The notes beneath the pieces were generated by a model. That model saw only the letters and a list, made by a program, of their open reading frames with translations. It was not told the origin of the DNA and ran no database searches. Shown piece by piece: positions 1-64,000 of a DNA stretch of 64,000 nucleotides; the stretch's first letter is position 1; each line of letters starts with the position of its first letter. The stretch spans positions 701,984 to 765,983 of the forward strand of contig CBDATD010000001.1 of the NCBI GenBank assembly GCA_965199935.1, read 5' to 3'. The stretch is from Bdellovibrionales bacterium (lineage in GTDB: Bacteria; Bdellovibrionota; Bdellovibrionia; Bdellovibrionales; UBA1609). The position numbers and the translations under genes are program-made.

Positions 1-285
1 GGAGACCTTATAGACAGCCGTATGAAATACGGTATGGGAATGAGATTTCTGTTTGAAAAGTTTTTTTTAATTCAAGGAGATGTCGTTTATGAACAGAATG
101 TTTTCTCCTTTGGAGGGGGGGTGGAGTTTATTACAAAAGATCAATTTTCTCTTCGGTTGGGGCAGGTTTGGCCTGATCCTTCTTTTCGTATTGGAATTGG
201 CTTTAACGGGTATCCTGTAAAATTAGATTATACCTGGATTCAAAAACAAGGACATACCGCAGGTTTTCGCATTGAAGCCGATTAA
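1..285 (+). CDS. 3' end of a CDS entering from the left window edge; hypothetical protein
   Basis: Frame 1 is open from base 1 to the stop at 283-285. The listed ORF 22-285 only starts at an internal Met. No motif recognised. Confidence 0.3.
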   Translation, partial: GDLIDSRMKYGMGMRFLFEKFFLIQGDVVYEQNVFSFGGGVEFITKDQFSLRLGQVWPDPSFRIGIGFNGYPVKLDYTWIQKQGHTAGFRIEAD

Positions 286-444
286 ACTTGTTTTTAAAAA
301 AGAAGCAAAATTTACAAAAACCGGACAGACAGAGTTGACAGCCTCTGCTCCTGGAGATTCTGTAGAGTAAGAAATTCTGTGTCAACATGGGCCGGACGGT
401 ATGCTGAGCTTTTGAATTTAAGCCTGTGAAAACAAAATCCATTC

Positions 445-2703
445 TTATATTTTCTGAATGTTTACAGAGTAGGATTTTTCTTTGAAATGAATTGGATTTT
501 GATCTGAATTCTCCTCCATCTGTTTTTTAATTTTTGTAAAGTATTTGAATCTTCCCGTCCAAGTGTTCAAGTTTGACGGTTGCATCAAATTTTTTTCCAG
601 ACAAGTGAGAGTTAATGTTTTTTTGGCTCGGGTCATTGCGACGTAAAGAAGACGGTCTTGTTCTAAAAGGTGTTCTGATTTTTTAGAATTTTTCCACAAC
701 TTTTGCTGTACGGAATAAAAAGCCTCTTTGTTTTCATTGTAAAGGGAAAAACCCCATCTTTGATCCTCAGAGGAGACCACAAGCCGATCAGAGTCTGGAG
801 GGATCAATGGCGCATCCACGCTGGGGATGATCACATGTTCAAATTCCAGCCCCTTGGATTGGTGAATAGTCATGAGCTGAATGAAGTTAAGAAGAGGTGA
901 AGAGATGCCTCCCTCACTTGCGCTAAATGTTTTAAATTGGTGAAGCTTTTCTTCTACAAACTGGTAGTATGTGAAATGAATATTCTGTTCTTTTATTTTC
1001 ATTTCTGTAAGAAGGCTCCATAGATTATTTTCCCGTTCTCCAGAAGGGTCTTGACGATGACAAAGGTCAATGACGAGATGGTCTTCCAGAAAAGAAGAGA
1101 AAGCTTCAGAAATTCCCTCTTGCCTGCTTTTTTTCATCAAGGTATTTAAAGCTTTAATTGTTGGATGAAGTTTCATCTCTTGATTCAAATTGACCCATAA
1201 GGGGCGGTCTTTTTTGGAGTGTAAAGCAATTTCCCAATCAGGGAGATAAAGATAAGGAGTCCTTAAAAGTCCAATAAGATTCATAGTATCCAATGGATTG
1301 ATTAAGAATTTTAAAAAGAAAAGGGCGTCAATAATTTCTCTTTTCAGCGTATTTTGAGAATGAATTTGAACAGGGAGCTTGAGTTTTTTTAAAAAATACC
1401 CTGTGTTTATAACGTCTTGATTGGTTTTTTGCAAAACGCATATATGCCCAGGAGGGCTGTTTTTTAAAAGTTGTTGAAGTTTTTGAGCAACGGCGTTTTT
1501 TTCGTCTTGATTGTTTTCGCAAATAAGAAACTGTACAGCGCTTTCTTTTGTTTGACTCTCTTTTTTTCCGGGAGTCATTGGATGAAAATCTGCTCCAAAA
1601 AAATTATTAAAAAACTCAATCAGGTGAGTATGGGATCTAAAATTTTTATTTTTTACCTCCAAAACTCCTTGAGCTTTTGTTTTCTCCATTCTTCGCTTAA
1701 AGACATTTGGATCCGCCTTTCTAAATAGATAAATACTTTGCTGAGGGTCCCCCACCACCCAGAGTTTTTCAGCCTTTTGGGTGAAAGCGTTCAATATCTT
1801 TTCTTGAACGTGATTGATATCTTGGTATTCATCAATAAACCAGGCCCTCCATTCTTTGGAAAAGGCGGAAACAGAGGGTTCTTTTTTTTGTATTATTTGC
1901 AGTGTTTTGCTTTCCAAATCCTGCATTTGAATAAAACCCTGTTTTTCTTTAATCTCCCCCCAATGGCTGTGAAAATTTTGAACTAGCTTATGCAGAAGGA
2001 GAAAGTGATCTTCCAGTTTTTTAAAATTTTTAGGATGGCAGGCCGTAAATAATTTGTCAAAAAGAGAAGCAGATGTTTTATCTGGAATTTCTTTTTTGTA
2101 TTTAATAAACTTCTCTTGAAGATTATCTAAATCAGAAAGGTCTATTGAAAAGTTCGTTTGAGTAATGGATTGAAATGTCTTTGACCATTGTTCACACATT
2201 TCTTGTTTAGATAGAGGCTGAAAATGAATCAGGTCTTCTTTATGCTGAAGAATCAGTTTTAAAATTTCATCATACTTATAATGCTCCATTAGGGGGATAT
2301 AGGAGGGGTCCGATTCAAAAAGATCTTTAAGAGCTGTGCGGGCGGAAGATTCAATTTGCCTCTCATTGATGATATGAGAAAAGGAAAACCAGCGGGGATG
2401 GTATTTTTTTAAAAAATAATAAAGTATTCCATGAAGAGTAGAGATGAAAATTTGAGATGTATCTGAAACAGCATTCACCAGCTCCCAATTTTTTTCTTTA
2501 ACAGCGTACTTCATCATTCTCTCCTTAACCTCTCCGGCGGCTTTTCTGGTAAAGGTGGTAATCATAATGCGTATAGGTTTTTGACTCTTTTCTTTGAATG
2601 AATGCATAGATTGAATCACTTGTTGAATTAAATGAGTGGTTTTCCCTGCTCCAGCAGCAGCCTGCAGGGTGTAGTGTTTTAATTGAGATGAGGGGCTCGG
2701 CAT
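445..2703 (-). CDS. UvrD/PcrA/AddA-type superfamily-1 helicase without a C-terminal nuclease domain
   Basis: Helicase motifs seen: AAAGAGKT (Walker A), FIDEYQD, VVGDPQQSIY, KNFRS, TIHQSKGLEFEHVIIP, LLYVAMTRAKKTLTL. The protein ends about 65 aa after motif VI. The start is probably the internal Met (MPSPSS) at 2703, which overlaps the upstream gene. Confidence 0.75.
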   Translation of the reverse strand: MPSPSSQLKHYTLQAAAGAGKTTHLIQQVIQSMHSFKEKSQKPIRIMITTFTRKAAGEVKERMMKYAVKEKNWELVNAVSDTSQIFISTLHGILYYFLKKYHPRWFSFSHIINERQIESSARTALKDLFESDPSYIPLMEHYKYDEILKLILQHKEDLIHFQPLSKQEMCEQWSKTFQSITQTNFSIDLSDLDNLQEKFIKYKKEIPDKTSASLFDKLFTACHPKNFKKLEDHFLLLHKLVQNFHSHWGEIKEKQGFIQMQDLESKTLQIIQKKEPSVSAFSKEWRAWFIDEYQDINHVQEKILNAFTQKAEKLWVVGDPQQSIYLFRKADPNVFKRRMEKTKAQGVLEVKNKNFRSHTHLIEFFNNFFGADFHPMTPGKKESQTKESAVQFLICENNQDEKNAVAQKLQQLLKNSPPGHICVLQKTNQDVINTGYFLKKLKLPVQIHSQNTLKREIIDALFFLKFLINPLDTMNLIGLLRTPYLYLPDWEIALHSKKDRPLWVNLNQEMKLHPTIKALNTLMKKSRQEGISEAFSSFLEDHLVIDLCHRQDPSGERENNLWSLLTEMKIKEQNIHFTYYQFVEEKLHQFKTFSASEGGISSPLLNFIQLMTIHQSKGLEFEHVIIPSVDAPLIPPDSDRLVVSSEDQRWGFSLYNENKEAFYSVQQKLWKNSKKSEHLLEQDRLLYVAMTRAKKTLTLTCLEKNLMQPSNLNTWTGRFKYFTKIKKQMEENSDQNPIHFKEKSYSVNIQKI

Positions 2704-5339
2704 ATATTCCTCCAATGGCAGTTTGTGCATATTTTTCGATTGAAAGGATTGGCTTGAAAGATATTTTTTTTAAGATTTAAAATGTTTTGCTGTATGGATT
2801 GGTCGATATTTTTTAAAATGACGTCCTTTTTCTCCGTTTCCACAGCCCCCCTAAAGGAAGGAGAGAGTTTTTTACATTCAGAATCTTTAGATATAAAGCC
2901 TTTTGATTTAAAATCTCTATAAGATAAATAAAGGGCTGAGGACACTTTTGCTTGATTTTTCAGTAAGGACACAGCTCCTATGTAAAGAGGCATTTGGAAA
3001 TCCAGGTGCTTTTCCCAATGAGGGATGTTCACATAACCGGCAAGTGAAGATTTGTAATCAATGATTAGATATTCGTTGTGGAAACGGTCCACACGGTCTA
3101 TTCTCCCCTCGATGAGAATGTCCCCTTCTAAATCTAATTTTTCTTTTTTCAAATTCCAATAGACTTTGAAAGGCCACTCTGTGTCTATAGTTTTAATTGA
3201 GCTTATTAATTGAGTTATTTTTTTTTCATTTTCTATGAATTGAACAGCTTTTTTGAAAAATTGTTGTGAATAGGACTGATGCAGATGCTTGTTTGAGGTG
3301 TTAAAATTTATGGACTGAATCAAGTTTAAGATATCTTCTTTATTTTGAATGTTGTTTTTTTTAATCTGATGAAACAGTTTATGTATAATTTTCCCATAGT
3401 CCTTATAGTCCAAATCTATGTCTTGATAAGACATTTCTTTGAGATGAAAAATATTTTTGGACAAAAAGATAAAAGGGCAAACAGCGTAATCTGTAATTTT
3501 AGAAGGGGAAAGCTGTTTAATGGGAATTTTCTGATCTGAAGGCCATTGTCTTTCTGGATGAAGGACGTCTATTGTTTCAGGAGAATACAAAGAAGATTTG
3601 TTCAAAATGTCTTTTATGGGCTGTTGTTGAAGGACACTCCACGCTGTACGGGCCGGCGGATTGTCTTTGACTTGAAAGTTTGTTTTAGAATGCTCCAAAA
3701 GCCAAATTCTTGAGGGAGTTAAACTTTTTCCGTCGAAACTAGTTTCGCTGTAACTGAGAGTCAGAGGTCCGTCAAATGCATTAAGGAAATGAACAATTTC
3801 ATACTCTCTTTGGCTGGGGTCCAGGGTGAGACAGTGAAATCCCAAATCCTGCAGGATTTGTCTGCCTTCCTGTTCGCTTAAGAAGGCGTGAGGAGCTTGA
3901 CGGCAGGACAGGTGGTCTAGTCCTATGAAAAACGCTTGTTTTGCGCGGAGACTTGTTATGGCATTGACACTCAATAATTCCACACCTTGATTTTGCCGGC
4001 TTGGAATATGAAATTCTTCTTGAATTAATTCATTTTCTAGAATTTCCATCCAATCTTCAATAGAAGATTTTTCAAATGTATTGTTTGAGGAAGATATTCT
4101 ATGGAGTGTTTTATTCAAACATTCATTTAATGCTGGATGGGGTTGATTTTTAATAATGGAGCTCCAAAAGTGATGGATCCAATGAACAAATTCATTCACA
4201 AGGAGAAATTTTTTTGATTTATTTTGTTTTGGAAAAGGGAAATCTTTTATATCTTTATCTCGATCACAGTAATAATATTTTGACTTCATTTGAGATATAT
4301 CTTGTGTTTTTTGATGGAGATTGAGGATTGCTGTCATATTTTCAAAAGAAATTTTTCCTGCGTAAAAATGAAGAAGAGAAAGCCATGTTTGTATTTGAGG
4401 AAAAGAGAGGAGAGGCGCTCTAACTCCTTTTTTGAGAGGGATATTTTCTTTTTTGAGATAGCTTTTTAGACAGGGCCAGTAAAGCTCAATATCAGGAGCA
4501 ATGACAGCCAGCTCAGAAGGCTGTCTTCCATTTTTTATAGAGAGGCTTAATTGTTCGGTGATAAAACGTACTTCTTCCAACATTGTTTGAAATTTTCTCA
4601 CTTGTTTTTGATGAACATTCTTTTTTTCAGCAAGAAGTGATTTTTTTTCGCGAGGGCTTTGAATGAGAGAATAAACATAGTGAGAGTTGGAATAGAGGGG
4701 GTTGTTGAGCGGAGGAGGCATTAGCAGTACGACGTCCTGTGTGGAGCTTAAAGCTGTTACAACTGCGGCCTCCACAGAATCTATAGTAAAGCTCAAATCA
4801 ATGATGAAGGGGTTGTTTCCATTTTTTAAAATCTGATCGACAAGAAGGTATTTTGTTAATGATTTTTCAATCAGTTTGTTTTTTTTCAGTTCCGCCCAAA
4901 ACTCTTTGGCAGGCTTGTACCAATGCACCCAACCGGCTTTCTTTGAGAACTGCTGTATCCACATTTCAAAGGAGGCGGGTCCCTCCGGATGATTGAAAAA
5001 CGGCAGAAAAGTATGCAGACTGTGTAAAATTGTTTGATGGCTTGGAATATTTTTGAGCCACGTATAATTAGTTTTTTTAATATAGTTTTTAAAAAGAAGC
5101 TCCATCTGGGCTGAAGAGATGAACCGATAGTTTGGGTGGTTGGATTTAAACAAGCCGCAGTAGAGGTCGCCTGCCCTCCGAATAAAATCTGTGCGAGAAC
5201 GAGGGTGTTTTTCGAGAAAAAAATTTTGAAACTGGATTTTGGATTTAATATCAGAAACTATATACAAACCTTTTGTTGAAGCAGTCTTCAAGTAAGGCAC
5301 GCGGTCTTCAAATGTTGAAACCTCCACTTTTTTAAGCAA
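2679..5339 (-). CDS. AddB-like PD-(D/E)xK nuclease subunit with Fe-S cysteine cluster
   Basis: C-terminal RecB-type nuclease motif (GRIDRVDR...LIIDYKSS). One upstream Cys (YAVCPF) plus a terminal CTNCHWRNIC triad, as in AddB Fe-S staples. No Walker A at the N-terminus. Overlaps the helicase gene downstream. Confidence 0.65.
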   Translation of the reverse strand: MLKKVEVSTFEDRVPYLKTASTKGLYIVSDIKSKIQFQNFFLEKHPRSRTDFIRRAGDLYCGLFKSNHPNYRFISSAQMELLFKNYIKKTNYTWLKNIPSHQTILHSLHTFLPFFNHPEGPASFEMWIQQFSKKAGWVHWYKPAKEFWAELKKNKLIEKSLTKYLLVDQILKNGNNPFIIDLSFTIDSVEAAVVTALSSTQDVVLLMPPPLNNPLYSNSHYVYSLIQSPREKKSLLAEKKNVHQKQVRKFQTMLEEVRFITEQLSLSIKNGRQPSELAVIAPDIELYWPCLKSYLKKENIPLKKGVRAPLLSFPQIQTWLSLLHFYAGKISFENMTAILNLHQKTQDISQMKSKYYYCDRDKDIKDFPFPKQNKSKKFLLVNEFVHWIHHFWSSIIKNQPHPALNECLNKTLHRISSSNNTFEKSSIEDWMEILENELIQEEFHIPSRQNQGVELLSVNAITSLRAKQAFFIGLDHLSCRQAPHAFLSEQEGRQILQDLGFHCLTLDPSQREYEIVHFLNAFDGPLTLSYSETSFDGKSLTPSRIWLLEHSKTNFQVKDNPPARTAWSVLQQQPIKDILNKSSLYSPETIDVLHPERQWPSDQKIPIKQLSPSKITDYAVCPFIFLSKNIFHLKEMSYQDIDLDYKDYGKIIHKLFHQIKKNNIQNKEDILNLIQSINFNTSNKHLHQSYSQQFFKKAVQFIENEKKITQLISSIKTIDTEWPFKVYWNLKKEKLDLEGDILIEGRIDRVDRFHNEYLIIDYKSSLAGYVNIPHWEKHLDFQMPLYIGAVSLLKNQAKVSSALYLSYRDFKSKGFISKDSECKKLSPSFRGAVETEKKDVILKNIDQSIQQNILNLKKNIFQANPFNRKICTNCHWRNICRAPHLN

Positions 5340-5931
5340 GACTCTCCTCCTTTATCAAAGAGAATTTTTTTAATATCTTTTCTGCCTGCCGCTCCAATTC
5401 AATTAAAGTGCCGTTATTTTCAACCACCATGTCTGATCTTTTAATTTTTGTCTTTGGATCTTCTTGAGAGTTTATACGCATTTGAGCGGATTTTTCGGAA
5501 AGATGAAGTTTTTTTGTAATTCTTTCTCTTTGCAATTTTTGGGAGCAAATGACTAAAATAATCCAGTTGAAGCGGGATGACGAATGAGTTTCAAATAATA
5601 ATGGGATTTCATAAAAAATATGAGAGTGTTTTTTTAACTTTTTTTCTTCTTCTTGGATGCATTTAAAAATATAGGGATGCACGATAGATTCAAATTGCCG
5701 CTTTAGGGTGTTATTGGAAAAAATTTGTTGTGCAATTTCTTTAGAGGACAGGTTTTCACCGGATTTTTTTTGGAAGAGTTTCAACAAAGATGGATAAAGC
5801 GGTGAGTGTTTTGACAGAGCTTTTCGGGCTTGTTTATCTGCTGAAATCACAGGGTTTCCCCGATTTTCAAAAAAGCGGCATAGACTGGATTTTCCAGCTC
5901 CTATACCTCCAGTCACAGCAATTTTTATCAT
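5332..5931 (-). CDS. coaE: dephospho-CoA kinase
   Basis: N-terminal MIKIAVTGGIGAGKSS P-loop; about 200 aa. Start taken at the internal Met rather than the ORF-track start at 5952. Confidence 0.8.
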   Translation of the reverse strand: MIKIAVTGGIGAGKSSLCRFFENRGNPVISADKQARKALSKHSPLYPSLLKLFQKKSGENLSSKEIAQQIFSNNTLKRQFESIVHPYIFKCIQEEEKKLKKHSHIFYEIPLLFETHSSSRFNWIILVICSQKLQRERITKKLHLSEKSAQMRINSQEDPKTKIKRSDMVVENNGTLIELERQAEKILKKFSLIKEESLA

Positions 5932-6060
5932 CGAACCCAACCCTTTTTGCATCCTTTTGCCGAATATAGGCTATTTTTGGCTTGAGTTCACTATCTTAGA
6001 CTCAATTTTCTCTTTCGGAAAGCCGATCCTCTAGTGGGTGCATTTTGGGTTTTCTAGAGG

Positions 6061-7926
6061 ATGTTATGTATGCCTACATCTTTTGAATTTGAAAAGTTTA
6101 GCAAATATATCTTAGTCAAAAAAATAGCCGTTGGAGGGATGGCTGAAATTTTCCTGGCTAAGACAAAGAAGAAAGAAGGTGTGTCTCAGTTTGTAGTGAT
6201 CAAGCGAATTTTACCTCAGTTTTCCGCCAATAAAAAATTTCGAACCATGTTTAAGCAAGAGGGGAAAGTTACTTCCCATTTGCGTCATACCAATATGGTT
6301 TATCATCATGAATTTGGTGTTGAAAAAGGCATTTATTACATTGTTATGGAGCATATTTGCGGCCGCTCTTTAAAGGAGCTGGTCAGTCAGTCTAAAAAAT
6401 ACGGTCATAAATTTCCAACACCCATTGCTGTCAATATTGTGCGGGGCATAGCTTCCGCTTTAAACTATATGCATACCAGTATCGACCCGGAAACAGGGCA
6501 GCTGCTTTCTTTGATTCATCGTGATGTCACTCCTCATAATATTATGATTGGCTTCAATGGGGATATTAAACTTATTGATTTTGGCATTGCAAAGGTGTCT
6601 GGTATTGATTTGACAAACTCCGGGGTGGTTAAAGGTAAATTCAGTTATATGAGTCCGGAGCAAATCTCAGGGAAGGAGATAGACAATAAATCGGATATTT
6701 TTTCATTGGGCATTGTACTTTGGGAGCTTTTGGCAGGCCAAAAACTTTTTGCAGGCACTAATATTCAGTCCGTTTTTGGGAAAATTAGAGATTGCCATCT
6801 GCCAAGTATTTCTCAGATTAGATCGGGAGTCTCTCCTGATTTAGTTGTTATTTTGAAGAGGATGCTGGCAAAAGACAGGCATTCCCGCTATCAACGGGCG
6901 GATTCCATTGAAAGAGAGCTGCATTTATTTTTAAATAAAAAATATCCCAATTTTTCACAAGTTGATTTTCAAAATTTTATAAAGAAAATATACGAAGACG
7001 AAATTATAAAAGAAAGAAAACTTCTAATGGATGTCAGTAAGGAAATCAGTCAAACTGATTTAAAGAATTTATCTCACAGTCAGGCCGGCGAAGGACTGAA
7101 TATCCCTGTTGTAGGAGGAAAAAATCAATCCTCTCATCCAACAGCTCTTAAAAAAGGCCAGTCTCAAATTTCAAACACAGTAAAGATGACAGAGAAAAAA
7201 ACTGCTCCATCTTTGAAAGGAGAGCCTACAGTGGTGGGTTCAGAAGCTCCAATTAGCTACATGAAGACGAAAACTGCAAAAAATGATGGTGTGGGGAAAA
7301 GATTTTTAGATGATGTACACACTTATGATGCAGAATTAGTGGAGCAAACTTCGGATGACAATAAGCTTTCTTCCAGTTGGGACAGTTTGAAAGACGCTTA
7401 CGAAGCAAACACTTTAAAGAAAAAATCATCATTTTATAAGGCTTTTGCTGTGATTTTTATACTCATTATTGGAGCTTGGCTCCTGATATCTACTCAAAAT
7501 CCTACTCTGTCTGCGAAGGGTTTTTTGAAAGAAAAGGACTCTGCTGTCCAAAGGGATCGTGAAGCGGCTCCCTTCCAAGGTAGAGAAAAATCAATGAAGA
7601 GTTTACCGGCCTTTGATAAACAAATTGAAGGGCAGGCGCAAAAGGAAGAACCAGATCGTCATCTGGCAATGAATAAGATTTCAGCGTTTTTCAATGTTTA
7701 CATAGAGACCAGCCCTTCCGGTGCTGATGTTTATTTGAATGGAGATAAGGTTGGACAGCAAACTCCCGTACTCATCAATGTTCCCAAGGAAGGATTTCAT
7801 CGTCTGGAAGTGCGTCGAGACGGATATGAGCCGTACATACTGAACAATTTATCTTCTGCCAGCAATGTAGAGGTGCAGTTAAAAAAAATCAAAAAGAAAA
7901 AAAAGAGAAAAACAACCACACCATAA
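6061..7926 (+). CDS. Ser/Thr protein kinase with TM segment and C-terminal PEGA domain
   Basis: Hanks kinase motifs: GGMAEIF...VVIKRI, HRDVTPHNIM, DFGIAK, SPEQ. A hydrophobic segment AFAVIFILIIGAWLLI. C-terminal PEGA-like segment SPSGADVYLNGDKVGQQTPVLINVPKEGFHRLEVRRDGYEPY. Confidence 0.85.
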   Translation: MLCMPTSFEFEKFSKYILVKKIAVGGMAEIFLAKTKKKEGVSQFVVIKRILPQFSANKKFRTMFKQEGKVTSHLRHTNMVYHHEFGVEKGIYYIVMEHICGRSLKELVSQSKKYGHKFPTPIAVNIVRGIASALNYMHTSIDPETGQLLSLIHRDVTPHNIMIGFNGDIKLIDFGIAKVSGIDLTNSGVVKGKFSYMSPEQISGKEIDNKSDIFSLGIVLWELLAGQKLFAGTNIQSVFGKIRDCHLPSISQIRSGVSPDLVVILKRMLAKDRHSRYQRADSIERELHLFLNKKYPNFSQVDFQNFIKKIYEDEIIKERKLLMDVSKEISQTDLKNLSHSQAGEGLNIPVVGGKNQSSHPTALKKGQSQISNTVKMTEKKTAPSLKGEPTVVGSEAPISYMKTKTAKNDGVGKRFLDDVHTYDAELVEQTSDDNKLSSSWDSLKDAYEANTLKKKSSFYKAFAVIFILIIGAWLLISTQNPTLSAKGFLKEKDSAVQRDREAAPFQGREKSMKSLPAFDKQIEGQAQKEEPDRHLAMNKISAFFNVYIETSPSGADVYLNGDKVGQQTPVLINVPKEGFHRLEVRRDGYEPYILNNLSSASNVEVQLKKIKKKKKRKTTTP

Positions 7927-7932
7927 AATTTT

Positions 7933-8244
7933 ATGAAAATTATCACTTGCCTGCTTCTGCTGTCTGCCTGCTCCTTAAGGGATCCAAACTCTCTTATGCT
8001 AAAAGACTTTGCTGCGGGTGAAGATTTGAGTTTATGCTCTCCAAAGGATGAAAACGATGACAGAAAAATTTTTCCATCGTTGAAAGGTGAATGTGATTAC
8101 ATCAAGAGGCCGTCTCCTTTTCATAAAGTAACCCGGCAAGTCATTAACGGAGAAGTTTGCTGTGTCATGGAGGTTTATATTGATCATGGAAACGGGATTG
8201 TAACTTCCGTTGCCACTGAAAGACAAAACATGTTAATTCCATAA
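7933..8244 (+). CDS. small lipoprotein, unknown function
   Basis: Signal peptide with lipobox (LLLLSAC). Lies 6 nt after the kinase stop, same strand. Confidence 0.5.
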   Translation: MKIITCLLLLSACSLRDPNSLMLKDFAAGEDLSLCSPKDENDDRKIFPSLKGECDYIKRPSPFHKVTRQVINGEVCCVMEVYIDHGNGIVTSVATERQNMLIP

Positions 8245-8247
8245 CCC

Positions 8248-9093
8248 ATGAAATCTTTCTTTAAGAAAAAAGTACAGAAGGTTGTAATTATCTTCCGTGA
8301 TTCTCAGATTCAGCCCGTCGGCAGAGAAGCGGTTCAATGGTTGAAAGAAAAAGGGATTAAAGCTTATCTGTTCTCCCAGAATCATCTAAACAATAAAGTG
8401 TTAAAAAAATCTGCTGATTTTATTTTGGTATTAGGCGGAGATGGAACTTATCTGAGCGCAGTTCGATGGATTCAAAATGCATCTATTCCTCTACTCGGTG
8501 TGAATATGGGGTCCTTGGGGTTTTTAACAGTGCATTTGAAGGAAAAACTGTATGAATGCCTTCAGCAAACTTTGGATGGAGAAATGATTTTGGACAAACG
8601 CTCTCTTCTGCATGTTCAGGCGGGTGTCCGTAAAGGTTATGTGTTGGCTCTGAATGATGTTGTCATAGAGAGAGGGGTGACGAGCAGACTGATTGATATT
8701 TCTGTCTATTCAGACAATAAGTGGATGTACAGTCTTAAGTCAGATGGTTTGATTGTTTCATCTGCTACAGGCTCTACAGCTTATAATTTGGCGGCAGGGG
8801 GGCCTATTCTCCATCCTAAAGTCCAAGCCTTCGTTGTAACTCCTATTTGCCCGCATTCTTTAACCCATCGGCCCGTGCTGTTTCCAGAGAATCAAATTTT
8901 AAAGGTTAAGATTGAAAATGCAGCTGCGGGGGCTTTATTGACTGTCGATGGACGCAGACAGAGCAAACTGTCCAAATCTTCTTCTGTTGTCATTAAGAAA
9001 TCGACAAAAATGCATCAATCCCTGCGAGCTTCCAAAGACAGCGGTTTTATTTTCTTAAAAGATAAGCTTAAATTTTTTGAAAGATCGGGCTAA
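8248..9093 (+). CDS. nadK: NAD kinase
   Basis: GGDGTYL motif, NDVVIERG, SSATGSTAYNLAAGGPI; 281 aa. Confidence 0.9.
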   Translation: MKSFFKKKVQKVVIIFRDSQIQPVGREAVQWLKEKGIKAYLFSQNHLNNKVLKKSADFILVLGGDGTYLSAVRWIQNASIPLLGVNMGSLGFLTVHLKEKLYECLQQTLDGEMILDKRSLLHVQAGVRKGYVLALNDVVIERGVTSRLIDISVYSDNKWMYSLKSDGLIVSSATGSTAYNLAAGGPILHPKVQAFVVTPICPHSLTHRPVLFPENQILKVKIENAAAGALLTVDGRRQSKLSKSSSVVIKKSTKMHQSLRASKDSGFIFLKDKLKFFERSG

Positions 9094-9105
9094 TATGGCC
9101 GGAAT

Positions 9106-11499
9106 GTGGCTTTTTTAGTTCTCTTTAGCGCTGTTGTCTTGTTAACCATTTTGCAGGCTCCCTTGTTTGTGTGGTCTGTCTGTTTTCTGCTCTTTCTTCT
9201 TATATTTCAATGCCACTGGATCTTCTTTTTAATTTTCTTATTTTATTTTATTTTTTTTGGTGTTGCTCCTATTCGACGTATAATAAGCACCCGCGCTTTA
9301 ATGAAACTCATTGAGAAATTCAATGTTTTCCCTCGTATATCTGAAACAGAAAGAACAGCGCTTGAAGCTGGAGAAACATGGGTGGAGAAAGAGTTTTTTT
9401 CCGGTCGGCCTCAGCTTAAAAAGTTATTTACAGAACCTAAAGCTCAAATGACTAAAGAGGAAATTCATTTTCTAAATAATGAAACGCAAACTTTATGTTC
9501 TATAATTGATGATTGGAAAATCTATAAAACAAGGAAAATCCCCGTTCAAGTAGATCAATACATCCGGGAAAAAAAATTTTTAGGTATGGTCATTCCAAAA
9601 TCTTATGGAGGTTTGGGGTTTTCTCATTCAGCTCACAGCCGTGTGTTGGAAACAATATGCTCGCGTTCTTATGCTGTTGGCATCTATGTGATGGTTCCTA
9701 ATTCTTTAGGGCCGGGTGAATTGTTGGTGCATTATGGAACGGAGAAACAAAAAAACTACTATCTACCCCGTCTGGCTGAGGGGCGGGAGATTCCTTGTTT
9801 TGGACTCACTGAGCCTAGGGCCGGCAGTGATGCTGGAGCTATTGAATCTAAAGGGGTGCTGTTTAGAGGTGAAGAAGGCGATTTAAAAATAAAACTCAAT
9901 TGGAATAAAAGGTGGATCACTTTGGCTGGTGTTTCCACTGTGTTGGGTTTGGCTTTTCAATTGGAGGATCCAGAGGAGCTGCTTGGACGCGGTAAGAATA
10001 TCGGTATTACATGTGCTTTGATTCCCTCTCATTTGCCTGGGGTGCATCTGGGCCGAAGACATGATCCTATGAGTATTCCTTTTCCGAACGGCCCCACGGA
10101 AGGCCGTGATGTGGTTGTTTCTGCTGAGGAGCATATCATTGGCGGCATAGAAAAAGCAGGTTTTGGATGGTCTATGCTGATGGACTGCTTAGGCGCTGGA
10201 AGAGGCATTAGTCTGCCCTCCTCCTCTTTAGCCTCCTCTAAAAAAGTTTTGCGCACTGTTTTTCACCATTCAGCAGTTCGAAGGCAGTTTGGACTGCCTA
10301 TTGGAAAATTTGAAGGTGTCATGGAGCCTTTATCTCAGATAGCAGGGCTTGTTTTTTTATCCCAATCTCTATTGAATTACACCTTAAGCGCTCTGAGCCG
10401 GCGTATTCCTTCTGCACTTTGTTCTGCCATTTCAAAATATCAGCTGACTGAATTTTCGAGGCAAATCGTTTCAAAAGGTATGGATATTATGGCGGGAGCC
10501 GGCATTTCTATGGGGCCTCGAAATTCACTGGCTTTGTCTTATATGGCGGCCCCCATCGCCATCACTGTTGAGGGAGCCAATATTCTCACTCGCTCATTTA
10601 TTCTTTTTGGACAGGGGTTGTTCCGGGCTCATCCTTTTGTTTACAAGGAAATTAGAGCTTTTGAAGAAAGAAAGATTAAGGATTTTGACCATTATTTTTG
10701 GGGGCATATGGGGCATTTTTTTCAAAATTGTGTCAGGCTTGTCTATTTAAGTTTAACACGCGGCCTGTTTGTGTTTGTTCCGCAATGGAAAGGCAGAGGC
10801 TTTAGGGCTTGGCAAAAAATCGTCTGGGCTGTTTGCTTGTTTTCCGTTTTATCAGAGACAGCTATGTTTATTTTAGGGGGAAAATTAAAGAAAAAAGAAC
10901 AAATCACGGGCCGCTTTGCGGATGTTTTACTCGGTCTTTATACAGCCAGCTCTGTGTTGTGGAATTGGAGGCAAAACGGAAAAGATCCAAAATTTTGGCC
11001 TTTTGTTCAATGGAGTGTGGATTATTCCTTTTATGGTATGCAAAAAGCTTTTGAACAAATTTTGCATAATTTTGAAGCTCCTTTCGTCAATGGGTTGTTT
11101 TGGCCTTTGAAAAAAATATTATTGTTTTTTATGAGGCTCAACCCCCTGGCCGGCCCTCCTTCAGATAGAAATTCCCAAAAATTAGCAAAAGCATTGATGG
11201 AAGATCCGAAGCTGTTGAAAACTCTCTCTCAAGGTGTGTACGAGGACAAAAACTCTCAAATGCATCAATTGGAGAAATGCCACGAAATGGCTTTAAAGAT
11301 AAAACCTGTTGAGAGTAAAATAAAACAAGCAATACGCACCGGACAATTGAAGAAAAAACGCATCCATCTCATTAAGGATGAGGCTTTTCAAAAAGGCGTG
11401 ATCACTCAAGAAGAGTTGAAATTGATTTCTGACTTTACGACCCTCCAATGGAAAGTAATTCAAGTGGATTCTTTTGGTGAAGAAGAGTATTTGGCTTAA
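9106..11499 (+). CDS. fadE: long-form acyl-CoA dehydrogenase (FadE type) with N-terminal membrane region
   Basis: Collinear with E. coli FadE as I remember it: PNSLGPGELLVHYGT, YLPRLA.G.EIPCF.LTEP.AGSDAG, ITCALIP, APIAITVEGANILTRS. GTG start. Confidence 0.85.
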   Translation: MAFLVLFSAVVLLTILQAPLFVWSVCFLLFLLIFQCHWIFFLIFLFYFIFFGVAPIRRIISTRALMKLIEKFNVFPRISETERTALEAGETWVEKEFFSGRPQLKKLFTEPKAQMTKEEIHFLNNETQTLCSIIDDWKIYKTRKIPVQVDQYIREKKFLGMVIPKSYGGLGFSHSAHSRVLETICSRSYAVGIYVMVPNSLGPGELLVHYGTEKQKNYYLPRLAEGREIPCFGLTEPRAGSDAGAIESKGVLFRGEEGDLKIKLNWNKRWITLAGVSTVLGLAFQLEDPEELLGRGKNIGITCALIPSHLPGVHLGRRHDPMSIPFPNGPTEGRDVVVSAEEHIIGGIEKAGFGWSMLMDCLGAGRGISLPSSSLASSKKVLRTVFHHSAVRRQFGLPIGKFEGVMEPLSQIAGLVFLSQSLLNYTLSALSRRIPSALCSAISKYQLTEFSRQIVSKGMDIMAGAGISMGPRNSLALSYMAAPIAITVEGANILTRSFILFGQGLFRAHPFVYKEIRAFEERKIKDFDHYFWGHMGHFFQNCVRLVYLSLTRGLFVFVPQWKGRGFRAWQKIVWAVCLFSVLSETAMFILGGKLKKKEQITGRFADVLLGLYTASSVLWNWRQNGKDPKFWPFVQWSVDYSFYGMQKAFEQILHNFEAPFVNGLFWPLKKILLFFMRLNPLAGPPSDRNSQKLAKALMEDPKLLKTLSQGVYEDKNSQMHQLEKCHEMALKIKPVESKIKQAIRTGQLKKKRIHLIKDEAFQKGVITQEELKLISDFTTLQWKVIQVDSFGEEEYLA

Positions 11500-12113
11500 G
11501 GATAAAGCCTTTGTGCGATCCATTGATCTCCTTTTTTGGTGAACAAGAAGCGGTCATGGAGGCGGTGGTCTCTTCCTATCCAAAACTCTATTTTCTCTAT
11601 GAGGGTCAAATAACCTTTCCAGTGTTGAGGGCATGGGATTTTTTTATTTTTAAACTGCAGGCGGGCTTGTTGGACTTCCTGTTCAAGAGTTTTACGGTCT
11701 TTTACTGGGGAAGACTGTTTGGAGGTCCACTGGCTTAGCTGACTTTCAACAGATCTGGTCTTCCAATAGGAAAGAGTTTGTTCTCTGGAAGCGGGGCGGA
11801 CTCTCCCTTGAAGGAAAACCTGGCGAAATAAAGGGTCCCAATAAAAATGCATGGCACACTGATTGTTTTGACTCAACTGCCGCCCTTTTCGGCTGTTTTG
11901 GCTGGTGTAAAAAACCAGTCCTTCTTTCAGGATGTCCTTAATGAGAACCACGCGAGATGAAATTTTTTGATCTATGCTCAAAGTGGATAATACTGCCGCA
12001 TTTGCTGATTTCACCTCAGGGTGGTTATGAGCTGTATTCATCCATTCTTTTAGCAAGGCTCCAGGGTCATAAGGTTTTTTCACGTTCAAATGCTGTTCTA
12101 TGTCTTTATCCAT
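11496..12113 (-). CDS. pdxH: pyridoxamine 5'-phosphate oxidase
   Basis: About 205 aa. C-terminal FWIGRDHRLHDRF...W...RLYP signature typical of PdxH. Confidence 0.8.
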   Translation of the reverse strand: MDKDIEQHLNVKKPYDPGALLKEWMNTAHNHPEVKSANAAVLSTLSIDQKISSRVVLIKDILKEGLVFYTSQNSRKGRQLSQNNQCAMHFYWDPLFRQVFLQGRVRPASREQTLSYWKTRSVESQLSQWTSKQSSPVKDRKTLEQEVQQARLQFKNKKIPCPQHWKGYLTLIEKIEFWIGRDHRLHDRFLFTKKGDQWIAQRLYP

Positions 12114-12125
12114 AGGAGTGTTTGC

Positions 12126-13334
12126 TCAAGAGGGTTTTCGGTAGTAGTAAGAGATTTCTGTTTGAGTGCCGGGAGGCAGTACTTCCACAAAAGAAATGGA
12201 GTTGTCATGAAAATTTTTTTCCCATTTGACGTTCATGGAGACTCCATTTTTATCGAAAACTTTTACCGAAACAGGAGTATTTTGAGTGATGACGGGTGTG
12301 AATTGAAGTGGAATTTGACTGACATATCTACGGAGTTGTTTCGAAATATCAGAAAAAGCGAACTGGTAGCTGTCTTGACAGATATCAATAGACATTCCTT
12401 GAGTGTAGTGGACCAGCTGATTGAGTTGTTGGGAGTAATTTGCTTCGACAGTGTGCTGTTTGTCTAAGCAAGAGGGGTTGGTAATGGAGACACCGTAAAC
12501 AATCATTTTTTTATCTGGGTGATTTTGAAAAACTGTACTAAATGTATTTACGACTTCATGAGCTGTGGTGGCGTTTTTAGAATCCTCAGCTCTTTCTTCT
12601 TCATCCGTTACCACAAAGACAGCCAGTACAGCCTGCTGTCTAATAAAGGACCGGTCCGGATATTTAGTTCGTTCAATAATAGATTTTAAAACTCTTAGAG
12701 GCTGCTCGTGATTTCCTTGACAGTAGGGGGGCCATTGGCATGGAGATTGCTTCTCGTAAGAGTTTCTAGTGATGGTATCCCGAAAAATGTTTTTATAATT
12801 TGGCAGACTGCTGTCTAAGATGTTTTGATCTAAAATACGCCGGCCGTCTTGTATCGGCATAGGGATTCCAAATTTAGGATCTGTTCCTGTGTAATGGGTC
12901 CATCTGTCAGCAGATGGGGGAAATATTCTATGTTTTTTTGGACAAAATTTTTGAGTTTTCCCTGAGCCGTTTGTTCTTATTTGTATGTTTTTTTTGGGGC
13001 ATTGGTATTGGGAGTCCCCATGGTCTGCAGTGGTGAAGGTTATTTGCCAATCAAGGTGTTCAATAGAATTAATTAAAGAGGATGAAGCCAGGCTGATTTT
13101 CTCTAAATTGTCTTCCATGGACCTGGAGACGTCCAAAATAAAGACAATATCAACAGGAGTGTAAGTCGTCTGATTGACTTTATATCTTTCGGTTCTAAAG
13201 GCTAAGCAGCGGGTGTCATCACAAATACTGGAAGAAGCCAGCCCCACGAGAGAGCTGTCTTCTTTTAATTGGATAGGGGACCCGCACCCCAAGGTGAGTA
13301 TGCAATAAATAAGAATGCAAAAGGATTTATTCAT
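12126..13334 (-). CDS. lipoprotein with VWA-like (MIDAS DxSxS) domain, paralog 1
   Basis: Lipobox LTLGC. VDIVFILDVSRSM (DxSxS), FTTADHGD, GNHEQPLRVLKSIIER, FVVTDEEERAED. Collinear with the neighbouring ORF 13399-14508. Confidence 0.6.
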   Translation of the reverse strand: MNKSFCILIYCILTLGCGSPIQLKEDSSLVGLASSSICDDTRCLAFRTERYKVNQTTYTPVDIVFILDVSRSMEDNLEKISLASSSLINSIEHLDWQITFTTADHGDSQYQCPKKNIQIRTNGSGKTQKFCPKKHRIFPPSADRWTHYTGTDPKFGIPMPIQDGRRILDQNILDSSLPNYKNIFRDTITRNSYEKQSPCQWPPYCQGNHEQPLRVLKSIIERTKYPDRSFIRQQAVLAVFVVTDEEERAEDSKNATTAHEVVNTFSTVFQNHPDKKMIVYGVSITNPSCLDKQHTVEANYSQQLNQLVHYTQGMSIDICQDSYQFAFSDISKQLRRYVSQIPLQFTPVITQNTPVSVKVFDKNGVSMNVKWEKNFHDNSISFVEVLPPGTQTEISYYYRKPS

Positions 13335-13398
13335 AACGGAGCCAGTGTAACCTAAAATAGGCTCTCTGTCTTGATATTTTTGAAGCCTTTTGGAGGTC

Positions 13399-14508
13399 CT
13401 ATCGAGGTATATAGCTGACTTGAACTTCTGAACCTAATTTTAAGGCGGGTCTGAAAACAATATGTCTGCCTTCCAGCTTCCACTCAGTATTCTGCTTTGG
13501 TGTAATTTTTACATGAATAGAGTCCTGCTTTGGAAACGCTGTTTTTAAATAAATGTTGTCAAGGACGCGGCTTCGAATCATCTGTGAGATGCCTTCAAGG
13601 GTGCTTCCGTAATCAGAACAAATACTGATATTTCTGCCGTAAGCGGCTTGAGCCAGCTCAGATACTTTTTTTCCATATTCCACTGACTGCCCTTTTCTTT
13701 TTTGAGAGTTGTAGCAGTTTACATCTCCTTCTTTTACCAAGATTCCAAATCCGTAAAAATTTTTATCGCTTGAAAATTGAGATTGAAAAGCATCAACCAC
13801 TTCACGGGCTGTTGTGGCGTTTTCTTGATCTTCGACTCTTTCATCCTCATTGGTGATAATAAAAGCAATGAGATCTGAGTGGGGCCGGAAAAAATTTTTG
13901 TTTTCATCTCTTTCTATAGCGGCTTTTAAGGCTCTTAGAGGCTGCTCGTGGTCCCCCTGAGAAAAAGGAGGAAGAGAGCGGGAATTTTCATCGTGAATGG
14001 TTAAAGTATCTAAAAAGATAGTGTCATAAAATCTATTTGATTTACTGAGAATTTTATCTTTCAAAAGTTTGTTTCTGTGTTCTAAATTCATAAATAGGCC
14101 GAAGTGAGGCTCTTCCCCTCTATAATTTTTCCACCTTTGGCGGCCTACTTTGCCGTTTACTTTTTTGTGGTCCCCGTGGTCTGCGGTGGTAAAGGCCATT
14201 TGCCAGTCAAAATCTTGAATATAAGTTAAAAGGTCCAGCATGGAGGAGCCTAATTTTTTTAAATTATCTTTCATAGAGGAAGAGACATCCAACACGAACA
14301 AAATATCTACGGCAGTTTCTTGTTTATCCATTAAGAAAGTCTCTGTGATTGTACAATCTTCCTCGTTTCGACAGTCGAATGCAGAGGGTTTCTCTGATTC
14401 ATTAAATAAATCATCATTGGGAAACCTGCGGTCTGCCTGCGACTCCAATCGAAGATGATTTGAGCAGTGAACAAGACATAAAATAAGCAGTAAATGTATG
14501 CTTCTCAT
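13399..14508 (-). CDS. lipoprotein with VWA-like (MIDAS DxSxS) domain, paralog 2
   Basis: Lipobox LVHC. VDILFVLDVSSSM, FTTADHGD, GDHEQPLRALKAAIER, FIITNEDERVED. Same motif order as 12126-13334. Confidence 0.6.
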   Translation of the reverse strand: MRSIHLLLILCLVHCSNHLRLESQADRRFPNDDLFNESEKPSAFDCRNEEDCTITETFLMDKQETAVDILFVLDVSSSMKDNLKKLGSSMLDLLTYIQDFDWQMAFTTADHGDHKKVNGKVGRQRWKNYRGEEPHFGLFMNLEHRNKLLKDKILSKSNRFYDTIFLDTLTIHDENSRSLPPFSQGDHEQPLRALKAAIERDENKNFFRPHSDLIAFIITNEDERVEDQENATTAREVVDAFQSQFSSDKNFYGFGILVKEGDVNCYNSQKRKGQSVEYGKKVSELAQAAYGRNISICSDYGSTLEGISQMIRSRVLDNIYLKTAFPKQDSIHVKITPKQNTEWKLEGRHIVFRPALKLGSEVQVSYIPR

Positions 14509-14791
14509 GTCTAGTAGATCGGTTTTTTTACTGTGTCTTTTAAAGGGTTCTTTGGATTTTTAGGTGAACTTAGGATGAAAGGCTTGTGAATTTTTTTCAC
14601 TTTTTTATCCTGGTTTCGTATAAAGAGTCCTGTATTTTGCTCTATTCACCTGCTCCTGCAGCAGGGGGCAGACAAAAATGAAAGCTCAGACATAATTTTT
14701 GGCGCAGGGCAGCCTCCGTCTGCCTTTTCTTTCTGTGTGAAAGCAGGGGGGCGGTCCTTCGGGAAAAATCGGGGGTGTCTTCCAGCTTGTT

Positions 14792-15937
14792 TCAGTTCAC
14801 TTGGTATTTATCCATCCAAAAGATGGACAGACTGGAGTTTCGGTAAATGCCAAGGCCGAGACGAAACATTTCACCCATGTAATTGCTGGCTTTGTTATGT
14901 CCTGATTCGGCGGCTGATTTCATCCAGAAAAATGATTGTTGTGTATCTTGAAGAATAACATCATCGCCGTAAAGCAGGATAACTCCGACTTGAAATTGAG
15001 CGGGGGGGTACCCGCTTTGGGCGGCTTTCTCTAATAAAGAAAATCCCTGTTCTTTGTTTAAACTTCCAAGCTCCCCCGAAAAAAGGAAAGAGCCTAAATG
15101 GAATTGAGCCAGAGTGTTGTTTTTTAACACTGCTTTTTGGAGAATGGAAACGGCCTCAGAGTGAGATTGTTTTTCTTCAGATAAAATTAAGCCCATTTGA
15201 ACTTGTGCTGACACATCCTCCTGCTCATAAGCCCTAATTTGCAAGTCAGTAAGCGTATTTTCAATTTGTATTTCTTCCGGCAAGTGATGATTTTCAGATG
15301 AAACTCGGTGAATTAGATATTGAATAGGCTGTTCGTGAACAGCGGAAATAATATGAGAGTCTGCATTTTCCACCATTCCAATAACTTCTCCGTCACTGTT
15401 GAGGACCGGAGATCCAGCACCGGCCTCCTTGCTTTGAATAGGACTCACAAATCCAAATTGGAAGGGGGGTATTTTTATAATTCTTCTCGCTTTTGTGAGT
15501 TCTATATCTTCTTTTGAAGATTTGAAAGTGTAAATATCCTGGTCTATGTGAAAAGGACTTTGAGATAAGTTCAAAAAATGCCCGTCATATCCTTCTACTT
15601 CCAAAACAGCTAGATTGTCTAAAGCGGACAGGGCTTTTACTCTTTTAACTTTAAACTTTAATTCTTCTTTTGAAATCACGATAGAATCTGTAAAAGGTTT
15701 ATGAGGCAGAGTTTTGGCCAAGCTGTAAATAAAATGAAAAGTAGTTAAGAAAGTTTCTGAATCTTCAAGAAAAAATCCAGTGGATTGTCCAGAGGGATGG
15801 TTGATTCGAAATACAGCGTCCTTTGCTCTTTTTACAATCAAAGGGGAGTAAAAATAAGATTCAGCAGAAAAACAAAAAGCTGTGAGGTACATAGAAAAAG
15901 ACAATAAGAAAGTTTTAAAATAAATTTGAGTTTTCAT
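14792..15937 (-). CDS. secreted trypsin-like serine peptidase fused to Sel1/TPR-like repeats
   Basis: N-terminal signal peptide. GAGSPVLNSDGEVIGMV resembles the GxSGxP catalytic-Ser region of S1 peptidases. The C-terminal third has Sel1-like repeats (AQFHLGSFL..., AAQSGYPPAQFQVGVIL..., AAESGHNKASNYMGEMF). Confidence 0.6.
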   Translation of the reverse strand: MKTQIYFKTFLLSFSMYLTAFCFSAESYFYSPLIVKRAKDAVFRINHPSGQSTGFFLEDSETFLTTFHFIYSLAKTLPHKPFTDSIVISKEELKFKVKRVKALSALDNLAVLEVEGYDGHFLNLSQSPFHIDQDIYTFKSSKEDIELTKARRIIKIPPFQFGFVSPIQSKEAGAGSPVLNSDGEVIGMVENADSHIISAVHEQPIQYLIHRVSSENHHLPEEIQIENTLTDLQIRAYEQEDVSAQVQMGLILSEEKQSHSEAVSILQKAVLKNNTLAQFHLGSFLFSGELGSLNKEQGFSLLEKAAQSGYPPAQFQVGVILLYGDDVILQDTQQSFFWMKSAAESGHNKASNYMGEMFRLGLGIYRNSSLSIFWMDKYQVN

Positions 15938-16247
15938 AATGGAGCGGATTTATACCCTAAAAAGCAGATCTAATAAAGTTTAATGAGAGGGGCTGTAATT
16001 TTTACAACCATGAAGCTTTAGAATTATTGTTTAGCAAAACTGCTGTTTCAATCTAGTCTTAGCTTAATACGTCTTTTTTTTAATAATATTTTTTATACAT
16101 TTGATGAAATAAAAGGCTTCAGATTTAGCGGACTCCCCGGCTGGCTCCTTCTCCTCTTTGTTTGCACTTGCAGTGATCGCCGGGGTCTGGAGAGTGGTTG
16201 GCGGCGCATGTGGTGTGCGAGCAAGAGGGGTCTCTTGTTGTCCAAAT

Positions 16248-16700
16248 CTAAGTTTTTTTTCTTTTATAAAGTTCACAGGCAGTTAGGGTAACAATCCATA
16301 CAACAAAAACGTATTTTATTTTTTTTCCAAGAAAGAATTTTAAGGGGATGTATGTCAAAGGCAGGGGGGTTGAATAGGCCAAAGCATAGATCAGGTTGGA
16401 GGCGTACCCTGCTTTGTCTGTTGTTTGAACTATTTGAATAACTTGCTTTAAAGTGATTTTCCTAAGAAGGCCGGGAGTCTTTTTTCTTATTTTGCAGAGA
16501 ACTCTATAGACGTCGTCTAAACTTAACGAAGTTATTTCTTTTTTATTTTCTTTTGCAATTTCTCTTATGCATTTTAGGCTGTATTCTTTGAGCTGTTCGT
16601 CTGTTTTAAGGTGAAAGGCTCTGCGTGTGTACTGATTGAAAAACTTGAATTTTCTGTTAAAAGAGCTTTCTAAAATTTTGTTTTTTATAAATTGGATCAT
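16248..16700 (-). CDS. hypothetical protein
   Basis: ORF 16248-16814 overlaps tRNA-Tyr, so the start is moved to the internal Met (MIQFIKNK) at 16700. No motif recognised; C-terminal hydrophobic segment. Confidence 0.4.
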   Translation of the reverse strand: MIQFIKNKILESSFNRKFKFFNQYTRRAFHLKTDEQLKEYSLKCIREIAKENKKEITSLSLDDVYRVLCKIRKKTPGLLRKITLKQVIQIVQTTDKAGYASNLIYALAYSTPLPLTYIPLKFFLGKKIKYVFVVWIVTLTACELYKRKKT

Positions 16701-16734
16701 AGGCCGCTCCAAAGGCTGTGCTGAGATTTTGAAA

Positions 16735-16820
16735 TGGTGGAGAGAGTAGGATTCGAACCTACGTAGGCATAAGCCAGCGGGTTTACAGCCCGCCCCTTTT
16801 AACCGCTCAGGCATCTCTCC
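16735..16820 (-). tRNA. tRNA-Tyr (anticodon GTA), CCA encoded
   Basis: Reverse complement: GGAGAGATGCCTGAGCGGTTAAAAGGGGCGGGCTGTAAACCCGC...GGTTCGAATCCTACTCTCTCCACCA. It has a 7-bp acceptor stem, a long variable arm and a CT-GTA-AA anticodon loop. Confidence 0.9.
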
Positions 16821-16823
16821 TCA

Positions 16824-16896
16824 AGCTGGGTAAGGGACTTGAACCCCCAACCTGCTGATTACAAATCAGCTGCTCTGCCAATTGAGCTAACCCAGC
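16824..16896 (-). tRNA. tRNA-Thr (anticodon TGT)
   Basis: Reverse complement: GCTGGGTTAGCTCAATTGGCAGAGCAGCTGATTTGTAATCAGCAGGTTGGGGGTTCAAGTCCCTTACCCAGCT. Clover-leaf pairs by eye; CCA is not encoded. Confidence 0.9.
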
Positions 16897-16974
16897 ATTC
16901 AGGCTATTATACTCATAAAAACCTTTTGACGTGTAGTTTTATGAAATATTTTTCGTTCAAAAACTTAAAGCCTA

Positions 16975-17685
16975 TTACTTATCCAGCAAATGCTTATAAA
17001 GATCTTCTTCTATAGGGATGCGAATTTCTTGGCTGGAAGAAGAAGAACTCCATTCTAAAACAGCATTTTCAATTAAAACCAAAGGTCTTCTTTCACGCCC
17101 CTCACCCATAAGCCAGACAGCGCTGCCGGCTAAAGCATCTACATTATTTATAGCAGTGACTTTTAATTCTCTGCCATAAAGATCTGGCTCTCCTCGAAGG
17201 TCTTTAACCGCCTTAAAACCCCAGTGTGCTACAGCCGCTCCGATGACCCCCCTTCTTAAAGGAGTGGTGTGGGAATCTGTCATTAGAAGCCCTAATTTTT
17301 TTAGAGACCAGCGCTGTGTTAAAGCCTGCCATAATTTTTTTAGAGACAAGTAAGGGTTTTTTGGAAAAAGCAGATACCCCCCCGTAGGGGAATTGGATTG
17401 ATCTATTCCAGCGGAAGGCAAGAGCAGACCTGCTTTTATGGTGAGGTGATGTCCGTAAGAGCTTTCACCTAAATCTTTGTCTGCTTCTTGTTGAATTAAT
17501 TGTTTTTTATCTGTGGTTTGCACCACACGTTTTTCAGCCAGGCTGAACAATTTAGATGAGACCGCCAATACTGATTTTTCTTTAATGGAAAAGCCGGTTA
17601 AAGAAGACAAAATAAACTTCTCAAGGTCTTCCCCTTGTTGGAGTAAAGCTGTTGTGATCGGGGTGATTTTTAAAGAAGAGTTCAT
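16975..17685 (-). CDS. CofE/FbiB-like gamma-glutamyl ligase family protein (F420_ligase fold)
   Basis: VSSKLFSLAEKR, SAGIDQSNSP and LMTDSHTTPLRRGVIGAAVAHWGF resemble the CofE family motifs as I remember them. Confidence 0.5.
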   Translation of the reverse strand: MNSSLKITPITTALLQQGEDLEKFILSSLTGFSIKEKSVLAVSSKLFSLAEKRVVQTTDKKQLIQQEADKDLGESSYGHHLTIKAGLLLPSAGIDQSNSPTGGYLLFPKNPYLSLKKLWQALTQRWSLKKLGLLMTDSHTTPLRRGVIGAAVAHWGFKAVKDLRGEPDLYGRELKVTAINNVDALAGSAVWLMGEGRERRPLVLIENAVLEWSSSSSSQEIRIPIEEDLYKHLLDK

Positions 17686-17691
17686 AAGATT

Positions 17692-18975
17692 TTATTTGGT
17701 AATAAAATTTTTCCAAGAAGCCATTTGATGATAAGGCATTCCGGTTTGAATCAAAATACCCCCCTGGGACTGTTCTGTTTTGTGGATTTTAATTTGTTGA
17801 GAGAGAGAGTGCATCAGAGAGGCGTCGCTGTGGGGAAAAAACAGCTCTACTTTTTTATTTAGACTTGAGTAAGCCCGCTTCATTTCCTTCAAGAGGCAGG
17901 GAACACCCTGCCCTGACAGAGCAGAAACTTTTGCATGAAAGGCAGTAGGGGGGCGTTGAAAAGTTTTACAGACTTGGTCCATCTTATTGTACACATGAAT
18001 AATTGGTTTTTCATTCCATCTAAACTCTCTAATCAAAGAATTGACCACACTCATCTGCTCCTTCATGTTAGGGTTGGAGGCGTCGATAACGTGCAGTAAT
18101 ACATCTGCACAGGCCGATTCTTCCAGAGTGGCTTTGAAAGCTGAAATAAGATGAGGAGGCAGGTCTTTAATAAAGCCCACTGTGTCTGTTAAAACGGACG
18201 CACTCAAGCCGGGAATAAAAACTTTTCTTGTTGCAGGGTCTAAAGTTAAGAATAATTGATTCTCTGTTTCTGCTTTGGATCGGCTGAGGCGGTTTAAAAG
18301 AGTGCTTTTTCCTGAATTGGTGTAGCCGATTAAAGCAAAGCTTCGAACTTGATTTCTTTGTCTGAGTTTCCTTTGCTGGGATCTGTTCTTTCTTAAAGTT
18401 TGCAGTTTTTTTCTTAAAAAGCGGATTCTTTTTTGAATTTGTCTGCGGTCTGTTTCCAATGCTTTTTCACCAGGTCCTCTGGCTCCCAATCCTCCCCCTT
18501 GTCTGGAAAGAGAGCCAAGCCAGGCTCCCTTGGTTCTGGTCAGCTCGTCCAATTTTTGAGCCAGGCTCACTTGTAATTGTCCTTCATAACTGCGGGCGCG
18601 GTCTGCAAAGATTTTTAAAATCAGCTGATTTCTTTCCCATATGGGTACTTTAAGTATGTTGTTCAAGTTGCGTGCTTGAACACCTGTCAAACGGCCGTTA
18701 AAAATAATTAAGTTGGCTTTTGTTTCAAGAATCATATCTTGAATTTCATGAATTTTGCCCGATCCAAGGTAAGTGCTGTGATGGATTCTATTTTGTTTTT
18801 GACTAATAGCTCCAAGAACTTCAATTCCTGCTGAGTCTGCAAGCTCTTTCAATTCTCTTAGTGGAGCTTTATTTTTTTGTAAGTCAGTAAGCACTAAAAT
18901 AGTTTTTAAATTTTGTTTTCTCAAATGCCTCATCTGTCGTATCAAATTTGCATCCCCGTCAATAAAATACATCAT
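17692..18975 (-). CDS. hflX: GTPase HflX
   Basis: N-terminal HflX domain followed by a G domain: GYTNSGKSTLLNRL (G1), LTDTVGF (G3), NKMD (G4). Confidence 0.9.
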   Translation of the reverse strand: MMYFIDGDANLIRQMRHLRKQNLKTILVLTDLQKNKAPLRELKELADSAGIEVLGAISQKQNRIHHSTYLGSGKIHEIQDMILETKANLIIFNGRLTGVQARNLNNILKVPIWERNQLILKIFADRARSYEGQLQVSLAQKLDELTRTKGAWLGSLSRQGGGLGARGPGEKALETDRRQIQKRIRFLRKKLQTLRKNRSQQRKLRQRNQVRSFALIGYTNSGKSTLLNRLSRSKAETENQLFLTLDPATRKVFIPGLSASVLTDTVGFIKDLPPHLISAFKATLEESACADVLLHVIDASNPNMKEQMSVVNSLIREFRWNEKPIIHVYNKMDQVCKTFQRPPTAFHAKVSALSGQGVPCLLKEMKRAYSSLNKKVELFFPHSDASLMHSLSQQIKIHKTEQSQGGILIQTGMPYHQMASWKNFITK

Positions 18976-19106
18976 TGATTGTACTTTAAAGCAGGGATTC
19001 TACCAAGCCGGCTTACCCTTTAGTCAATATTTTAAAGAAAGTAAAGAGATTGATCTAAAGCTTGATAAAAGGTATAGTCGCTGTCCGTTTGTTGGAGGAG
19101 GGGTTT

Positions 19107-19562
19107 ATGAGTATTTCTGAATCAGATAAAAAAAATATTGCGGCGGGGCTGTTTCCCGTTTTAGCGGATCACTATGCTCTTTACTTAAAGATGCAGGGAT
19201 ATCACTGGAATGTTGTGGGGCCTTCTTTTTACGCTCTTCACAAGCTTTTTGGGAAAAAATATCAGAGTTTAGCAAAAGATGTGGACGAGATTGCCGAAAG
19301 AATTCGGGCGTTAGGCCCTAAGATTTCAGCGTCTTTTTCTGAGTTTCAAAAACTAAGCTCCATTCAAGATGGTTCAGCAGATTTAGAGGCTAAGGATATG
19401 ATCGTTGATTTGGCGAAAGGATATGAAATTTTAATTCAGGGAATTGAAAAAGTTTTTGACATTGCTGAAAAAGCGGGAGATCAGGCCACTATGGATTTGT
19501 TGACGTCTCTTTTAAGCTCGCATGAGCAAACATTGTGGGGGTTTAAGAGTACATTGCAATAA
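19107..19562 (+). CDS. dps: Dps-family DNA-binding ferritin-like protein
   Basis: HWNVVGPSFYALHKLF and DEIAERIRALG motifs. Start set at the ATG preceded by GGAGGAGG; the track start at 19062 is probably too far upstream. Confidence 0.85.
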   Translation: MSISESDKKNIAAGLFPVLADHYALYLKMQGYHWNVVGPSFYALHKLFGKKYQSLAKDVDEIAERIRALGPKISASFSEFQKLSSIQDGSADLEAKDMIVDLAKGYEILIQGIEKVFDIAEKAGDQATMDLLTSLLSSHEQTLWGFKSTLQ

Positions 19563-19572
19563 TTTGAGGTTA

Positions 19573-19648
19573 GCGGAAGTAGCTCAATTGGTAGAGTATC
19601 AGCCTTCCAAGCTGAGGGTTGCGGGTTCGAGACCCGTCTTCCGCTCCA
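19573..19648 (+). tRNA. tRNA-Gly (anticodon TCC), CCA encoded
   Basis: GCGGAAGTAGCTCAATTGGTAGAGTATCAGCCTTCCAAGCTGAGGGTTGCGGGTTCGAGACCCGTCTTCCGCTCCA. Confidence 0.9.
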
Positions 19649-19754
19649 TGCAGGAGCTTGACCAACGCTTGAAGGTATCGGATACTGTGCAGGTATTCTC
19701 CTGTGTCTCAGGAAGGGACGCGTCAGGTTTGATGTGAAAGCGGGCGGCTGATTC

Positions 19755-20372
19755 ATGATGAAATTTTACCTCCACCTTATCCTCATCTTCATCCTGTCCT
19801 ATGTCTTGTTAAGCAATTGCACTCCACAAACACAAGATTCATATCAAGCATCTGAAGAAGAAGAAATCGAAGAGGAAGACAGCGAGATTGGAGCTAGGAG
19901 CAACAGCAGTAGAAGAAGCGCCAGAAGAAGAGGCAGAAGCAACGGGGGAGGAACATCATCTACGGGAGGAACATCTACAGGAGGAACATCATCTACGGGA
20001 GGAACGTCATCTACGGGAGGAACATCATCCACAGGGGGAACATCTACAGGAGGAAGCCCGGCATCTTGCGGTTGGAGTTTTGATTATTCAGATGTAGATT
20101 GGGATGCCTCATACACCCCTATAGACAGCTTTGAATGTGTTCGATGCGTTGATGACGGCCACTACCTTGGGACTTTTCATTTCTACAAATGCAATCAAAA
20201 GTTTTCCAGTAGAATACACCACTGTATAGACGAAGAACTAGGGCAGTCCACAATTGACAGTATTTCACGTTTTAGATGCAGTAAAACCAACAGCAGTTGG
20301 TCGTGTTCAGAACTTTCCAGCGACCGATATTATGACAGTTTTATCGACTGCTTAAGAGATGAAAGAGTTTAA
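19755..20372 (+). CDS. lipoprotein with acidic stretch, GGTS(S)T tandem repeats and Cys-rich C-terminal domain
   Basis: Lipobox LLSNC. EEEEIEEEDSE, an RR-rich stretch, then GGTSSTGGTSTGGTSSTGGTSSTGGTSSTGGTSTGG. The C-terminal ~110 aa contain 10 Cys. Confidence 0.55.
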   Translation: MMKFYLHLILIFILSYVLLSNCTPQTQDSYQASEEEEIEEEDSEIGARSNSSRRSARRRGRSNGGGTSSTGGTSTGGTSSTGGTSSTGGTSSTGGTSTGGSPASCGWSFDYSDVDWDASYTPIDSFECVRCVDDGHYLGTFHFYKCNQKFSSRIHHCIDEELGQSTIDSISRFRCSKTNSSWSCSELSSDRYYDSFIDCLRDERV

Positions 20373-20395
20373 AATCTTTTTAAATTTTGGCGGGT

Positions 20396-20938
20396 TTAGG
20401 GGGTCTTATGACACCGCCCGGATCTTTTTTCTGAGTCTGTCATATAAGGCAGGCACACTCTTATGAAATTTCCGTCCCCGTAACCTTGATAAACCACCAT
20501 TCCCTGTTGATCGTAAACCGTTTGGGTGAAGGACACCACTCTTCTGTTTTTGTGCTGAACGATTAACACCTGGCCGTTGTCTAATTCAGCTGTAAAAGTA
20601 TCTGTTGGAGTGTCCGGCCGGCTGGTGCTGATAAATGGAATGTTTTTTTGACTAAGAAAACTTACCGATATTTCATTATTGGAGTGAACAGTGATAGAGC
20701 AAGACTCTCCCGTGCTTTCTGATCCTACAAAGAGTCTTTGAAAAAAATCTCTGGCTGGTACAGAAATACAGCCGGAAACTGTTTCTTCCTTAAGCCTTTC
20801 TGTATCCGCCGGTGGATTTTGCAGCAAATTCCGGATTTTGTTTTTTGTGAGTGGAAAAATAGAGTCTGTAGAGTTTTGAGTTACAGAACTCGTACAACCG
20901 AGCAAGGACGCGAAATAAAAAAATAAAAGAAACTTCAT
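20396..20938 (-). CDS. lipoprotein, unknown function
   Basis: Internal Met gives MKFLLFFYFASLLGC (lipobox). No motif recognised. Confidence 0.5.
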   Translation of the reverse strand: MKFLLFFYFASLLGCTSSVTQNSTDSIFPLTKNKIRNLLQNPPADTERLKEETVSGCISVPARDFFQRLFVGSESTGESCSITVHSNNEISVSFLSQKNIPFISTSRPDTPTDTFTAELDNGQVLIVQHKNRRVVSFTQTVYDQQGMVVYQGYGDGNFIRVCLPYMTDSEKRSGRCHKTP

Positions 20939-21322
20939 ACCCTTACATTCTACCGTATTTTCCATTAAATGTTAGTCTTTTATCACACTATATTTCTGCT
21001 TATTTGTTCATTTCTTGTGCGTCATTCTATTATCTTTCTCAGTATGTTATGCTCCTGACCTCTTAAAAAGAGGTTAAAGAGAGAAAAGCTCCTTAAAAGA
21101 GCATCTAACAAAGAGAGATTTCTTGCGCTCTCAGAGCATTTTGACAACAGCTTGAGTGTTTGGAGCCTCTCCTTGTGAGGGATGAGAAAAAGAATTTTTT
21201 GAAAGAGTTTGTTAAGAAGATGAAAAAAAGATCAGTAATATCAGTTAGTTGCAAAAAATATTGAGTTGGTGTCAACCTTTTGATACCAATGATGAAGATT
21301 TAAAAAGAAGAAGGGCCGTTCA

Positions 21323-21796
21323 GTGAATCAGCAAATAACAATTCATCTCAATAAAAAAGATATGGGATTCCCTTATCCGGTGACAGGAGGAGGCTCTAAG
21401 TCTTTGGAAAGTTTCAGAGGAAAAAATCTAGTTTTGTATTTTTACCCTAAAGACCATACTCCGGGCTGTACGAAAGAGGGGCATGAATTTACAGCCCTTC
21501 ATAAAGAGTTTTTGAAACATAATACTCAGATTATTGGAGTCTCTAGAGACAGTCTTTCATCCCATGAGTCTTTCAAACTTAAACAAAAATACAGTTTTGA
21601 TTTGATTAGCGATAAAGAGGAAAAACTTTGCAGGCTTTTTAAAGTTTTGGAAAAAACGGATGAAGGCAGGCATAGACTTGTTCGAAGCACTTTTGTTCTA
21701 AATTCTAAAGGGCGGGTGGTTTATGCAAATAGAAAAGTAAAAGTTCCCGGCCACGCCCGCTCTGTTTTAGACTTTGTAAAAGAAAACCTCACCTAA
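21323..21796 (+). CDS. bcp: peroxiredoxin, Bcp type
   Basis: YFYPKDHTPGCTKE peroxidatic Cys motif; 157 aa; GTG start. Confidence 0.85.
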   Translation: MNQQITIHLNKKDMGFPYPVTGGGSKSLESFRGKNLVLYFYPKDHTPGCTKEGHEFTALHKEFLKHNTQIIGVSRDSLSSHESFKLKQKYSFDLISDKEEKLCRLFKVLEKTDEGRHRLVRSTFVLNSKGRVVYANRKVKVPGHARSVLDFVKENLT

Positions 21797-21989
21797 AAAA
21801 AATGAGCTGTTGAAAAATCACATAATTTTTGTTTTGCTTTAAGACGCCCGATTTTTGCCCTATCGTCTAGATTCATCAGGGAGCTTTGAAAAAAATGGGG
21901 GGGGGTAGAGTAGAATTATATCTCATCTTTGTCTAATTTGTCTAAAGATGAGGCTGATACTTTTGGTTTTTTGAGGAGGTTTAAAAAAA

Positions 21990-22535
21990 ATGGATTTATT
22001 GAAGGCAGTAATTTTTTCTGTGATTTCGATGGCGCTTATCTCTTGCGGCGATAGAGGCGGCAAAGTAAAGGAAGCTGTTGAGATAGAAAATGGTGTATCT
22101 AAAGCAGAGGACGGGCGGATTATATTAAGCAGTGAATCCAAGCCTTTAGTGATGCCAGAAGGAGTCTTTAAAGGAGTCGAAGTTGACCCGAGAAAATTGG
22201 GTTCAGCTATAGCCGGCCGGCTCGATAGTGTCTCAACAGTATATGATATCTCTTTTGCATCCAGATTTTTTATTAGTGGTCTTGTTAGAGGAGGGGTATT
22301 TAATGTTGTATTTGCGGTTAGGACTCTCTCCGGTGAGGTTTACAGGAACATTAAGTGTATGGCTTACCCAGGAAAAGGAAAAGACGCTTTTTTGTGGATT
22401 GAGGACTGCAACAGTGGTCAAGTTAGGTTGGCATTTGCCTTAAAGCCTTATCGATTGAGAGACGTAGCTACTGATCTAGGACTGGAACAAATGCGGTCAA
22501 TAGCGGCGAAAAAATTTAAAAGAACTCTTGATTAG
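21990..22535 (+). CDS. lipoprotein, unknown function
   Basis: Signal peptide with lipobox MALISC. No motif recognised. Confidence 0.5.
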   Translation: MDLLKAVIFSVISMALISCGDRGGKVKEAVEIENGVSKAEDGRIILSSESKPLVMPEGVFKGVEVDPRKLGSAIAGRLDSVSTVYDISFASRFFISGLVRGGVFNVVFAVRTLSGEVYRNIKCMAYPGKGKDAFLWIEDCNSGQVRLAFALKPYRLRDVATDLGLEQMRSIAAKKFKRTLD

Positions 22536-22578
22536 GGGGCAAACCCTTATTTTTGCTCCTATTTAGAGTCTGTGGAAG

Positions 22579-23241
22579 ATGCATACTTTTCGTTTGTTTA
22601 TTTATGATCACTGCCCCTACTGTGTTAAAGCTCGGATGATCTTTGGTTTGAAAAACCAATCTTTGGAAAATGTCGTTCTGCTCAATGACGATGAGAAAAC
22701 CCCTTTCTCCATGATTGGACGCAAAATGGCGCCTATTCTGGAAAAAGAAAACGGAGAATTTATGCCGGAGAGCCTGGACATCATTAAATACATCGACAAT
22801 AAAACACCCCCTCCCCTAGTGGTTGAAGAAGAAGACCCGGTTCTTATGGAAATACTTTTTCAAGCACGCACGGATTATTATTCTTTAACTATGCCTCGAT
22901 GGGTTCAATCCAGCATGGAAGAATTTAAAACTGAATCTGCCCGCAAATATTTTCAAACTAAAAAAGAACAAATAATCGGCTCTTTTTCTTCAGCTTTGGA
23001 GCAGACAGAGCATTTTAAGACAAATGTTTCTAAAACTCTGGAAATTTTAGCCGGGCGGCTCTCCCCGACTTTTGAATGGTATAAAGGCAGTAAAATCAGC
23101 CTTAATGACTTTCATTTGTTTGCTTTTCTAAGAGGTTTAAGCGTTGTCAAAGACCTCTCATTTCCAGAGGTTTTAGAAGAATATGCTGTACGCACGTCGC
23201 AAAAAACCAATGTACCCCTTAGTACAGATACAGCCTGCTGA
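22579..23241 (+). CDS. grxB: glutaredoxin 2 (GST-like)
   Basis: N-terminal LFIYDHCPYCVKARM (CPYC active site) on a ~220-aa protein, as in Grx2. Confidence 0.75.
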   Translation: MHTFRLFIYDHCPYCVKARMIFGLKNQSLENVVLLNDDEKTPFSMIGRKMAPILEKENGEFMPESLDIIKYIDNKTPPPLVVEEEDPVLMEILFQARTDYYSLTMPRWVQSSMEEFKTESARKYFQTKKEQIIGSFSSALEQTEHFKTNVSKTLEILAGRLSPTFEWYKGSKISLNDFHLFAFLRGLSVVKDLSFPEVLEEYAVRTSQKTNVPLSTDTAC

Positions 23242-23295
23242 TTGTTTAAACTCGTTCCTAAAAATTCATAAACAAGCGATAATACCTGTACAATC

Positions 23296-23325
23296 TTGCA
23301 ATAATGTTTCATACTGGTTTAGACT
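23296..23325 (+). promoter_or_regulatory. candidate sigma70-type promoter (TTGCAA-N18-TAGACT) of lipoprotein paralog A
   Basis: The hexamers and spacing are conserved upstream of paralog B at 24216-24245. Followed by AGGAGG and the ATG. Confidence 0.35.
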
Positions 23326-23348
23326 CTAATTTGATCAGGAGGATTTTC

Positions 23349-23933
23349 ATGAAATGGATTTTTATTTGCGTGAGTTTTTTATTTCTTGCTTTTGGGTGCA
23401 GTAAACCGAGTGACAGCGAGTTAGAATCAGAAGCTGGAGAAGGAAATGATTCGTCTAATGTTGTTTCAGTAAACACCGGCTTGCAAAAAAGTACATCTGA
23501 TTTGTTGGCGGAGGAGGAAACAGCTGGCGCTGATGAAGAATTATCTTCAGAAACAGATGGGCCGGTTTCAAATGACTTTGAACAGCCTGCCGGAGCTGTG
23601 CCTGCTCGTTTGGAGTTAAATTCTTGCAGGGGGGATTTAACACAATTAAAACAGTCTTGTGAGTTTATGCCGGAGTGGTTGAAAAATGTTCAAGCTTCCG
23701 GCGAAGATGTCACCATTGAAAGAAATAAACATGGTGTGACAGTTGTTTGGAATAGCGGAACTTTTGAAGGGGGCTCCTTTAAAGGGTTGTGGAAAAACGG
23801 CTCTTGCAGAGGAGGTGTCATGGAGTCTGTGGTTTGGGACCAAGGTGTTTTTGATACCGGCTGTGTATGGAAGAACGGTCTTTGGAAAGATGGTGTTTGC
23901 CAGGCTGAAGACTGCAGTCACACTGTGAATTGA
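23349..23933 (+). CDS. lipoprotein paralog A: lipobox, acidic linker, conserved Cys/Trp/Gly-rich C-terminal domain
   Basis: The ATG at 23349 is preceded by AGGAGG. MKWIFICVSFLFLAFGC lipobox. The C-terminal ~105 aa are nearly identical to those of 24269-25159. Confidence 0.7.
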   Translation: MKWIFICVSFLFLAFGCSKPSDSELESEAGEGNDSSNVVSVNTGLQKSTSDLLAEEETAGADEELSSETDGPVSNDFEQPAGAVPARLELNSCRGDLTQLKQSCEFMPEWLKNVQASGEDVTIERNKHGVTVVWNSGTFEGGSFKGLWKNGSCRGGVMESVVWDQGVFDTGCVWKNGLWKDGVCQAEDCSHTVN

Positions 23934-23938
23934 AAAAA

Positions 23939-24010
23939 GCCCGTATAGCTCAGGGGTAGAGCGTACCCTTGGTAAGGGTGAGGACGTGAGTTCGAGTCTC
24001 ACTATGGGCT
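23939..24010 (+). tRNA. tRNA-Thr (anticodon GGT)
   Basis: GCCCGTATAGCTCAGGGGTAGAGCGTACCCTTGGTAAGGGTGAGGACGTGAGTTCGAGTCTCACTATGGGCT. The acceptor stem pairs with one G-T wobble. Confidence 0.9.
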
Positions 24011-24040
24011 CGGTTTCACGGGGGAAGTCTTGTGAGAGGC

Positions 24041-24083
24041 GGTAAAATGATCCACTCGGATCATTTCACCTAAGTTTTTTTTT
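24041..24083 (+). terminator. rho-independent terminator
   Basis: GGTAAAATGATCC-ACTC-GGATCATTTCACC forms a 13-bp stem with one mismatch, followed by TAAGTTTTTTTTT. Confidence 0.7.
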
Positions 24084-24159
24084 GTGGATTAGAGTTTCAT
24101 CCGAGTTGAGGATAAGAGAATCTGCGAGCTGTTTCGGCGTTTGCCTTCACAGCCCGCAG

Positions 24160-24188
24160 GGACGTGAGTTCGAGTCTCACTATGGGCT
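24160..24188 (+). repeat. orphan copy of the 3' 29 nt of tRNA-Thr(GGT) (att-like direct repeat)
   Basis: GGACGTGAGTTCGAGTCTCACTATGGGCT is identical to 23982-24010. No 5' half of a tRNA precedes it. Confidence 0.85.
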
Positions 24189-24215
24189 TAGTTCTACAGC
24201 GTCCTTGTAAAATTC

Positions 24216-24245
24216 TTGCAATAGCGTTTCACGCTGGTTTAGACT
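24216..24245 (+). promoter_or_regulatory. candidate sigma70-type promoter (TTGCAA-N18-TAGACT) of lipoprotein paralog B
   Basis: Same hexamers and spacing as 23296-23325. Confidence 0.35.
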
Positions 24246-24268
24246 GTAATTTAATCAGGAGGATTTTC

Positions 24269-25159
24269 ATGAGATTTCTGCTCATTTGTATAAGTGTTTT
24301 GTTTTTTGCTTTTGGGTGCGGCAAACCGGATGAGGATGAAACGCAGTCAGACGCCAAAGATCAAGAATCTCCGCCTAATCTTGTTTTTATAAAAACTGAA
24401 CCGCCAAAAAATGATCTGGATTTAGAAGATCAATTAAGAGGCGAGGAACCTGCTGAAAGACCTACAGCCTCTGAAGAAGAGGAGCAGACAATCTCCGCAG
24501 TTGAAAACAGCCCATTAGAAGACGCGCGAACGCCGACATCTGCTATTGAAAATCCACCGCCGTCTGCAGTTGAAGAACAAACAATCACTGCTGCTGCTAA
24601 GGAAGAGCAGATAGATATTTCTATTGAATCAGAGCCTCCAGATCTTCTTGCAGAGCAAACTAAAGCAGAAACTGAAACAGCAGAGCAAAGCACTGAAGAA
24701 GAAGGGGCAGTTGAAGAAGATGGATTAAATGATGGACAAATAGAAACTGCCGCTGTTGTTGGAGAAACAGAATTAAATCAGGCCGGCAGTGTTAAACCGC
24801 CTGCTGTTCAAATAGAAACTAAATCCTTTTTCCCTCTGGAGCCTGCTGTTTGCAGAGGAAACTTGGAGTGGTTGAAAAATTCTTGTGAGTTTATGCCGGA
24901 GTGGTTGAAAAATGTCCAAGCTAAGGGCGAGGACATCACAATCAAAAGAAGCAGGCACGGCATCACCGTCATTTGGAATAGCGGAATTTTTGAAGGAGGT
25001 TCTTTTAGGGGCCTGTGGAAAAACGGCGCTTGCAGAGGAGGTGTCATGGAGTCTGTGGTTTGGGACCAAGGTATTTTTGATACCGGCTGTAGATGGAAAA
25101 ACGGCCTTTGGAAAGACGGCATCTGCCAAGCTGAAGACTGCAGTCACACTGCGAATTGA
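24269..25159 (+). CDS. lipoprotein paralog B: lipobox, long acidic E/T/A/P-rich linker, conserved Cys/Trp/Gly-rich C-terminal domain
   Basis: The ATG at 24269 is preceded by AGGAGG. MRFLLICISVLFFAFGC lipobox. The C-terminus runs CRGNLEWLKNSCEFMPEWLKNVQAKGEDITI...WKNGLWKDGICQAEDCSHTAN. Confidence 0.7.
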   Translation: MRFLLICISVLFFAFGCGKPDEDETQSDAKDQESPPNLVFIKTEPPKNDLDLEDQLRGEEPAERPTASEEEEQTISAVENSPLEDARTPTSAIENPPPSAVEEQTITAAAKEEQIDISIESEPPDLLAEQTKAETETAEQSTEEEGAVEEDGLNDGQIETAAVVGETELNQAGSVKPPAVQIETKSFFPLEPAVCRGNLEWLKNSCEFMPEWLKNVQAKGEDITIKRSRHGITVIWNSGIFEGGSFRGLWKNGACRGGVMESVVWDQGIFDTGCRWKNGLWKDGICQAEDCSHTAN

Positions 25160-25397
25160 AAAAGACTCGGTTCACATTACAAAGATGGAGCCTTTTGAAA
25201 GGTCCGGTTTTTTGGGACTGAGATTTGATTTTTTTGTTGATAAAAGGCAAAATTGAGCGTAGAGTGACGGCTTTTGCACCGCCAATTCTTAAGAGACGGC
25301 ACGAAATTCAAGGTTTTTTTGCTTGTAATTGTTTGTGGTTGCTTGTCTTTTTACGATTTGGTCAAAAAATTAACGAAAAATCGGAGGTTCAGCTGTA

Positions 25398-26582
25398 ATG
25401 GCAAAAGAAACATTTCAAAGGACGAAGGAGCATATCAATGTTGGTACTATTGGTCATGTGGATCACGGGAAAACCACTCTAACTGCGGCGATCACTGCTG
25501 TACTTGCCAAAAAAGGCGGCGCCCAGGTGATGAAATACGATGACATTGATAAAGCTCCCGAAGAAAAAGCGAGAGGTATTACTATTTCCACAGCTCACGT
25601 TGAATACGAGACAGAAAAACGCCACTACGCTCATGTGGACTGTCCGGGCCATGCTGATTATGTCAAAAACATGATTACAGGAGCCGCTCAAATGGATGGC
25701 GCCATCCTTGTGGTTTCAGCGACGGACGGGGCTATGCCTCAAACAAGAGAGCATATTTTGCTCGCTCGTCAAGTGGGGGTTCCGGCTATTGTGGTTTATT
25801 TGAATAAATGTGATCAAGAGAGCGATCCTGAAATGCAGGAAATTGTGGAAATGGAGCTTAAGGATTTGCTGAGTAAATACGAATTTCCAGGGGATAAAAT
25901 TCCTATCGTTAAAGGTTCTGCGCTCAAAGCTCTTGAAGGGGACGAAAAATTTGAAAAGTCTATTTTAGATTTGATGTCCGCTGTGGATTCTTATATTCCT
26001 TCTCCAAAAAGAGACAAGGAAAAACCTTACTTGATGCCTATTGAAGATGTCTTTTCTATTTCCGGCCGCGGCACTGTGGTGACAGGGCGTATAGAAAGAG
26101 GAATTGTAAAAATCAATCAAGAGGTGGAAATTGTCGGCATCAATGAAACAAAGAAAACAGTAGTGACAGGAATTGAAATGTTCAGAAAGCAATTGGATCA
26201 AGGAGAGGCTGGAGACAATGCTGGTTGTTTGCTGAGGGGTATTGACAAAACAGATGTGGAGAGAGGACAGGTGCTGGCCGCACCCGGCTCCATTACTCCT
26301 CATAAAAAGTTTAAGTGCCAGTGCTATGTATTAACCAAAGACGAAGGAGGAAGGCATAAAGCTTTCCACAATGGATACCGTCCGCAGTTTTATTTCCGTA
26401 CGACAGATGTGACGGGTTCAATTAGTTTGCCTAAGGGGACAGAGATGGTCATGCCTGGAGACAATGTCAGTATGGATGTGGAGCTTATTTCCCCTATTGC
26501 GATGGAAAAAGGTTTAAGATTTGCAGTTCGAGAGGGCGGACGCACGGTGGCTTCAGGGGTCGTTTCTGAAGTTGTAGAGTGA
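25398..26582 (+). CDS. tuf: elongation factor Tu
   Basis: [22 protein letters not shown]; 394 aa; GGAGG RBS. Confidence 0.98.
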
Positions 26583-26635
26583 GTTTTAAAAGCACTTGCG
26601 CCCAAGCTCTTTTGATACAGTGAAAATTCATCAAC

Positions 26636-26708
26636 AGGGCAGTGGCTCAATTGGTAGAGTAGCGGACTCCAAATCCGTTGGTTGGGGGTTCGAGTCCCTC
26701 CTGCCCTG
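26636..26708 (+). tRNA. tRNA-Trp (anticodon CCA)
   Basis: AGGGCAGTGGCTCAATTGGTAGAGTAGCGGACTCCAAATCCGTTGGTTGGGGGTTCGAGTCCCTCCTGCCCTG. Confidence 0.9.
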
Positions 26709-26869
26709 CATTTTGCAGAAGGTGTTGAAAGAATGGACTTAAAGCGAATGGATGACTGGTGTTGAATGCGAAAGCATTCAATACGAGACAGGAATCTGGA
26801 TGATTTTTTGAGTGAATAAGAAGGGCCTGTGCAGGGATCGGGCGTGAGGCAGGCAGAAGGATCAAACAG

Positions 26870-27244
26870 ATGGGTAAGTACGCAAAAATTATTCAGGTCT
26901 CTGGTGTTTTATTTTCAATAACAGTTGGTTATTGCATAAAGGTCATTTTTGAGTTTTTTGCAGTTCTTTTCGGCCCCGCCGCCAAATTGTATGGGATGGA
27001 AGTATTTCGCCATGGGATTCCTCTGGGGCTGGGAGTTGTTTGCTTTTGTATTATTCAGTTTCATCCAAAAATTCAAAAATGGCTGATGGATGTGGTGACA
27101 GAAATTGACAAAGTTGTTTGGCCCACAAAAAAAGATACTTTTTCTATGACGGCGGTCGTTTGCTTCATCTTGGTTTTGTCCGGAATCGTTCTGGGCTTGT
27201 TTGATTTAAGTGCGGCAACACTGATGCGGTTTATTATGAATTAG
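26870..27244 (+). CDS. secE: preprotein translocase subunit SecE (three-TM form)
   Basis: C-terminal KVVWPTKKDT followed by a TM helix. Sits between tRNA-Trp and nusG. Confidence 0.8.
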   Translation: MGKYAKIIQVSGVLFSITVGYCIKVIFEFFAVLFGPAAKLYGMEVFRHGIPLGLGVVCFCIIQFHPKIQKWLMDVVTEIDKVVWPTKKDTFSMTAVVCFILVLSGIVLGLFDLSAATLMRFIMN

Positions 27245-27258
27245 GGAGTTTGTGAAAA

Positions 27259-27816
27259 ATGGTTGAACAAGAGAATTTGCTCCATAAGTGGTATATTGTG
27301 AAAACAAAAACGAATTGTGAGTTTCGGGCGAGGGATTCTATTCAAAATCTCGTTAAAAGCCATAAATTAAGCCAATATGTGAAGGATATTCTGGTCCCTG
27401 AGAAAGATGTGGTTGAGGTTGTAAAGGGGAAAAAGATGACTCGTTCAAAAAAATTCTATCCAGGCTACGTTTTTGTTCAAATGCACTTGACGGATCAAGT
27501 GTGGCATCTCATAAAGGGTGTCTCGAATGTTGTCAGTTTTGTAGGAGGCGGCAAAAAAGGATGGCCTCCGGAGGTTCCTGCAAAACAAATAGAAGTTATA
27601 CAAAGTCAGGTGAAGGAAGACTTTGAAAGTCCTGTAGTGAGTGCCTCTTTTTCTGTTGGGGAGAGGGTGGCCGTGATTGACGGGCCTTTTAAGGGCTTCA
27701 GCGGTGTTGTTAAAGAGGTTAATCAGGAGAAGGCTCGCATTAAGATTGAGGTGAGCATCTTCGGGGGGCCTACACCTGTGGAGCTGGATTTTGAGCAAGT
27801 GCATTCTGAGAGTTAA
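27259..27816 (+). CDS. nusG: transcription termination/antitermination factor NusG
   Basis: NGN start KWYIVKTKTNCE and KOW motif GERVAVIDGPFKGFSGVVKEV. Confidence 0.95.
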   Translation: MVEQENLLHKWYIVKTKTNCEFRARDSIQNLVKSHKLSQYVKDILVPEKDVVEVVKGKKMTRSKKFYPGYVFVQMHLTDQVWHLIKGVSNVVSFVGGGKKGWPPEVPAKQIEVIQSQVKEDFESPVVSASFSVGERVAVIDGPFKGFSGVVKEVNQEKARIKIEVSIFGGPTPVELDFEQVHSES

Positions 27817-27835
27817 TTTTTTAGGTTGGTAGAAT

Positions 27836-28264
27836 TTGGCAAAAAAAAGAACGATTTCAGCTCAAATAAAATTACAGATTCCGGCGGGAAAAGCCAATCC
27901 GGCTCCTCCTGTAGGGCCTGCTTTAGGTCAGCACGGTGTTAATATCATGGATTTTTGCAAGCAATTCAACGCCAGGACCGCCAAGATGGGGGACACTGTC
28001 GTCCCAGTTATTATTTCGGTTTATCAGGACCGTTCTTTTTCATTCATCCAAAAAACCCCGCCTGTTTCTGTTTTGTTGAAGAAAGCCTGCAATATTGCAA
28101 GCGGATCCAAGACCCCTCATAAGGAAAAAGTGGGGGTTTGCACTATGGAGCAAGTGAAAAAAATTGCGGAAACAAAAATGCCTGATTTGAATAGTTATAG
28201 TTTAGAAGGCGCTGTCTCTCAGGTCATTGGCACAGCACGCAGTATGGGTTTGGAAGTAAAGTAA
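27836..28264 (+). CDS. rplK: 50S ribosomal protein L11
   Basis: [30 protein letters not shown]; TTG start. Confidence 0.95.
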
Positions 28265-28283
28265 GAATTTTGAGGCTCAAAAT

Positions 28284-28985
28284 ATGAAGAAAAAATCGAA
28301 ACAATACCGTGCTTTTAAGTTTGAAAAAGACAAACTGTACCCTGTTGAATCAGCTCTTCGTCTTTTGGTTGAAAATAAAACAGCTCGATTTGATGAATCC
28401 ATTGATGCTGCGGTTTCTTTGGGTGTGGACACCCAGCAGTCTCATCAACAGGTTAGAGGGGCGGTTCTGCTTCCGCATGGATTGGCTAAACCCATTCGTG
28501 TTATCGTGTTTGCAAAAGGGGAGCAGGAGCAAAAAGCAAAAGAAGCCGGAGCCTTTGCTGTGGGCAGCGGCGATTTGGTTCAAAAGATTAAAGACGGCTG
28601 GCTTGATTTTGATCGGGTGATTGCGACTCCGGATCAAATGCCTATAGTTTCTAAAGCGGCGCCTTTGTTAGGCCCCAGAGGATTGATGCCAAATCCTAAG
28701 TTAGGCACAGTGACAACTGACGCGGCTAAAGCTGTAATCAATGAAAAAAAAGGGAAGGCTGTCTTTCGAGCAGGGCAGTCTGGGAAAATTGGTTTAGTCC
28801 ACAGCTCGATAGGCAGAAGGTCTCTCGGTGTTGAAAAATTAAAAGATAATTATCAGGCTTTTATAAGTGAATTAATAAGGGTCAAACCAGCTTCCAGCAA
28901 AGGTCTGTACTTAAGAAGAGTGTCTTTGTCTTCGACCATGGGGCCTTCATTGACCATAGACACCAACGAACCCCTGGCCAAATAG
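28284..28985 (+). CDS. rplA: 50S ribosomal protein L1
   Basis: 233 aa. FDESIDAAVSLGVD and GPRGLMPNPKLGTVT motifs. Confidence 0.95.
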   Translation: MKKKSKQYRAFKFEKDKLYPVESALRLLVENKTARFDESIDAAVSLGVDTQQSHQQVRGAVLLPHGLAKPIRVIVFAKGEQEQKAKEAGAFAVGSGDLVQKIKDGWLDFDRVIATPDQMPIVSKAAPLLGPRGLMPNPKLGTVTTDAAKAVINEKKGKAVFRAGQSGKIGLVHSSIGRRSLGVEKLKDNYQAFISELIRVKPASSKGLYLRRVSLSSTMGPSLTIDTNEPLAK

Positions 28986-28994
28986 GAAAAGATT

Positions 28995-29513
28995 GTGCTG
29001 ACAAAACAAACAAAATCTCAATATGTTTCTGAAATGTCCTCTTATTTTGAAAGAACTCAAGCGAGTTTTATGGTCCGTTTTCAAGGGTTGAGTGCGGCAC
29101 AGATGACAGATCTTAGAAACCAGCTAAGATCCAAAAAATCACAGCTCAAAGTGATGAGAAATACTCTTGTCCAGAGAGCTTTGGAAGGCGGCCCTCAGCA
29201 GGAAAAGTTTAGAGGATTTTTATCTGGCGCGAACGCTTTTGTGTTTGCTTTTGAAGATGTTTCGGGTACAGCTAAGGTGCTTGCTGATTTTGCAGAAGAC
29301 ACTGATTTGGAGTTAAAAGTTGGGAAGGTGGGGGAAAAATTTCTGTCAGAGAAGGAAATTGGACGCTTAGCCTCTCTGCCTTCTTTAGACAAACTGAGGG
29401 CTGAACTGCTCTCCGTCTTGTCGGCTCCAGCACAAAAACTTTTAAGAGTGTTTAATGAAGCGCCTTCATCTTTTTTGAGGGTTTTGCATTGTTCAACAAA
29501 AAATAAAAAATAG
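28995..29513 (+). CDS. rplJ: 50S ribosomal protein L10
   Basis: Position between rplA and rplL; 172 aa; GTG start; LRxxLR...LKVxRNTL pattern. Confidence 0.9.
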
Positions 29514-29521
29514 GGGGAAGC

Positions 29522-29899
29522 ATGGAAATCAATAAAGAATCAGTCATCGAGTATTTGTCTAAACTGCCTGTCATAGAGATGGCAGAGTTGGTGAAAGAAT
29601 TGGAGGAAAAGTGGGGCGTCAGTGCGTCAGCTCCAGCAGCTGTTGCCGCTGTGGGGGCGTCTGCTCCTGCAGAAGCTGGAACAGAGCAAACAGAATTCAG
29701 TGTGACATTAGCAGGGGTTGGCAGTAATAAAATTGCGGTCATTAAAGAGATTCGGGCTGTGACTAGTTTGGGGTTGAAAGAAGCTAAAGATTTGGTGGAC
29801 GGCGCTCCTAAAGTCATTAAAGAAAGTGTCAGTAAAGAGGAAGCTCAAAAGCTTAAAGAGGCTCTGGAAAAAGCCGGTGCTAAAGTTGAAGTGAAATAA
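29522..29899 (+). CDS. rplL: 50S ribosomal protein L7/L12
   Basis: Ala-rich hinge followed by [26 protein letters not shown]. Confidence 0.95.
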
Positions 29900-29919
29900 T
29901 TTTAAAAGGGAGACCGACG

Positions 29920-32900
29920 ATGAGCATTGTTGCTTCCAGATTAAAGCTGAGGAAGTCTTTTGGGAAGATAAAGACGGATTTTCACATTCCTAATTTGATT
30001 GAACTTCAAAAAAAGTCCTACGAAAAGTTTTTGCAGAAGGATGTCGATCCTGCAAAAAGGAAGAACCAAGGGCTTCAATCCGTTTTTAATTCTGTATTTC
30101 CCATTGCAGACTACAAGCAGACCGTCAGTTTGGAGTTTGTGAAATATACTTTACAACACCCCAAGTACGATGTGGAAGAGTGCCGCCAGAGAAAAATGAC
30201 TTTTGCTTCTCCTTTAAGAACAACTCTTCGTTTGGTGGTTTTTGATGTGAAAGAAGGGGCTGAGGAGCGTGTGGTGCGGGATGTGAAAGAGCAGGAAGTT
30301 TACCTTGGGGAAGTGCCTTTAATGACAGAAAGCGGTTCTTTTATTATCAATGGAACAGAGCGTGTTATTGTTTCCCAGCTTCACCGCTCTCCTGGTGTGT
30401 TTTTTGATCATGATGGAGGTAAAGGCAGTACAAGCGGCAAACTGATTTATTCTGCGAGGGTTATTCCTTATCGAGGCTCCTGGCTGGATTTTGAATTTGA
30501 CAACAAAGACTTAATTTACGCCCGCATTGACCGCAGAAGAAAATTTCCCGCAACCATTATACTTAAAGCTTTAGGCTACAGTGTCGAAGAATTGCTTTCG
30601 GCTTTCTACAACGTTGATTGTGTGAATGTTCTTCGAAATGGAAAAATCTTTGTTCATTTAGATATGGACCGCATGATCGGACAAAGAATTTTGGCGGATA
30701 TTAAAGATAACAAAGGTAAAGTTTTAATTCGCGCCGGTCGAAGAGTGACTCGTGCGGCGGCCCGCCAGGTGAAGACAGCTCAAATTAAGAAGATGGAGCT
30801 TACTAAGGAAAATTTAAAAGGAGCTGTTTTGGCAAATCCTCTGATTGATTCTCAAACGGGGGAGATTTTATCTGATACAAATTCTGAGATGAACACAGCT
30901 CTTTTTGAAAAAGCTGTAAAAGCCGGCATTCGAAATTTTAATTTGATATTTTTTGACGGCCTCACGGTGGGGCCTTATCTTTGCAACACTCTTTTAGTGG
31001 ATAAAGTTTTCACGAGGGAAGAGGCTGTTCAAGAAATTTACAAGAGGATGAAGCCTGGTGAACCTCCTGCTTTGGAAATAGCTGAATCTTACTTTAAAAG
31101 TTTGTTTTTTGATCCTGAACAATATGATTTGGGAGAGGTGGGCCGTTTAAAGATCAACCATCGTTTCGATATTTCTTTTGAAAAAGCGCCATTATCGACC
31201 GGTACTTTACAGAAGGAGGATTTTATTCGTGTGGTGCGAACCCTTGTGGATTTGAAAAATGGCAGGGGGCAGGTGGATGATATTGATCACTTGGGCAATC
31301 GGCGTGTGCGGTCTGTAGGGGAGCTTTTGGAAAATCAGTACCGTATCGGTCTTGTTCGCATGGAAAGGGTGGTGAAAGACCGCATGAATCTGCAGGACAA
31401 AGAGACTGTCATGCCTCATGATTTGATCAATGCTAAATCGGTCAATTCAGTGGTTAAGGAATTTTTTGGATCCAGCCAGCTTTCTCAATTTATGGATCAA
31501 ACCAATCCTTTAGCGGAGATCACTCACAAAAGACGCCTCTCTGCTTTAGGTCCTGGGGGTTTGACAAGAGATCGAGCCGGCTTTGAAGTGCGTGACGTCC
31601 ATCCAACTCACTATGGACGCATCTGCCCTATTGAGACGCCGGAGGGCCCTAATATTGGATTGATCGCTTCACTGGCTACATTCGCGCGTATAGATGAGTA
31701 TGGATTTATTGAAACCCCTTACAACTCTGTTGTGAATCATAAAATTACGGAAGATATTCGCTATGTTTCCGCTTTGGAAGAACAAAAACACTGTATTGCT
31801 CAAGTAAGCCCTGTGTTTAATCAACTCTCTGTAGATCAGCTTATTATGGCCCGAGAAAAAGGAGAGTATAAAACTGTGCGAAAAGAAAGGGTGTCTATGA
31901 TGGACGTTTCGCCGGGGCAGTTGGTTTCTGTGGCTTCGTCGTTGATTCCTTTTTTAGAGCATGACGACGCCAACCGCGCTCTTATGGGCTCCAATATGCA
32001 GAGGCAGGCGGTGCCGCTGTTGAAAGCTAAAGCTCCTCTTGTGGGGACGGGAGTGGAGTATTTAGTAGCGAGAGATTCAGGGACTTCAGTAGTCTGCAAA
32101 AATGATGGTGTTGTGGAAGCTGTAGATGCCGGTCAAATTGTGATTCGAAGATTGGTGAAGGAGGGAAAACTTGGAGCCTCTGTAGATATTTATAATTTGA
32201 CTAAATATCAGAGGACTAATCAAAACACCTGCTTTAATCAAAGACCTATTATTCAACAAGGAGATCGGGTTTCTAAAGGGGACGTCATTGCAGACGGCCC
32301 TTCGACCGATCAGGGTGAATTGGCTTTAGGCCAAAACATCGTTGTCGCCTTTACTCCGTTTGAGGGGTATAATTTTGAGGATTCTATTTTAATATCGGAA
32401 AGGCTTATCCGCGAGGATGTTTACACTTCTATTCATATTGAAGAATTTGAGTGTGTGGCGAGAGACACCAAATTAGGAAAAGAGGAAATCACTCCAGACA
32501 TTGCAAATGTAGGAGAAGAGGCTTTGCGCAATCTAGACACATCAGGGATTATTCAAGTGGGATCCAGAGTGAAGCCAGGAGATATTTTGGTTGGTAAAAT
32601 CACCCCAAAAGGGGAAAGTCAAGTTTCTCCGGAGAAAAAACTTCTGCTGGCTATCTTTGGAGAAAAAGCAGGCGAAGTGAGGGATACGTCACTGAGAGCT
32701 CCTTCTGGGGTGACAGGGACAGTTATTGACACCCAAGTTTATAGTAGAGAAGGCGTTGAGCAGGATGAAAGACTCAAAAGCATTATTGAGGAAAAAAAGC
32801 AGAAGCTGAAAAAAGATTTTGAGCTGGAAAAAAATGTGATCCGAAACGATGCTCTGGATAAAATTAGGGAAGTTCTTATCGGACAAAAAACAAAAGATAT

Positions 32901-34053
32901 CTTTTTAAATGATGATGCTTCAGAAGAGCTGTTGAAAAAAGGCCAGAAAATCACAGAAGAAGACTTAGAAAAAATTCCTTTTGAGCTGTTGGGGAATATT
33001 CCTTTGGCCAATGATTCTGTCAGCGATCAACTCAATCAAATTACAGATTCAGCCCGTCATCAGCTGTCCGCTGTTGAATTGATTTACAAAGACAAAGTAG
33101 ATTGTCTTTCTAAAGGCGATGATATGCCTCCTGGTGTTGTTAAAATGATTAAAGTTTACGTGGCTGTGAAGAGAAAATTGCAGGTTGGAGATAAGTTTGC
33201 AGGCCGCCATGGAAATAAAGGGGTTATTTCAAAGATTCTGCCGACAGAAGATATGCCCTATTTGGCAGACGGCACTCCAGTTGATATGGTTTTAAACCCC
33301 TTGGGGGTTCCTTCCAGAATGAACATCGGCCAAATTTTAGAAACTCATTTAGGCTGGGCGGCCTACAGTTTAGGTGTACAGTTGAAAAAGTATTTAGATT
33401 GTTTTAATGAGGAGAGTGCAAAAAAAGATCTAAAAAATATTTTTTCAGAAGATGAAAAACTGGTGAAGCAATTAGAAGTTTTAAAGGAATCTGAGATGAA
33501 GGATGTGGTTTCTTATTTAAGCGGAGGGATTCATGTCGCGACTCCAGTTTTCGATGGCGCTAAAGAGGATGAGGTGAAAAAACTTCTGACAAAAGCCAAA
33601 CTTCCTGTTTCCGGGCAGACAGTTTTATTTCATGGAGGCACGGGAGAGCCTTTTTGTATGCCTGTGACTGTAGGTGTGATGTATATGCTCAAACTTCATC
33701 ATTTGGTGGAAGAAAAGATTCACGCCCGGTCCACAGGCCCTTATTCTTTAGTTTCTCAACAGCCTCTAGGAGGCAAAGCTCAGTTCGGAGGACAGCGTTT
33801 GGGAGAGATGGAAGTCTGGGCTGTCGAAGCTTACGGAGCCGCTTACTGTCTGCAGGAGTTTTTAACTGTGAAGTCTGACGATGTGGCAGGCCGAACGCGT
33901 ATGTATGAAAGCATCATTAAAGGTGAAAATGTATTGGAGCCTGGCATCCCTGAAGCCTTTAATGTGCTGGTGAAAGAACTGCAAAGTTTAGCTTTAGATG
34001 TCGAGCTGGTGGAATCTGATTTATTAACTGAGAAACCTAAAAAAATTATTTAG
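29920..34053 (+). CDS. rpoB: DNA-directed RNA polymerase beta subunit
   Basis: 1377 aa; [26 protein letters not shown]. Confidence 0.98.
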
Positions 34054-34066
34054 AAGGGCAAGAGTT

Positions 34067-37000
34067 ATGAGAGATTTATTAAATTTTTTTGATAAGCCAA
34101 AAGACCCCCTTACGTACAGTCATGTGCGTATTTCTTTGTCTTCTCCAGACATTATTCGCAAGTGGAGTTTTGGAGAAGTTCGCAAGCCGGAAACCATTAA
34201 CTATCGTACTTTCAAGCCGGAAAAAGACGGCCTCTTTTGTGCGAAAATTTTTGGACCTACAAAAGATTATGAATGTTTGTGCGGCAAATACAAGGGGATG
34301 AAATACAGAGGTGTGGTTTGTGAAAAATGCGGCGTTGAAATTGTTAAATCAAAAGTCAGAAGAGAAAAAATGGGGCATATTGAACTGACAACGCCTGTGG
34401 CTCACATTTGGTTTCTAAAATCTCTGCCCAGCCGCATCGCCATGCTTTTAGATATGTCTTTAAAAGACGTGGAGCGTGTTCTTTACTGTGAATGCTATAT
34501 CGTTATGGATCCTTTAGACACTCCTCTGAAAAAAGGGGATCTTCTAACGGAGGAGGCTTATCTTCAGGCCCAAGAGGAGCACGGCCCCCATTTTAAAGTT
34601 TCTACCGGAGGAGAGGCTGTTCGGGATATGTTAAAAGGTTTGGATTTGGACTATGTGTCCCGCAAATTAAGAAAAGAACTTAAAGAAGCTACTTCAGACA
34701 ATCAGCAAAAGAAAATCATCAAGAGATTAAAAGTGATAGAGACATTTTTAAATTCAAAAAACCGCCCAGAGTGGATGATGCTTGAAGCTCTGCCTGTTAT
34801 ACCTCCAGATCTTCGTCCATTGGTTCCCTTAGACGGCGGACGCTTTGCCACTTCTGACTTAAATGATCTTTACCGTCGTGTGATTAACCGAAACAACCGC
34901 CTCAAGAGATTGCAGGAACTCAATGCCCCAGATGTTATTATTCGAAATGAGAAGCGTATGCTTCAAGAAGCTGTGGATGCTTTGTTGGATAATGGACGGG
35001 GAGGTAAAACTTTTACCAGCCCCAACAAAAGACCTCTTCGCTCTTTAAGTGATATGCTTAAAGGAAAGCAGGGAAGGTTCAGGCAAAATCTTCTTGGGAA
35101 AAGGGTGGATTATTCCGGCCGCTCTGTGATTGTTGTAGGTCCTAGATTAAAACTGCACCAATGCGGTCTTCCGAAAAAAATGGCATTGGAGTTGTTCAAG
35201 CCTTTTATTTATCACAAATTGGAGCAAAAAGGGCTGGCCGTTACTATCAAGCAGGCCAAAAAGCTGGTGGATCAGGAAAGTGTAGAAGTTTGGGATATCC
35301 TATCTGAAGTTGTGAAGGAACATCCCGTGCTTTTGAACCGCGCGCCCACTTTGCACCGTTTGGGCATTCAAGCTTTTGAACCTGTCTTACACGAAGGCAA
35401 GGCTATACAGCTTCATCCTCTGGTGTGTACAGCTTTCAATGCTGACTTTGACGGGGATCAAATGGCTGTTCATGTACCGCTTTCTATGGAAGCTCAAGTG
35501 GAGGCTCGTGTTCTCATTATGTCCACTAATAATATTCTCAGTCCTGCGAACGGACGGCCGGTGATTAATCCTTCTCAGGATATTGTGCTTGGAATTTATT
35601 GGATGACCCGCATCCGGCCTGGAGCGAAAGGATCGGGGCAGGTTTTTGCAAGTGTACAAGATGTTATTTATGCCTATGATACAGGAGAGGTGGATTTACA
35701 GGCGGCTGTAGAATGCCGTGTACAGGGAGAAAGAGTGAAGACGTCTGTGGGAAGGGTTCTTTTAAACGATATTGTGCCGGAGGCCGTTCCATTTGAAAAA
35801 TATAATAAAGTTATGAATAAAAAAGCTTTAGCGGAGCTTATTGACAGCACTTTCCGCGCTTCCGGAGGCAAGTTAACGGCAATCCTTGCAGATCGGCTGA
35901 TGGGCCACGGTTTTAAATTTTCCACTATTGGAGGAATTTCGATTTGTTTGGATGATTTAAAAATCCCTGAGTCGAAACGCAAATTGTTGGATATTGCAAG
36001 AAAACAAGTCAATGAAATCCGTACTCAATATGATGAGGGGTTGATCACGGAAGGAGAGAGGTACAATAAGGTTGTCGATATTTGGGCTCAGTGCGGCGAC
36101 CAGGTGGCTAAAGAAATGATGAAAAATTTGGAAAAAGAGTTTTTCAATGTCGGCGGTAAAAAAGTGGAGGGAGATAGTTTTAACCCCATCTTTATCATGG
36201 CGGACTCTGGGGCAAGAGGTTCAGCGGCTCAAATCCGCCAGCTGGCTGGAATGAGAGGTTTAATGGCTAAACCTTCTGGTGAAATTATTGATACTCCAAT
36301 CATAGCTAATTTTAGAGAGGGGTTAACTGTTCTTCAATACTTTATTTCTACTCATGGAGCCCGCAAAGGATTGGCGGATATGGCGCTGAAAACAGCAAAT
36401 TCCGGATACCTTACTCGGCGTTTAGTCGATGTGGTTCATGATGTTGTTATTTCTGAAAGAGATTGCGGCAGTGTGGAATGCATCACTGTCACTTCTTTGC
36501 AGGAAGGAGGCGGTGTCATTCAAGATATAGGAGAGAGAATTTTAGGACGCACAGCTTTTGGAGATATTGTGAACCCGGACTCTTCGGAGGTGATCTGTGC
36601 CGGCGGGCGGGAAATTGACGAGGCGGTAGTTGAGCAGGTAGAGAAGTTGGGAATTGAGTCTGTCAAGCTGCGTTCGACCCTTACTTGTAAATCCAAATGG
36701 GGTGTTTGCGTGAAATGCTATGGAAGGGATTTGTCGCGGGGCCAGACAGTCAATCTTTCTGAGCCTGTGGGTGTAATCGCCGCTCAATCTATTGGAGAAC
36801 CGGGAACTCAGCTCACTATGAGAACTTTCCATTTAGGGGGGACGGCTTCTAGATCTGTTGAGCAGTCTGTACACACAGCCGCTAAAGAAGGAAAGGTGAA
36901 ACTGCAAAACACTCACATAGTTGTCAATAAAGAAGGAAAGCGTGTTGTGATGAATCGGCAGGGGTGTATTGTTTTATTAGACAGCCATGGTCGGGAAAGA

Positions 37001-38197
37001 GAAAAATTCAAATTGGTTTATGGAGCTTGTTTAAGTGTTAAAGAGGGATCTATGGTTAAAAAAGGAGATGTATTGGCGGAGTGGGATCCTTACTCTAATA
37101 CTATTTTAGCGGATGTGTCCGGCGCCATTCAATTTAAAGACATTGAAGAGGGTGTTTCCATGAGTGAACAGGTGGATGCTGTTACGGGGTTTTCCACTAA
37201 AGTTATTATTGCTTCAAAGTCTTCAAGCCAAAAGCCTACTGTTGCGATTGTGGATGATAAGGGAAAGGAAATAATTTTTACTGAAAGAGGCACTCCTGTG
37301 AAATATACAATTCCTGTGGGCGCTCAGTTGTTGGTGTCTCATGGGGATAAAATTGTCGCTGGAGATATTTTAGCAAAAATGCATAGAAAGTCTGCTCAAA
37401 CCCGCGATATTACGGGTGGTTTGCCTCGTGTGGCCGAACTTTTTGAGGCCAGAGTTCCCAAAGAGGCGGCTATTATTTCTGAGATAGAGGGTTATGTGAG
37501 TTTTGGCCGTGATTTAAAAGGCAAACAAAGGGTTATTATTACTTCTAAAGAGGGGGAACAGCAGGAATATCTGATCCCTAAAGGAAAGCATGTGGCTGTT
37601 CGCGAAGGGGAATTTATTGGAGTGGGAGAAACTATTATGGACGGCCCCAGCGATCCTCATGATATTTTGAAGGTTTCCGGAGAACTGGCTTTAGCTTCTT
37701 ATTTGGTAAACGAGGTGCAGGAGGTGTATCGTCTTCAAGGTGTCTCTTTGAATGATAAGCATATTGAATTGATTGTTCGTCAAATGATGAGGAAGGTGGA
37801 AATTGTGTCCGCTGGAGACACTCGCTTTCTGCCGAGCGAGCATTTGGATAAATTTGAAGTGATGGAGGTCAATGAGAAAACAGTTAAAGAAGGAGGGTCG
37901 CCAGCTCAATACCGGCCGCTTCTTTTAGGAATTACTAAGATGTCTTTAAATACGGACAGTTGGATTTCAGCGGCTTCGTTCCAAGAAACAACAAGGGTCT
38001 TAACCACAGCGGCGACGCAGTCTAGGATTGACTATCTACACGGCCTCAAAGAGAATATTGTAATGGGCCGGTTGATCCCTGCAGGAACGGGAATGTCCTG
38101 TTATAGAGATTTAAAACCTCAATTTGCTGAGGAAGAAGAGGAGGCGGTTTTGCTTCCAAACAGCGTTTCTGATCCATCGGCAGTGCGGGTTCAATAA
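34067..38197 (+). CDS. rpoC: DNA-directed RNA polymerase beta' subunit
   Basis: 1376 aa; Zn-finger CLCGKYKG...CEKCGVE and catalytic [12 protein letters not shown]. Confidence 0.98.
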
Positions 38198-38239
38198 CTT
38201 ATTGACTCCTAAGAGGGGTAGGAGCATATTGGCCTCGCT

Positions 38240-38614
38240 ATGCCAACGTTAAACCAGCTGATTAAAACCAAAAGAACGGCTCCTAAAGTCAGGACGAAGT
38301 CTCCTGCTTTGACAAGATGTCCTCAAAAAAGAGGAGTTTGCACTCGTGTTTTTACAGTGACTCCAAAAAAACCTAATTCTGCTTTAAGAAAAGTGGCCAG
38401 AGTGCGTTTGTCTAATGGCTTTGAAGTGAACTCTTATATTCCAGGCATTGGACACAATTTACAGGAGCATAGTGTGGTTTTGGTTCGGGGCGGGCGTGTG
38501 AAAGATCTGCCGGGAGTGAAGTATCATATTATAAGAGGGGCTTTAGACGGCCAGGGTGTGGAAAACAGAAAAAGAGGACGCTCTAAATACGGAAGCAAGA
38601 GACCAAAAAAGTGA
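38240..38614 (+). CDS. rpsL: 30S ribosomal protein S12
   Basis: PTLNQLIK...[20 protein letters not shown]. Confidence 0.97.
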
Positions 38615-38617
38615 TGC

Positions 38618-38773
38618 TGTTGTTGTCGAGTCGATGGTTGGTATGAGAGAAGGGTGCGGTAAGAGCTAACTTGGGATAGGTGAAATAATGTCTGGGAATG
38701 TTGTTGTCGAGTCGATGGTTGGTATGAGAGAAGGATGCGGTAAGAGCTAGCTTGGGATAGGTGAAATAATGTC
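38618..38773 (+). repeat. tandem direct repeat (two 75-bp units, 81-bp period) covering the rpsL-rpsG spacer, rpsG RBS and start codon
   Basis: Unit 1 (38618-38692) and unit 2 (38699-38773) differ at 2 positions. Both end in GGTGAAATAATGTC. Confidence 0.9.
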
Positions 38774-39242
38774 GAGGAGAAATAGAAAGATTGATCGAAG
38801 GGAGCCGGCGGAGGATCCAAAGTATGGTGATCCTGTTTTGGGGCATTTTATTAACAAGCTTATGTGGGACGGCAAGAAGGAATTGGCTAGGAAGATTCTT
38901 TATTCTGCATTTGATGAGATTGGAAAAAAGGCTTCTCAGGATGCTCTTTCTGTTTTTAAAAAAGCTTTGGAAAATTGCAAGCCTTCTTTAGAGGTGCGTT
39001 CCAGAAGGGTGGGGGGCGCTACCTATCAGGTGCCGGTGGATGTGCGTCCTGTTCGGCGCGCCACTTTGGCTATGAGATGGATTATTTTGCACTCTAGATC
39101 TAGGAAAGAAAAAACTATGTCCAGCCGGCTGGCGGAAGAATTACTGGACGCTTATAATAATAAGGGGCAGTCCATTAAGAAGAAAGAGGATGTGCATCGC
39201 ATGGCAGAGGCCAATCGGGCTTTTTCTCATTACAACTGGTAA
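38769..39242 (+). CDS. rpsG: 30S ribosomal protein S7
   Basis: 157 aa; [22 protein letters not shown]. Confidence 0.97.
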
Positions 39243-39294
39243 TCTGTCTTTCAACACAAGTCGTTCGTTCAATTCAAATCATGCCCTGACAAAA

Positions 39295-39326
39295 AAGAAG
39301 AGGACTTACAGCCCCCTTCTTTTTTA
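39295..39326. terminator. probable bidirectional rho-independent terminator between rpsG and tRNA-Arg
   Basis: AAGAAGAGG...CCCTTCTT stem with one bulge. Flanked by an A-run upstream and a T-run downstream, so it reads as a terminator on both strands. Confidence 0.5.
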
Positions 39327-39329
39327 TTA

Positions 39330-39403
39330 TGATGGCGGCAGGATTCGAACCTGCGGCCTACGGCTTAGAAGGCCGTTGCTCTATCCAACTGAGCTACGCC
39401 ACC
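39330..39403 (-). tRNA. tRNA-Arg (anticodon TCT)
   Basis: Reverse complement: GGTGGCGTAGCTCAGTTGGATAGAGCAACGGCCTTCTAAGCCGTAGGCCGCAGGTTCGAATCCTGCCGCCATCA. Confidence 0.9.
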
Positions 39404-39410
39404 ATTAAAA

Positions 39411-40703
39411 TTACATTCGATCTTTTTTTCCATAATAAAACAAAATTAAAAAACCCAAAAAACCTGAAAGTAAAGAAGCCAGAAAAATAGAAGCCTTTGA
39501 ATAGCTTTCCAACACTGGATCATAGTTTAAACTTAAACTGCTGATAAATAAAGCCATTGTGAATCCAATGCCCGCCAGGCACCCCACTCCCAAAATATGA
39601 GGCAGATGCACGCCCGCAGGCAGTTTCACCCATTTCAAACGTACGGCCGCCCAGGAAAATAAAAAGATGCCAAGAGGTTTTCCCACAAAAAGCCCTAGAA
39701 AAATTCCGTCAAAGACAGAGCTTGAATAAAAATCCATAAAAGAGAATTTTGCATCAAACTTTAAGCCGGAATTACAAAAAGCAAAAATGGGCATAATAAC
39801 AAAACTCACCAGCCCATGCAGACGGTCAATAAGCCATTGAACCGGCGGCTGAAAACTGCGAAGTTTTTGAGCTGTTTTTTCTAATTGATAAGAGGAGGGT
39901 TGATTTGTATCTATCAGCTGTTTTAACTCTTCGTTCGCCTCTGATTTTCGAAAAGGCAAAGGGCGGGCCGGAGTCATCAGCCCTAAAATAACCCCGGCAA
40001 TCGTGGCGTGAATGCCGCTTTTTAAAACAGCAAACCACAAAATCGCTCCCAGTATGAGATAAACAAAATAACTATAAATACGAAGCTGTTTGAAACAAAA
40101 AATTAGGAATATTGCTAAACCCGACAAAGAAATCCAAAATCCAGAAAGCTCTGAAGAGTAAAAAGAAGCAATGACCAACACGGCTCCTAAGTCGTCGATA
40201 GTGGCTAAGGCCAGCAAAAAGATTTTTAAAGATAAGGGAATATTCAGAATAAAAGCCAGCACTCCGACAGCAAAGGCAATGTCTGTCGCCATCGGAACCC
40301 CCCATCCCACGATGCTTTCTTGACCTATATTGAAAGAAATATAAATTAAGGCTGGAACAATCATGCCCCCCAAGGCCGCCATAAAAGGCAGAAAGGCCTC
40401 TTTCCGAGAAGACAGTGAACCTCCTGCAAGCTCTCTTTTAATTTCTAAGCCGACAACAAAAAAGAAAATTACCATTAAGCCGTCATTCACCCAATGATGA
40501 AATGACATTTCCAGAGTGAAGTTTCCAAAGCCAATGGAAATTGGAAAGTAAAGCAGGCTGTCGTACCATAGCTTCAAGGGGGTATTGGCGCAAATGAGAG
40601 CTAACACAGCCGCCCCCAAAAGCAAAACACCGCTGCTGGTTTGCAGCGCCAGGAAACGTTCAATGGGACTTAGAATATTTTGGAGAAGCGATTTTTTGGA
40701 CAT
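39411..40703 (-). CDS. nhaA: Na+/H+ antiporter NhaA
   Basis: Polytopic membrane protein with FFFVVGLEIKRE and ATIDDLGAV motifs. Start probably the internal Met (MSKKSLL); the ORF-track start is 40757. Confidence 0.85.
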   Translation of the reverse strand: MSKKSLLQNILSPIERFLALQTSSGVLLLGAAVLALICANTPLKLWYDSLLYFPISIGFGNFTLEMSFHHWVNDGLMVIFFFVVGLEIKRELAGGSLSSRKEAFLPFMAALGGMIVPALIYISFNIGQESIVGWGVPMATDIAFAVGVLAFILNIPLSLKIFLLALATIDDLGAVLVIASFYSSELSGFWISLSGLAIFLIFCFKQLRIYSYFVYLILGAILWFAVLKSGIHATIAGVILGLMTPARPLPFRKSEANEELKQLIDTNQPSSYQLEKTAQKLRSFQPPVQWLIDRLHGLVSFVIMPIFAFCNSGLKFDAKFSFMDFYSSSVFDGIFLGLFVGKPLGIFLFSWAAVRLKWVKLPAGVHLPHILGVGCLAGIGFTMALFISSLSLNYDPVLESYSKASIFLASLLSGFLGFLILFYYGKKDRM

Positions 40704-40841
40704 ATTGATCCACCCTTGTTGTTTTGCAATTATCTTAAAATTTTTTAAATTTGTCATCCGTTCATTGACAGTGAAAAACTGTGCTATTATGACTTGCAGT
40801 CAGTCACCCCTGTTAAGCCGTTTTTATTTTGGATTAGAATC

Positions 40842-42053
40842 ATGAATAATAAAGTTCTTCTTGTTGAAGGCATTCACTCTCAGGCCCGAAAACTCCTTGA
40901 AAAAGAGTCGTTTGAGGTTGAGACTTTGACATCTTTTGCGGGTTGTGAAGAGTTGATTCAAAAAGCCCCCTTCTCGGCTGTAGGCATTCGCTCCCGCACA
41001 GAGCTGTCTTCTGATTTTTTCAATCAATCTCAGGATTTGTTGTGTGCCGCCGCTTTTTGTATTGGCACGAACCAGATTGATCTCGCAACAGCCGCTCAAA
41101 GGGGTGTGGCTGTATTTAACTCACCTTACAGCAATACCCGATCCGTTGCAGAGCTGACTTTGGCAAATATCATCAATCTCAGCAGAAAGATCACTCAGCT
41201 GAGCCATTGGACCCACTTGGGCCGATGGCAGAAAACATCTCAGTCCTCTTATGAGGTGCGCGGAAAAACACTGGGTATTGTTGGGTATGGACATATTGGG
41301 AGCCAGGTGAGTGTATTGGCTGAAGCTTTTGGAATGAGAGTTTATTACTATGATATTCAAAAGAAATTATCTTTAGGAAACGCACGGATGCTGTCTTCCT
41401 TGAATGAGATGCTCCCTCTTTGTGATTTTTTAACACTTCATGTGCCTCAAACCCCTCAGACGCAAAATATGATCACAAAAAAAGAACTGCAAAAAATGAA
41501 AAAAGGCAGTTATTTGATCAACACCAGCCGCGGGGGTACAGTTTGTTTAAATGATTTGGCTGAAGCCCTCAAAGAAAAGCATCTAAGGGGCGCCGCTGTT
41601 GATGTCTTTCCGGAAGAACCTTCCAGCAACGATGAGATGTTTTCTAATAATTTACAAAAAATGGACAATGTAATACTCACCCCTCATATTGGAGGAAGTA
41701 CTGAGGAAGCTCAAATTGGAATCGCAAATGACGCTGCTCAAAGAATTATTGACTATTTAAAGAAAGGGGATTCCGCCGGTTCCGTCAATTTTCCTCAGCT
41801 GTCTCCACCTCCTCTTTTGGACAGAGAAAAAACTTTAAGAGTGGCCAATATTCATAAAAATACTGCAGGGGTTTTGTCTGAAATTAACAGCCTTGTTTCC
41901 AAGTGGAGCATCAATGTGCAAACCCAGTACTTATCGACGATGTCAGATATAGGTTACGTCATTATGGACATAGAGAATCATAAAAAAAGTTTAGACATTG
42001 TCCACGCCATTCAAAAGCTCGATACTTCAATTAAGACGCGTCTTTTGCCTTGA
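40842..42053 (+). CDS. serA: D-3-phosphoglycerate dehydrogenase with C-terminal ACT-like domain
   Basis: MNNKVLLVEGIH start; GIVGYGHIGSQV NAD-binding site; HIGGST; about 400 aa. Confidence 0.8.
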   Translation: MNNKVLLVEGIHSQARKLLEKESFEVETLTSFAGCEELIQKAPFSAVGIRSRTELSSDFFNQSQDLLCAAAFCIGTNQIDLATAAQRGVAVFNSPYSNTRSVAELTLANIINLSRKITQLSHWTHLGRWQKTSQSSYEVRGKTLGIVGYGHIGSQVSVLAEAFGMRVYYYDIQKKLSLGNARMLSSLNEMLPLCDFLTLHVPQTPQTQNMITKKELQKMKKGSYLINTSRGGTVCLNDLAEALKEKHLRGAAVDVFPEEPSSNDEMFSNNLQKMDNVILTPHIGGSTEEAQIGIANDAAQRIIDYLKKGDSAGSVNFPQLSPPPLLDREKTLRVANIHKNTAGVLSEINSLVSKWSINVQTQYLSTMSDIGYVIMDIENHKKSLDIVHAIQKLDTSIKTRLLP

Positions 42054-42055
42054 GA

Positions 42056-43093
42056 TTAAAAACAGATGGTTTGGATCAAACGCTTAGCGACTTTGTAGGG
42101 GTCTGCATTGGCTCCCGGCCTTCGGTCTTCCAGATAACCGTAACCTTTTTGAACCACATGAGCAGGGATGCGAATGGAGGCCCCTCGGTCTAAAGGCCCT
42201 GCTCTAAATTCTTTGATGTTGCAGGTTTCGTGCAGACCTGTCAAACGCTCTCCTAATTTATCTCCGTAAACAGCAATATGCTCTTTATGGGTCTTAGAAA
42301 GTTTTTCGATGGCCTTATCAATTTCCTTAATGCCTCCCTGCTCTCTCATTTTAGAAGTGGAGAAGTTTGTATGCATACCTGCACCATTCCAATCTCCTTT
42401 GACCGGTTTGTTGTCAAAAGAAACGTGAACTGAATACTCTTCAGCAATTCGATGAAGGAGCCACCTTGCAGCCCATGTTTGATCTGCAATAGTTAAAGGA
42501 TCTGCCTCCTCCCCTTCAAAGCCCCTGTGGCCTATTTGAAATTCCCATTGGCCCAGCATGACTTCTGCATTCACCCCGCAAAGATAAATGCCAGCGGCTT
42601 GGCAGGCGGCTAGGTGAAGCTCAACAATCTCCCGGCCGCAAACAACATGAGCTCCCACCCCGCAATAAAAAGGCCCCTGTGGTTCTGGAAACCCTTCTTC
42701 CGGCCATCCCAAGGGCTTAGAGCCTTCAAATAAGGTGTATTCTTGTTCAAAGCCGATCCAAACTTTTTCTTTATCCGCACCCTTGCTTAAGAGGTCTTTG
42801 AGTTGGCTTCTTGTATTGCTCTCATGAGGGGTTTTTCCATCCACATGAAGTACTTCACACATCACAATATAATTTTTCTCGCCCCGTATGGGGTCTTGAA
42901 AATATTGAACGGGACGTAAAAATAAATCTGATTTAGCGCCTTTTGCTTGAGAAGTTGAAGAGCCGTCAAAAGACCAAGAGGGAAAAGAGCTGAGCGAAAT
43001 GGTTGACTTTGGAGAAGACAATACGAGCATTTTGGAGCGCAAACCTTGAGTGGGCTGAACCCCATCAAGCCAAATATACTCTGCACAAATCAC
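42056..43093 (-). CDS. glnII: glutamine synthetase type II (eukaryote-like GSII)
   Basis: AEYIWLDG start region, GWPEEGFPEPQGPFYCGVGA, NGAGMHTNFS, DRRPGANADPY. A GTG start at 43093 with a GGAGAG RBS is more likely than the TTG at 43150. Confidence 0.85.
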   Translation of the reverse strand: MICAEYIWLDGVQPTQGLRSKMLVLSSPKSTISLSSFPSWSFDGSSTSQAKGAKSDLFLRPVQYFQDPIRGEKNYIVMCEVLHVDGKTPHESNTRSQLKDLLSKGADKEKVWIGFEQEYTLFEGSKPLGWPEEGFPEPQGPFYCGVGAHVVCGREIVELHLAACQAAGIYLCGVNAEVMLGQWEFQIGHRGFEGEEADPLTIADQTWAARWLLHRIAEEYSVHVSFDNKPVKGDWNGAGMHTNFSTSKMREQGGIKEIDKAIEKLSKTHKEHIAVYGDKLGERLTGLHETCNIKEFRAGPLDRGASIRIPAHVVQKGYGYLEDRRPGANADPYKVAKRLIQTICF

Positions 43094-43248
43094 TGTATCT
43101 CTCCGAGAGTGAGAAAGACTTTTTTTAAACTTAACTATAAAAATGAGCAAGTATTTTCAGAATTATAATGCATTGCTTTTTCTGTGATTTTTTGAAGGCA
43201 TTCATTTTGAAAATATGTTACTCCGCCTTCGCTTTCCGGGATTTTTAT

Positions 43249-43386
43249 GTGATTTTAAACAGAAGTTTTCTTTTTATTGTCGGGTTGTTCTTTCTGTTAG
43301 GCTGTACAGACTCAGGGCTTTCTTCAGATAGGGTGCTTGCAGAGAAGGAAGGGCGTCAGTATGGGGCAGTGGGTCCACAATTTTAG
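43249..43386 (+). CDS. possible small lipoprotein (45 aa)
   Basis: A GTG start would give VILNRSFLFIVGLFFLLGC with a lipobox. No other support. Confidence 0.2.
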   Translation: MILNRSFLFIVGLFFLLGCTDSGLSSDRVLAEKEGRQYGAVGPQF

Positions 43387-43496
43387 AAGAAAATTTCAAT
43401 TCATCCTGTCCTATGTTGGGGGAAAATGAAGAGTCTGCGAATCCCATTAAAAGAAATTGAATAAAATGCGGCCGTTGTTTGTGTGGATGCTCTTTT

Positions 43497-44081
43497 CTAA
43501 GGATTCATTTTTTTGACTGATTTGACTTTGAAGTTGTCGTCCAGTTTCACTTCATAACCTCCTTTTCTGGCATTTTCTATAAATTCTTGGGCATAGGCTT
43601 TTCTTGGATCTATATCATCATCGGAGTCTTCTTCAGGTTTTCCTTGAAAATTTTGTATTTTTTTTTCAATAATGCGGTAACCGGCAATGCGTTCTTCAAT
43701 ATCGCCGCCCGATTCTTCTTCTGCTGTTTTCAGAATAGAGAGAAGGTCATCAAAAGATGGATCTTGGCTCAGATCGACACCGTCTTTGAGGGTGTAGTCT
43801 TCAGGTTTTGCAGACGCCGGCTTAGCAACGTATTGATTTTTTTTATAACGGGCTGAATCTTGAGCCATTTTTTGTTTTAACAAATTAGTTTTGTAGTCTT
43901 TCTGAATCTGTTTTTTTATGTTTTTATCCATTAGAGTAGATGTTTTTTTTTGCTGGGGCCGGCCTTCTTTTTCTGAAAAAATATCGGACTTTTCCCCTCT
44001 ATTTTGTTTTTGGTAAAGAACTAAGAAAGCTCCTATAATGAACACAAACAAAATAAATTTAAAGAATAATTTTCTCTTCAT
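43497..44081 (-). CDS. membrane-anchored hypothetical protein, K/E-rich
   Basis: Internal Met gives MKRKLFFKFILFVFIIGAFLVLY (signal anchor). No motif recognised. Confidence 0.45.
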   Translation of the reverse strand: MKRKLFFKFILFVFIIGAFLVLYQKQNRGEKSDIFSEKEGRPQQKKTSTLMDKNIKKQIQKDYKTNLLKQKMAQDSARYKKNQYVAKPASAKPEDYTLKDGVDLSQDPSFDDLLSILKTAEEESGGDIEERIAGYRIIEKKIQNFQGKPEEDSDDDIDPRKAYAQEFIENARKGGYEVKLDDNFKVKSVKKMNP

Positions 44082-44183
44082 CGTCTGCTGATTTTGGTGT
44101 TGAATCCGCACCTGATGTTTTTTTCTTTTTCTAAACATAAGAACATTATTGGTGAAATGGAGCCGTTTTTCCACCTATTTTTT

Positions 44184-45446
44184 TTATTTTGAGATGCTGA
44201 GATTTTCAGAAAAGAGTTTTTCTTTTGAGAGGCCGTAAACCGTCAGTTGGACATTCCACATATTGTTTGGACTCACTTGGCTTGTAATAACAGCATAATT
44301 AAGTTTGTTGGGGGCGTGATGAATATGTCTGGAATCCTGTACAAAATCCGCCTTTTTCGGGTAAGTTTTGGCATGAATGGGAGAGGTGGTCAGCTCATAA
44401 GTGTTGTATCCGGCCCATGATTCTGCTTTAGGGTCTATTTTTAAAAGTTCGCTTAAATGGCGGTCGCCGCTGAGAAAGAAAACCGGACTTTGTGCTTTCA
44501 TTATACGATTCATCATCATTTTAAAGTTTTCTTGGAAGCCTCTTTCAAAAGATTCAAAGGGATGGTGCCGTCCTAGAATTTGTGTTCCACTGATCACCCA
44601 AGAAGGATTTTTAGAAAGATTTTGTAAAATCCACTCTTCCTGCTCTTTACCCCAAAGAGATGGTTTTTTTGATTGAGGGGGGCTTTGAAAACTTCTGCCG
44701 TCTGTAAATAAAAAATTTTGTTTTTGTGTTTTTAATGCAAAAGAAACGCCCGGCCCTTTAGAGAGATAAGGATGTTTTTCAGGGAGAGGGAAAAAGTCTC
44801 TAAATAGTTTTTGCATATCTTTCTTGTATTTAAAATTTTTATGCCCGTTGTTCATTCCATAATCATGGTCATCCCAAACAGCCAGTATGGGAATAAGTTT
44901 TGGAGTTTTGTATAAAGGCAGAGTTTTCAGTGTTTCCACATAGCGTTTAGACAAATTTTCAAAAGATATGTTTGAAATATATTCGTCTGCATAAACTATG
45001 TCTCCAATGAGGAAAATCATATCCGGCTGGAAAGAAAACAACTCCTTCCAGATATGCTGGTTGGGCCATTTGTCATCCATGCAGGAGGCTATAGCGAAAG
45101 TAAACTTTGTGCGATTCAAATCCAAAGTTCTGAATATTTTTTCAGATATGATTTTTGAGTCTTCATTTTTAATGATCAAACGATAAGTTTCCTTGGGATT
45201 TAGGTTTTCTAATTTGAGATGGTAAAGGTTCATTTTAGAAAATTTTCGTTTCAATTCAGGATGAAGAGGTGTTTTTTCATTCAAAAAGTAGAGTAGTTTT
45301 TCTTTTTTTGAAGCCAGAATGTTAAAAGAAGTTTGATCACTGGAACTGTAGTTCTGCCAAACGGATAAGGAGTTTTCAGTTTTTGACAGCCAATAGAAGC
45401 TGAAAAGAGAGAGAGGGATTAAAAGGGCAAGAATTTTCTTTAACAT
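44184..45446 (-). CDS. PhoD-like metallophosphatase / alkaline phosphatase D family
   Basis: IFLIGDIVYADEY, AVWDDHDYGMNNG, FLSGDRH. Start moved to MLKKILALLIPLSLF (45446) because the track N-terminus (to 45533) lies over RNase P RNA. Confidence 0.7.
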   Translation of the reverse strand: MLKKILALLIPLSLFSFYWLSKTENSLSVWQNYSSSDQTSFNILASKKEKLLYFLNEKTPLHPELKRKFSKMNLYHLKLENLNPKETYRLIIKNEDSKIISEKIFRTLDLNRTKFTFAIASCMDDKWPNQHIWKELFSFQPDMIFLIGDIVYADEYISNISFENLSKRYVETLKTLPLYKTPKLIPILAVWDDHDYGMNNGHKNFKYKKDMQKLFRDFFPLPEKHPYLSKGPGVSFALKTQKQNFLFTDGRSFQSPPQSKKPSLWGKEQEEWILQNLSKNPSWVISGTQILGRHHPFESFERGFQENFKMMMNRIMKAQSPVFFLSGDRHLSELLKIDPKAESWAGYNTYELTTSPIHAKTYPKKADFVQDSRHIHHAPNKLNYAVITSQVSPNNMWNVQLTVYGLSKEKLFSENLSISK

Positions 45447-45461
45447 ACTGCACCTGTAAAA

Positions 45462-45755
45462 AAGAGCAGGGGCTGTAAGCCGGATTCTGTCCAGTTTATA
45501 AAAACCTGGGCGGCTATTCATCTTTGCGATCAACCCGAAAGTTTAGCATAGGCGATGCACTTTCTTATTTGATCTTGCTCCGCATAGAGTTTAGCTGATT
45601 TCACTCCAGCAGTAAAAAATTTACTCTGGACATACTTTCTGTTCCACTAGTCCTCACCTCAAAGAGGTGGAAGAGATTTCTCCCTTTATGCCGCCTTGTG
45701 GAGTCCGGACTTTCCTCTTCCAAAATGTGAAAGCAACCGCCCGCCCCCGCTGTTC
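45462..45755 (-). ncRNA. rnpB: RNase P RNA (bacterial type A-like, compact)
   Basis: On the minus strand: GAAGAGGAAAGTCCGGACTCCACAAGG (CR-I), GGAACAGAAAGT, CGGAGCAAGATCAAATAAG, AGATGAATAGCCGCCC, and ACAGAATCCGGCTTACAGCCCC near the 3' end. 5' AGCGGGGG pairs with 3' CCCCTGCT (P1). Ends are good to about 5 nt. Confidence 0.85.
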
Positions 45756-45789
45756 ATATAAAGAGCATAAAACCGTTTTTTGAGCAATC

Positions 45790-46003
45790 ATGTCTTCTGA
45801 TGTCTTCTCAAGCCTTCTCAGGGGGTATTTCGCAGATTTTGAGCAAAAAGAGGGTCAAAACCCCTCTAAACTGCATTTTTGATCCATGTCTTCTGATGTC
45901 TTCTCAAGCCTTCTCAGGGGGTATTTCGCAGATTTGGGGTCAAAATCTCTTCAAAACCCTTCTAAACTGCATTTTTGATCCATGTCTTCTGATGTCTTCT
46001 CAA
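45790..46003. repeat. 96-bp tandem repeat, 2.2 copies
   Basis: Units start at 45790, 45886 and 45982. The first 50 nt and last 20 nt are conserved. The 26-nt cores (45840-45865 and 45936-45961) differ. Confidence 0.9.
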
Positions 46004-46130
46004 ATCTGCCCACTCAATAATATCCATGCATCAGCTTTGGATATTTGTGTTTCAGGACATTCAATCTTAAGCTGGTAGGTATGGAAAAATATACAAAAGA
46101 ACAGTTGCCTTCACTGAACGGCCGCGTATC

Positions 46131-46436
46131 ATGCCTGATGTGAAAATTTTGATTAAGCTCCTTTTCTGCCAGTTCTGCTTCATTTCCTGCCAGACAGTCA
46201 CTATCAGCCCCAGCGGCAGTCAGCACAGGCTCAGCAGTATGCCTGTGTATGAACAGTCTCAGAGTTTTTTTCTTTTTGGGTTGGCCGGTAAAAAATTCGT
46301 AAACGTTTCGTCCATCTGCGGCGGCAAAGAGGTTCTGCAAATGCAAACGCAATCCACTTTCGTTAATCAGCTGATAACTTGGATAACTTTAGGAATTTAC
46401 ACTCCAAGGACAGCAAAAGTGTGGTGCAGTAGATGA
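46131..46436 (+). CDS. Bor/Iss-family outer-membrane lipoprotein
   Basis: Lipobox FISC. FFLFGLAGKKFVNVSSICGGKEVLQMQTQSTFVNQLITWITLGIYTPRTAKVWCS aligns closely with phage lambda Bor as I remember it. Confidence 0.75.
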   Translation: MPDVKILIKLLFCQFCFISCQTVTISPSGSQHRLSSMPVYEQSQSFFLFGLAGKKFVNVSSICGGKEVLQMQTQSTFVNQLITWITLGIYTPRTAKVWCSR

Positions 46437-46789
46437 GGCGTTTATTTGTGACTTTTATATTTCTTAATTTAGCAGGGTGCTATACCATGTACTTTGTTAA
46501 AGACGGCAGTTCCTTTCCCGCACAATATACTTACAGCTCCTGGCACCACATCGGCCTGGCGGGCTTAATGGAATTTAGCAGTCCTGTGAATCTCACCGCC
46601 GTCTGCGGGGGTGGAGACAGATGGAACTCTGTTAGAGTTCAAACAGGTTTTCTGCAAGGACTTGTCAGAATGGTCTCTATTCCAACCGGCAGCTCCTATT
46701 ACAACGATACATTAGGCCGAGATATACCTATTACTGTAGCGTTGGGAAATTTTTACAGTCCTGAGGAAGTTCAGGTTTCCTGTAAATAA
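46433..46789 (+). CDS. divergent Bor-like lipoprotein
   Basis: Lipobox LAGC. WHHIGLAGL...AVCGGG...VQTGFLQGL...YSPEEVQVSCK follows the Bor pattern with an insertion. Its ATG overlaps the upstream stop (ATGA). Confidence 0.6.
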   Translation: MRRLFVTFIFLNLAGCYTMYFVKDGSSFPAQYTYSSWHHIGLAGLMEFSSPVNLTAVCGGGDRWNSVRVQTGFLQGLVRMVSIPTGSSYYNDTLGRDIPITVALGNFYSPEEVQVSCK

Positions 46790-46977
46790 AAGTACACACT
46801 CCTGTTTTTTTTGAAGAAGGCCGCGGGGTCCGTAAATAAACTAACGTCTTCCCGCTGCACTCATTTGTCTTTAATCAATCGTACAAACTGAAGCAGATTT
46901 TAATAGAGAGTAAACAAGCTGTTGCTGTGAAATATTTTAAGCTGAAAAGGGGCGTCTGCATCAAAAAATAACAATGG

Positions 46978-47430
46978 TTAAAAATCAGAGTCGAGAGCGA
47001 TGTTGGCCAGCTCGTCTGCACGCGTGTTGCTTTCTCTTAAAACATGAACGCAGTCCCACTCAGGAATTTTCTTTAAAAGCGAAATGCATTGAGCATGGAT
47101 GAGTTTTAAGGACGGGGATTTAATTTTATATTCTCCATTCAACTGCCTCACAGCCAGCTGGCTGTCTGTTTTGAGGATCAAACACTGCACATTATTTTGA
47201 ACTGCCAGCTCCAAAGCGCGGTGAATGCCTTTATATTCAGCTTCATTATTGGTGGCGGCGCCCAATGTGCGGGCTTCTTCAAAAATTTTTTCCTGTTCTT
47301 CTTTGTTCGTGACAGTGAGGCCGAAGGAGGCAGATCCAGGGTTTCCCCGGCTGGCTCCGTCCGTGTATATGACCACCGTATGAGGCCAATGAGATGCACG
47401 GCCGATGGAGAATACAGCTTTGTTACTCAT
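46978..47430 (-). CDS. rnhA: RNase HI-family protein (short, RNase H type 1 fold)
   Basis: YTDGASRGNPGSASFG, NNEAEYKGI, TDSQLAV, NTRADELA (the D-E-D-D residues). Confidence 0.75.
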   Translation of the reverse strand: MSNKAVFSIGRASHWPHTVVIYTDGASRGNPGSASFGLTVTNKEEQEKIFEEARTLGAATNNEAEYKGIHRALELAVQNNVQCLILKTDSQLAVRQLNGEYKIKSPSLKLIHAQCISLLKKIPEWDCVHVLRESNTRADELANIALDSDF

Positions 47431-48073
47431 TTACAGCAGGTGAATCAATAGACAAATCCCCCTGAGGAAGATCATCAATGTCTATCGTTTGATCTTCTTT
47501 TGAAGAGGTATTTTCAGGCGGAGAGAGAACCAAAACTTCATCATTAAAATTCATCTCTGTTTTATCCACATTAAAAGAGCCAATTACCCAATTTTCTTTA
47601 GAGTCAGAAGAATGTTGAAAATTAATTAAAGCCGATCCCTCCACTTTAACATCCACCTGATCGCCTTCATCTGCACTGCTGGGGTCTTTAAAAGAATAGC
47701 TGAAGACCGCTTTTATCTGAGAAGAGTTGTTAGTTGTTTCTGTCCACAAGTTGTGAAACTGAATATTGTATGCAGAAGGATTTTTTTCCAATAATTTATT
47801 TCGAACAATATTTTGAAATTCTTCTTGAATGGCCAAGTGAGTCCCCTCAGGAAACACATTCTTTTTCTGAAAGAAAAACCAAGTGATCATCAACAGTAAA
47901 AATAGAACAGCCAAAGCAATAATCTGCAGAAAGTTCTTTTTGATAAAAGGGAGTATATTTAAACCGGCGGACATACCCCAATTATCGGTCATATATGTTT
48001 TTGAAACAATAGATATATTGAAATTATTCAGTTTTGCCTTGATTTTTCCCAAAGTTTGATTTTTTGTGTGCAA
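47423..48073 (-). CDS. hypothetical single-pass membrane protein; start uncertain
   Basis: TM segment IIALAVLFLLLMITWFFF. Overlaps the RNase H start by 8 nt. Alternative Met starts at 47992 and 47974 are more compatible with the divergent gene starting at 48087. Confidence 0.45.
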   Translation of the reverse strand: MHTKNQTLGKIKAKLNNFNISIVSKTYMTDNWGMSAGLNILPFIKKNFLQIIALAVLFLLLMITWFFFQKKNVFPEGTHLAIQEEFQNIVRNKLLEKNPSAYNIQFHNLWTETTNNSSQIKAVFSYSFKDPSSADEGDQVDVKVEGSALINFQHSSDSKENWVIGSFNVDKTEMNFNDEVLVLSPPENTSSKEDQTIDIDDLPQGDLSIDSPAVNE

Positions 48074-48086
48074 AAGGAAGGCTACG

Positions 48087-49655
48087 ATGACAGTTTTTCA
48101 ATCTCAAATTGAAGTTCAATCCTCTGTTTTTCAAGATCGTTTTCAAAAAATGGAAGGCCAGGTCAAAACTCTTCAGAATCACCTGGAAGAGGTTCGGCAG
48201 TGGGGTTTGAACTTTTCTCACAAATCAATTGAGAAGAATAAGAAACTTCCCGTCCGCGTGCGCATTCAAAAACTACTGGATTCTTCTTCTCATTTTTTGG
48301 AATTATCCCCTCTTGCCGGGCATAAAATGTATCCTTTTAAGACTCCGTCAGGGGGGCTGATTACGGGTATAGGTTTGGTGGCGGGGCGTGAATGCGTCAT
48401 TATCGCCAATGACCCTGCTGTTAAGGGAGGGGCCTACTTGCCCATCACTGTGAAAAAACACCTCAGAGCACAGGAGATTGCCATGCAAAACCACCTGCCT
48501 TGTTTTTATCTGGTGGACAGCGGTGGAGCTTATTTGCCTATGCAGGCAGAGATTTTTCCAGACAGGGATCATTTTGGAGCCTTCTTTTACAACCAATCTC
48601 AAATGCAGTCGATGGGGTTGGAGCAAATATCCATTGTCTTCGGTCAGTGTACGGCTGGAGGGGCTTATATTCCGGCGCTTTCCGACAAAACTATTATGGT
48701 TGAAGGGCAGAGTGCTGTTTTTCTAGGAGGGCCTCCTCTCGTTTTTTCAGCCACTGGAGAAAAAGTTTCAGCAGAAGAGCTTGGGGGGGCCGCTCTTCAC
48801 TCAAAAGAGTCCGGAGTTGCAGACTATACAGCTGAAACGGAAGAGTCAGCCATAGAAAAAGGCAGAGAGCTTTTGTTTGCACGCTCCTCTACGCAAACAG
48901 ATTTTGTGTGTTCTAAGGTTCAAGAGCCTCATTATGACCCTAAAGAAATTTACGGTATTATCCCAGAAGACCTTCGAGAGCCTTTTGATATGCGGGAAAT
49001 TTTAGCTCGTATTGTAGATGCTAGTTCATGGGAGGAGTTTAAACAGAATTATGGAAATACTTTGGCGGCTGTTCAGACTCAGATAGGGGGTTTTCATGTG
49101 GGTGTCTTAGCTAGTCAGGGTATTTTATTTGGGGAAAGCGCCCTAAAAGCGGTTCATTTTATTGATCTATGCGACCGGCACAAACTTCCTTTGATTTTTT
49201 TTCAGAATGTTATGGGTTTTATGGTGGGAAAAAAATATGAAAGTCAGGGGATTGCCAAAGATGGAGCGAAAATGGTTTTAGCTGTCAGCCTTTCAAGGGT
49301 GCCCCGCTTTACTGTGATCGTTGGAGGCTCCTACGGAGCGGGCAATTATGGAATGTGCGGTAGAGCCTATAGGCCCAGACAGCTTTGGATGTGGCCGTCA
49401 GCCAGAATAGGAGTTATGGGCGGCGAAACAGCACGCCATATTCTGTCTTCTATTGGAAAAAAGATCAGCTCTGAAGATCAAAACAAATTGGTTGAACAAT
49501 ACGATTTTGAAAGCAGCGCCTACTATTCTACGTCCAGGATATGGGATGATGGTTTGATTGACCCATTGGACACCCGAAAATTTTTAACCTTAGGGTTGAA
49601 AACGTCTATGAACGCGCCTCTTGCGGAGAGAAGAAAAGGCGTATATCGAATGTGA
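48087..49655 (+). CDS. liuB: methylcrotonyl-CoA carboxylase beta (carboxyltransferase) subunit
   Basis: FPDRDHFGAFFYNQSQM, GQCTAGGAYIPALSD, FLGGPPLV.ATGE.VSAEELGGA. Its context also supports the call: hydratase, biotin carboxylase and HMG-CoA lyase. Confidence 0.8.
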   Translation: MTVFQSQIEVQSSVFQDRFQKMEGQVKTLQNHLEEVRQWGLNFSHKSIEKNKKLPVRVRIQKLLDSSSHFLELSPLAGHKMYPFKTPSGGLITGIGLVAGRECVIIANDPAVKGGAYLPITVKKHLRAQEIAMQNHLPCFYLVDSGGAYLPMQAEIFPDRDHFGAFFYNQSQMQSMGLEQISIVFGQCTAGGAYIPALSDKTIMVEGQSAVFLGGPPLVFSATGEKVSAEELGGAALHSKESGVADYTAETEESAIEKGRELLFARSSTQTDFVCSKVQEPHYDPKEIYGIIPEDLREPFDMREILARIVDASSWEEFKQNYGNTLAAVQTQIGGFHVGVLASQGILFGESALKAVHFIDLCDRHKLPLIFFQNVMGFMVGKKYESQGIAKDGAKMVLAVSLSRVPRFTVIVGGSYGAGNYGMCGRAYRPRQLWMWPSARIGVMGGETARHILSSIGKKISSEDQNKLVEQYDFESSAYYSTSRIWDDGLIDPLDTRKFLTLGLKTSMNAPLAERRKGVYRM

Positions 49656-49667
49656 GGAAAGAATTTT

Positions 49668-50393
49668 ATGAAAAATATTTTGATCAATAAAAAAGAACAT
49701 TTTTTGGAGATTTCTCTAAACCGCCCGGAGAAAAAAAATGCTCTAAATTTAGAAATGATTCAAAGCCTCACTAAAGTTTTTTTGGATCATTCTTCTCAAA
49801 CTATTTTTCTGCGGGGAGAAGGAGGTTGTTTTTGCGCCGGGGCGGATTTGAATTGGATTCGTTCAGCTCCCGCTCAAGAATTGGAATGTTTGTTTAAATT
49901 CTTTCAAACAGTACAGTCTCATCCGGCCCCTGTTTTAGCCTGCGTTCATGGTTTTGTGTACGGGGGCGGCATTGGACTGCTTGCTGTTTGTGATTTTGTT
50001 TTTGCTGAAAATTCATCGAAATTTTGTTTTAGTGAATTAGGTCTTGGATTGATGCCGGCGCTTATTGCTCCCTTTATTTTGCAAAAATCTCCTCAAATGA
50101 AGAAGTATATGCTGAGCGGACAGTTGTTTTCTTCTGTGGAGGCTTTAGATGCAGACCTTATTCAGTTTACAGGCTCTGCTGAGGAGGGCCGGACATGGAA
50201 AAACAAACAGTTAAGCAGACTGCAAAAACTTCATAAGGAGGCTTTTCGGGAAACAAAAAAATTTTTAAACGATCTTTGCTGTATTTCAAAAAAAGATCTT
50301 AAAAATTTTTGTGTGCAGGCTTTGGAAAAAAGAAAAGCGTCTGCTTCTGCGCAAAATATTATTAAAGAGTTTTTAGAAAAGGGTCTGTCTTGA
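49668..50393 (+). CDS. liuC: enoyl-CoA hydratase family (methylglutaconyl-CoA hydratase candidate)
   Basis: Crotonase fold motifs FCAGADLNW and VHGFVYGGGIGL; position in the liu-type cluster. Confidence 0.65.
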   Translation: MKNILINKKEHFLEISLNRPEKKNALNLEMIQSLTKVFLDHSSQTIFLRGEGGCFCAGADLNWIRSAPAQELECLFKFFQTVQSHPAPVLACVHGFVYGGGIGLLAVCDFVFAENSSKFCFSELGLGLMPALIAPFILQKSPQMKKYMLSGQLFSSVEALDADLIQFTGSAEEGRTWKNKQLSRLQKLHKEAFRETKKFLNDLCCISKKDLKNFCVQALEKRKASASAQNIIKEFLEKGLS

Positions 50394-51817
50394 AAACAGC
50401 AGTAGCCAACCGAGGAGAAATTGCGGTCCGCATTCTTAAAACCCTTAAAGAAATGCGCATACCTTCTGTACTGCTCCATTCTTCGGAAGATAAAGATTCT
50501 CTGGCTTATCGTTTGGCAGATGAAACTCTCTGCATTGGTTCTGCAGAATCTAAAGACAGTTATTTAAACATTTCTCATATCATTGAAGGAGCCAAAAGCG
50601 CTGGAGCAAAAGCCCTGCATCCTGGAGTGGGTTTTTTATCTGAATCCTCTCAGCTGGCTGAGGCGTGCCGGTTGGCTGACCTGCTGTTCATAGGACCTTC
50701 TGCGGCGCAGATTAAATTATTTGGACATAAAGTGAGAGCTTTAAAACACGTTCAGTCTTTAGGTCTGCCCACTCTCCCTTTTTACTCTTCTGTGGATTCG
50801 GATCAAGCTTTGAATAAAGCTAAAGAAATGGGATTCCCGGTACTGATAAAATTAGCTTTAGGCGGAGGAGGTGTGGGTATTAAAAAAGCGGCTCAACAAA
50901 AAGATTTTTTGCCGGCTTTAAAGTCTGTTCAAAACATGGGGAGGGCTGTTTTTGGCTCTTCAGAAGTCTATCTGGAAAAATTTTTAGAAAAAAGCAGGCA
51001 TATAGAAGTTCAAATTTTTGGCGGGCTTAAGGGAAAAGTCCACCAGTTGTTTGAGAGAGACTGCTCCATTCAGAAGAGGAATCAAAAGATTATAGAGGAA
51101 TCCCCTTCTTTTTTGGACGAAGAGACTCGAAAAAATATTTTAAGCACTGCTCAAAAAATTGCTGAGTCCGTTCAGTACCAGGGAGCCGGCACTGTAGAAT
51201 TTTTAGTTCAAGACAAAACCTTTTATTTTATAGAAATGAACACTCGTCTCCAGGTGGAGCATCCTGTAACGGAGATGGTGCTGGGTGTGGACTTGGTTCG
51301 GGCCCAGATGCTCGTTAAGATGGGGAAAGAGCCTTTTGTACATCCTCTAAAAAGCAGAGGGCATTCTATAGAGTGCCGCATTTATTCTCAGGATTTTGAA
51401 AAACAAATTCCGGTTTCCGGCCATTTTGGAAAAATTCAATGGATGAACCTGCCTCACAGTCGCTGTGATATGGGCTATGAGTCTTATGACCGAATGCCTT
51501 CTTACTATGATGCTTTGATCGGCAAGGTGATTGTCTGGGCGGAAACGAGACCTCTAGCCGTAGAAAAGATGAAATGCCTGTTGGAAAACAGCATTGTATT
51601 CGGCCTTCCTACAAATATTCGTGAACATTTAAGCCTTTTAAATCACCCTCAGTTTGTAGAGAATACATTTCATTTAGGGTCTTTGCAGGCAGAAAAAGAT
51701 TTTCCTCAGCTGGCTGAGGAAGAAAAATTATTGATCCAACAGGAAGCTGATCTTTTAAGTAATTATAAATCTTCTTCTTTCAATCCTTGGTTTCATCATT
51801 GGAGGCCGGGGAGGTGA
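50390..51817 (+). CDS. biotin carboxylase component (MCCase alpha, N-terminal part)
   Basis: ATP-grasp motifs GGGGVGIKKA and EMNTRLQVEHPVTE. Ends in NPWFHHWRPGR-stop with no biotinyl domain. Confidence 0.8.
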   Translation: MKTAVANRGEIAVRILKTLKEMRIPSVLLHSSEDKDSLAYRLADETLCIGSAESKDSYLNISHIIEGAKSAGAKALHPGVGFLSESSQLAEACRLADLLFIGPSAAQIKLFGHKVRALKHVQSLGLPTLPFYSSVDSDQALNKAKEMGFPVLIKLALGGGGVGIKKAAQQKDFLPALKSVQNMGRAVFGSSEVYLEKFLEKSRHIEVQIFGGLKGKVHQLFERDCSIQKRNQKIIEESPSFLDEETRKNILSTAQKIAESVQYQGAGTVEFLVQDKTFYFIEMNTRLQVEHPVTEMVLGVDLVRAQMLVKMGKEPFVHPLKSRGHSIECRIYSQDFEKQIPVSGHFGKIQWMNLPHSRCDMGYESYDRMPSYYDALIGKVIVWAETRPLAVEKMKCLLENSIVFGLPTNIREHLSLLNHPQFVENTFHLGSLQAEKDFPQLAEEEKLLIQQEADLLSNYKSSSFNPWFHHWRPGR

Positions 51818-52173
51818 AATTTTTCAAAGATCCTTCAGGGATGAAATTCTGGATAGAAAAAGTGGGTGAAAAGATATGGGTTCACTTCAAGGGGCGTACG
51901 TTTACTTTATCTCAACATAAAAAAAAGATGATTCGCCGAAAAGGATCCAATATTTCAAAAGAGTCTTATTTAAGATCGCCTATTCCAGGCAGAGTTCTTT
52001 CACTCAAGGTGAAAGAAGGAGATTTGGTTAAAAAAGGAGATGTGTTGGTTGTGGTTGAGTCTATGAAGATAGAGCATTCTTTGACGGCTTCTCAGGCGGG
52101 TGCGGTCAAATCTTTGTTGGTGAAGGAAGGCTGGTTTGTAAAATCAAATGAAAAGCTGCTGCTTTTTAGTTAA
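51814..52173 (+). CDS. biotin carboxyl carrier component (MCCase alpha, C-terminal part)
   Basis: Biotinyl-lysine motif VESMKIEH. The GTG at 51814 overlaps the upstream TGA (GTGA) and is preceded by GGAGG/GGGGAG. The track start (TTG at 51787) is less likely. Confidence 0.7.
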   Translation: MKFFKDPSGMKFWIEKVGEKIWVHFKGRTFTLSQHKKKMIRRKGSNISKESYLRSPIPGRVLSLKVKEGDLVKKGDVLVVVESMKIEHSLTASQAGAVKSLLVKEGWFVKSNEKLLLFS

Positions 52174-52228
52174 TACTTAATTTTTGAGAATGTGCTGTGA
52201 GATAGATCTTAAAAGCTCAGATATGTAC

Positions 52229-53860
52229 TTAGTCTTCATCTGACAAGTCATCTTCATTGTATTCTACTGTATTTTCTGACAGACTGTCTTCATTATATTC
52301 TTTTGTATCCTTTGACAGGCTGTCTTTGTTTGAAATGTCATACTTATTTGGGAGGCTGTTTGCAAGCCCCAGAAAATCATCCCAACTTTTCCACTCACCG
52401 GATTTTTTATAAACAGTTTTTGGGTTAAGAGGAAAATTTTCTGGAAAAAAATCTGATTCAAGTTTCAGCATTTCAAAAAAATTCTCTGATGTATTGAGTC
52501 CTGCGCGGGATATAAAAATTTTAGCCTCTTCATAAGACATATGTTTTTCTGAAGATAAGAAGCTTTTTGTGTTGATCCATTCCGGGTAAAATTTCTGAGG
52601 CTGTGAGGGAAAGTTTACAGGTCTGTCCTTAGATTTCAGCCACTCGATAAAATTTTTAGGATTGCTGATGCCTAAAGATTGAATAAAAGCTTTAGCTTCC
52701 TGATAGCTCATCCATTCTTGTGGTTTTGGTTTAGTGTTTCCGGTGTCTAAAAAATCCCCCCAGTCAATCCACTGATCTTTATAAATGATGTTGGGATTTG
52801 TTGGAAAGTTTACAGGTCTTTTCTCAGAACTTCTCCATCTTCGAAACTCTCTGTTAGTTTGAATACCTTGTTTCTGAATATAAGCTTTAGCCTCTTCAAA
52901 GCCCATCCATTTTCTTTTTCCTGGCGCGATGTTTTTAGTGCCTAAAAAACTGCTCCAACTCATCCATTCTTCTGCGTAAACCCGCCATGGAGCGGATGGA
53001 AAATTTTCCGGTCTTTTTCCAAACTTTTTCCATTCTTCAAAGTCTGCAATCGTTTGGATCCCCTGAGATTGAATAAAAGCTTTAGCTTCTTGATAGCTCA
53101 TCCATTCTTGTGGTTTTGGTTTAGTGTTTCCGGTGCCTAAAAAATCCCCCCAGCTGCTCCACTGATCTTTATAAATTTCAGGGGGATGAGATGGAAAATT
53201 TTCAGGTTTTTTCTCAGAATTTCTCCATTTTCGAAACTCTCTAGTGGTTTGAATACCTTGTTTCTGAATATAAGCTTTAGCCTCTTCAAAGCCCATCCAC
53301 TTTCTTTCTGTCCCGAAGAAATGCGGCCAACTCACCCACTCCTTGTTGTAAGTTCTCCATGGAGCGGATGGAAAGTTGTTTGGCCTCTGTTCAGATTTGC
53401 TCCACTTTCGAAATTGTTGAACTAATGTGATTCCTGCTTTTTGAATAAAGATTCTTGCCTCTTCAAAGTTCATATACTCTCTTTTTATGGGGGAAATGTT
53501 CTTCGTTTCTAAAAAATCCCCCCAGCTTTTCCATTCTTCATAAACGAGGTTTGGTTTGGATGGGAGATTTTTAGGTTTTTTTCTGGATTTTGATAATTCT
53601 TCAAACTGTGTGCTGGTTTGGATCCCCTGTTTTCGTATATAAGCTTTAGCTTCCTGATAGCTCATCCATTTGTTTCTTTTTCTTCCTGGAGTCTTTTTAT
53701 TATTATGAGGCGAATTTGCCTGCTTAATTTCATCAACCTCTGCGGGTTCAGATTGAGAGATGTTGCGCGGTCGAAATCCTTTTTCACATTCTTCTTTTGC
53801 GTGAGCAAATGTGAAAACAGTCAATAATAAATATAAGATACTCCATTTCATATTCGACAT
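52229..53860 (-). CDS. secreted protein built from seven ~60-66-aa tandem repeats, acidic C-terminal tail
   Basis: Signal peptide MKWSILYLLLTVFTFAHA. Repeats fit WM.[YF].EAKA[YF]IQ..GI......F..W......P.NFPS.P...Y...W.SW..FLGT. Antisense to the flanking liu genes. Confidence 0.7.
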   Translation of the reverse strand: MSNMKWSILYLLLTVFTFAHAKEECEKGFRPRNISQSEPAEVDEIKQANSPHNNKKTPGRKRNKWMSYQEAKAYIRKQGIQTSTQFEELSKSRKKPKNLPSKPNLVYEEWKSWGDFLETKNISPIKREYMNFEEARIFIQKAGITLVQQFRKWSKSEQRPNNFPSAPWRTYNKEWVSWPHFFGTERKWMGFEEAKAYIQKQGIQTTREFRKWRNSEKKPENFPSHPPEIYKDQWSSWGDFLGTGNTKPKPQEWMSYQEAKAFIQSQGIQTIADFEEWKKFGKRPENFPSAPWRVYAEEWMSWSSFLGTKNIAPGKRKWMGFEEAKAYIQKQGIQTNREFRRWRSSEKRPVNFPTNPNIIYKDQWIDWGDFLDTGNTKPKPQEWMSYQEAKAFIQSLGISNPKNFIEWLKSKDRPVNFPSQPQKFYPEWINTKSFLSSEKHMSYEEAKIFISRAGLNTSENFFEMLKLESDFFPENFPLNPKTVYKKSGEWKSWDDFLGLANSLPNKYDISNKDSLSKDTKEYNEDSLSENTVEYNEDDLSDED

Positions 53861-53913
53861 ATTTCTACATATACAGTATATTTGGCTGAAAGTCTGTAAA
53901 AAAGGGTTGTCTT

Positions 53914-54807
53914 TTGTCTAAAAAAGTTAAAATTTTGGAAGTGGGTCTTCGTGATGGAATACAAAATGAAAAAATAAGCTTTAGCGTAAAGGATCGGCTG
54001 TATCTTCTAAAAAAACTTATATCCGCCGGGGTTCAATATATCGAAATAGGCTCTTTTGTCTCTCCAAAAGCTGTTCCTTCAATGAGTCTAACTTCTGATT
54101 TGATGAAAAAAATTCACCGTAGTTTAACTCTTCCAAAAAATGTGGAGCTTTCGGCTTTGACGCCTAATGAAAGAGGTTTTGATACAGCATTTGATCATGG
54201 TTTGAAAAGTATAGCTGTAATGACTTCAGCAACGGAGTCTTTTTCAAAAAAGAATACAAACTGCTCTATTAAAGAAAGCTTGGATAGAATCCGGGTAGTG
54301 TGTAAAAAAGCGCTTCGCCTGAGAGTTCGCATCCGGGGGTATTTAAGTATGGCTTTTGTCTGCCCCTATGAAGGCAAAGTGTCTTTGAAAAAAGTTTTAA
54401 ATATTGCGGAGCGAATGGCAGCTGCGGGGGTTGAAGAAATTGTTTTAAGCGATACTGTGGGAGGAGCTGCGCCTCTTCAAATCAGCTCCATGATGGACAA
54501 AATATCCAATAAAATTCCTCTCTCAAAAATAAGCCTCCATTGTCACAACACCACAGGAATGGCGCTGCCCAATATTCTAACAGCTTTAAATGCAGGCGTT
54601 CGGAGCTTCGACAGCAGTATTGGAGGATTAGGGGGCTGTCCTTATGCTCCCGGTTCTGCCGGTAATGTAGCAACAGAAGATTTGCTTTTGCTGCTGCAGG
54701 GGATGAAGCAAAAAACTTCTTTGGATCTCAAAAAACTTATATCCATCAGCTGTTGGCTTAAGACGAAAAAGAAAGTGCGTTTGTCCTCTTTTTCTTCTTC
54801 TTTTTGA
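53914..54807 (+). CDS. hydroxymethylglutaryl-CoA lyase
   Basis: EVGLRDGIQNE, H.HNT (CHNTTG), GGCPYAPGSAGN; TTG start. Confidence 0.85.
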   Translation: MSKKVKILEVGLRDGIQNEKISFSVKDRLYLLKKLISAGVQYIEIGSFVSPKAVPSMSLTSDLMKKIHRSLTLPKNVELSALTPNERGFDTAFDHGLKSIAVMTSATESFSKKNTNCSIKESLDRIRVVCKKALRLRVRIRGYLSMAFVCPYEGKVSLKKVLNIAERMAAAGVEEIVLSDTVGGAAPLQISSMMDKISNKIPLSKISLHCHNTTGMALPNILTALNAGVRSFDSSIGGLGGCPYAPGSAGNVATEDLLLLLQGMKQKTSLDLKKLISISCWLKTKKKVRLSSFSSSF

Positions 54808-54838
54808 AAAAGAAGCAAAACGTCTTTTTCTATTTTGA

Positions 54839-55435
54839 TTAAGTGGAAATATCCAGGTATTGATAAAGAGCTGTCTTCAGCTCCTGGTGAATGGCGGGAA
54901 TATCCTCCCGGCTGAGATCTGTCCGGTCATGCTCCTTGATGGTGTGTTTAAAAAATACAGATCTATTTTGCAGTTTTGCCGGCAAAACCCCTTGCAAAAA
55001 TAAAAACCTTATTTCAAAAAAGAGTTTTAAACTTTCCAGGTCAAGACTTGTTTCTAGAGCTGTAAAGGTATTTCCCAAAAGATGAAAAAGCTCTGGGTTT
55101 TCTTCCATACCCTCCTGCCCGGCCTGATTGAACATTTTTAGAAAATAAAGGGCTAAACGCAGTCTTTCATAATCCTGCCTGATTTTAATAAATTTATTTA
55201 ATGGATGTGCTTGGATCAGGCGGTTCCACCCTCCTTCTTTTTTGGAAAGGCGGTATTCCACTTGGATACAGCCTCCCGGCTCCAAAACACCGCTGGCAAA
55301 TCTTTTTTTGCTTTTTAAAGCGAAGGAGGCAAAAAAAGACAAAGTCTGCCCTTTTTCGTTCAATCCTTTAACAATCAGGTGGGATTCAAGATGACGGATA
55401 TTTTGCAGTACAATAATTTTATCTTTTTTTGTCAT
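54839..55435 (-). CDS. recO: DNA repair protein RecO
   Basis: 198 aa. N-terminal OB-fold pattern (IVLQNIRHLESHLIVKGLNEKGQ...RFASGVLEPG) typical of RecO. No zinc-finger cysteines seen. Confidence 0.6.
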   Translation of the reverse strand: MTKKDKIIVLQNIRHLESHLIVKGLNEKGQTLSFFASFALKSKKRFASGVLEPGGCIQVEYRLSKKEGGWNRLIQAHPLNKFIKIRQDYERLRLALYFLKMFNQAGQEGMEENPELFHLLGNTFTALETSLDLESLKLFFEIRFLFLQGVLPAKLQNRSVFFKHTIKEHDRTDLSREDIPAIHQELKTALYQYLDIST

Positions 55436-55534
55436 ACCATATACAATTTAACTTCTTTTCTTCAAAGAAGAAAGACCAGCCCCCTGGCGGCTTTGTAAGA
55501 GTGTATAAATACTTCTCTCTTTTTTGGAAAAAAA

Positions 55535-56053
55535 TTAAATGCCAGCTTTGTGTCGTTCTTTGTCATCAACAACTGACTTTACTCCTCCTTTCAAATTGTC
55601 TCGATAAGCCAGATGTTTAATGTCATAAACAAAGTTAGAGCCGTTGAGGGCGGCTGTCTGCCACTCCGGCCCCATGCGGATAGCGTCCACGGGACAGGCT
55701 TCCTCGCAATACCCGCAAAACACACAGCGAAGAATATCAATTTCATAAGAGATGGGGTATTTTTCTACATGAGGGTCTGCGTGTTCATCTGCTGTGATGC
55801 GAATGCAGTTGGCAGGGCAGTTTGTCGCACAAAGCATACAGGCTGTGCATCTTAAGGAGCCGTCTTTTTTGACAGTGAGGATATGATTGCCTTTAAAACG
55901 CGGGCCGTATTTGTAATGCTCTTCAGGGTAATTCAAAGTCAGCATCTTTTTCTTGGAGAATAAATTTTTAATCAATATTTTAAAAGTTAAAAATAAACCG
56001 CTAAAAATTGGAATTAAATATCCGGCCTTTTTAGGTTTTTCAATGACACTCAT
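55535..56053 (-). CDS. nuoI: NADH-quinone oxidoreductase subunit I
   Basis: Two 4Fe-4S motifs, CTACMLCATNCP and CVFCGYCEEACP, with the YPEE...RF.G N-terminal pattern of NuoI. Confidence 0.85.
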   Translation of the reverse strand: MSVIEKPKKAGYLIPIFSGLFLTFKILIKNLFSKKKMLTLNYPEEHYKYGPRFKGNHILTVKKDGSLRCTACMLCATNCPANCIRITADEHADPHVEKYPISYEIDILRCVFCGYCEEACPVDAIRMGPEWQTAALNGSNFVYDIKHLAYRDNLKGGVKSVVDDKERHKAGI

Positions 56054-57573
56054 AGGCTTCCCTTCTCTTCTAAGAAATAGTTGGTTTTCATTTGAACATT
56101 GAGGGGAGGCGGTTTCTTAAAATCCTCCTGGCCCGTTTTCAGTATTTGCACTATTTCTTCTAAAGAGCAGGCGGATTCTACAACGGAAGCTGTTGCTTTG
56201 ATTTTCTGGCGGATGCCTTGGTGATTCACAAATGTTCCTGTCTTTTCAAAGTACGTTTTAGACGGAATCACCCAAACTGTATTTTTTGAATTTTCAAGCA
56301 ATGTATGAGAACGCGGTGAAATCCAAATAAGTTCTTTGCTTTTTAAAAATAAATTAATCTTTTCTTCTAAACAAGGGTAAAGCTGATGATTTTCCGGCGC
56401 GCACACAATCAATAGATCCAAGCGAGAAATGTTTTGTTCCAATAAACTTAAATCTTGTAATTGTAACTTTCGTTTTTGAATACTCTCCAAAAGTCCTTTT
56501 GTATTGGGGTTTTTATCTCCCCGGATCAAAAAGTCATCGAAATCCTCAAAAGTTTCTGGATAGTTCTTCCAATGATAAATAGAATCAAAGTGGAAAAAAT
56601 CTAAAAAAGATGCATACTCTTCACAAGTGTAACAGCCCGTCAGAATGAGACCCATTTTTTTAGATTCAAATTTCAAAGTTTGTAAAGTCTTCAGCACTGG
56701 TATTTTCTTTGTATGTCCGGAAATACAGCGAAGACTGTTTTTTAAACGTCCGGGGGAATTCACATGTGTTAAAGTTTCTCTTCCTTTGTCGCACATCCAA
56801 TGTTGATTGACAGAAGGATTGTACCTGGGGCGGATGCGCCACAAGCCTTCTTCATTGTAGTAAACATTGATGCTGCAGCCTGTAGAACAGCCTGTACAGA
56901 TTGAGGGGGCTTTTTTTAAATACCATACCCTTTGTTGAAAGCGAAACTTTTTGCTTGTTAAAGCGCCTACAGGACAAATATCCACAGTATTTAAAGCGTA
57001 GTCATTTTCCAAAGGTTTGTCTTTGAAAACTCCAATCTCACTTCGGTCTCCTCGATTAAAAATACCAAGCTCTTTTGTTTTGGACACTTCATCTGTAAAA
57101 CGCGTGCATCGAGCGCAAAGAATACATCTTTCGGTGTCCAAGACAATTTTAGACCCTAAATCCACAACCTTTCTTTTTTTAACTTTATTTTCAGACATCA
57201 CAGGCTGGTAGGCTCCAAATTTCATGTACTGCTCCTGAAGGACGCACTCCCCTGCCTGATCACAGATGGGACAATCCAGGGGGTGATTGATGAGATGGAA
57301 TTCCAAGCCCCATCGAACCGTTTCTTTGACTTTTTGAGATTGGTTGGTAACGACCATCCCTTCTTGAACCAAAGTATTGCAGGCAATTTCCAATTTGTTT
57401 CTGCCTTTAATTTCAACCATGCAGAGACGACAGACTCCAGCCGTAGAAAGCCCCGGATGCCAGCAGTAATGGGCAATTTCTTTTTCAAGTTTTTTAAAAG
57501 CTTGAATAATGGTTGAGCCTTCCTCCACTTCAACAGGGCAGTTGTTGATGGTGCATTTAACTGTCTTTTTCAT
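56050..57573 (-). CDS. nuoG: NADH-quinone oxidoreductase subunit G (short form)
   Basis: The N-terminus gives a 2Fe-2S site (MKKTVKCTINNCPVEVEEG...CRLCMVEI), then HPLDCPICDQAGEC and CILCARCTRF. Start moved to the Met next to the nuoF stop. Confidence 0.8.
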   Translation of the reverse strand: MKKTVKCTINNCPVEVEEGSTIIQAFKKLEKEIAHYCWHPGLSTAGVCRLCMVEIKGRNKLEIACNTLVQEGMVVTNQSQKVKETVRWGLEFHLINHPLDCPICDQAGECVLQEQYMKFGAYQPVMSENKVKKRKVVDLGSKIVLDTERCILCARCTRFTDEVSKTKELGIFNRGDRSEIGVFKDKPLENDYALNTVDICPVGALTSKKFRFQQRVWYLKKAPSICTGCSTGCSINVYYNEEGLWRIRPRYNPSVNQHWMCDKGRETLTHVNSPGRLKNSLRCISGHTKKIPVLKTLQTLKFESKKMGLILTGCYTCEEYASFLDFFHFDSIYHWKNYPETFEDFDDFLIRGDKNPNTKGLLESIQKRKLQLQDLSLLEQNISRLDLLIVCAPENHQLYPCLEEKINLFLKSKELIWISPRSHTLLENSKNTVWVIPSKTYFEKTGTFVNHQGIRQKIKATASVVESACSLEEIVQILKTGQEDFKKPPPLNVQMKTNYFLEEKGSL

Positions 57574-57574
57574 T

Positions 57575-58879
57575 CTACACCACCTGATTGAAAGATTCCG
57601 AAGAACTCTCATTTTGATGAATATAGCGGATAAACTCTTCTTTGAATTTAGTGACAAAACTAATAGCAGGAAGAGCCGCGGCATCCGATAAAGCGCATAT
57701 TGTTTTACCCATCATCTGCTGAGATATTTTTTGTATAAGGTCTATGTCCTGCAGACGCCCCCTGCCGTTTAAAATATTTTTTATTATTTGATCCAGCCAG
57801 CCTGTTCCCTCTCGACAGGGAGTGCATTGACCGCAGGATTCATGATGATAAAAATTCATAATCACGGATAAAATATCCACCATGCTGTTGGAATCATCAA
57901 TAACAATCACAGCCCCAGAACCAAGCATACTGCCTAAATCCATCAAGCTTTCATAATCCAATCGGGCCTTTTGGCATTCTTCAGCGGTGAGTACAGGGGC
58001 TGAAGATCCGCCGGGAATACAGGCTTTTAATTTTCTTCCAGGAGGCAGTCCGCCGCAAAGCTTGATCAGATCCATCAGAGGGAAGCCAAGTGGAACTTCA
58101 TAGTTTCCGGGTTTTAAAACATTGCCGCTGACAGAAAAAATTTTAGTGCCTGAAGAACGTGAAGTTCCAATAGATTTATACTTTTTGGCGCCATCTTTTA
58201 CGATAGGTATAACAGCGGATAAAGTTTCCACGTTGTTGACAATAGTGGGTTTGCCCAGATAGCCCTTAACAGCAGGATAGGGAGGTTTGAGTTTGGGCTG
58301 TCCTTTTTTGCCCTCTAAAGATGAAATCATCCCTGTTTCTTCTCCGCAAATATAAGCACCGGCTCCGGCGTAAATATCCATTTCGTGGTCAAAACTTGAG
58401 TTCAAAATATTTTTTCCTATGTATCCGCTGTTTCGAGCCTCATTTAAAGCCTGCTCCATAATGGCAAGGCTGTCTGTGTATTCACCTCGGATGTAAATGT
58501 AGGATTTATGAGATTGAATGGCAAAGGCGGAAATCAACATCCCTTCAATAAGTTGATGAGGGGCTTTTTCCATCATCATACGGTCTTTGAAAGTCCCCGG
58601 CTCCCCTTCATCTGCATTGCAAAGAAGATACCTGGGTTCATTATTGTCAGGCAAAAAACTCCATTTGACCCCTGTGGGAAAGCCTGCGCCTCCTCTGCCT
58701 CTGAGACCGGATTCTTTGACCATTTCCACAAGCTCGCAAGGCTGTTTGCTTAAAGCCATCTTTAAAGTTTCATAACCTCCGTACAGCTTGTAGCCTTCAA
58801 GGCTTTTGTAATTTTTTTTATCATAATGTTCTGTGAGAAGCTTGTGTTCCATAAAGAGGTCCTTTTTTGCCGCCGGCAT
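57575..58879 (-). CDS. nuoF: NADH-quinone oxidoreductase subunit F
   Basis: GLRGRGGAGFPTG, GAGAYICGEETGMISSLEG, ESCGQCTPCREG. Confidence 0.95.
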   Translation of the reverse strand: MPAAKKDLFMEHKLLTEHYDKKNYKSLEGYKLYGGYETLKMALSKQPCELVEMVKESGLRGRGGAGFPTGVKWSFLPDNNEPRYLLCNADEGEPGTFKDRMMMEKAPHQLIEGMLISAFAIQSHKSYIYIRGEYTDSLAIMEQALNEARNSGYIGKNILNSSFDHEMDIYAGAGAYICGEETGMISSLEGKKGQPKLKPPYPAVKGYLGKPTIVNNVETLSAVIPIVKDGAKKYKSIGTSRSSGTKIFSVSGNVLKPGNYEVPLGFPLMDLIKLCGGLPPGRKLKACIPGGSSAPVLTAEECQKARLDYESLMDLGSMLGSGAVIVIDDSNSMVDILSVIMNFYHHESCGQCTPCREGTGWLDQIIKNILNGRGRLQDIDLIQKISQQMMGKTICALSDAAALPAISFVTKFKEEFIRYIHQNESSSESFNQVV

Positions 58880-58885
58880 TTTCCA

Positions 58886-59341
58886 CTATTTAGATACTCT
58901 TTCTTGAAGTGTTTTTGTGATTTTTTCCAGAGATGTTTTTTCTATGTAAGGTTCACGGTTGATCTGCAAAACGGGAGCTGTATCGCAAGAGCCTAGACAT
59001 TCCACAGCGCTCACAGTTGTGTTTGGATGATTTTGTTTTTTCAGTTCCTTCAAGATTTGCCGGCTCCCCTGCATGGCACATGAAATATTACAACACACTT
59101 GAACATGAAGAGACCCCACAGGTTTTTTATTAAACATTGTATAAAATGTGAGGACTTCATAAATTTCCGATTCACTAAGGTTCATCAAACGGCTGAGCTC
59201 AGCCACACATTCTGGAGAAACCCAGCCTCCATTCTCGTCTTGGGCGCGGTAAAGGCAGGGAATCACAGCAGAGAGTTTGGTTTCATATCGAGTCATCTCT
59301 CTCTTAACGAATTGAACCCCTTCTGGAGACAGTTTGAACAT
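58886..59341 (-). CDS. nuoE: NADH-quinone oxidoreductase subunit E
   Basis: VCCNISCAMQG and CLGSCDTAPV 2Fe-2S motifs. Start moved to MFKLSPEG (59341); the track N-terminal extension looks non-coding. Confidence 0.85.
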   Translation of the reverse strand: MFKLSPEGVQFVKREMTRYETKLSAVIPCLYRAQDENGGWVSPECVAELSRLMNLSESEIYEVLTFYTMFNKKPVGSLHVQVCCNISCAMQGSRQILKELKKQNHPNTTVSAVECLGSCDTAPVLQINREPYIEKTSLEKITKTLQERVSK

Positions 59342-59633
59342 AAAACTCCTTCCGCTTTTAAAAAAGAGTAACGGACGATTGGAGTTTTTACAATGTTTTT
59401 TTAGCTGCCGGCGGGGGTGCATCTGTGCTGAACTCGTTTGAACCTCTGTCCGCCTTGCCCATGCAGGCGCGGGACTCGGCAATTTCAATTGTCAGCTCCG
59501 CCGCCTCGCTCCTGTGAAAGCGGGGTCCGTCTTTGCAGGCTGTTGAGTTTTTTTCTTCGTTACACGGCACTGGCGAATTTGAAGAGGAAAACTTGAATCA
59601 AATCTGTTCATTGTGATACAGTGTCTCTCTAAT

Positions 59634-60836
59634 ATGAATATAAAAGAAATTGAAAAATATTTTCCTCAAACACAAACGGATTTGATCTATCTTGACAGCG
59701 CCTCCACCACTCTAAAACTTCAGCCGGCTATAGACCGTATTCAACAGTTTTACACTTATGAAGCCTCCAATGTTCATCGGGGAGCCTATCCTTTAAGCGG
59801 CCGCATGACCGATTTGTATGAAGAGAGCCGTCAAACTGTTGCCAACTTTCTATCTGCAGAGCATCCAGAAGAAATTGTATTTACAAAAGGCGCTACAGAG
59901 GGAATTAATTTGTTAGCTCATATTCTTCAGCCCCAGCTTAAAGAAGGGGATGAAATTTTGCTGACCCAAATGGAGCATCATTCAAATCTACTTCCTTGGA
60001 AGGTGTTAGCTCAAAAACACCGCCTCAAAATTAAGTACCTCCCTGTGGCTCCGAATGGAGAATTAGATCTGTCAAAGTTTGATCAATTTTTAACCTCAAA
60101 AGTGCGTATTTTTTCTTTTGTTCATCAATCTAACTCTTTAGGCACTTTAAACCCTGTTCAAAAGCTGATTCAACAGGCGAGACAGGCGGGTGCGGTGACC
60201 ATTTTGGACTCTGCTCAAGCTTGTAATAATCAAAATATTGATGTGAAAAAGCTGGATTGTGATTTTTTGGTTTTTTCTGCTCATAAGTTGTTTTCCTCCT
60301 TTGGGGTGGGAGTGGTTTACGGCAAAAAGAAACTTTGGGAGCAGTTTGAGCCTTACCAAACCGGAGGAGGCATGGTTTTGGATTCAGTTAAAAAGATATG
60401 GGCAAAACCCCCTCATTGCTTTGAGGCCGGCACTCCGCCCATTGGGGGAGTGCTGGCATTGTCCGCCGTCATAAAGTTTTTAAGACAGCATACTAGTTTT
60501 GAAGAAATTGCAAAGTATGAAAAGCATTTGATGAACTGTGCTGAATCCGCCTTAGAAAAGATCCCTCAACTGCGGGTGATCGGCGCATCTCCCACGAGAG
60601 TTAATATTTTGTCATTTATTATAGAAGGTCTGCATTCGGATGATACAGCTCTCCTTGTGGGCCGGCAAAATGTAGCTGTTCGGTCAGGACATCACTGCTG
60701 CCAGCCTCTTATGGACCATTATGGCTTGAAATCAGGCACCCTTCGCGCTTCTTTTTCTGTGTATAATAAGGAGGAAGATATTTTATCTTTGAAAAAAGCT
60801 TTGTTAAAGGCTATTGATATTTTAAGAGGTGTTTAA
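59634..60836 (+). CDS. sufS: cysteine desulfurase, SufS/CsdA type
   Basis: Class V aminotransferase; FSAHKLF (PLP Lys); RSGHHCCQP catalytic Cys loop. Confidence 0.85.
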   Translation: MNIKEIEKYFPQTQTDLIYLDSASTTLKLQPAIDRIQQFYTYEASNVHRGAYPLSGRMTDLYEESRQTVANFLSAEHPEEIVFTKGATEGINLLAHILQPQLKEGDEILLTQMEHHSNLLPWKVLAQKHRLKIKYLPVAPNGELDLSKFDQFLTSKVRIFSFVHQSNSLGTLNPVQKLIQQARQAGAVTILDSAQACNNQNIDVKKLDCDFLVFSAHKLFSSFGVGVVYGKKKLWEQFEPYQTGGGMVLDSVKKIWAKPPHCFEAGTPPIGGVLALSAVIKFLRQHTSFEEIAKYEKHLMNCAESALEKIPQLRVIGASPTRVNILSFIIEGLHSDDTALLVGRQNVAVRSGHHCCQPLMDHYGLKSGTLRASFSVYNKEEDILSLKKALLKAIDILRGV

Positions 60837-60837
60837 A

Positions 60838-61419
60838 GTGAGTCATTTATCTCCAGAAGATGTTTTGATTCGTATGTGGAAAACTCCTAATCCTTACGCT
60901 TTGAAGTTCACTCTCAATGTGCCTTTAAAACAAACAGGAAAAGCGACTTTCCATTCTCCTGAAGAAGCCTCTCATCTTCCTCTTGTACAGTCTCTTTTTT
61001 CGATTCCAGGCCTTAAAAGAGTCTATTTGTTTCAAAATCAGATGACGTTGACTCACAGCGGGCAAATTTCTGAAAAGGAAATAGAGGAGCAGGTGGCGTC
61101 TGTTGTACACACTAGAATTCAAATACACGATCCTCACTTTACAGTGGAAGAGCCTCAAGCGTCTGCGCCTTCTGTGAAGAAATCAAACGATCCTGTTATT
61201 TCCAAAATAGATGAAATTCTAGACCGTACGGTCCGTCCGGGGCTTCAAGCAGATGGGGGAGATCTAGAAGTGGTCTCTGTGGAAGATAATCAAGTGAAAA
61301 TTGCCTATCAAGGAGCTTGCGGCGGGTGTCCAAGCGCAATGGTAGGCACTTTAGAGGCCATTGAAAATATACTTCAACATGAAATGAACCAGCCGGATCT
61401 CACCGTTATACCTGTATGA
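60838..61419 (+). CDS. Nfu/NifU-like Fe-S cluster scaffold/carrier (Nfu_N + NifU C-terminal domain)
   Basis: TPNPYALKF in the N-domain and GACGGCPSAMVGTL (CxxC) in the C-domain. Start is either the GTG at 60838 or the one at 60829. Confidence 0.8.
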   Translation: MSHLSPEDVLIRMWKTPNPYALKFTLNVPLKQTGKATFHSPEEASHLPLVQSLFSIPGLKRVYLFQNQMTLTHSGQISEKEIEEQVASVVHTRIQIHDPHFTVEEPQASAPSVKKSNDPVISKIDEILDRTVRPGLQADGGDLEVVSVEDNQVKIAYQGACGGCPSAMVGTLEAIENILQHEMNQPDLTVIPV

Positions 61420-62615
61420 AGAGAGCTTTATTTATTCTGTTCTTTTTTTTGATTCAAAAAAGTTTTTGTGAAGAACCTCATCAAGACGCCTACACTCCCT
61501 TAAAGGTATTTGCTGAAAGCCTTCATTTGATTGAAAAGCATTATCCTAAAAAAGTGAGGCGCAGGCAGTTGATTTCTGGAGCCATCAAAGGAATGCTTTT
61601 TGAATTGGATCCTTATTCTCATTTTATGACTAAGAAGGAAGCAAAAGACTTCCGCAGGCAAAGTCAGAGCAGGTACGGGGGGATAGGGATAGAAGCGGCT
61701 TTTCAAAAACAAAAAATTGTTGTCACTTCTGTGTTTGAAGGCTCACCGGCTTTTACAGCGGGAATTCAAGCTGGAGATATTTTAACCCATGTGAGAGGGG
61801 AGCCGCTTGAAAAATTATCTTTTGATACAGCTGTACAAAAAATAAAGGGAAAAATAGGAAAAAAAATTACATTACAAGTTTTAAGGAATGGAAAAAGAAA
61901 ACAATTTTCAATGCCTTTTAAGCGCATCCGTATTGCTTCCGTGAAGGGGGTGAAAATTTCAGACCATTTTTTTTATGTACGCATTTTATCTTTTAGAGAT
62001 TCAGCTTTCAGAGATCTGAAAAAAATTTTGAAAAAAGAATTTCAAAAAGGCCCTAAAGGGCTTCTCATAGACGTTAGGAAAAATTCAGGAGGCATTGTGG
62101 ATCAAGCTCTTTTGTCTGCGGATCTTTTTATTTCTTCAGGTATTTTGACCATGATTCAAAGCCGCCGCACAGAGCAGAATAAAATTTTCCGAGCTAAGCA
62201 AATAGGAACTTTGCAAACTAAATTTCCTCTGGTGATTCTTATGGATCGTTATTCCGCTAGCGCCAGTGAAATTTTTGCCAGCGCTTTGCAGGACAATCAA
62301 AGAGCTGTCCTGTTTGGGGAAAACAGTTTTGGAAAGGGTTCTATACAAAGTGTGTTTGATATAGAGCCTTATGGAACTCTGAAATTGACTGTCGCTCACT
62401 ACTACAGCCCTGAAGGTAGAATTATTGAGCGGAAAGGAATTGAACCGGATATAAAAATACCTTTAAAAGAGAATCGTTCAGCCATAGCAAAGTTTAAGAG
62501 TAAATTTCATCCGATCCCAAACGACAGTAAAAAAAGAAAGAGGTGGATTCAAATGGAAAAAGATGTTCATCTCAAAGATGCTTTCACTGTGCTATCTGAG
62601 CTTTCTGAACAATAA
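61416..62615 (+). CDS. ctpA: C-terminal processing (S41) peptidase with PDZ domain
   Basis: Signal peptide, PDZ segment (GSPAFTAGIQAGDIL), YSASASEIFASALQDNQRAVLFGENSFGKGS. Confidence 0.85.
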   Translation: MKRALFILFFFLIQKSFCEEPHQDAYTPLKVFAESLHLIEKHYPKKVRRRQLISGAIKGMLFELDPYSHFMTKKEAKDFRRQSQSRYGGIGIEAAFQKQKIVVTSVFEGSPAFTAGIQAGDILTHVRGEPLEKLSFDTAVQKIKGKIGKKITLQVLRNGKRKQFSMPFKRIRIASVKGVKISDHFFYVRILSFRDSAFRDLKKILKKEFQKGPKGLLIDVRKNSGGIVDQALLSADLFISSGILTMIQSRRTEQNKIFRAKQIGTLQTKFPLVILMDRYSASASEIFASALQDNQRAVLFGENSFGKGSIQSVFDIEPYGTLKLTVAHYYSPEGRIIERKGIEPDIKIPLKENRSAIAKFKSKFHPIPNDSKKRKRWIQMEKDVHLKDAFTVLSELSEQ

Positions 62616-63753
62616 AATCTAAAACTTTGGACTGTTTTTTCTGCCAGCGGATAGAACTTTCTCGTTCTTCATTTTCTTTTTTACTATGATGCCTCCTTGT
62701 ATCTTCTAAATTTAATTGTCTGGATAAAGCTTGGATCAAATAACCTGCTTGAGTGTTCCATTTGCTTCTTTTCAAAATATTTTGATCATGGTCTTTCAAG
62801 TATTTTTGAATCTGCTCCTCTGAGGCTTTTTGAAGCTTAAGATTTTGAGTAATATCCTTTTGAATCTGCTCCTTTTGCATTTGAACAACGGACTCAGGAA
62901 GCTCTAGGGGGTTTTTTTCAATGAGCTGCTCCAAGGCTTTTTTTCTCAATTCATTTTGATAAGATTGTTCGGCTTGGCTTTCCAATTGTTTTAAGATGAC
63001 GGCCTTTAAATCATCTGCATTTTTCGCCTTTAGGCTTTGGGCCCATTGATCTGAGACCTCCGGCAGGATTTTTGAGGCTATTTTATTCAGCTGAATTTTA
63101 AAAATGACTTTTTTATCTGGAAATTCAGGATGTTCTTTGGGGAGGCGGGTCGTGATTTCTTTTTCTTCTTTGATTTTCATGGTGAACAAAGCCGTTTCAA
63201 TTTCTTTAAGAACAGCATTTTGACCTAACTCAATGGAGATGTTTTTTTGCATGGGCAGAGCGGCTCCTCCTTCGACTTGGCCGGAAAGATCTATGAAAAC
63301 TACATCTCCTTTTTGGCAGGGGCGCTCCTGCTCTATGGGTTTGATTTGAGCTGATGAATTTCTTAAGTTTTCGATGACTTTTTGCACTTCCCTGTCGGAA
63401 GGCAGGTGTTTTTCAGCTTTGATTTGTAAGTTTTCATAGTGTTTAACCTGTACTTCAGGGTGAGTTTCAAATCGGACTTTAAAGCAAAAGGGTTGATTCT
63501 CTTTAATGGATTGGACATCAAAGTGCGGGGATCCGGCGGGATTGAGTTTGTTTTCCTGCAGTCCAAACAAGTAGCCTTTTTCTATAAGATTTTGCACAAC
63601 ACCGCTTTGAACTCTTGAAGAATGAGTTTTTCTGATAGTGTCCAAGGGGGCTCTGCCTTTTCTGAATCCAGGCAAAGCAATTTTTCTTTGAAAACGTCTA
63701 TATTCCCGCTCAAAGGCTCTTTGCACCTCTTTCAGAGTAATTTCGACTTGCAT
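62584..63753 (-). CDS. tig: trigger factor
   Basis: MQVEITLKE..., LPGFRKGRAP ribosome-binding loop, central FKBP-like GDVVFIDLSGQVEGG. Start moved to the internal Met. Its 3' end overlaps ctpA convergently by 32 nt. Confidence 0.85.
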   Translation of the reverse strand: MQVEITLKEVQRAFEREYRRFQRKIALPGFRKGRAPLDTIRKTHSSRVQSGVVQNLIEKGYLFGLQENKLNPAGSPHFDVQSIKENQPFCFKVRFETHPEVQVKHYENLQIKAEKHLPSDREVQKVIENLRNSSAQIKPIEQERPCQKGDVVFIDLSGQVEGGAALPMQKNISIELGQNAVLKEIETALFTMKIKEEKEITTRLPKEHPEFPDKKVIFKIQLNKIASKILPEVSDQWAQSLKAKNADDLKAVILKQLESQAEQSYQNELRKKALEQLIEKNPLELPESVVQMQKEQIQKDITQNLKLQKASEEQIQKYLKDHDQNILKRSKWNTQAGYLIQALSRQLNLEDTRRHHSKKENEERESSIRWQKKQSKVLDFIVQKAQIAQ

Positions 63754-63862
63754 TTCATACCGCAAACCGCCTATTCTTCTGCATTGAATTTGAATATTGT
63801 CCACAATTGCACTATCTTTCTTAAAAAGATGGTTAAAATAGTATGAAGCAGATTAAAAGTAA

Positions 63863-64000
63863 ATGAAAAACATTCTTCTCTTGATTTTTTTATTATTTCT
63901 GCCTTCTTGTTTTTCTTCAGAAAAAAAAATAAAGAATCAATGGCCCATACCTTCAAAATATAAACAAGAATTTAAGTCTGCTTTGGACAGCCTTGAAAGC
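63863..64000 (+). CDS. 5' end of a lipoprotein gene running off the right window edge
   Basis: ATG at 63863 gives MKNILLLIFLLFLPSC (lipobox). The frame is open to base 64000. Confidence 0.4.
   Translation, partial: MKNILLLIFLLFLPSCFSSEKKIKNQWPIPSKYKQEFKSALDSLES

Follow-up and report, generated by a model that had tools for sequence, protein, structure and literature searches.

Organization of the tRNA-Thr/tuf locus

Within the window, by which we mean the whole 64,000-nt stretch analysed, an intact tRNA-Thr(GGT) gene lies on the plus strand at 23939–24010 (65.4 bits against the Rfam tRNA model; ARAGORN gives 23939–24011). It is preceded by Grx2 (22579–23241) and by lipoprotein paralog A (23349–23933, plus strand; 194 aa, lipobox LAFGC), an ORF for which we found no Pfam family and which occupies the ancestral position between Grx2 and tRNA-Thr, where relatives have a single paralog. 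Downstream come a 149-bp spacer (24011–24159, plus strand; hereafter X), an orphan fragment of the tRNA 3′ end, lipoprotein paralog B (24269–25159, plus strand; 296 aa), which is an ORF duplicated from A, and tuf, encoding EF-Tu (25398–26582, plus strand), the ancestral downstream neighbour of tRNA-Thr; tRNA-Trp and secE-nusG-rplKAJL-rpoB follow. A tuf promoter-like site, TTGATA-17-TAGAGT (25237–25265, plus strand), lies within a conserved leader, ATTTTTTTGTTGATAAAAGG, that is kept in five of the compared loci (L005, L008, L010, L019 and L006). The locus corresponds to the universal tRNA-Thr/tuf junction, enlarged by additional DNA on either side of the tRNA.

The EF-Tu of the window is 96–97% identical to that of metagenome-assembled genomes (MAGs) titled Bdellovibrionales, and two MAGs of that EF-Tu group are complete chromosomes of 1.28–1.40 Mb. 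The canonical order thrU-tyrU-glyT-thrT-tufB, with tRNA-Thr directly upstream of tuf, is the ancestral state here and still stands in L009, L007, L006 and L016. The window's clade differs from it: the cluster has been disrupted, with Thr(TGT)-Tyr inverted and approximately 7 kb of redox and small lipoprotein genes, a repeat-bounded spacer and paralog B inserted. In the window, the canonical Thr(TGT)-Tyr-Gly-Thr(GGT)-tuf cluster is split over 16735–24010, with Thr(TGT)-Tyr on the opposite strand; the ~7 kb inserted between the tRNAs encode a ferritin/Dps-like protein, a peroxiredoxin of the AhpC/TSA family and Grx2, as well as three small ORFs, each having a hydrophobic N-terminus and an early Cys (19755–20372, with GGTSST repeats; 20396–20965, minus strand; and 21990–22535).

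An exact repeat of the tRNA 3′ end

The 29-mer GGACGTGAGTTCGAGTCTCACTATGGGCT occurs in the window as two exact copies, both on the plus strand, at 23982–24010 and 24160–24188; no further copy was found in the window at ≤3 mismatches, and none in 100 shuffles. The first copy covers tRNA positions 45–73 (the end of the variable loop, the T arm, the 3′ acceptor strand and the discriminator), and the second, located by exact repeat search, is the orphan tRNA-Thr 3′ fragment. It starts at tRNA position 45, which is 4 nt 5′ of the T stem GTGAG/CTCAC, a 5-bp inverted repeat around the 7-nt T loop. Across lineages the repeat reads GG(A/C)CGTGAGTTCGAGTCTCACTATGGGCT. A diverged copy of the tRNA trailer (TAGTTCTACAGCG..., 24189–24207, plus strand) follows the fragment and resembles the trailers of relatives (CGGTTCTACAAAAG and TGTTTCTACGAAGG). 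No duplicated end was seen for any of the window's five other tRNAs. Repeat search, ARAGORN and Rfam together bear out the first-pass annotation in describing an orphan tRNA 3′ fragment that lies downstream of the intact gene in matching orientation, with a 149-bp interval (24011–24159) between the two exact 29-bp copies.

Distribution of the fragment among relatives

The first-pass annotation had proposed aligning relatives to see whether any of them carry an island between the repeats. Alignment of relatives revealed an orphan shared across lineages and no occupied site: in none of those examined (L005, L008, L010, L017 and L019) does an island lie between the repeats. In the outgroups L016 (from the sister lineage at 88% EF-Tu), L006, L007 and L009, tRNA-Thr is followed directly by tuf, with neither repeat nor paralog, and the trailers are too diverged to align with the trailer of the fragment. 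Locus L008/L017 runs from Grx2 through one paralog, the tRNA and a homologous spacer to the orphan, which is followed by more DNA, a third partial copy (TATGGGCTCGGTT) and the tuf leader, without B; the run of Ns in L008 is a real 100-N scaffold gap in its source assembly, L017. Loci L010, L011 and L012, from three samples, have a hairpin described below (hp3), the orphan and a diverged trailer, and then directly the tuf leader, again without B; the L012 sequence begins inside the fragment, and the tRNA of L010/L011 was read from L002, with L002 and L010 treated as one organism by assumption.

Other members of the group hold different DNA at this site. Locus L005 has the spacer without the orphan, together with a 21-nt copy of the tRNA end plus its own trailer adjoining the tuf leader, so that a further partial copy TATGGGCTCGGTT abuts the leader in L005 as it does in L008/L017. 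In L019/L020 the spacer hairpin and the orphan are both absent, and the site is filled by an orphan ORF of 92 aa and by tandem repeats. In L021/L022, HipBA and an AAA_14/DUF4143 ATPase lie ahead of tuf, and tRNA-Thr is absent there. From L019, with its ORF and tandem repeats, and L021, with HipBA ahead of tuf, we infer that the tRNA-Thr/tuf spacer is a hot spot of rearrangement and insertion.

The left junction, ...GCAGG|GG(A/C)CGTGAG, is common to the window, L008/L017 and L010/L011, with hp3 abutting the same base. This shared junction indicates that the fragment goes back to the clade's ancestor, that it disappeared on more than one occasion and that it is independent of B; judged from these alignments, it arose in that ancestor, before B, and is shared by at least three lineages.

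Several additional features were observed at these loci. L019, whose EF-Tu is the closest to that of the window, carries its 92-aa ORF at 2801–3079, with no Pfam family, and approximately 2.5 tandem copies of a ~45-nt unit, AAAAAGCCCATTCCGAAGAC.TA.GTGA.ACTTTTGTGGT, at 3170–3300. L021/L022, a deeper lineage of the EF-Tu cluster, holds the HTH_3/HipA toxin-antitoxin pair and the AAA_14/DUF4143 ATPase at 300–3227. The third tRNA-end copy is immediately preceded by three to four direct repeats (AGGAATGAC/AGGAATGGC/AAGAATGG), at 2735–2800 of L017 and at ~1555–1590 of L005 (minus strand); these could be integrase arm-type sites or slipped copies of ATGGGC. A metagenome scan with a 24-mer returned one canonical Bdellovibrio-type locus and nothing else.

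Probable concerted evolution of the fragment and the tRNA

Between paralogs A and B, 11 of the 29 four-fold degenerate sites are substituted (JC distance 0.53), and at that divergence a neutral 29-mer at least as old as the A/B pair would be expected to carry ~7.7 changes, where none is observed (P(0) ~5e-4). Because the fragment is older than this much-diverged pair, its perfect identity to the tRNA needs explaining, a point that the first-pass annotation missed.

Comparison across lineages shows where the identity begins and ends. In L002/L010 the repeat is 64 nt long, and its tRNA part matches at 29/29 positions, compared to 26/35 in the adjoining trailer part. The identical tract measures 29 nt in the window, 31 nt in L002/L010 (within the 64-nt repeat), at least 55 nt in L008/L017, where it stops at the scaffold gap, and 21 nt in L005. 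Between lineages the fragment differs at one site only, and its flanks have visibly diverged. That site is tRNA position 47, where the outgroups have T, the clade C and the window A; the tRNA/orphan bases are A/A in the window and C/C in both L008/L017 and L010/L011, each orphan carrying the base of its own genome. Likewise, the partial copy in L005 repeats that genome's own trailer variant, ATGGGCTCGATTCTAAA(A)TGG, which is present in both copies.

Lineage variants shared by the copies, diverged flanks and variable tract ends are thus all found here, as under concerted evolution, and the identity of the orphan is most likely to reflect gene conversion or unequal exchange. Recurrent short-tract conversion or unequal exchange between the close repeats would overwrite the orphan from the tRNA, and the tRNA copy would itself be held constant by selection, leaving the orphan with no function of its own. 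Nearby repeats such as duplicated tuf genes and rRNA operons evolve in concert through the same two processes. As in those systems, copies within a genome are closer to each other than orthologues are between species, lineage variants appear in both copies and tract lengths vary; the differences are that the tract here is 29 nt and that the partners are an essential single-copy tRNA gene and a non-coding relic. An identity of 29 bp is near the lower limit for RecA-dependent exchange, so upkeep by conversion alone is not guaranteed.

A decayed pseudo-tRNA-Thr lies ahead of tuf at 5796–5862 of L013 (and also in L015), in the sister lineage at 88% EF-Tu. ARAGORN makes no call there, the alignment score is 43 versus a maximum of 27 in 500 shuffles, and no functional tRNA-Thr was found within 6 kb upstream. 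This dead tRNA-Thr has the look of unprotected decay, which contrasts with the preserved orphan.

Origin of the repeats

We consider the chances about even that the orphan belongs, as its second member, to a set of direct repeats of the tRNA-Thr(GGT) 3′ end that subdivides the tRNA-Thr-to-tuf spacer in one small-genome, Bdellovibrionales-like clade, left by one or more ancient insertions and homogenized by conversion. For the repeats themselves, an integrase is the best-supported source, at roughly an even bet. The repeats would go back to one or several ancient insertion events in the T-arm region of tRNA-Thr, of the type that tRNA-targeting tyrosine integrases carry out: the incoming DNA would have restored the tRNA's 3′ end and pushed the old end downstream, and the inserted element would have been lost since. 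The repeats and the short homologies around them would then have turned the spacer into a rearrangement hot spot.

Orientation, side and a start by the T stem all match the tyrosine-integrase signature, and in relatives the repeat extends into the tRNA trailer. The segments between repeat copies (X, Y in L017, and B in the window) are mutually unrelated on inspection, which favours insertion over simple tandem duplication, and tRNA-trailer-like sequence flanks B on both sides. In agreement with the first-pass annotation, which had reported no integrase in the window, a Pfam scan of 27 window ORFs brought up no integrase, transposase, excisionase or phage gene, and the related loci likewise showed no integrase, excisionase or phage gene. 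We also considered a phage or viral attP and rejected it, since no viral contig contained the 29-mer or the 24-mer and spacer X had no phage match. With no integrase, phage match or island surviving, an integrase origin is something we infer rather than observe, and the identical tract varies by lineage, so no single conserved recombination core can be defined. The first-pass suggestion of a nearly deleted former island holds as the best account of origin; two of its points need revision, in that the event is old and common to at least three lineages of the clade, and that the 149 bp are conserved structured sequence rather than debris.

The main rival needs no integrase at any stage. Slippage or unequal exchange would have copied the tRNA 3′ end together with its trailer in the clade ancestor, and deletions, insertions and conversions would have followed. 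We regard this as possible, though on balance unlikely. It fits the lack of any mobile-element trace in the window-ORF, viral and spacer searches, the fact that the repeats are clearly recombining now, and the copying of A to B, which demonstrates short-homology rearrangement at this very locus. Such a duplication should, however, yield two copies of X, and the DNA past the second repeat copy (trailer and tuf leader in L010, Y in L017) is unlike X on inspection. It also leaves unexplained why the repeat starts at the same tRNA position, by the T stem, where integrases cross over, and why several nested copies bound different DNA, which is a product of tandem integration.

Conserved hairpins and the possibility of a function

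Spacer X aligns with L008, L005, L003, L002 and L017 and is conserved. Its first hairpin, hp2 (24041–24083 with its T run, plus strand), folds as 13 bp (24041–24053 pairing with 24058–24070), and its helix is 98.5% paired over five lineages, with three compensatory pairs. The second, hp3 (24121–24160, plus strand; RNAalifold), abuts the fragment, overlapping its first base, and shows six compensatory pairs between the window and L017 (RNAalifold). By this covariation, X is conserved structured sequence and not the debris of a deletion.

The first-pass annotation had placed a strong terminator at 24041–24083. A terminator-like hairpin is indeed present in the window, with a 13-bp stem, 4 nt and nine U (nine T at 24075–24083), and it is plausibly the terminator of the tRNA in this genome, although a consensus terminator scan makes no call. 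The T run is confined to the window's version and missing from L008, L005 and L002, so the conserved part is the stem and not the terminator signature. We rejected hp2 as a dispersed REP-like or phage-derived palindrome because it has no other copy in the window; apart from the palindrome itself, the 15 viral contigs matching it have nothing in common with the locus, which makes them chance matches.

Conserved structure beside the fragment raises the alternative that the fragment is functional in its own right, either as the tRNA-like 3′ module (T arm and acceptor strand) of a structured RNA of ~180 nt (hp2, hp3 and the fragment) transcribed downstream of the tRNA, or as a processing or protein-binding signal, its identity being kept by selection. 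The hairpins are conserved through three and six compensatory changes, the base at which hp3 meets the fragment is the same in three lineages, and the fragment is perfectly conserved where its trailer is not; given the strong covariation in the adjoining hp3, the fragment may act as RNA. GCCCGCA (24152–24158) could, in the window alone, pair with TATGGGC, so the fragment could form an acceptor/T-arm minihelix (24152–24188) as an alternative to hp3. We rejected a minihelix or hidden tRNA of this kind because the 5′ partner strand belongs to hp3 and is absent in L008 and L010, and because its fold in wider context is no better than that of shuffled sequences (z −0.37). The same heptamer, on the 3′ strand of hp3, corresponds at six of seven bases to the tRNA's own 5′ acceptor strand, in this lineage only.

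Weighed as a whole, independent function is doubtful. L019 has lost the fragment, as has L005 save for its separate partial copy adjoining the tuf leader, and both are inside the clade. The fragment tracks the variable base of the tRNA, which is unexpected under a function of its own, and it precedes B's −35 element and lies far upstream of the tuf promoter. These losses, the tracking of position 47 and the upstream placement make selection on the orphan itself less likely. Rfam gives no match, and the T run of hp2 in the window counts further against a function, as transcripts would probably stop before reaching the fragment. A functional RNA derived from a tRNA 3′ external transcribed spacer exists in Escherichia coli, 3′ETS-leuZ. 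It likewise comes from conserved structured sequence directly downstream of a tRNA gene and probably co-transcribed with it; at the present locus any stable RNA, target or function would be hypothetical, and the parallel serves as a lead for the functional reading.

A broader form of this idea, to which we give a still lower probability, takes the repeats and the two covarying hairpins as one maintained module: a ~180-nt RNA ending in a tRNA-like T-arm/acceptor, or a repeat-bounded slot beside tuf that exchanges lineage-specific genes. Identity would then be selected and would not be a by-product of conversion.

Paralog B is younger than the fragment

As the first-pass annotation had noted, B starts 80 nt past the fragment; its ATG is at 24269. 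The upstream region of B (24208–24268, plus strand) was copied from that of A and forms an 81% direct repeat with 23294–23413. It contains a promoter-like −35 TTGCAA (24216–24221), an 18-nt spacer, a −10 TAGACT (24240–24245) and the RBS AGGAGG, and this promoter-like region is also kept upstream of the single paralog of relatives (comparison with L002, L003 and L004). A and B are 81% identical upstream and 85% in the C-terminal coding part; their C-terminal domains are 82% identical to each other and 58–71% to any other family member, the range for B's domain being 58–69%. As A and B are mutually closest, B is a recent duplicate of A that arose within the lineage of the window.

The A/B homology starts at ~24208, approximately 20 nt past the fragment, in trailer-like sequence (...TCCTTGTAAAATTCTTGCAA), and ends a few bases past the B stop, where trailer-like sequence resumes and leads into the tuf leader. 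At the junctions, short stretches of homology (GTCTTG-type to the left and G-C(C/T)CG to the right) point to an illegitimate event assisted by homology. Just past the B stop, CTCGGTTCAC (25166–25175, plus strand) resembles the tRNA end and trailer (compare GGGCT|CGGTTTCAC after the tRNA) and is plausibly orthologous to the third repeat copy of L005 and L017, the alignments being ambiguous. We also considered retroposition of an RNase P-trimmed A mRNA, an idea based on the A/B homology ending at the 5′ end of the tRNA; an RNA-mediated copy is ruled out because B's copy includes the −35/−10 promoter region.

The second reading of the first-pass annotation was that the fragment arrived together with B in one segmental duplication, and the 80-nt spacing and the 81–85% identity of B and its upstream region to those of A speak for it. 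This reading fails and is now highly improbable: L008/L017 and L010–L012 carry the fragment without B, which places the fragment before B, itself a younger in-lineage copy of A; the A/B homology begins only ~20 nt past the fragment; and at A the gene has the tRNA downstream of it and not upstream.

The paralogs have features of their own. B is 296 aa in the window (24269–25159) and 311 aa in L001 (7221–8156), an independent assembly introduced below, owing to an indel in an acidic EEGAVEE-type repeat region, and paralog A lacks ~100 aa of acidic linker relative to all other family members. The C-terminal domains (A, 23625–23930; B, 24851–25156) are Cys/Trp/Gly-rich and ~100 aa long, with no Pfam family, no PDB sequence match and no Foldseek PDB match at E<1; an AlphaFold model of the domain is mostly beta, with a pLDDT of 94.7 from only five sequences. 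A profile search with the domain against 1.84 billion representatives gave 259 matches at E≤1e-3, only five of them close, and many of the remaining matches were very large proteins with 5–11 matched stretches each, six of which likewise had no Pfam family. Given 5–11 stretches per large protein, the C-terminal domain appears to be an undescribed repeat (W-x-x-G-x-F/W-x-x-G).

The fragment is neither a second tRNA gene nor an assembly artefact

Sequence identity alone could speak for an overlooked second tRNA gene or for an assembly artefact; tRNA searches and independent assemblies rule out both, leaving either with next to no probability. At the fragment, Rfam (RF00005) finds no tRNA even at E≤10, nor does ARAGORN, and a cloverleaf lacks its 5′ acceptor strand, D arm and anticodon arm. 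In three lineages, tRNA positions 1–43 do not resemble the 60 nt that precede the fragment (p 0.4–0.6), in line with the first-pass annotation, which had seen no matching 5′ half. L001, an independent ENA assembly of the same species as the window and 99.6–99.9% identical to it overall, contains the repeat identically. From the tRNA to the start of B, it agrees with the window at 331 of 331 positions despite SNPs elsewhere and the 15-aa difference in the length of B, and this reproduction of the region indicates that the repeat is not an assembly artefact. The arrangement recurs, in species-specific versions, in L008/L017 and L010/L011, and L012 holds the 3′ part of the fragment.

Comparison with tRNA-integrated islands

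Islands and prophages integrated at tRNA genes by tyrosine integrases, with their attL/attR repeats, were reportedly described by Reiter in 1989 and Williams in 2002. The present locus shares with such attL/attR pairs an intact tRNA followed by a displaced, same-orientation 3′ fragment that starts by the T stem, a repeat that in relatives passes the tRNA end, and nested copies as in tandem arrays. It differs from them in that integrase, cargo and attP element are absent, the interval is 149 bp of conserved structured sequence, and the repeat is old and clade-wide rather than strain-specific and stays identical rather than decaying.

We judged island membership by the criteria of Islander, in which a 3′ fragment was found in 3,760 of 3,919 islands, a T-stem-region site in 1,836 and tandem arrays in 125 cases (PMC4383910). 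The locus has an intact tRNA with a cognate, same-orientation 3′ fragment downstream. The start of that fragment (tRNA position 45, 4 nt 5′ of the T stem) is compatible with the Islander T-stem class, whatever the true crossover point. The interval contains no integrase, being 149 bp without an ORF, and neither an occupied site nor an attP element was seen in the relatives and viral contigs examined. The feature resembles an attL/attR repeat, yet without integrase or cargo and with an interval of 149 bp it does not qualify as an island. It is best filed as an ancient att-type scar turned into a conversion-homogenized repeat within a rearrangement hot spot: a feature of an ordinary kind with an unusual history, and not the edge of a recent island.

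If the fragment does prove functional, it would add a tRNA-derived structured RNA element beside tuf. The locus shows how a conserved tRNA-Thr/tuf junction has become a rearrangement hot spot in a clade with complete chromosomes of 1.3–1.4 Mb, and how a lineage-specific lipoprotein gene was duplicated at that junction. A tRNA-end repeat may be exact without marking an island that is recent or active: here, a relic that predates the species is kept 'fresh' by concerted evolution, so the identity of the repeat cannot date an integration. The main interest of the locus is its clean demonstration that repeat identity does not imply recency.

Follow-up and report, generated by a model that had tools for sequence, protein, structure and literature searches.

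Tandem duplication of the rpsG translation-initiation region creates an upstream open reading frame between rpsL and rpsG in a Bdellovibrionales bacterium

In E. coli, ribosomal protein S7 (uS7) binds structured RNA between rpsL and rpsG in the str operon and represses coupled rpsG translation alone (PMC3616713; PMC10931766), and most S7 synthesis is coupled to translation of rpsL (PMC3616713). This operator is an RNA of about 96 nt that folds into three stems and carries defined S7 contact motifs, 5′-AGUAA/UGAAN and 5′-CCA/UUGGR (PMC3616713). RNAs of the E. coli type are confined to Gammaproteobacteria, and long spacers elsewhere differ in structure (PMC3616713; PMC10931766); roughly one bacterial genome in three is reported to have an extended, non-conserved rpsL–rpsG spacer (Fu et al. 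2013, PMC3616713). Here we analysed a 64,000-nt stretch of a Bdellovibrionales genome (the window) in which rpsL and rpsG, both on the same strand, are separated by 154 nt. This spacer is like the E. coli operator in its position between the two genes on one mRNA, its extended length and its plausible control by translational coupling, and like the spacers of Fu et al. 2013 in being long without an E. coli-like structure. Unlike the latter, it owes its extra length to a specific, traceable tandem duplication that runs from the rpsL stop to the rpsG start.

The gene order in the window is tuf, tRNA-Trp, secE, nusG, rplKAJL, rpoBC, rpsL, rpsG. Gaps in this cluster measure 8–20 nt, with 42 nt ahead of rpsL, and the rpsL–rpsG spacer is an outlier. 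The secE–nusG–rplKAJL–rpoBC portion (26870–38197) is very compact, with only 9 nt between the ORFs assigned to rplA and rplJ by gene order. Scanning the spacer returned no internal promoter-like or terminator-like site between rpsL and rpsG; a promoter candidate precedes rpsL, and a terminator-like hairpin beyond rpsG probably marks the end of a bicistronic operon. All S7 homologues begin MSRR, and ATG 38769 is therefore the real S7 start, as the first-pass annotation of this DNA had placed it. Two kinds of call were set aside: minus-strand ORFs of 98 and 87 aa that cross the spacer are mechanical and unsupported and overlap both rpsL and rpsG, while P0006 and P0068 (262 and 208 aa, labelled S7) are chimeric calls with internal repeats, sit on short contigs and are irrelevant here. 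The features of the locus are as follows.

38202–38230, plus strand: sigma-70-like promoter candidate for the rpsL–rpsG bicistron, TTGACT-17-CATATT (consensus scan, 9/12 matches; a consensus match only)
38240–38614, plus strand: rpsL (S12, 124 aa), from the ORF list; its TGA stop at 38612–38614 overlaps an ATG (TGATG)
38614–38646, plus strand: predicted mini-ORF of 10 codons whose ATG overlaps the rpsL stop (TGATG), read from the sequence
38618–38692, plus strand: repeat copy 1, comprising a-module 38618–38659, b-module 38660–38687 and then ATGTC (Tandem Repeats Finder and offset-81 comparison)
38643–38669, plus strand: predicted mini-ORF of 8 codons, MREGCGKS and a stop, joined to the preceding mini-ORF by an ATGA overlap, read from the sequence
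38678–38683, plus strand: Shine–Dalgarno (SD) sequence of the upstream ORF (uORF), AGGTGA, 4 nt before its ATG, from the sequence
38688–38750, plus strand: uORF of 20 codons, MSGNVVVESMVGMREGCGKS and a stop, in the rpsG frame, with TAG at 38748–38750 (ORF list)
38693–38698, plus strand: junction between the copies, TGGGAA, matching neither flank (offset-81 comparison)
38699–38773, plus strand: repeat copy 2, comprising a-module 38699–38740, b-module 38741–38768 and then the first 5 nt of rpsG (Tandem Repeats Finder and offset-81 comparison)
38759–38764, plus strand: SD of rpsG, AGGTGA (sequence and duplex energy)
38769–39242, plus strand: rpsG (S7, 157 aa), true start ATG 38769, from the ORF list; identical to P0001
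39298–39317, no strand assigned (the scan reported minus): terminator-like hairpin past rpsG with T/A runs on both sides (scan and sequence)

Downstream of this bicistron the str operon is cut down to rpsL–rpsG. The ORF list holds no fusA downstream of rpsG, and across 39243–40757 neither fusA nor tuf follows; rpsG is succeeded by the terminator-like hairpin, a minus-strand tRNA-Arg(tct) and, on the other strand, an NhaA-type antiporter gene. The tuf gene lies upstream at 25398–26582, ahead of tRNA-Trp and secE. The best genome match, relative L001, has the same arrangement.

The first-pass annotation had described the spacer as two 75-bp units with an 81-bp period and two mismatches, both ending in the same SD-ATG-TC sequence, and the repeat searches bear this out. 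Tandem Repeats Finder reports a repeat at 38618–38773 (period 81, 1.9 copies, 97% matches, no indels, score 298), and comparison at an offset of 81 aligns 75 bases of 38618–38692 with 38699–38773, with two mismatches, at 38654 (G/A) and 38669 (A/G). The sequence AGGTGA-AATA-ATGTC closes each copy, and the non-repeated part of the spacer amounts to only 3 nt after the rpsL stop plus the 6-nt junction, which differs from the flanks at 3/6 positions against 2/75 in the core. The repeat is real and far exceeds chance: at offsets of 20–200 nt the longest run with no more than two mismatches is 75 in the window, compared with 16–20 in 20 whole-window shuffles. The unit is rich in G and U (G 38%, U 29%, A 25%, C 8%). 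Further copies were found neither in the window nor in the first 80 loci, and a search of viral contigs, plasmids and phages gave no match to the unit. We found nothing to indicate where the a-module came from: its similarity to the 5′ end of rpsG, the 3′ end of rpsL and the remainder of the window is not significant, and neither is that to plasmids or phages. Duplication mediated by TGTCGAG microhomology was considered and rejected; it predicts a 65-nt period, not 81.

The duplicated segment takes in the SD and start codon of rpsG and thereby creates an upstream ORF, as had been claimed: the ORF list confirms that the first ATG (38688) opens 20 codons that end 18 nt before rpsG. The period of 81 nt is 27 codons, and the uORF shares the rpsG frame. 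The sequence from −70 to +5 is identical at ATG 38688 and ATG 38769, and, if the conserved anti-SD sequence is assumed, uORF and rpsG have the same SD duplex energy, −10.7 kcal/mol (rpsL is weaker, at −6.1 kcal/mol). Start accessibility is 0.52 for the uORF versus 0.40 for rpsG. Because the context is shared, the SD equally strong and the start at least as accessible, the uORF is expected to be translated. Read in the uORF frame, the two mismatches are synonymous (GGG/GGA and TAA/TAG), and the stop is kept. Two further mini-ORFs precede it in copy 1 with weak SD duplexes (−2.9 and −4.3 kcal/mol), the second ending in a TAA 18 nt before the uORF ATG; copy-1 mini-ORFs and uORF might form a chain of coupled ORFs, which we raise as a possibility. 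The uORF is like known bacterial uORFs and termination–reinitiation arrangements in that a short ORF with its own SD ends 18 nt from the main start, on the SD of the main gene, and unlike them in that its start is an exact copy of the initiation region of the main gene. We found no sign that the uORF senses anything, be it through an arrest peptide or through attenuation, and a scan returned no terminator or anti-terminator structures. A stop-codon reassignment that fuses the uORF to S7 was rejected: TAA, TGA and TAG all end conserved genes, and S7 homologues start MSRR.

We compared spacers across relatives, as the first-pass annotation had suggested. The closest sequences belong to Bdellovibrionales assembled from metagenomes, whose genomes measure 1.4–1.9 Mb and among which L001 (OZ240230.1) is the best genome match (S7 95% and S12 96% identical to the window proteins) and L091 has the S7 closest to that of the window, with two substitutions. 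Across the relatives recovered, rpsL plus rpsG DNA is 83–87% identical to the window, a comparison that leaves out L098. The spacers sort as follows.

L085/86: spacer of 9 nt, no trace of the unit
L091 and L098: spacer of 12 nt, no trace of the unit
L087–89: spacer of 13 nt, no trace of the unit
L090: spacer of 14 nt, no trace of the unit
L001: spacer of 17 nt, no trace of the unit
L084: spacer of 70 nt, homologous to L094/95 and not to the window
L094/95: spacer of 72 nt, homologous to L084 and not to the window
L093: spacer of 75 nt, alignable to none of the others
L092: spacer of 113 nt, a clear homologue of the unit

The unit is thus shared by L092 alone, and the eight contigs of closest relatives (L001, L085–L087, L089–L091 and L098; L088 is a second database copy of L087 and is not counted), about 84–87% identical to the window in rpsL plus rpsG DNA, have spacers of 9–17 nt from which it is absent. 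Spacer length takes the values 9, 12, 13, 14, 17, 70, 72, 75, 113 and 154 nt at 83–93% coding identity, and the long spacers of the clade are of three mutually unalignable types. Across about 90 loci most Bdellovibrionales spacers measure 4–32 nt and hold no ATG; a screen of these loci for a repeat of their own rpsG initiation region found none, a screen that also missed the diverged first copy of L092. The spacer is thus prone to insertion, duplication and deletion, a hot spot of such changes, and the unit is not an ancestral leader.

Several observations accompany this comparison. The sister pair L091 and L093, both from sample ERZ19489113, are 91% identical over rpsL plus rpsG, yet have spacers of 12 and 75 nt, a difference of 63 nt; the L093 spacer carries TAAGG at both ends, which hints at expansion or contraction between short direct repeats. 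The unrelated 72-nt spacer of L094 (2929–3008; same coordinates in L095) holds a 23-codon ATG ORF, MFIFIILSVSRNFYKSTGRLEYV and a stop, that starts 9 nt past the rpsL stop with GAGGG upstream and ends in a TAG overlapping rpsG codons 2–3; in the homologous spacer of L084 the same frame is open and has no ATG. In L084, L092, L094 and L095, rpsL–rpsG no longer adjoins rpoC. Upstream of rpsL lie RcpC/secretin (pilus) genes in L084 and L092 and ankyrin-repeat proteins in L094 and L095; the ankyrin-repeat proteins hint at a host-associated lifestyle of this small-genome clade.

The 113-nt spacer of L092 is informative for the history of the repeat. In a global alignment it is collinear with b1–junction–a2–b2 of the window, with one large difference, a 45-nt gap that falls at the first a-module of the window, directly after the rpsL stop. 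The L092 junction is ATGGTTGAGAGTGATGATCATGTCGAG, and it contains GAGAGTGATG, which joins nucleotides 6–8 of rpsG (rpsG start ATGTCGAG; ..GAG) to the rpsL end, stop and next bases (AGTGATG; in the window, A AAG TGA TG). This 10-mer is unique to the L092 junction among the window and 98 loci checked. The two b-modules of L092 are 21/28 identical (75%), compared with 73/75 (97%) between the window copies. A 20-nt block, UGUCGAGUCGAUGGUUGGUA, is identical between window and L092, UUGGG is present in 4/4 b-copies of the two, and the junction indel between them is 3 nt and in frame. The collinear uORF of L092 has 18 codons, MVESDDHVESMVGTEEEC and a stop, and ends 28 nt before rpsG. A scan of metagenomes with a codon-aware pattern of the unit matched by chance a single unrelated sequence, present in three copies, and nothing else; this pattern extended into the part that varies in L092, for which reason the conserved 20-nt block is the better probe, and TGTCGAGTCGATGGTTGGTA and TAAGAGYTRACTTGGGA are the probe strings we propose for finding orthologues of the unit.

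Judged by the L092 junction, the duplicated segment was about 86 nt long, comprising the last bases and stop of rpsL, a spacer of about 75 nt and rpsG to about codon 3, copied head to tail. The b–junction–a–b layout is common to the window species and one other species, L092, and we read the duplication as having arisen in the common ancestor of the two lineages. Replication slippage or unequal recombination would have produced it. In the window the joint would then have degraded and lost 5 nt, which accounts for the 81-nt period, and TGGGAA can be read as the degraded relic, 5 nt shorter, of the joint between rpsG start and rpsL end. L092 would later have lost 45 nt in frame, whereupon the TAG of its first unit would have become its rpsL stop. 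The diverged b-modules of L092, beside near-identical window copies, and the diverged junction within the window core fit a duplication of old date; on this evidence the window copies were probably homogenised later by gene conversion or freshly re-duplicated, a choice that turns on a single relative. Independent duplications at the same boundaries in the two lineages are also conceivable.

Three properties of known slippage or unequal-recombination duplications are found here: head-to-tail copies beyond chance, a junction that joins the right end of the segment to its left end (in L092) and copy number and spacer length that vary among relatives, with the 45-nt deletion in L092 fitting the same process. 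Unlike a typical slippage duplication, the window segment includes a start codon and an entire ribosome-binding site, both belonging to an essential gene, and its copies are 97% identical though the layout seems older than the species.

The same comparison bears on whether the second copy is an artefact of mis-assembly or of polishing long reads. The source is apparently metagenome-assembled, P0001 lies on a single 991,574-nt contig, and exact look-ups of S7, S12 and P0001 find no conspecific assembly, so the copy number comes from one assembly. Against this stand the two positions at which the copies differ, a junction distinct from both flanks, two intact flanking genes and, from another species and sample, an independent assembly (L092, ERZ26050812) with a homologous two-b layout. 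We judge an artefact to be the most improbable of the explanations considered.

The first-pass annotation had also proposed that each unit is an S7-binding translational operator, doubled by the duplication in a way that could alter S7 autoregulation. Its duplication and uORF stand, as described above, and its operator does not. The proposal draws on a position like that in E. coli, between rpsL and rpsG (PMC3616713; PMC10931766), on UUGGG and UGAAA in the b-module, which fit UUGGR and UGAAN of the E. coli consensus, on the recurrence of UUGGG in all four b-copies and on the fact that S7 regulation is unstudied outside Gammaproteobacteria and cyanobacteria (per PMC10931766). Folding gives no match to this expectation: the units have minimum free energies of −10.6 and −11.6 kcal/mol, with z of +0.55 and −0.49 against shuffles, and the whole spacer has z +0.27, compared with z −2.44 for the E. 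coli rpsL–rpsG spacer in the same test. RNAalifold, run on the copies of the window and L092, finds no compensatory pairs and an energy of about −5.6 kcal/mol. Nowhere in the spacer do two C residues stand side by side, which leaves the second S7 site without its CCA half; the motifs that do occur are short enough (4–5 nt) to be expected from chance and coincide in part with the SD region, and no helix places UUGGG and UGAAA as in E. coli.

Sequence comparison, a test of low power, gave no significant match of the unit to either 16S rRNA or the operator. In local alignments of the unit to 16S rRNA, 221/500 shuffles score equally, a low-power test in which the E. coli operator itself reaches only 58/500 and which used the E. 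coli 16S, not that of the host; against the E. coli operator, 499/500 shuffles score equally, again a low-power test. Rfam returned no match to the spacer at the gathering threshold (window) or at E ≤ 10 (38500–38900). This silence is uninformative because the E. coli control (L096 1583–1678, the K-12 spacer) also matches no family in Rfam 15, even at E ≤ 1; Rfam is without an S7-leader model, and a missing Rfam match is not usable as evidence against an S7 leader anywhere. Rfam also finds no ribosomal-protein leader, such as the L10 leader, anywhere in the window, and the organism may do without classical ribosomal-protein autoregulatory RNAs.

Among the features of the E. coli operator, then, the spacer has the position, between rpsL and rpsG on the same transcript, and shows neither a stable multi-helix structure, nor the contact motifs, nor conservation with covariation. 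The window unit differs from that operator in its composition, rich in G and U and poor in C (8%), in folding no better than shuffled sequence, in being duplicated and missing from the closest relatives, and in having no fusA downstream. The 9–17-nt spacers of the closest relatives, the mutually unalignable long spacers of the clade and a whole ribosomal-protein cluster with no detectable leaders add to this. The first-pass annotation had itself stated that an identical two-unit structure in distant relatives would refute its proposal if it lacked an S7-operator-like fold; the relative L092 has a two-unit layout and no such fold, and the operator idea fails on this account. We regard a doubled S7 operator as very improbable.

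Together these results favour, with a probability of about two in three, a slippage-type tandem duplication, specific to this lineage, in the unstable spacer of a clade of uncultured Bdellovibrionales with small genomes, one that is tolerated by virtue of the in-frame stop and reinitiation distance and is not a conserved leader. Judged by the shared initiation context, ribosomes would initiate at 38688 and 38769 with about equal success. Those on the uORF would terminate at its TAG, sitting on the rpsG SD 18 nt upstream of the rpsG ATG, and could reinitiate at rpsG over a distance that would mimic the 9–17 nt between rpsL stop and rpsG start in short-spacer relatives. The in-frame TAG would prevent a 27-residue N-terminal extension of S7. 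The uORF is thus likely to be translated and to hand its ribosomes to rpsG by reinitiation, acting as a relay or buffer and not as an S7-responsive operator, and the net effect on S7 output would probably be small.

Several features hint at constraint on the layout, each of them statistically weak: its presence in two species, the open uORF of L092, the in-frame junction indel, the identical 20-nt block and the silent copy differences. They count against a purely neutral duplication because neutrality would not predict them. They might instead reflect a selected leader, in which translation of the uORF, and not its peptide, keeps rpsG coupled to upstream translation across the lengthened spacer or tunes the S7:S12 ratio. 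The L092 layout with its open 18-codon uORF and 3-nt in-frame indel would fit such selection, as would the strong SD and accessible start of the uORF, its retained stop and a stop-to-start distance of 18 nt that resembles the 9–17 nt of short-spacer relatives. The unrelated L094/L095 spacer also carries an ATG ORF, of 23 codons, whose stop overlaps the rpsG start, and in E. coli S7 synthesis is mostly coupled to rpsL translation (PMC3616713). Set against this, the layout is common to one relative only, an open frame of 18–20 codons has an estimated chance of about 0.25 at this base composition, the long L093 spacer has no ATG, and close relatives manage with 9–17 nt. The peptide is poorly conserved outside the block that is also identical in nucleotides, with no sign of coding selection. 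Selection for such a relay therefore seems to us rather unlikely.

A more elaborate version would make b–junction–a–b a maintained, lineage-specific S7 control module, in which the relay uORF replaces stop/start coupling of rpsL and rpsG, gene conversion keeps the copies identical, and free S7 or another factor acts on UGUCGAGUCGAUGGUUGGUA or on UUGGG/UGAAA. We consider this distinctly unlikely; if true, it would mean that S7 autoregulation has been solved anew, by non-homologous means, outside Gammaproteobacteria.

We regard the find, a tolerated slippage-type duplication on our preferred reading, as a curiosity of modest interest. It documents an rpsL–rpsG spacer whose length switches, from one close relative to another, between 9 and 154 nt. 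If simply tolerated, it implies that a highly expressed, essential gene can easily have its initiation region copied and that an in-frame stop and a reinitiation distance can render such a copy harmless. If under selection, it would be a natural test case both for relay coupling by a uORF within an operon of ribosomal-protein genes and for the regulation of S7 in a phylum that offers no studied example. For annotation it carries two warnings: rpsG does not start at the first ATG preceded by a perfect SD, and position alone is no ground for calling a long S12–S7 spacer an S7 operator.

The window contains other tandem repeats. An intergenic one at 45789–46003 (period 96, 2.2 copies, 91% matches, Tandem Repeats Finder score 360) adjoins the RNase P RNA gene (45460–45752, minus strand, RF00010, 160 bits) and suggests that the genome is prone to such duplications. 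Two more lie inside ORFs: one at 52676–53299 (195-nt period, 3.2 copies, 67% matches) within ORF 52229–53860 on the minus strand, and one with an 18/33-nt period at 19946–20055 within ORF 19755–20372 on the plus strand.
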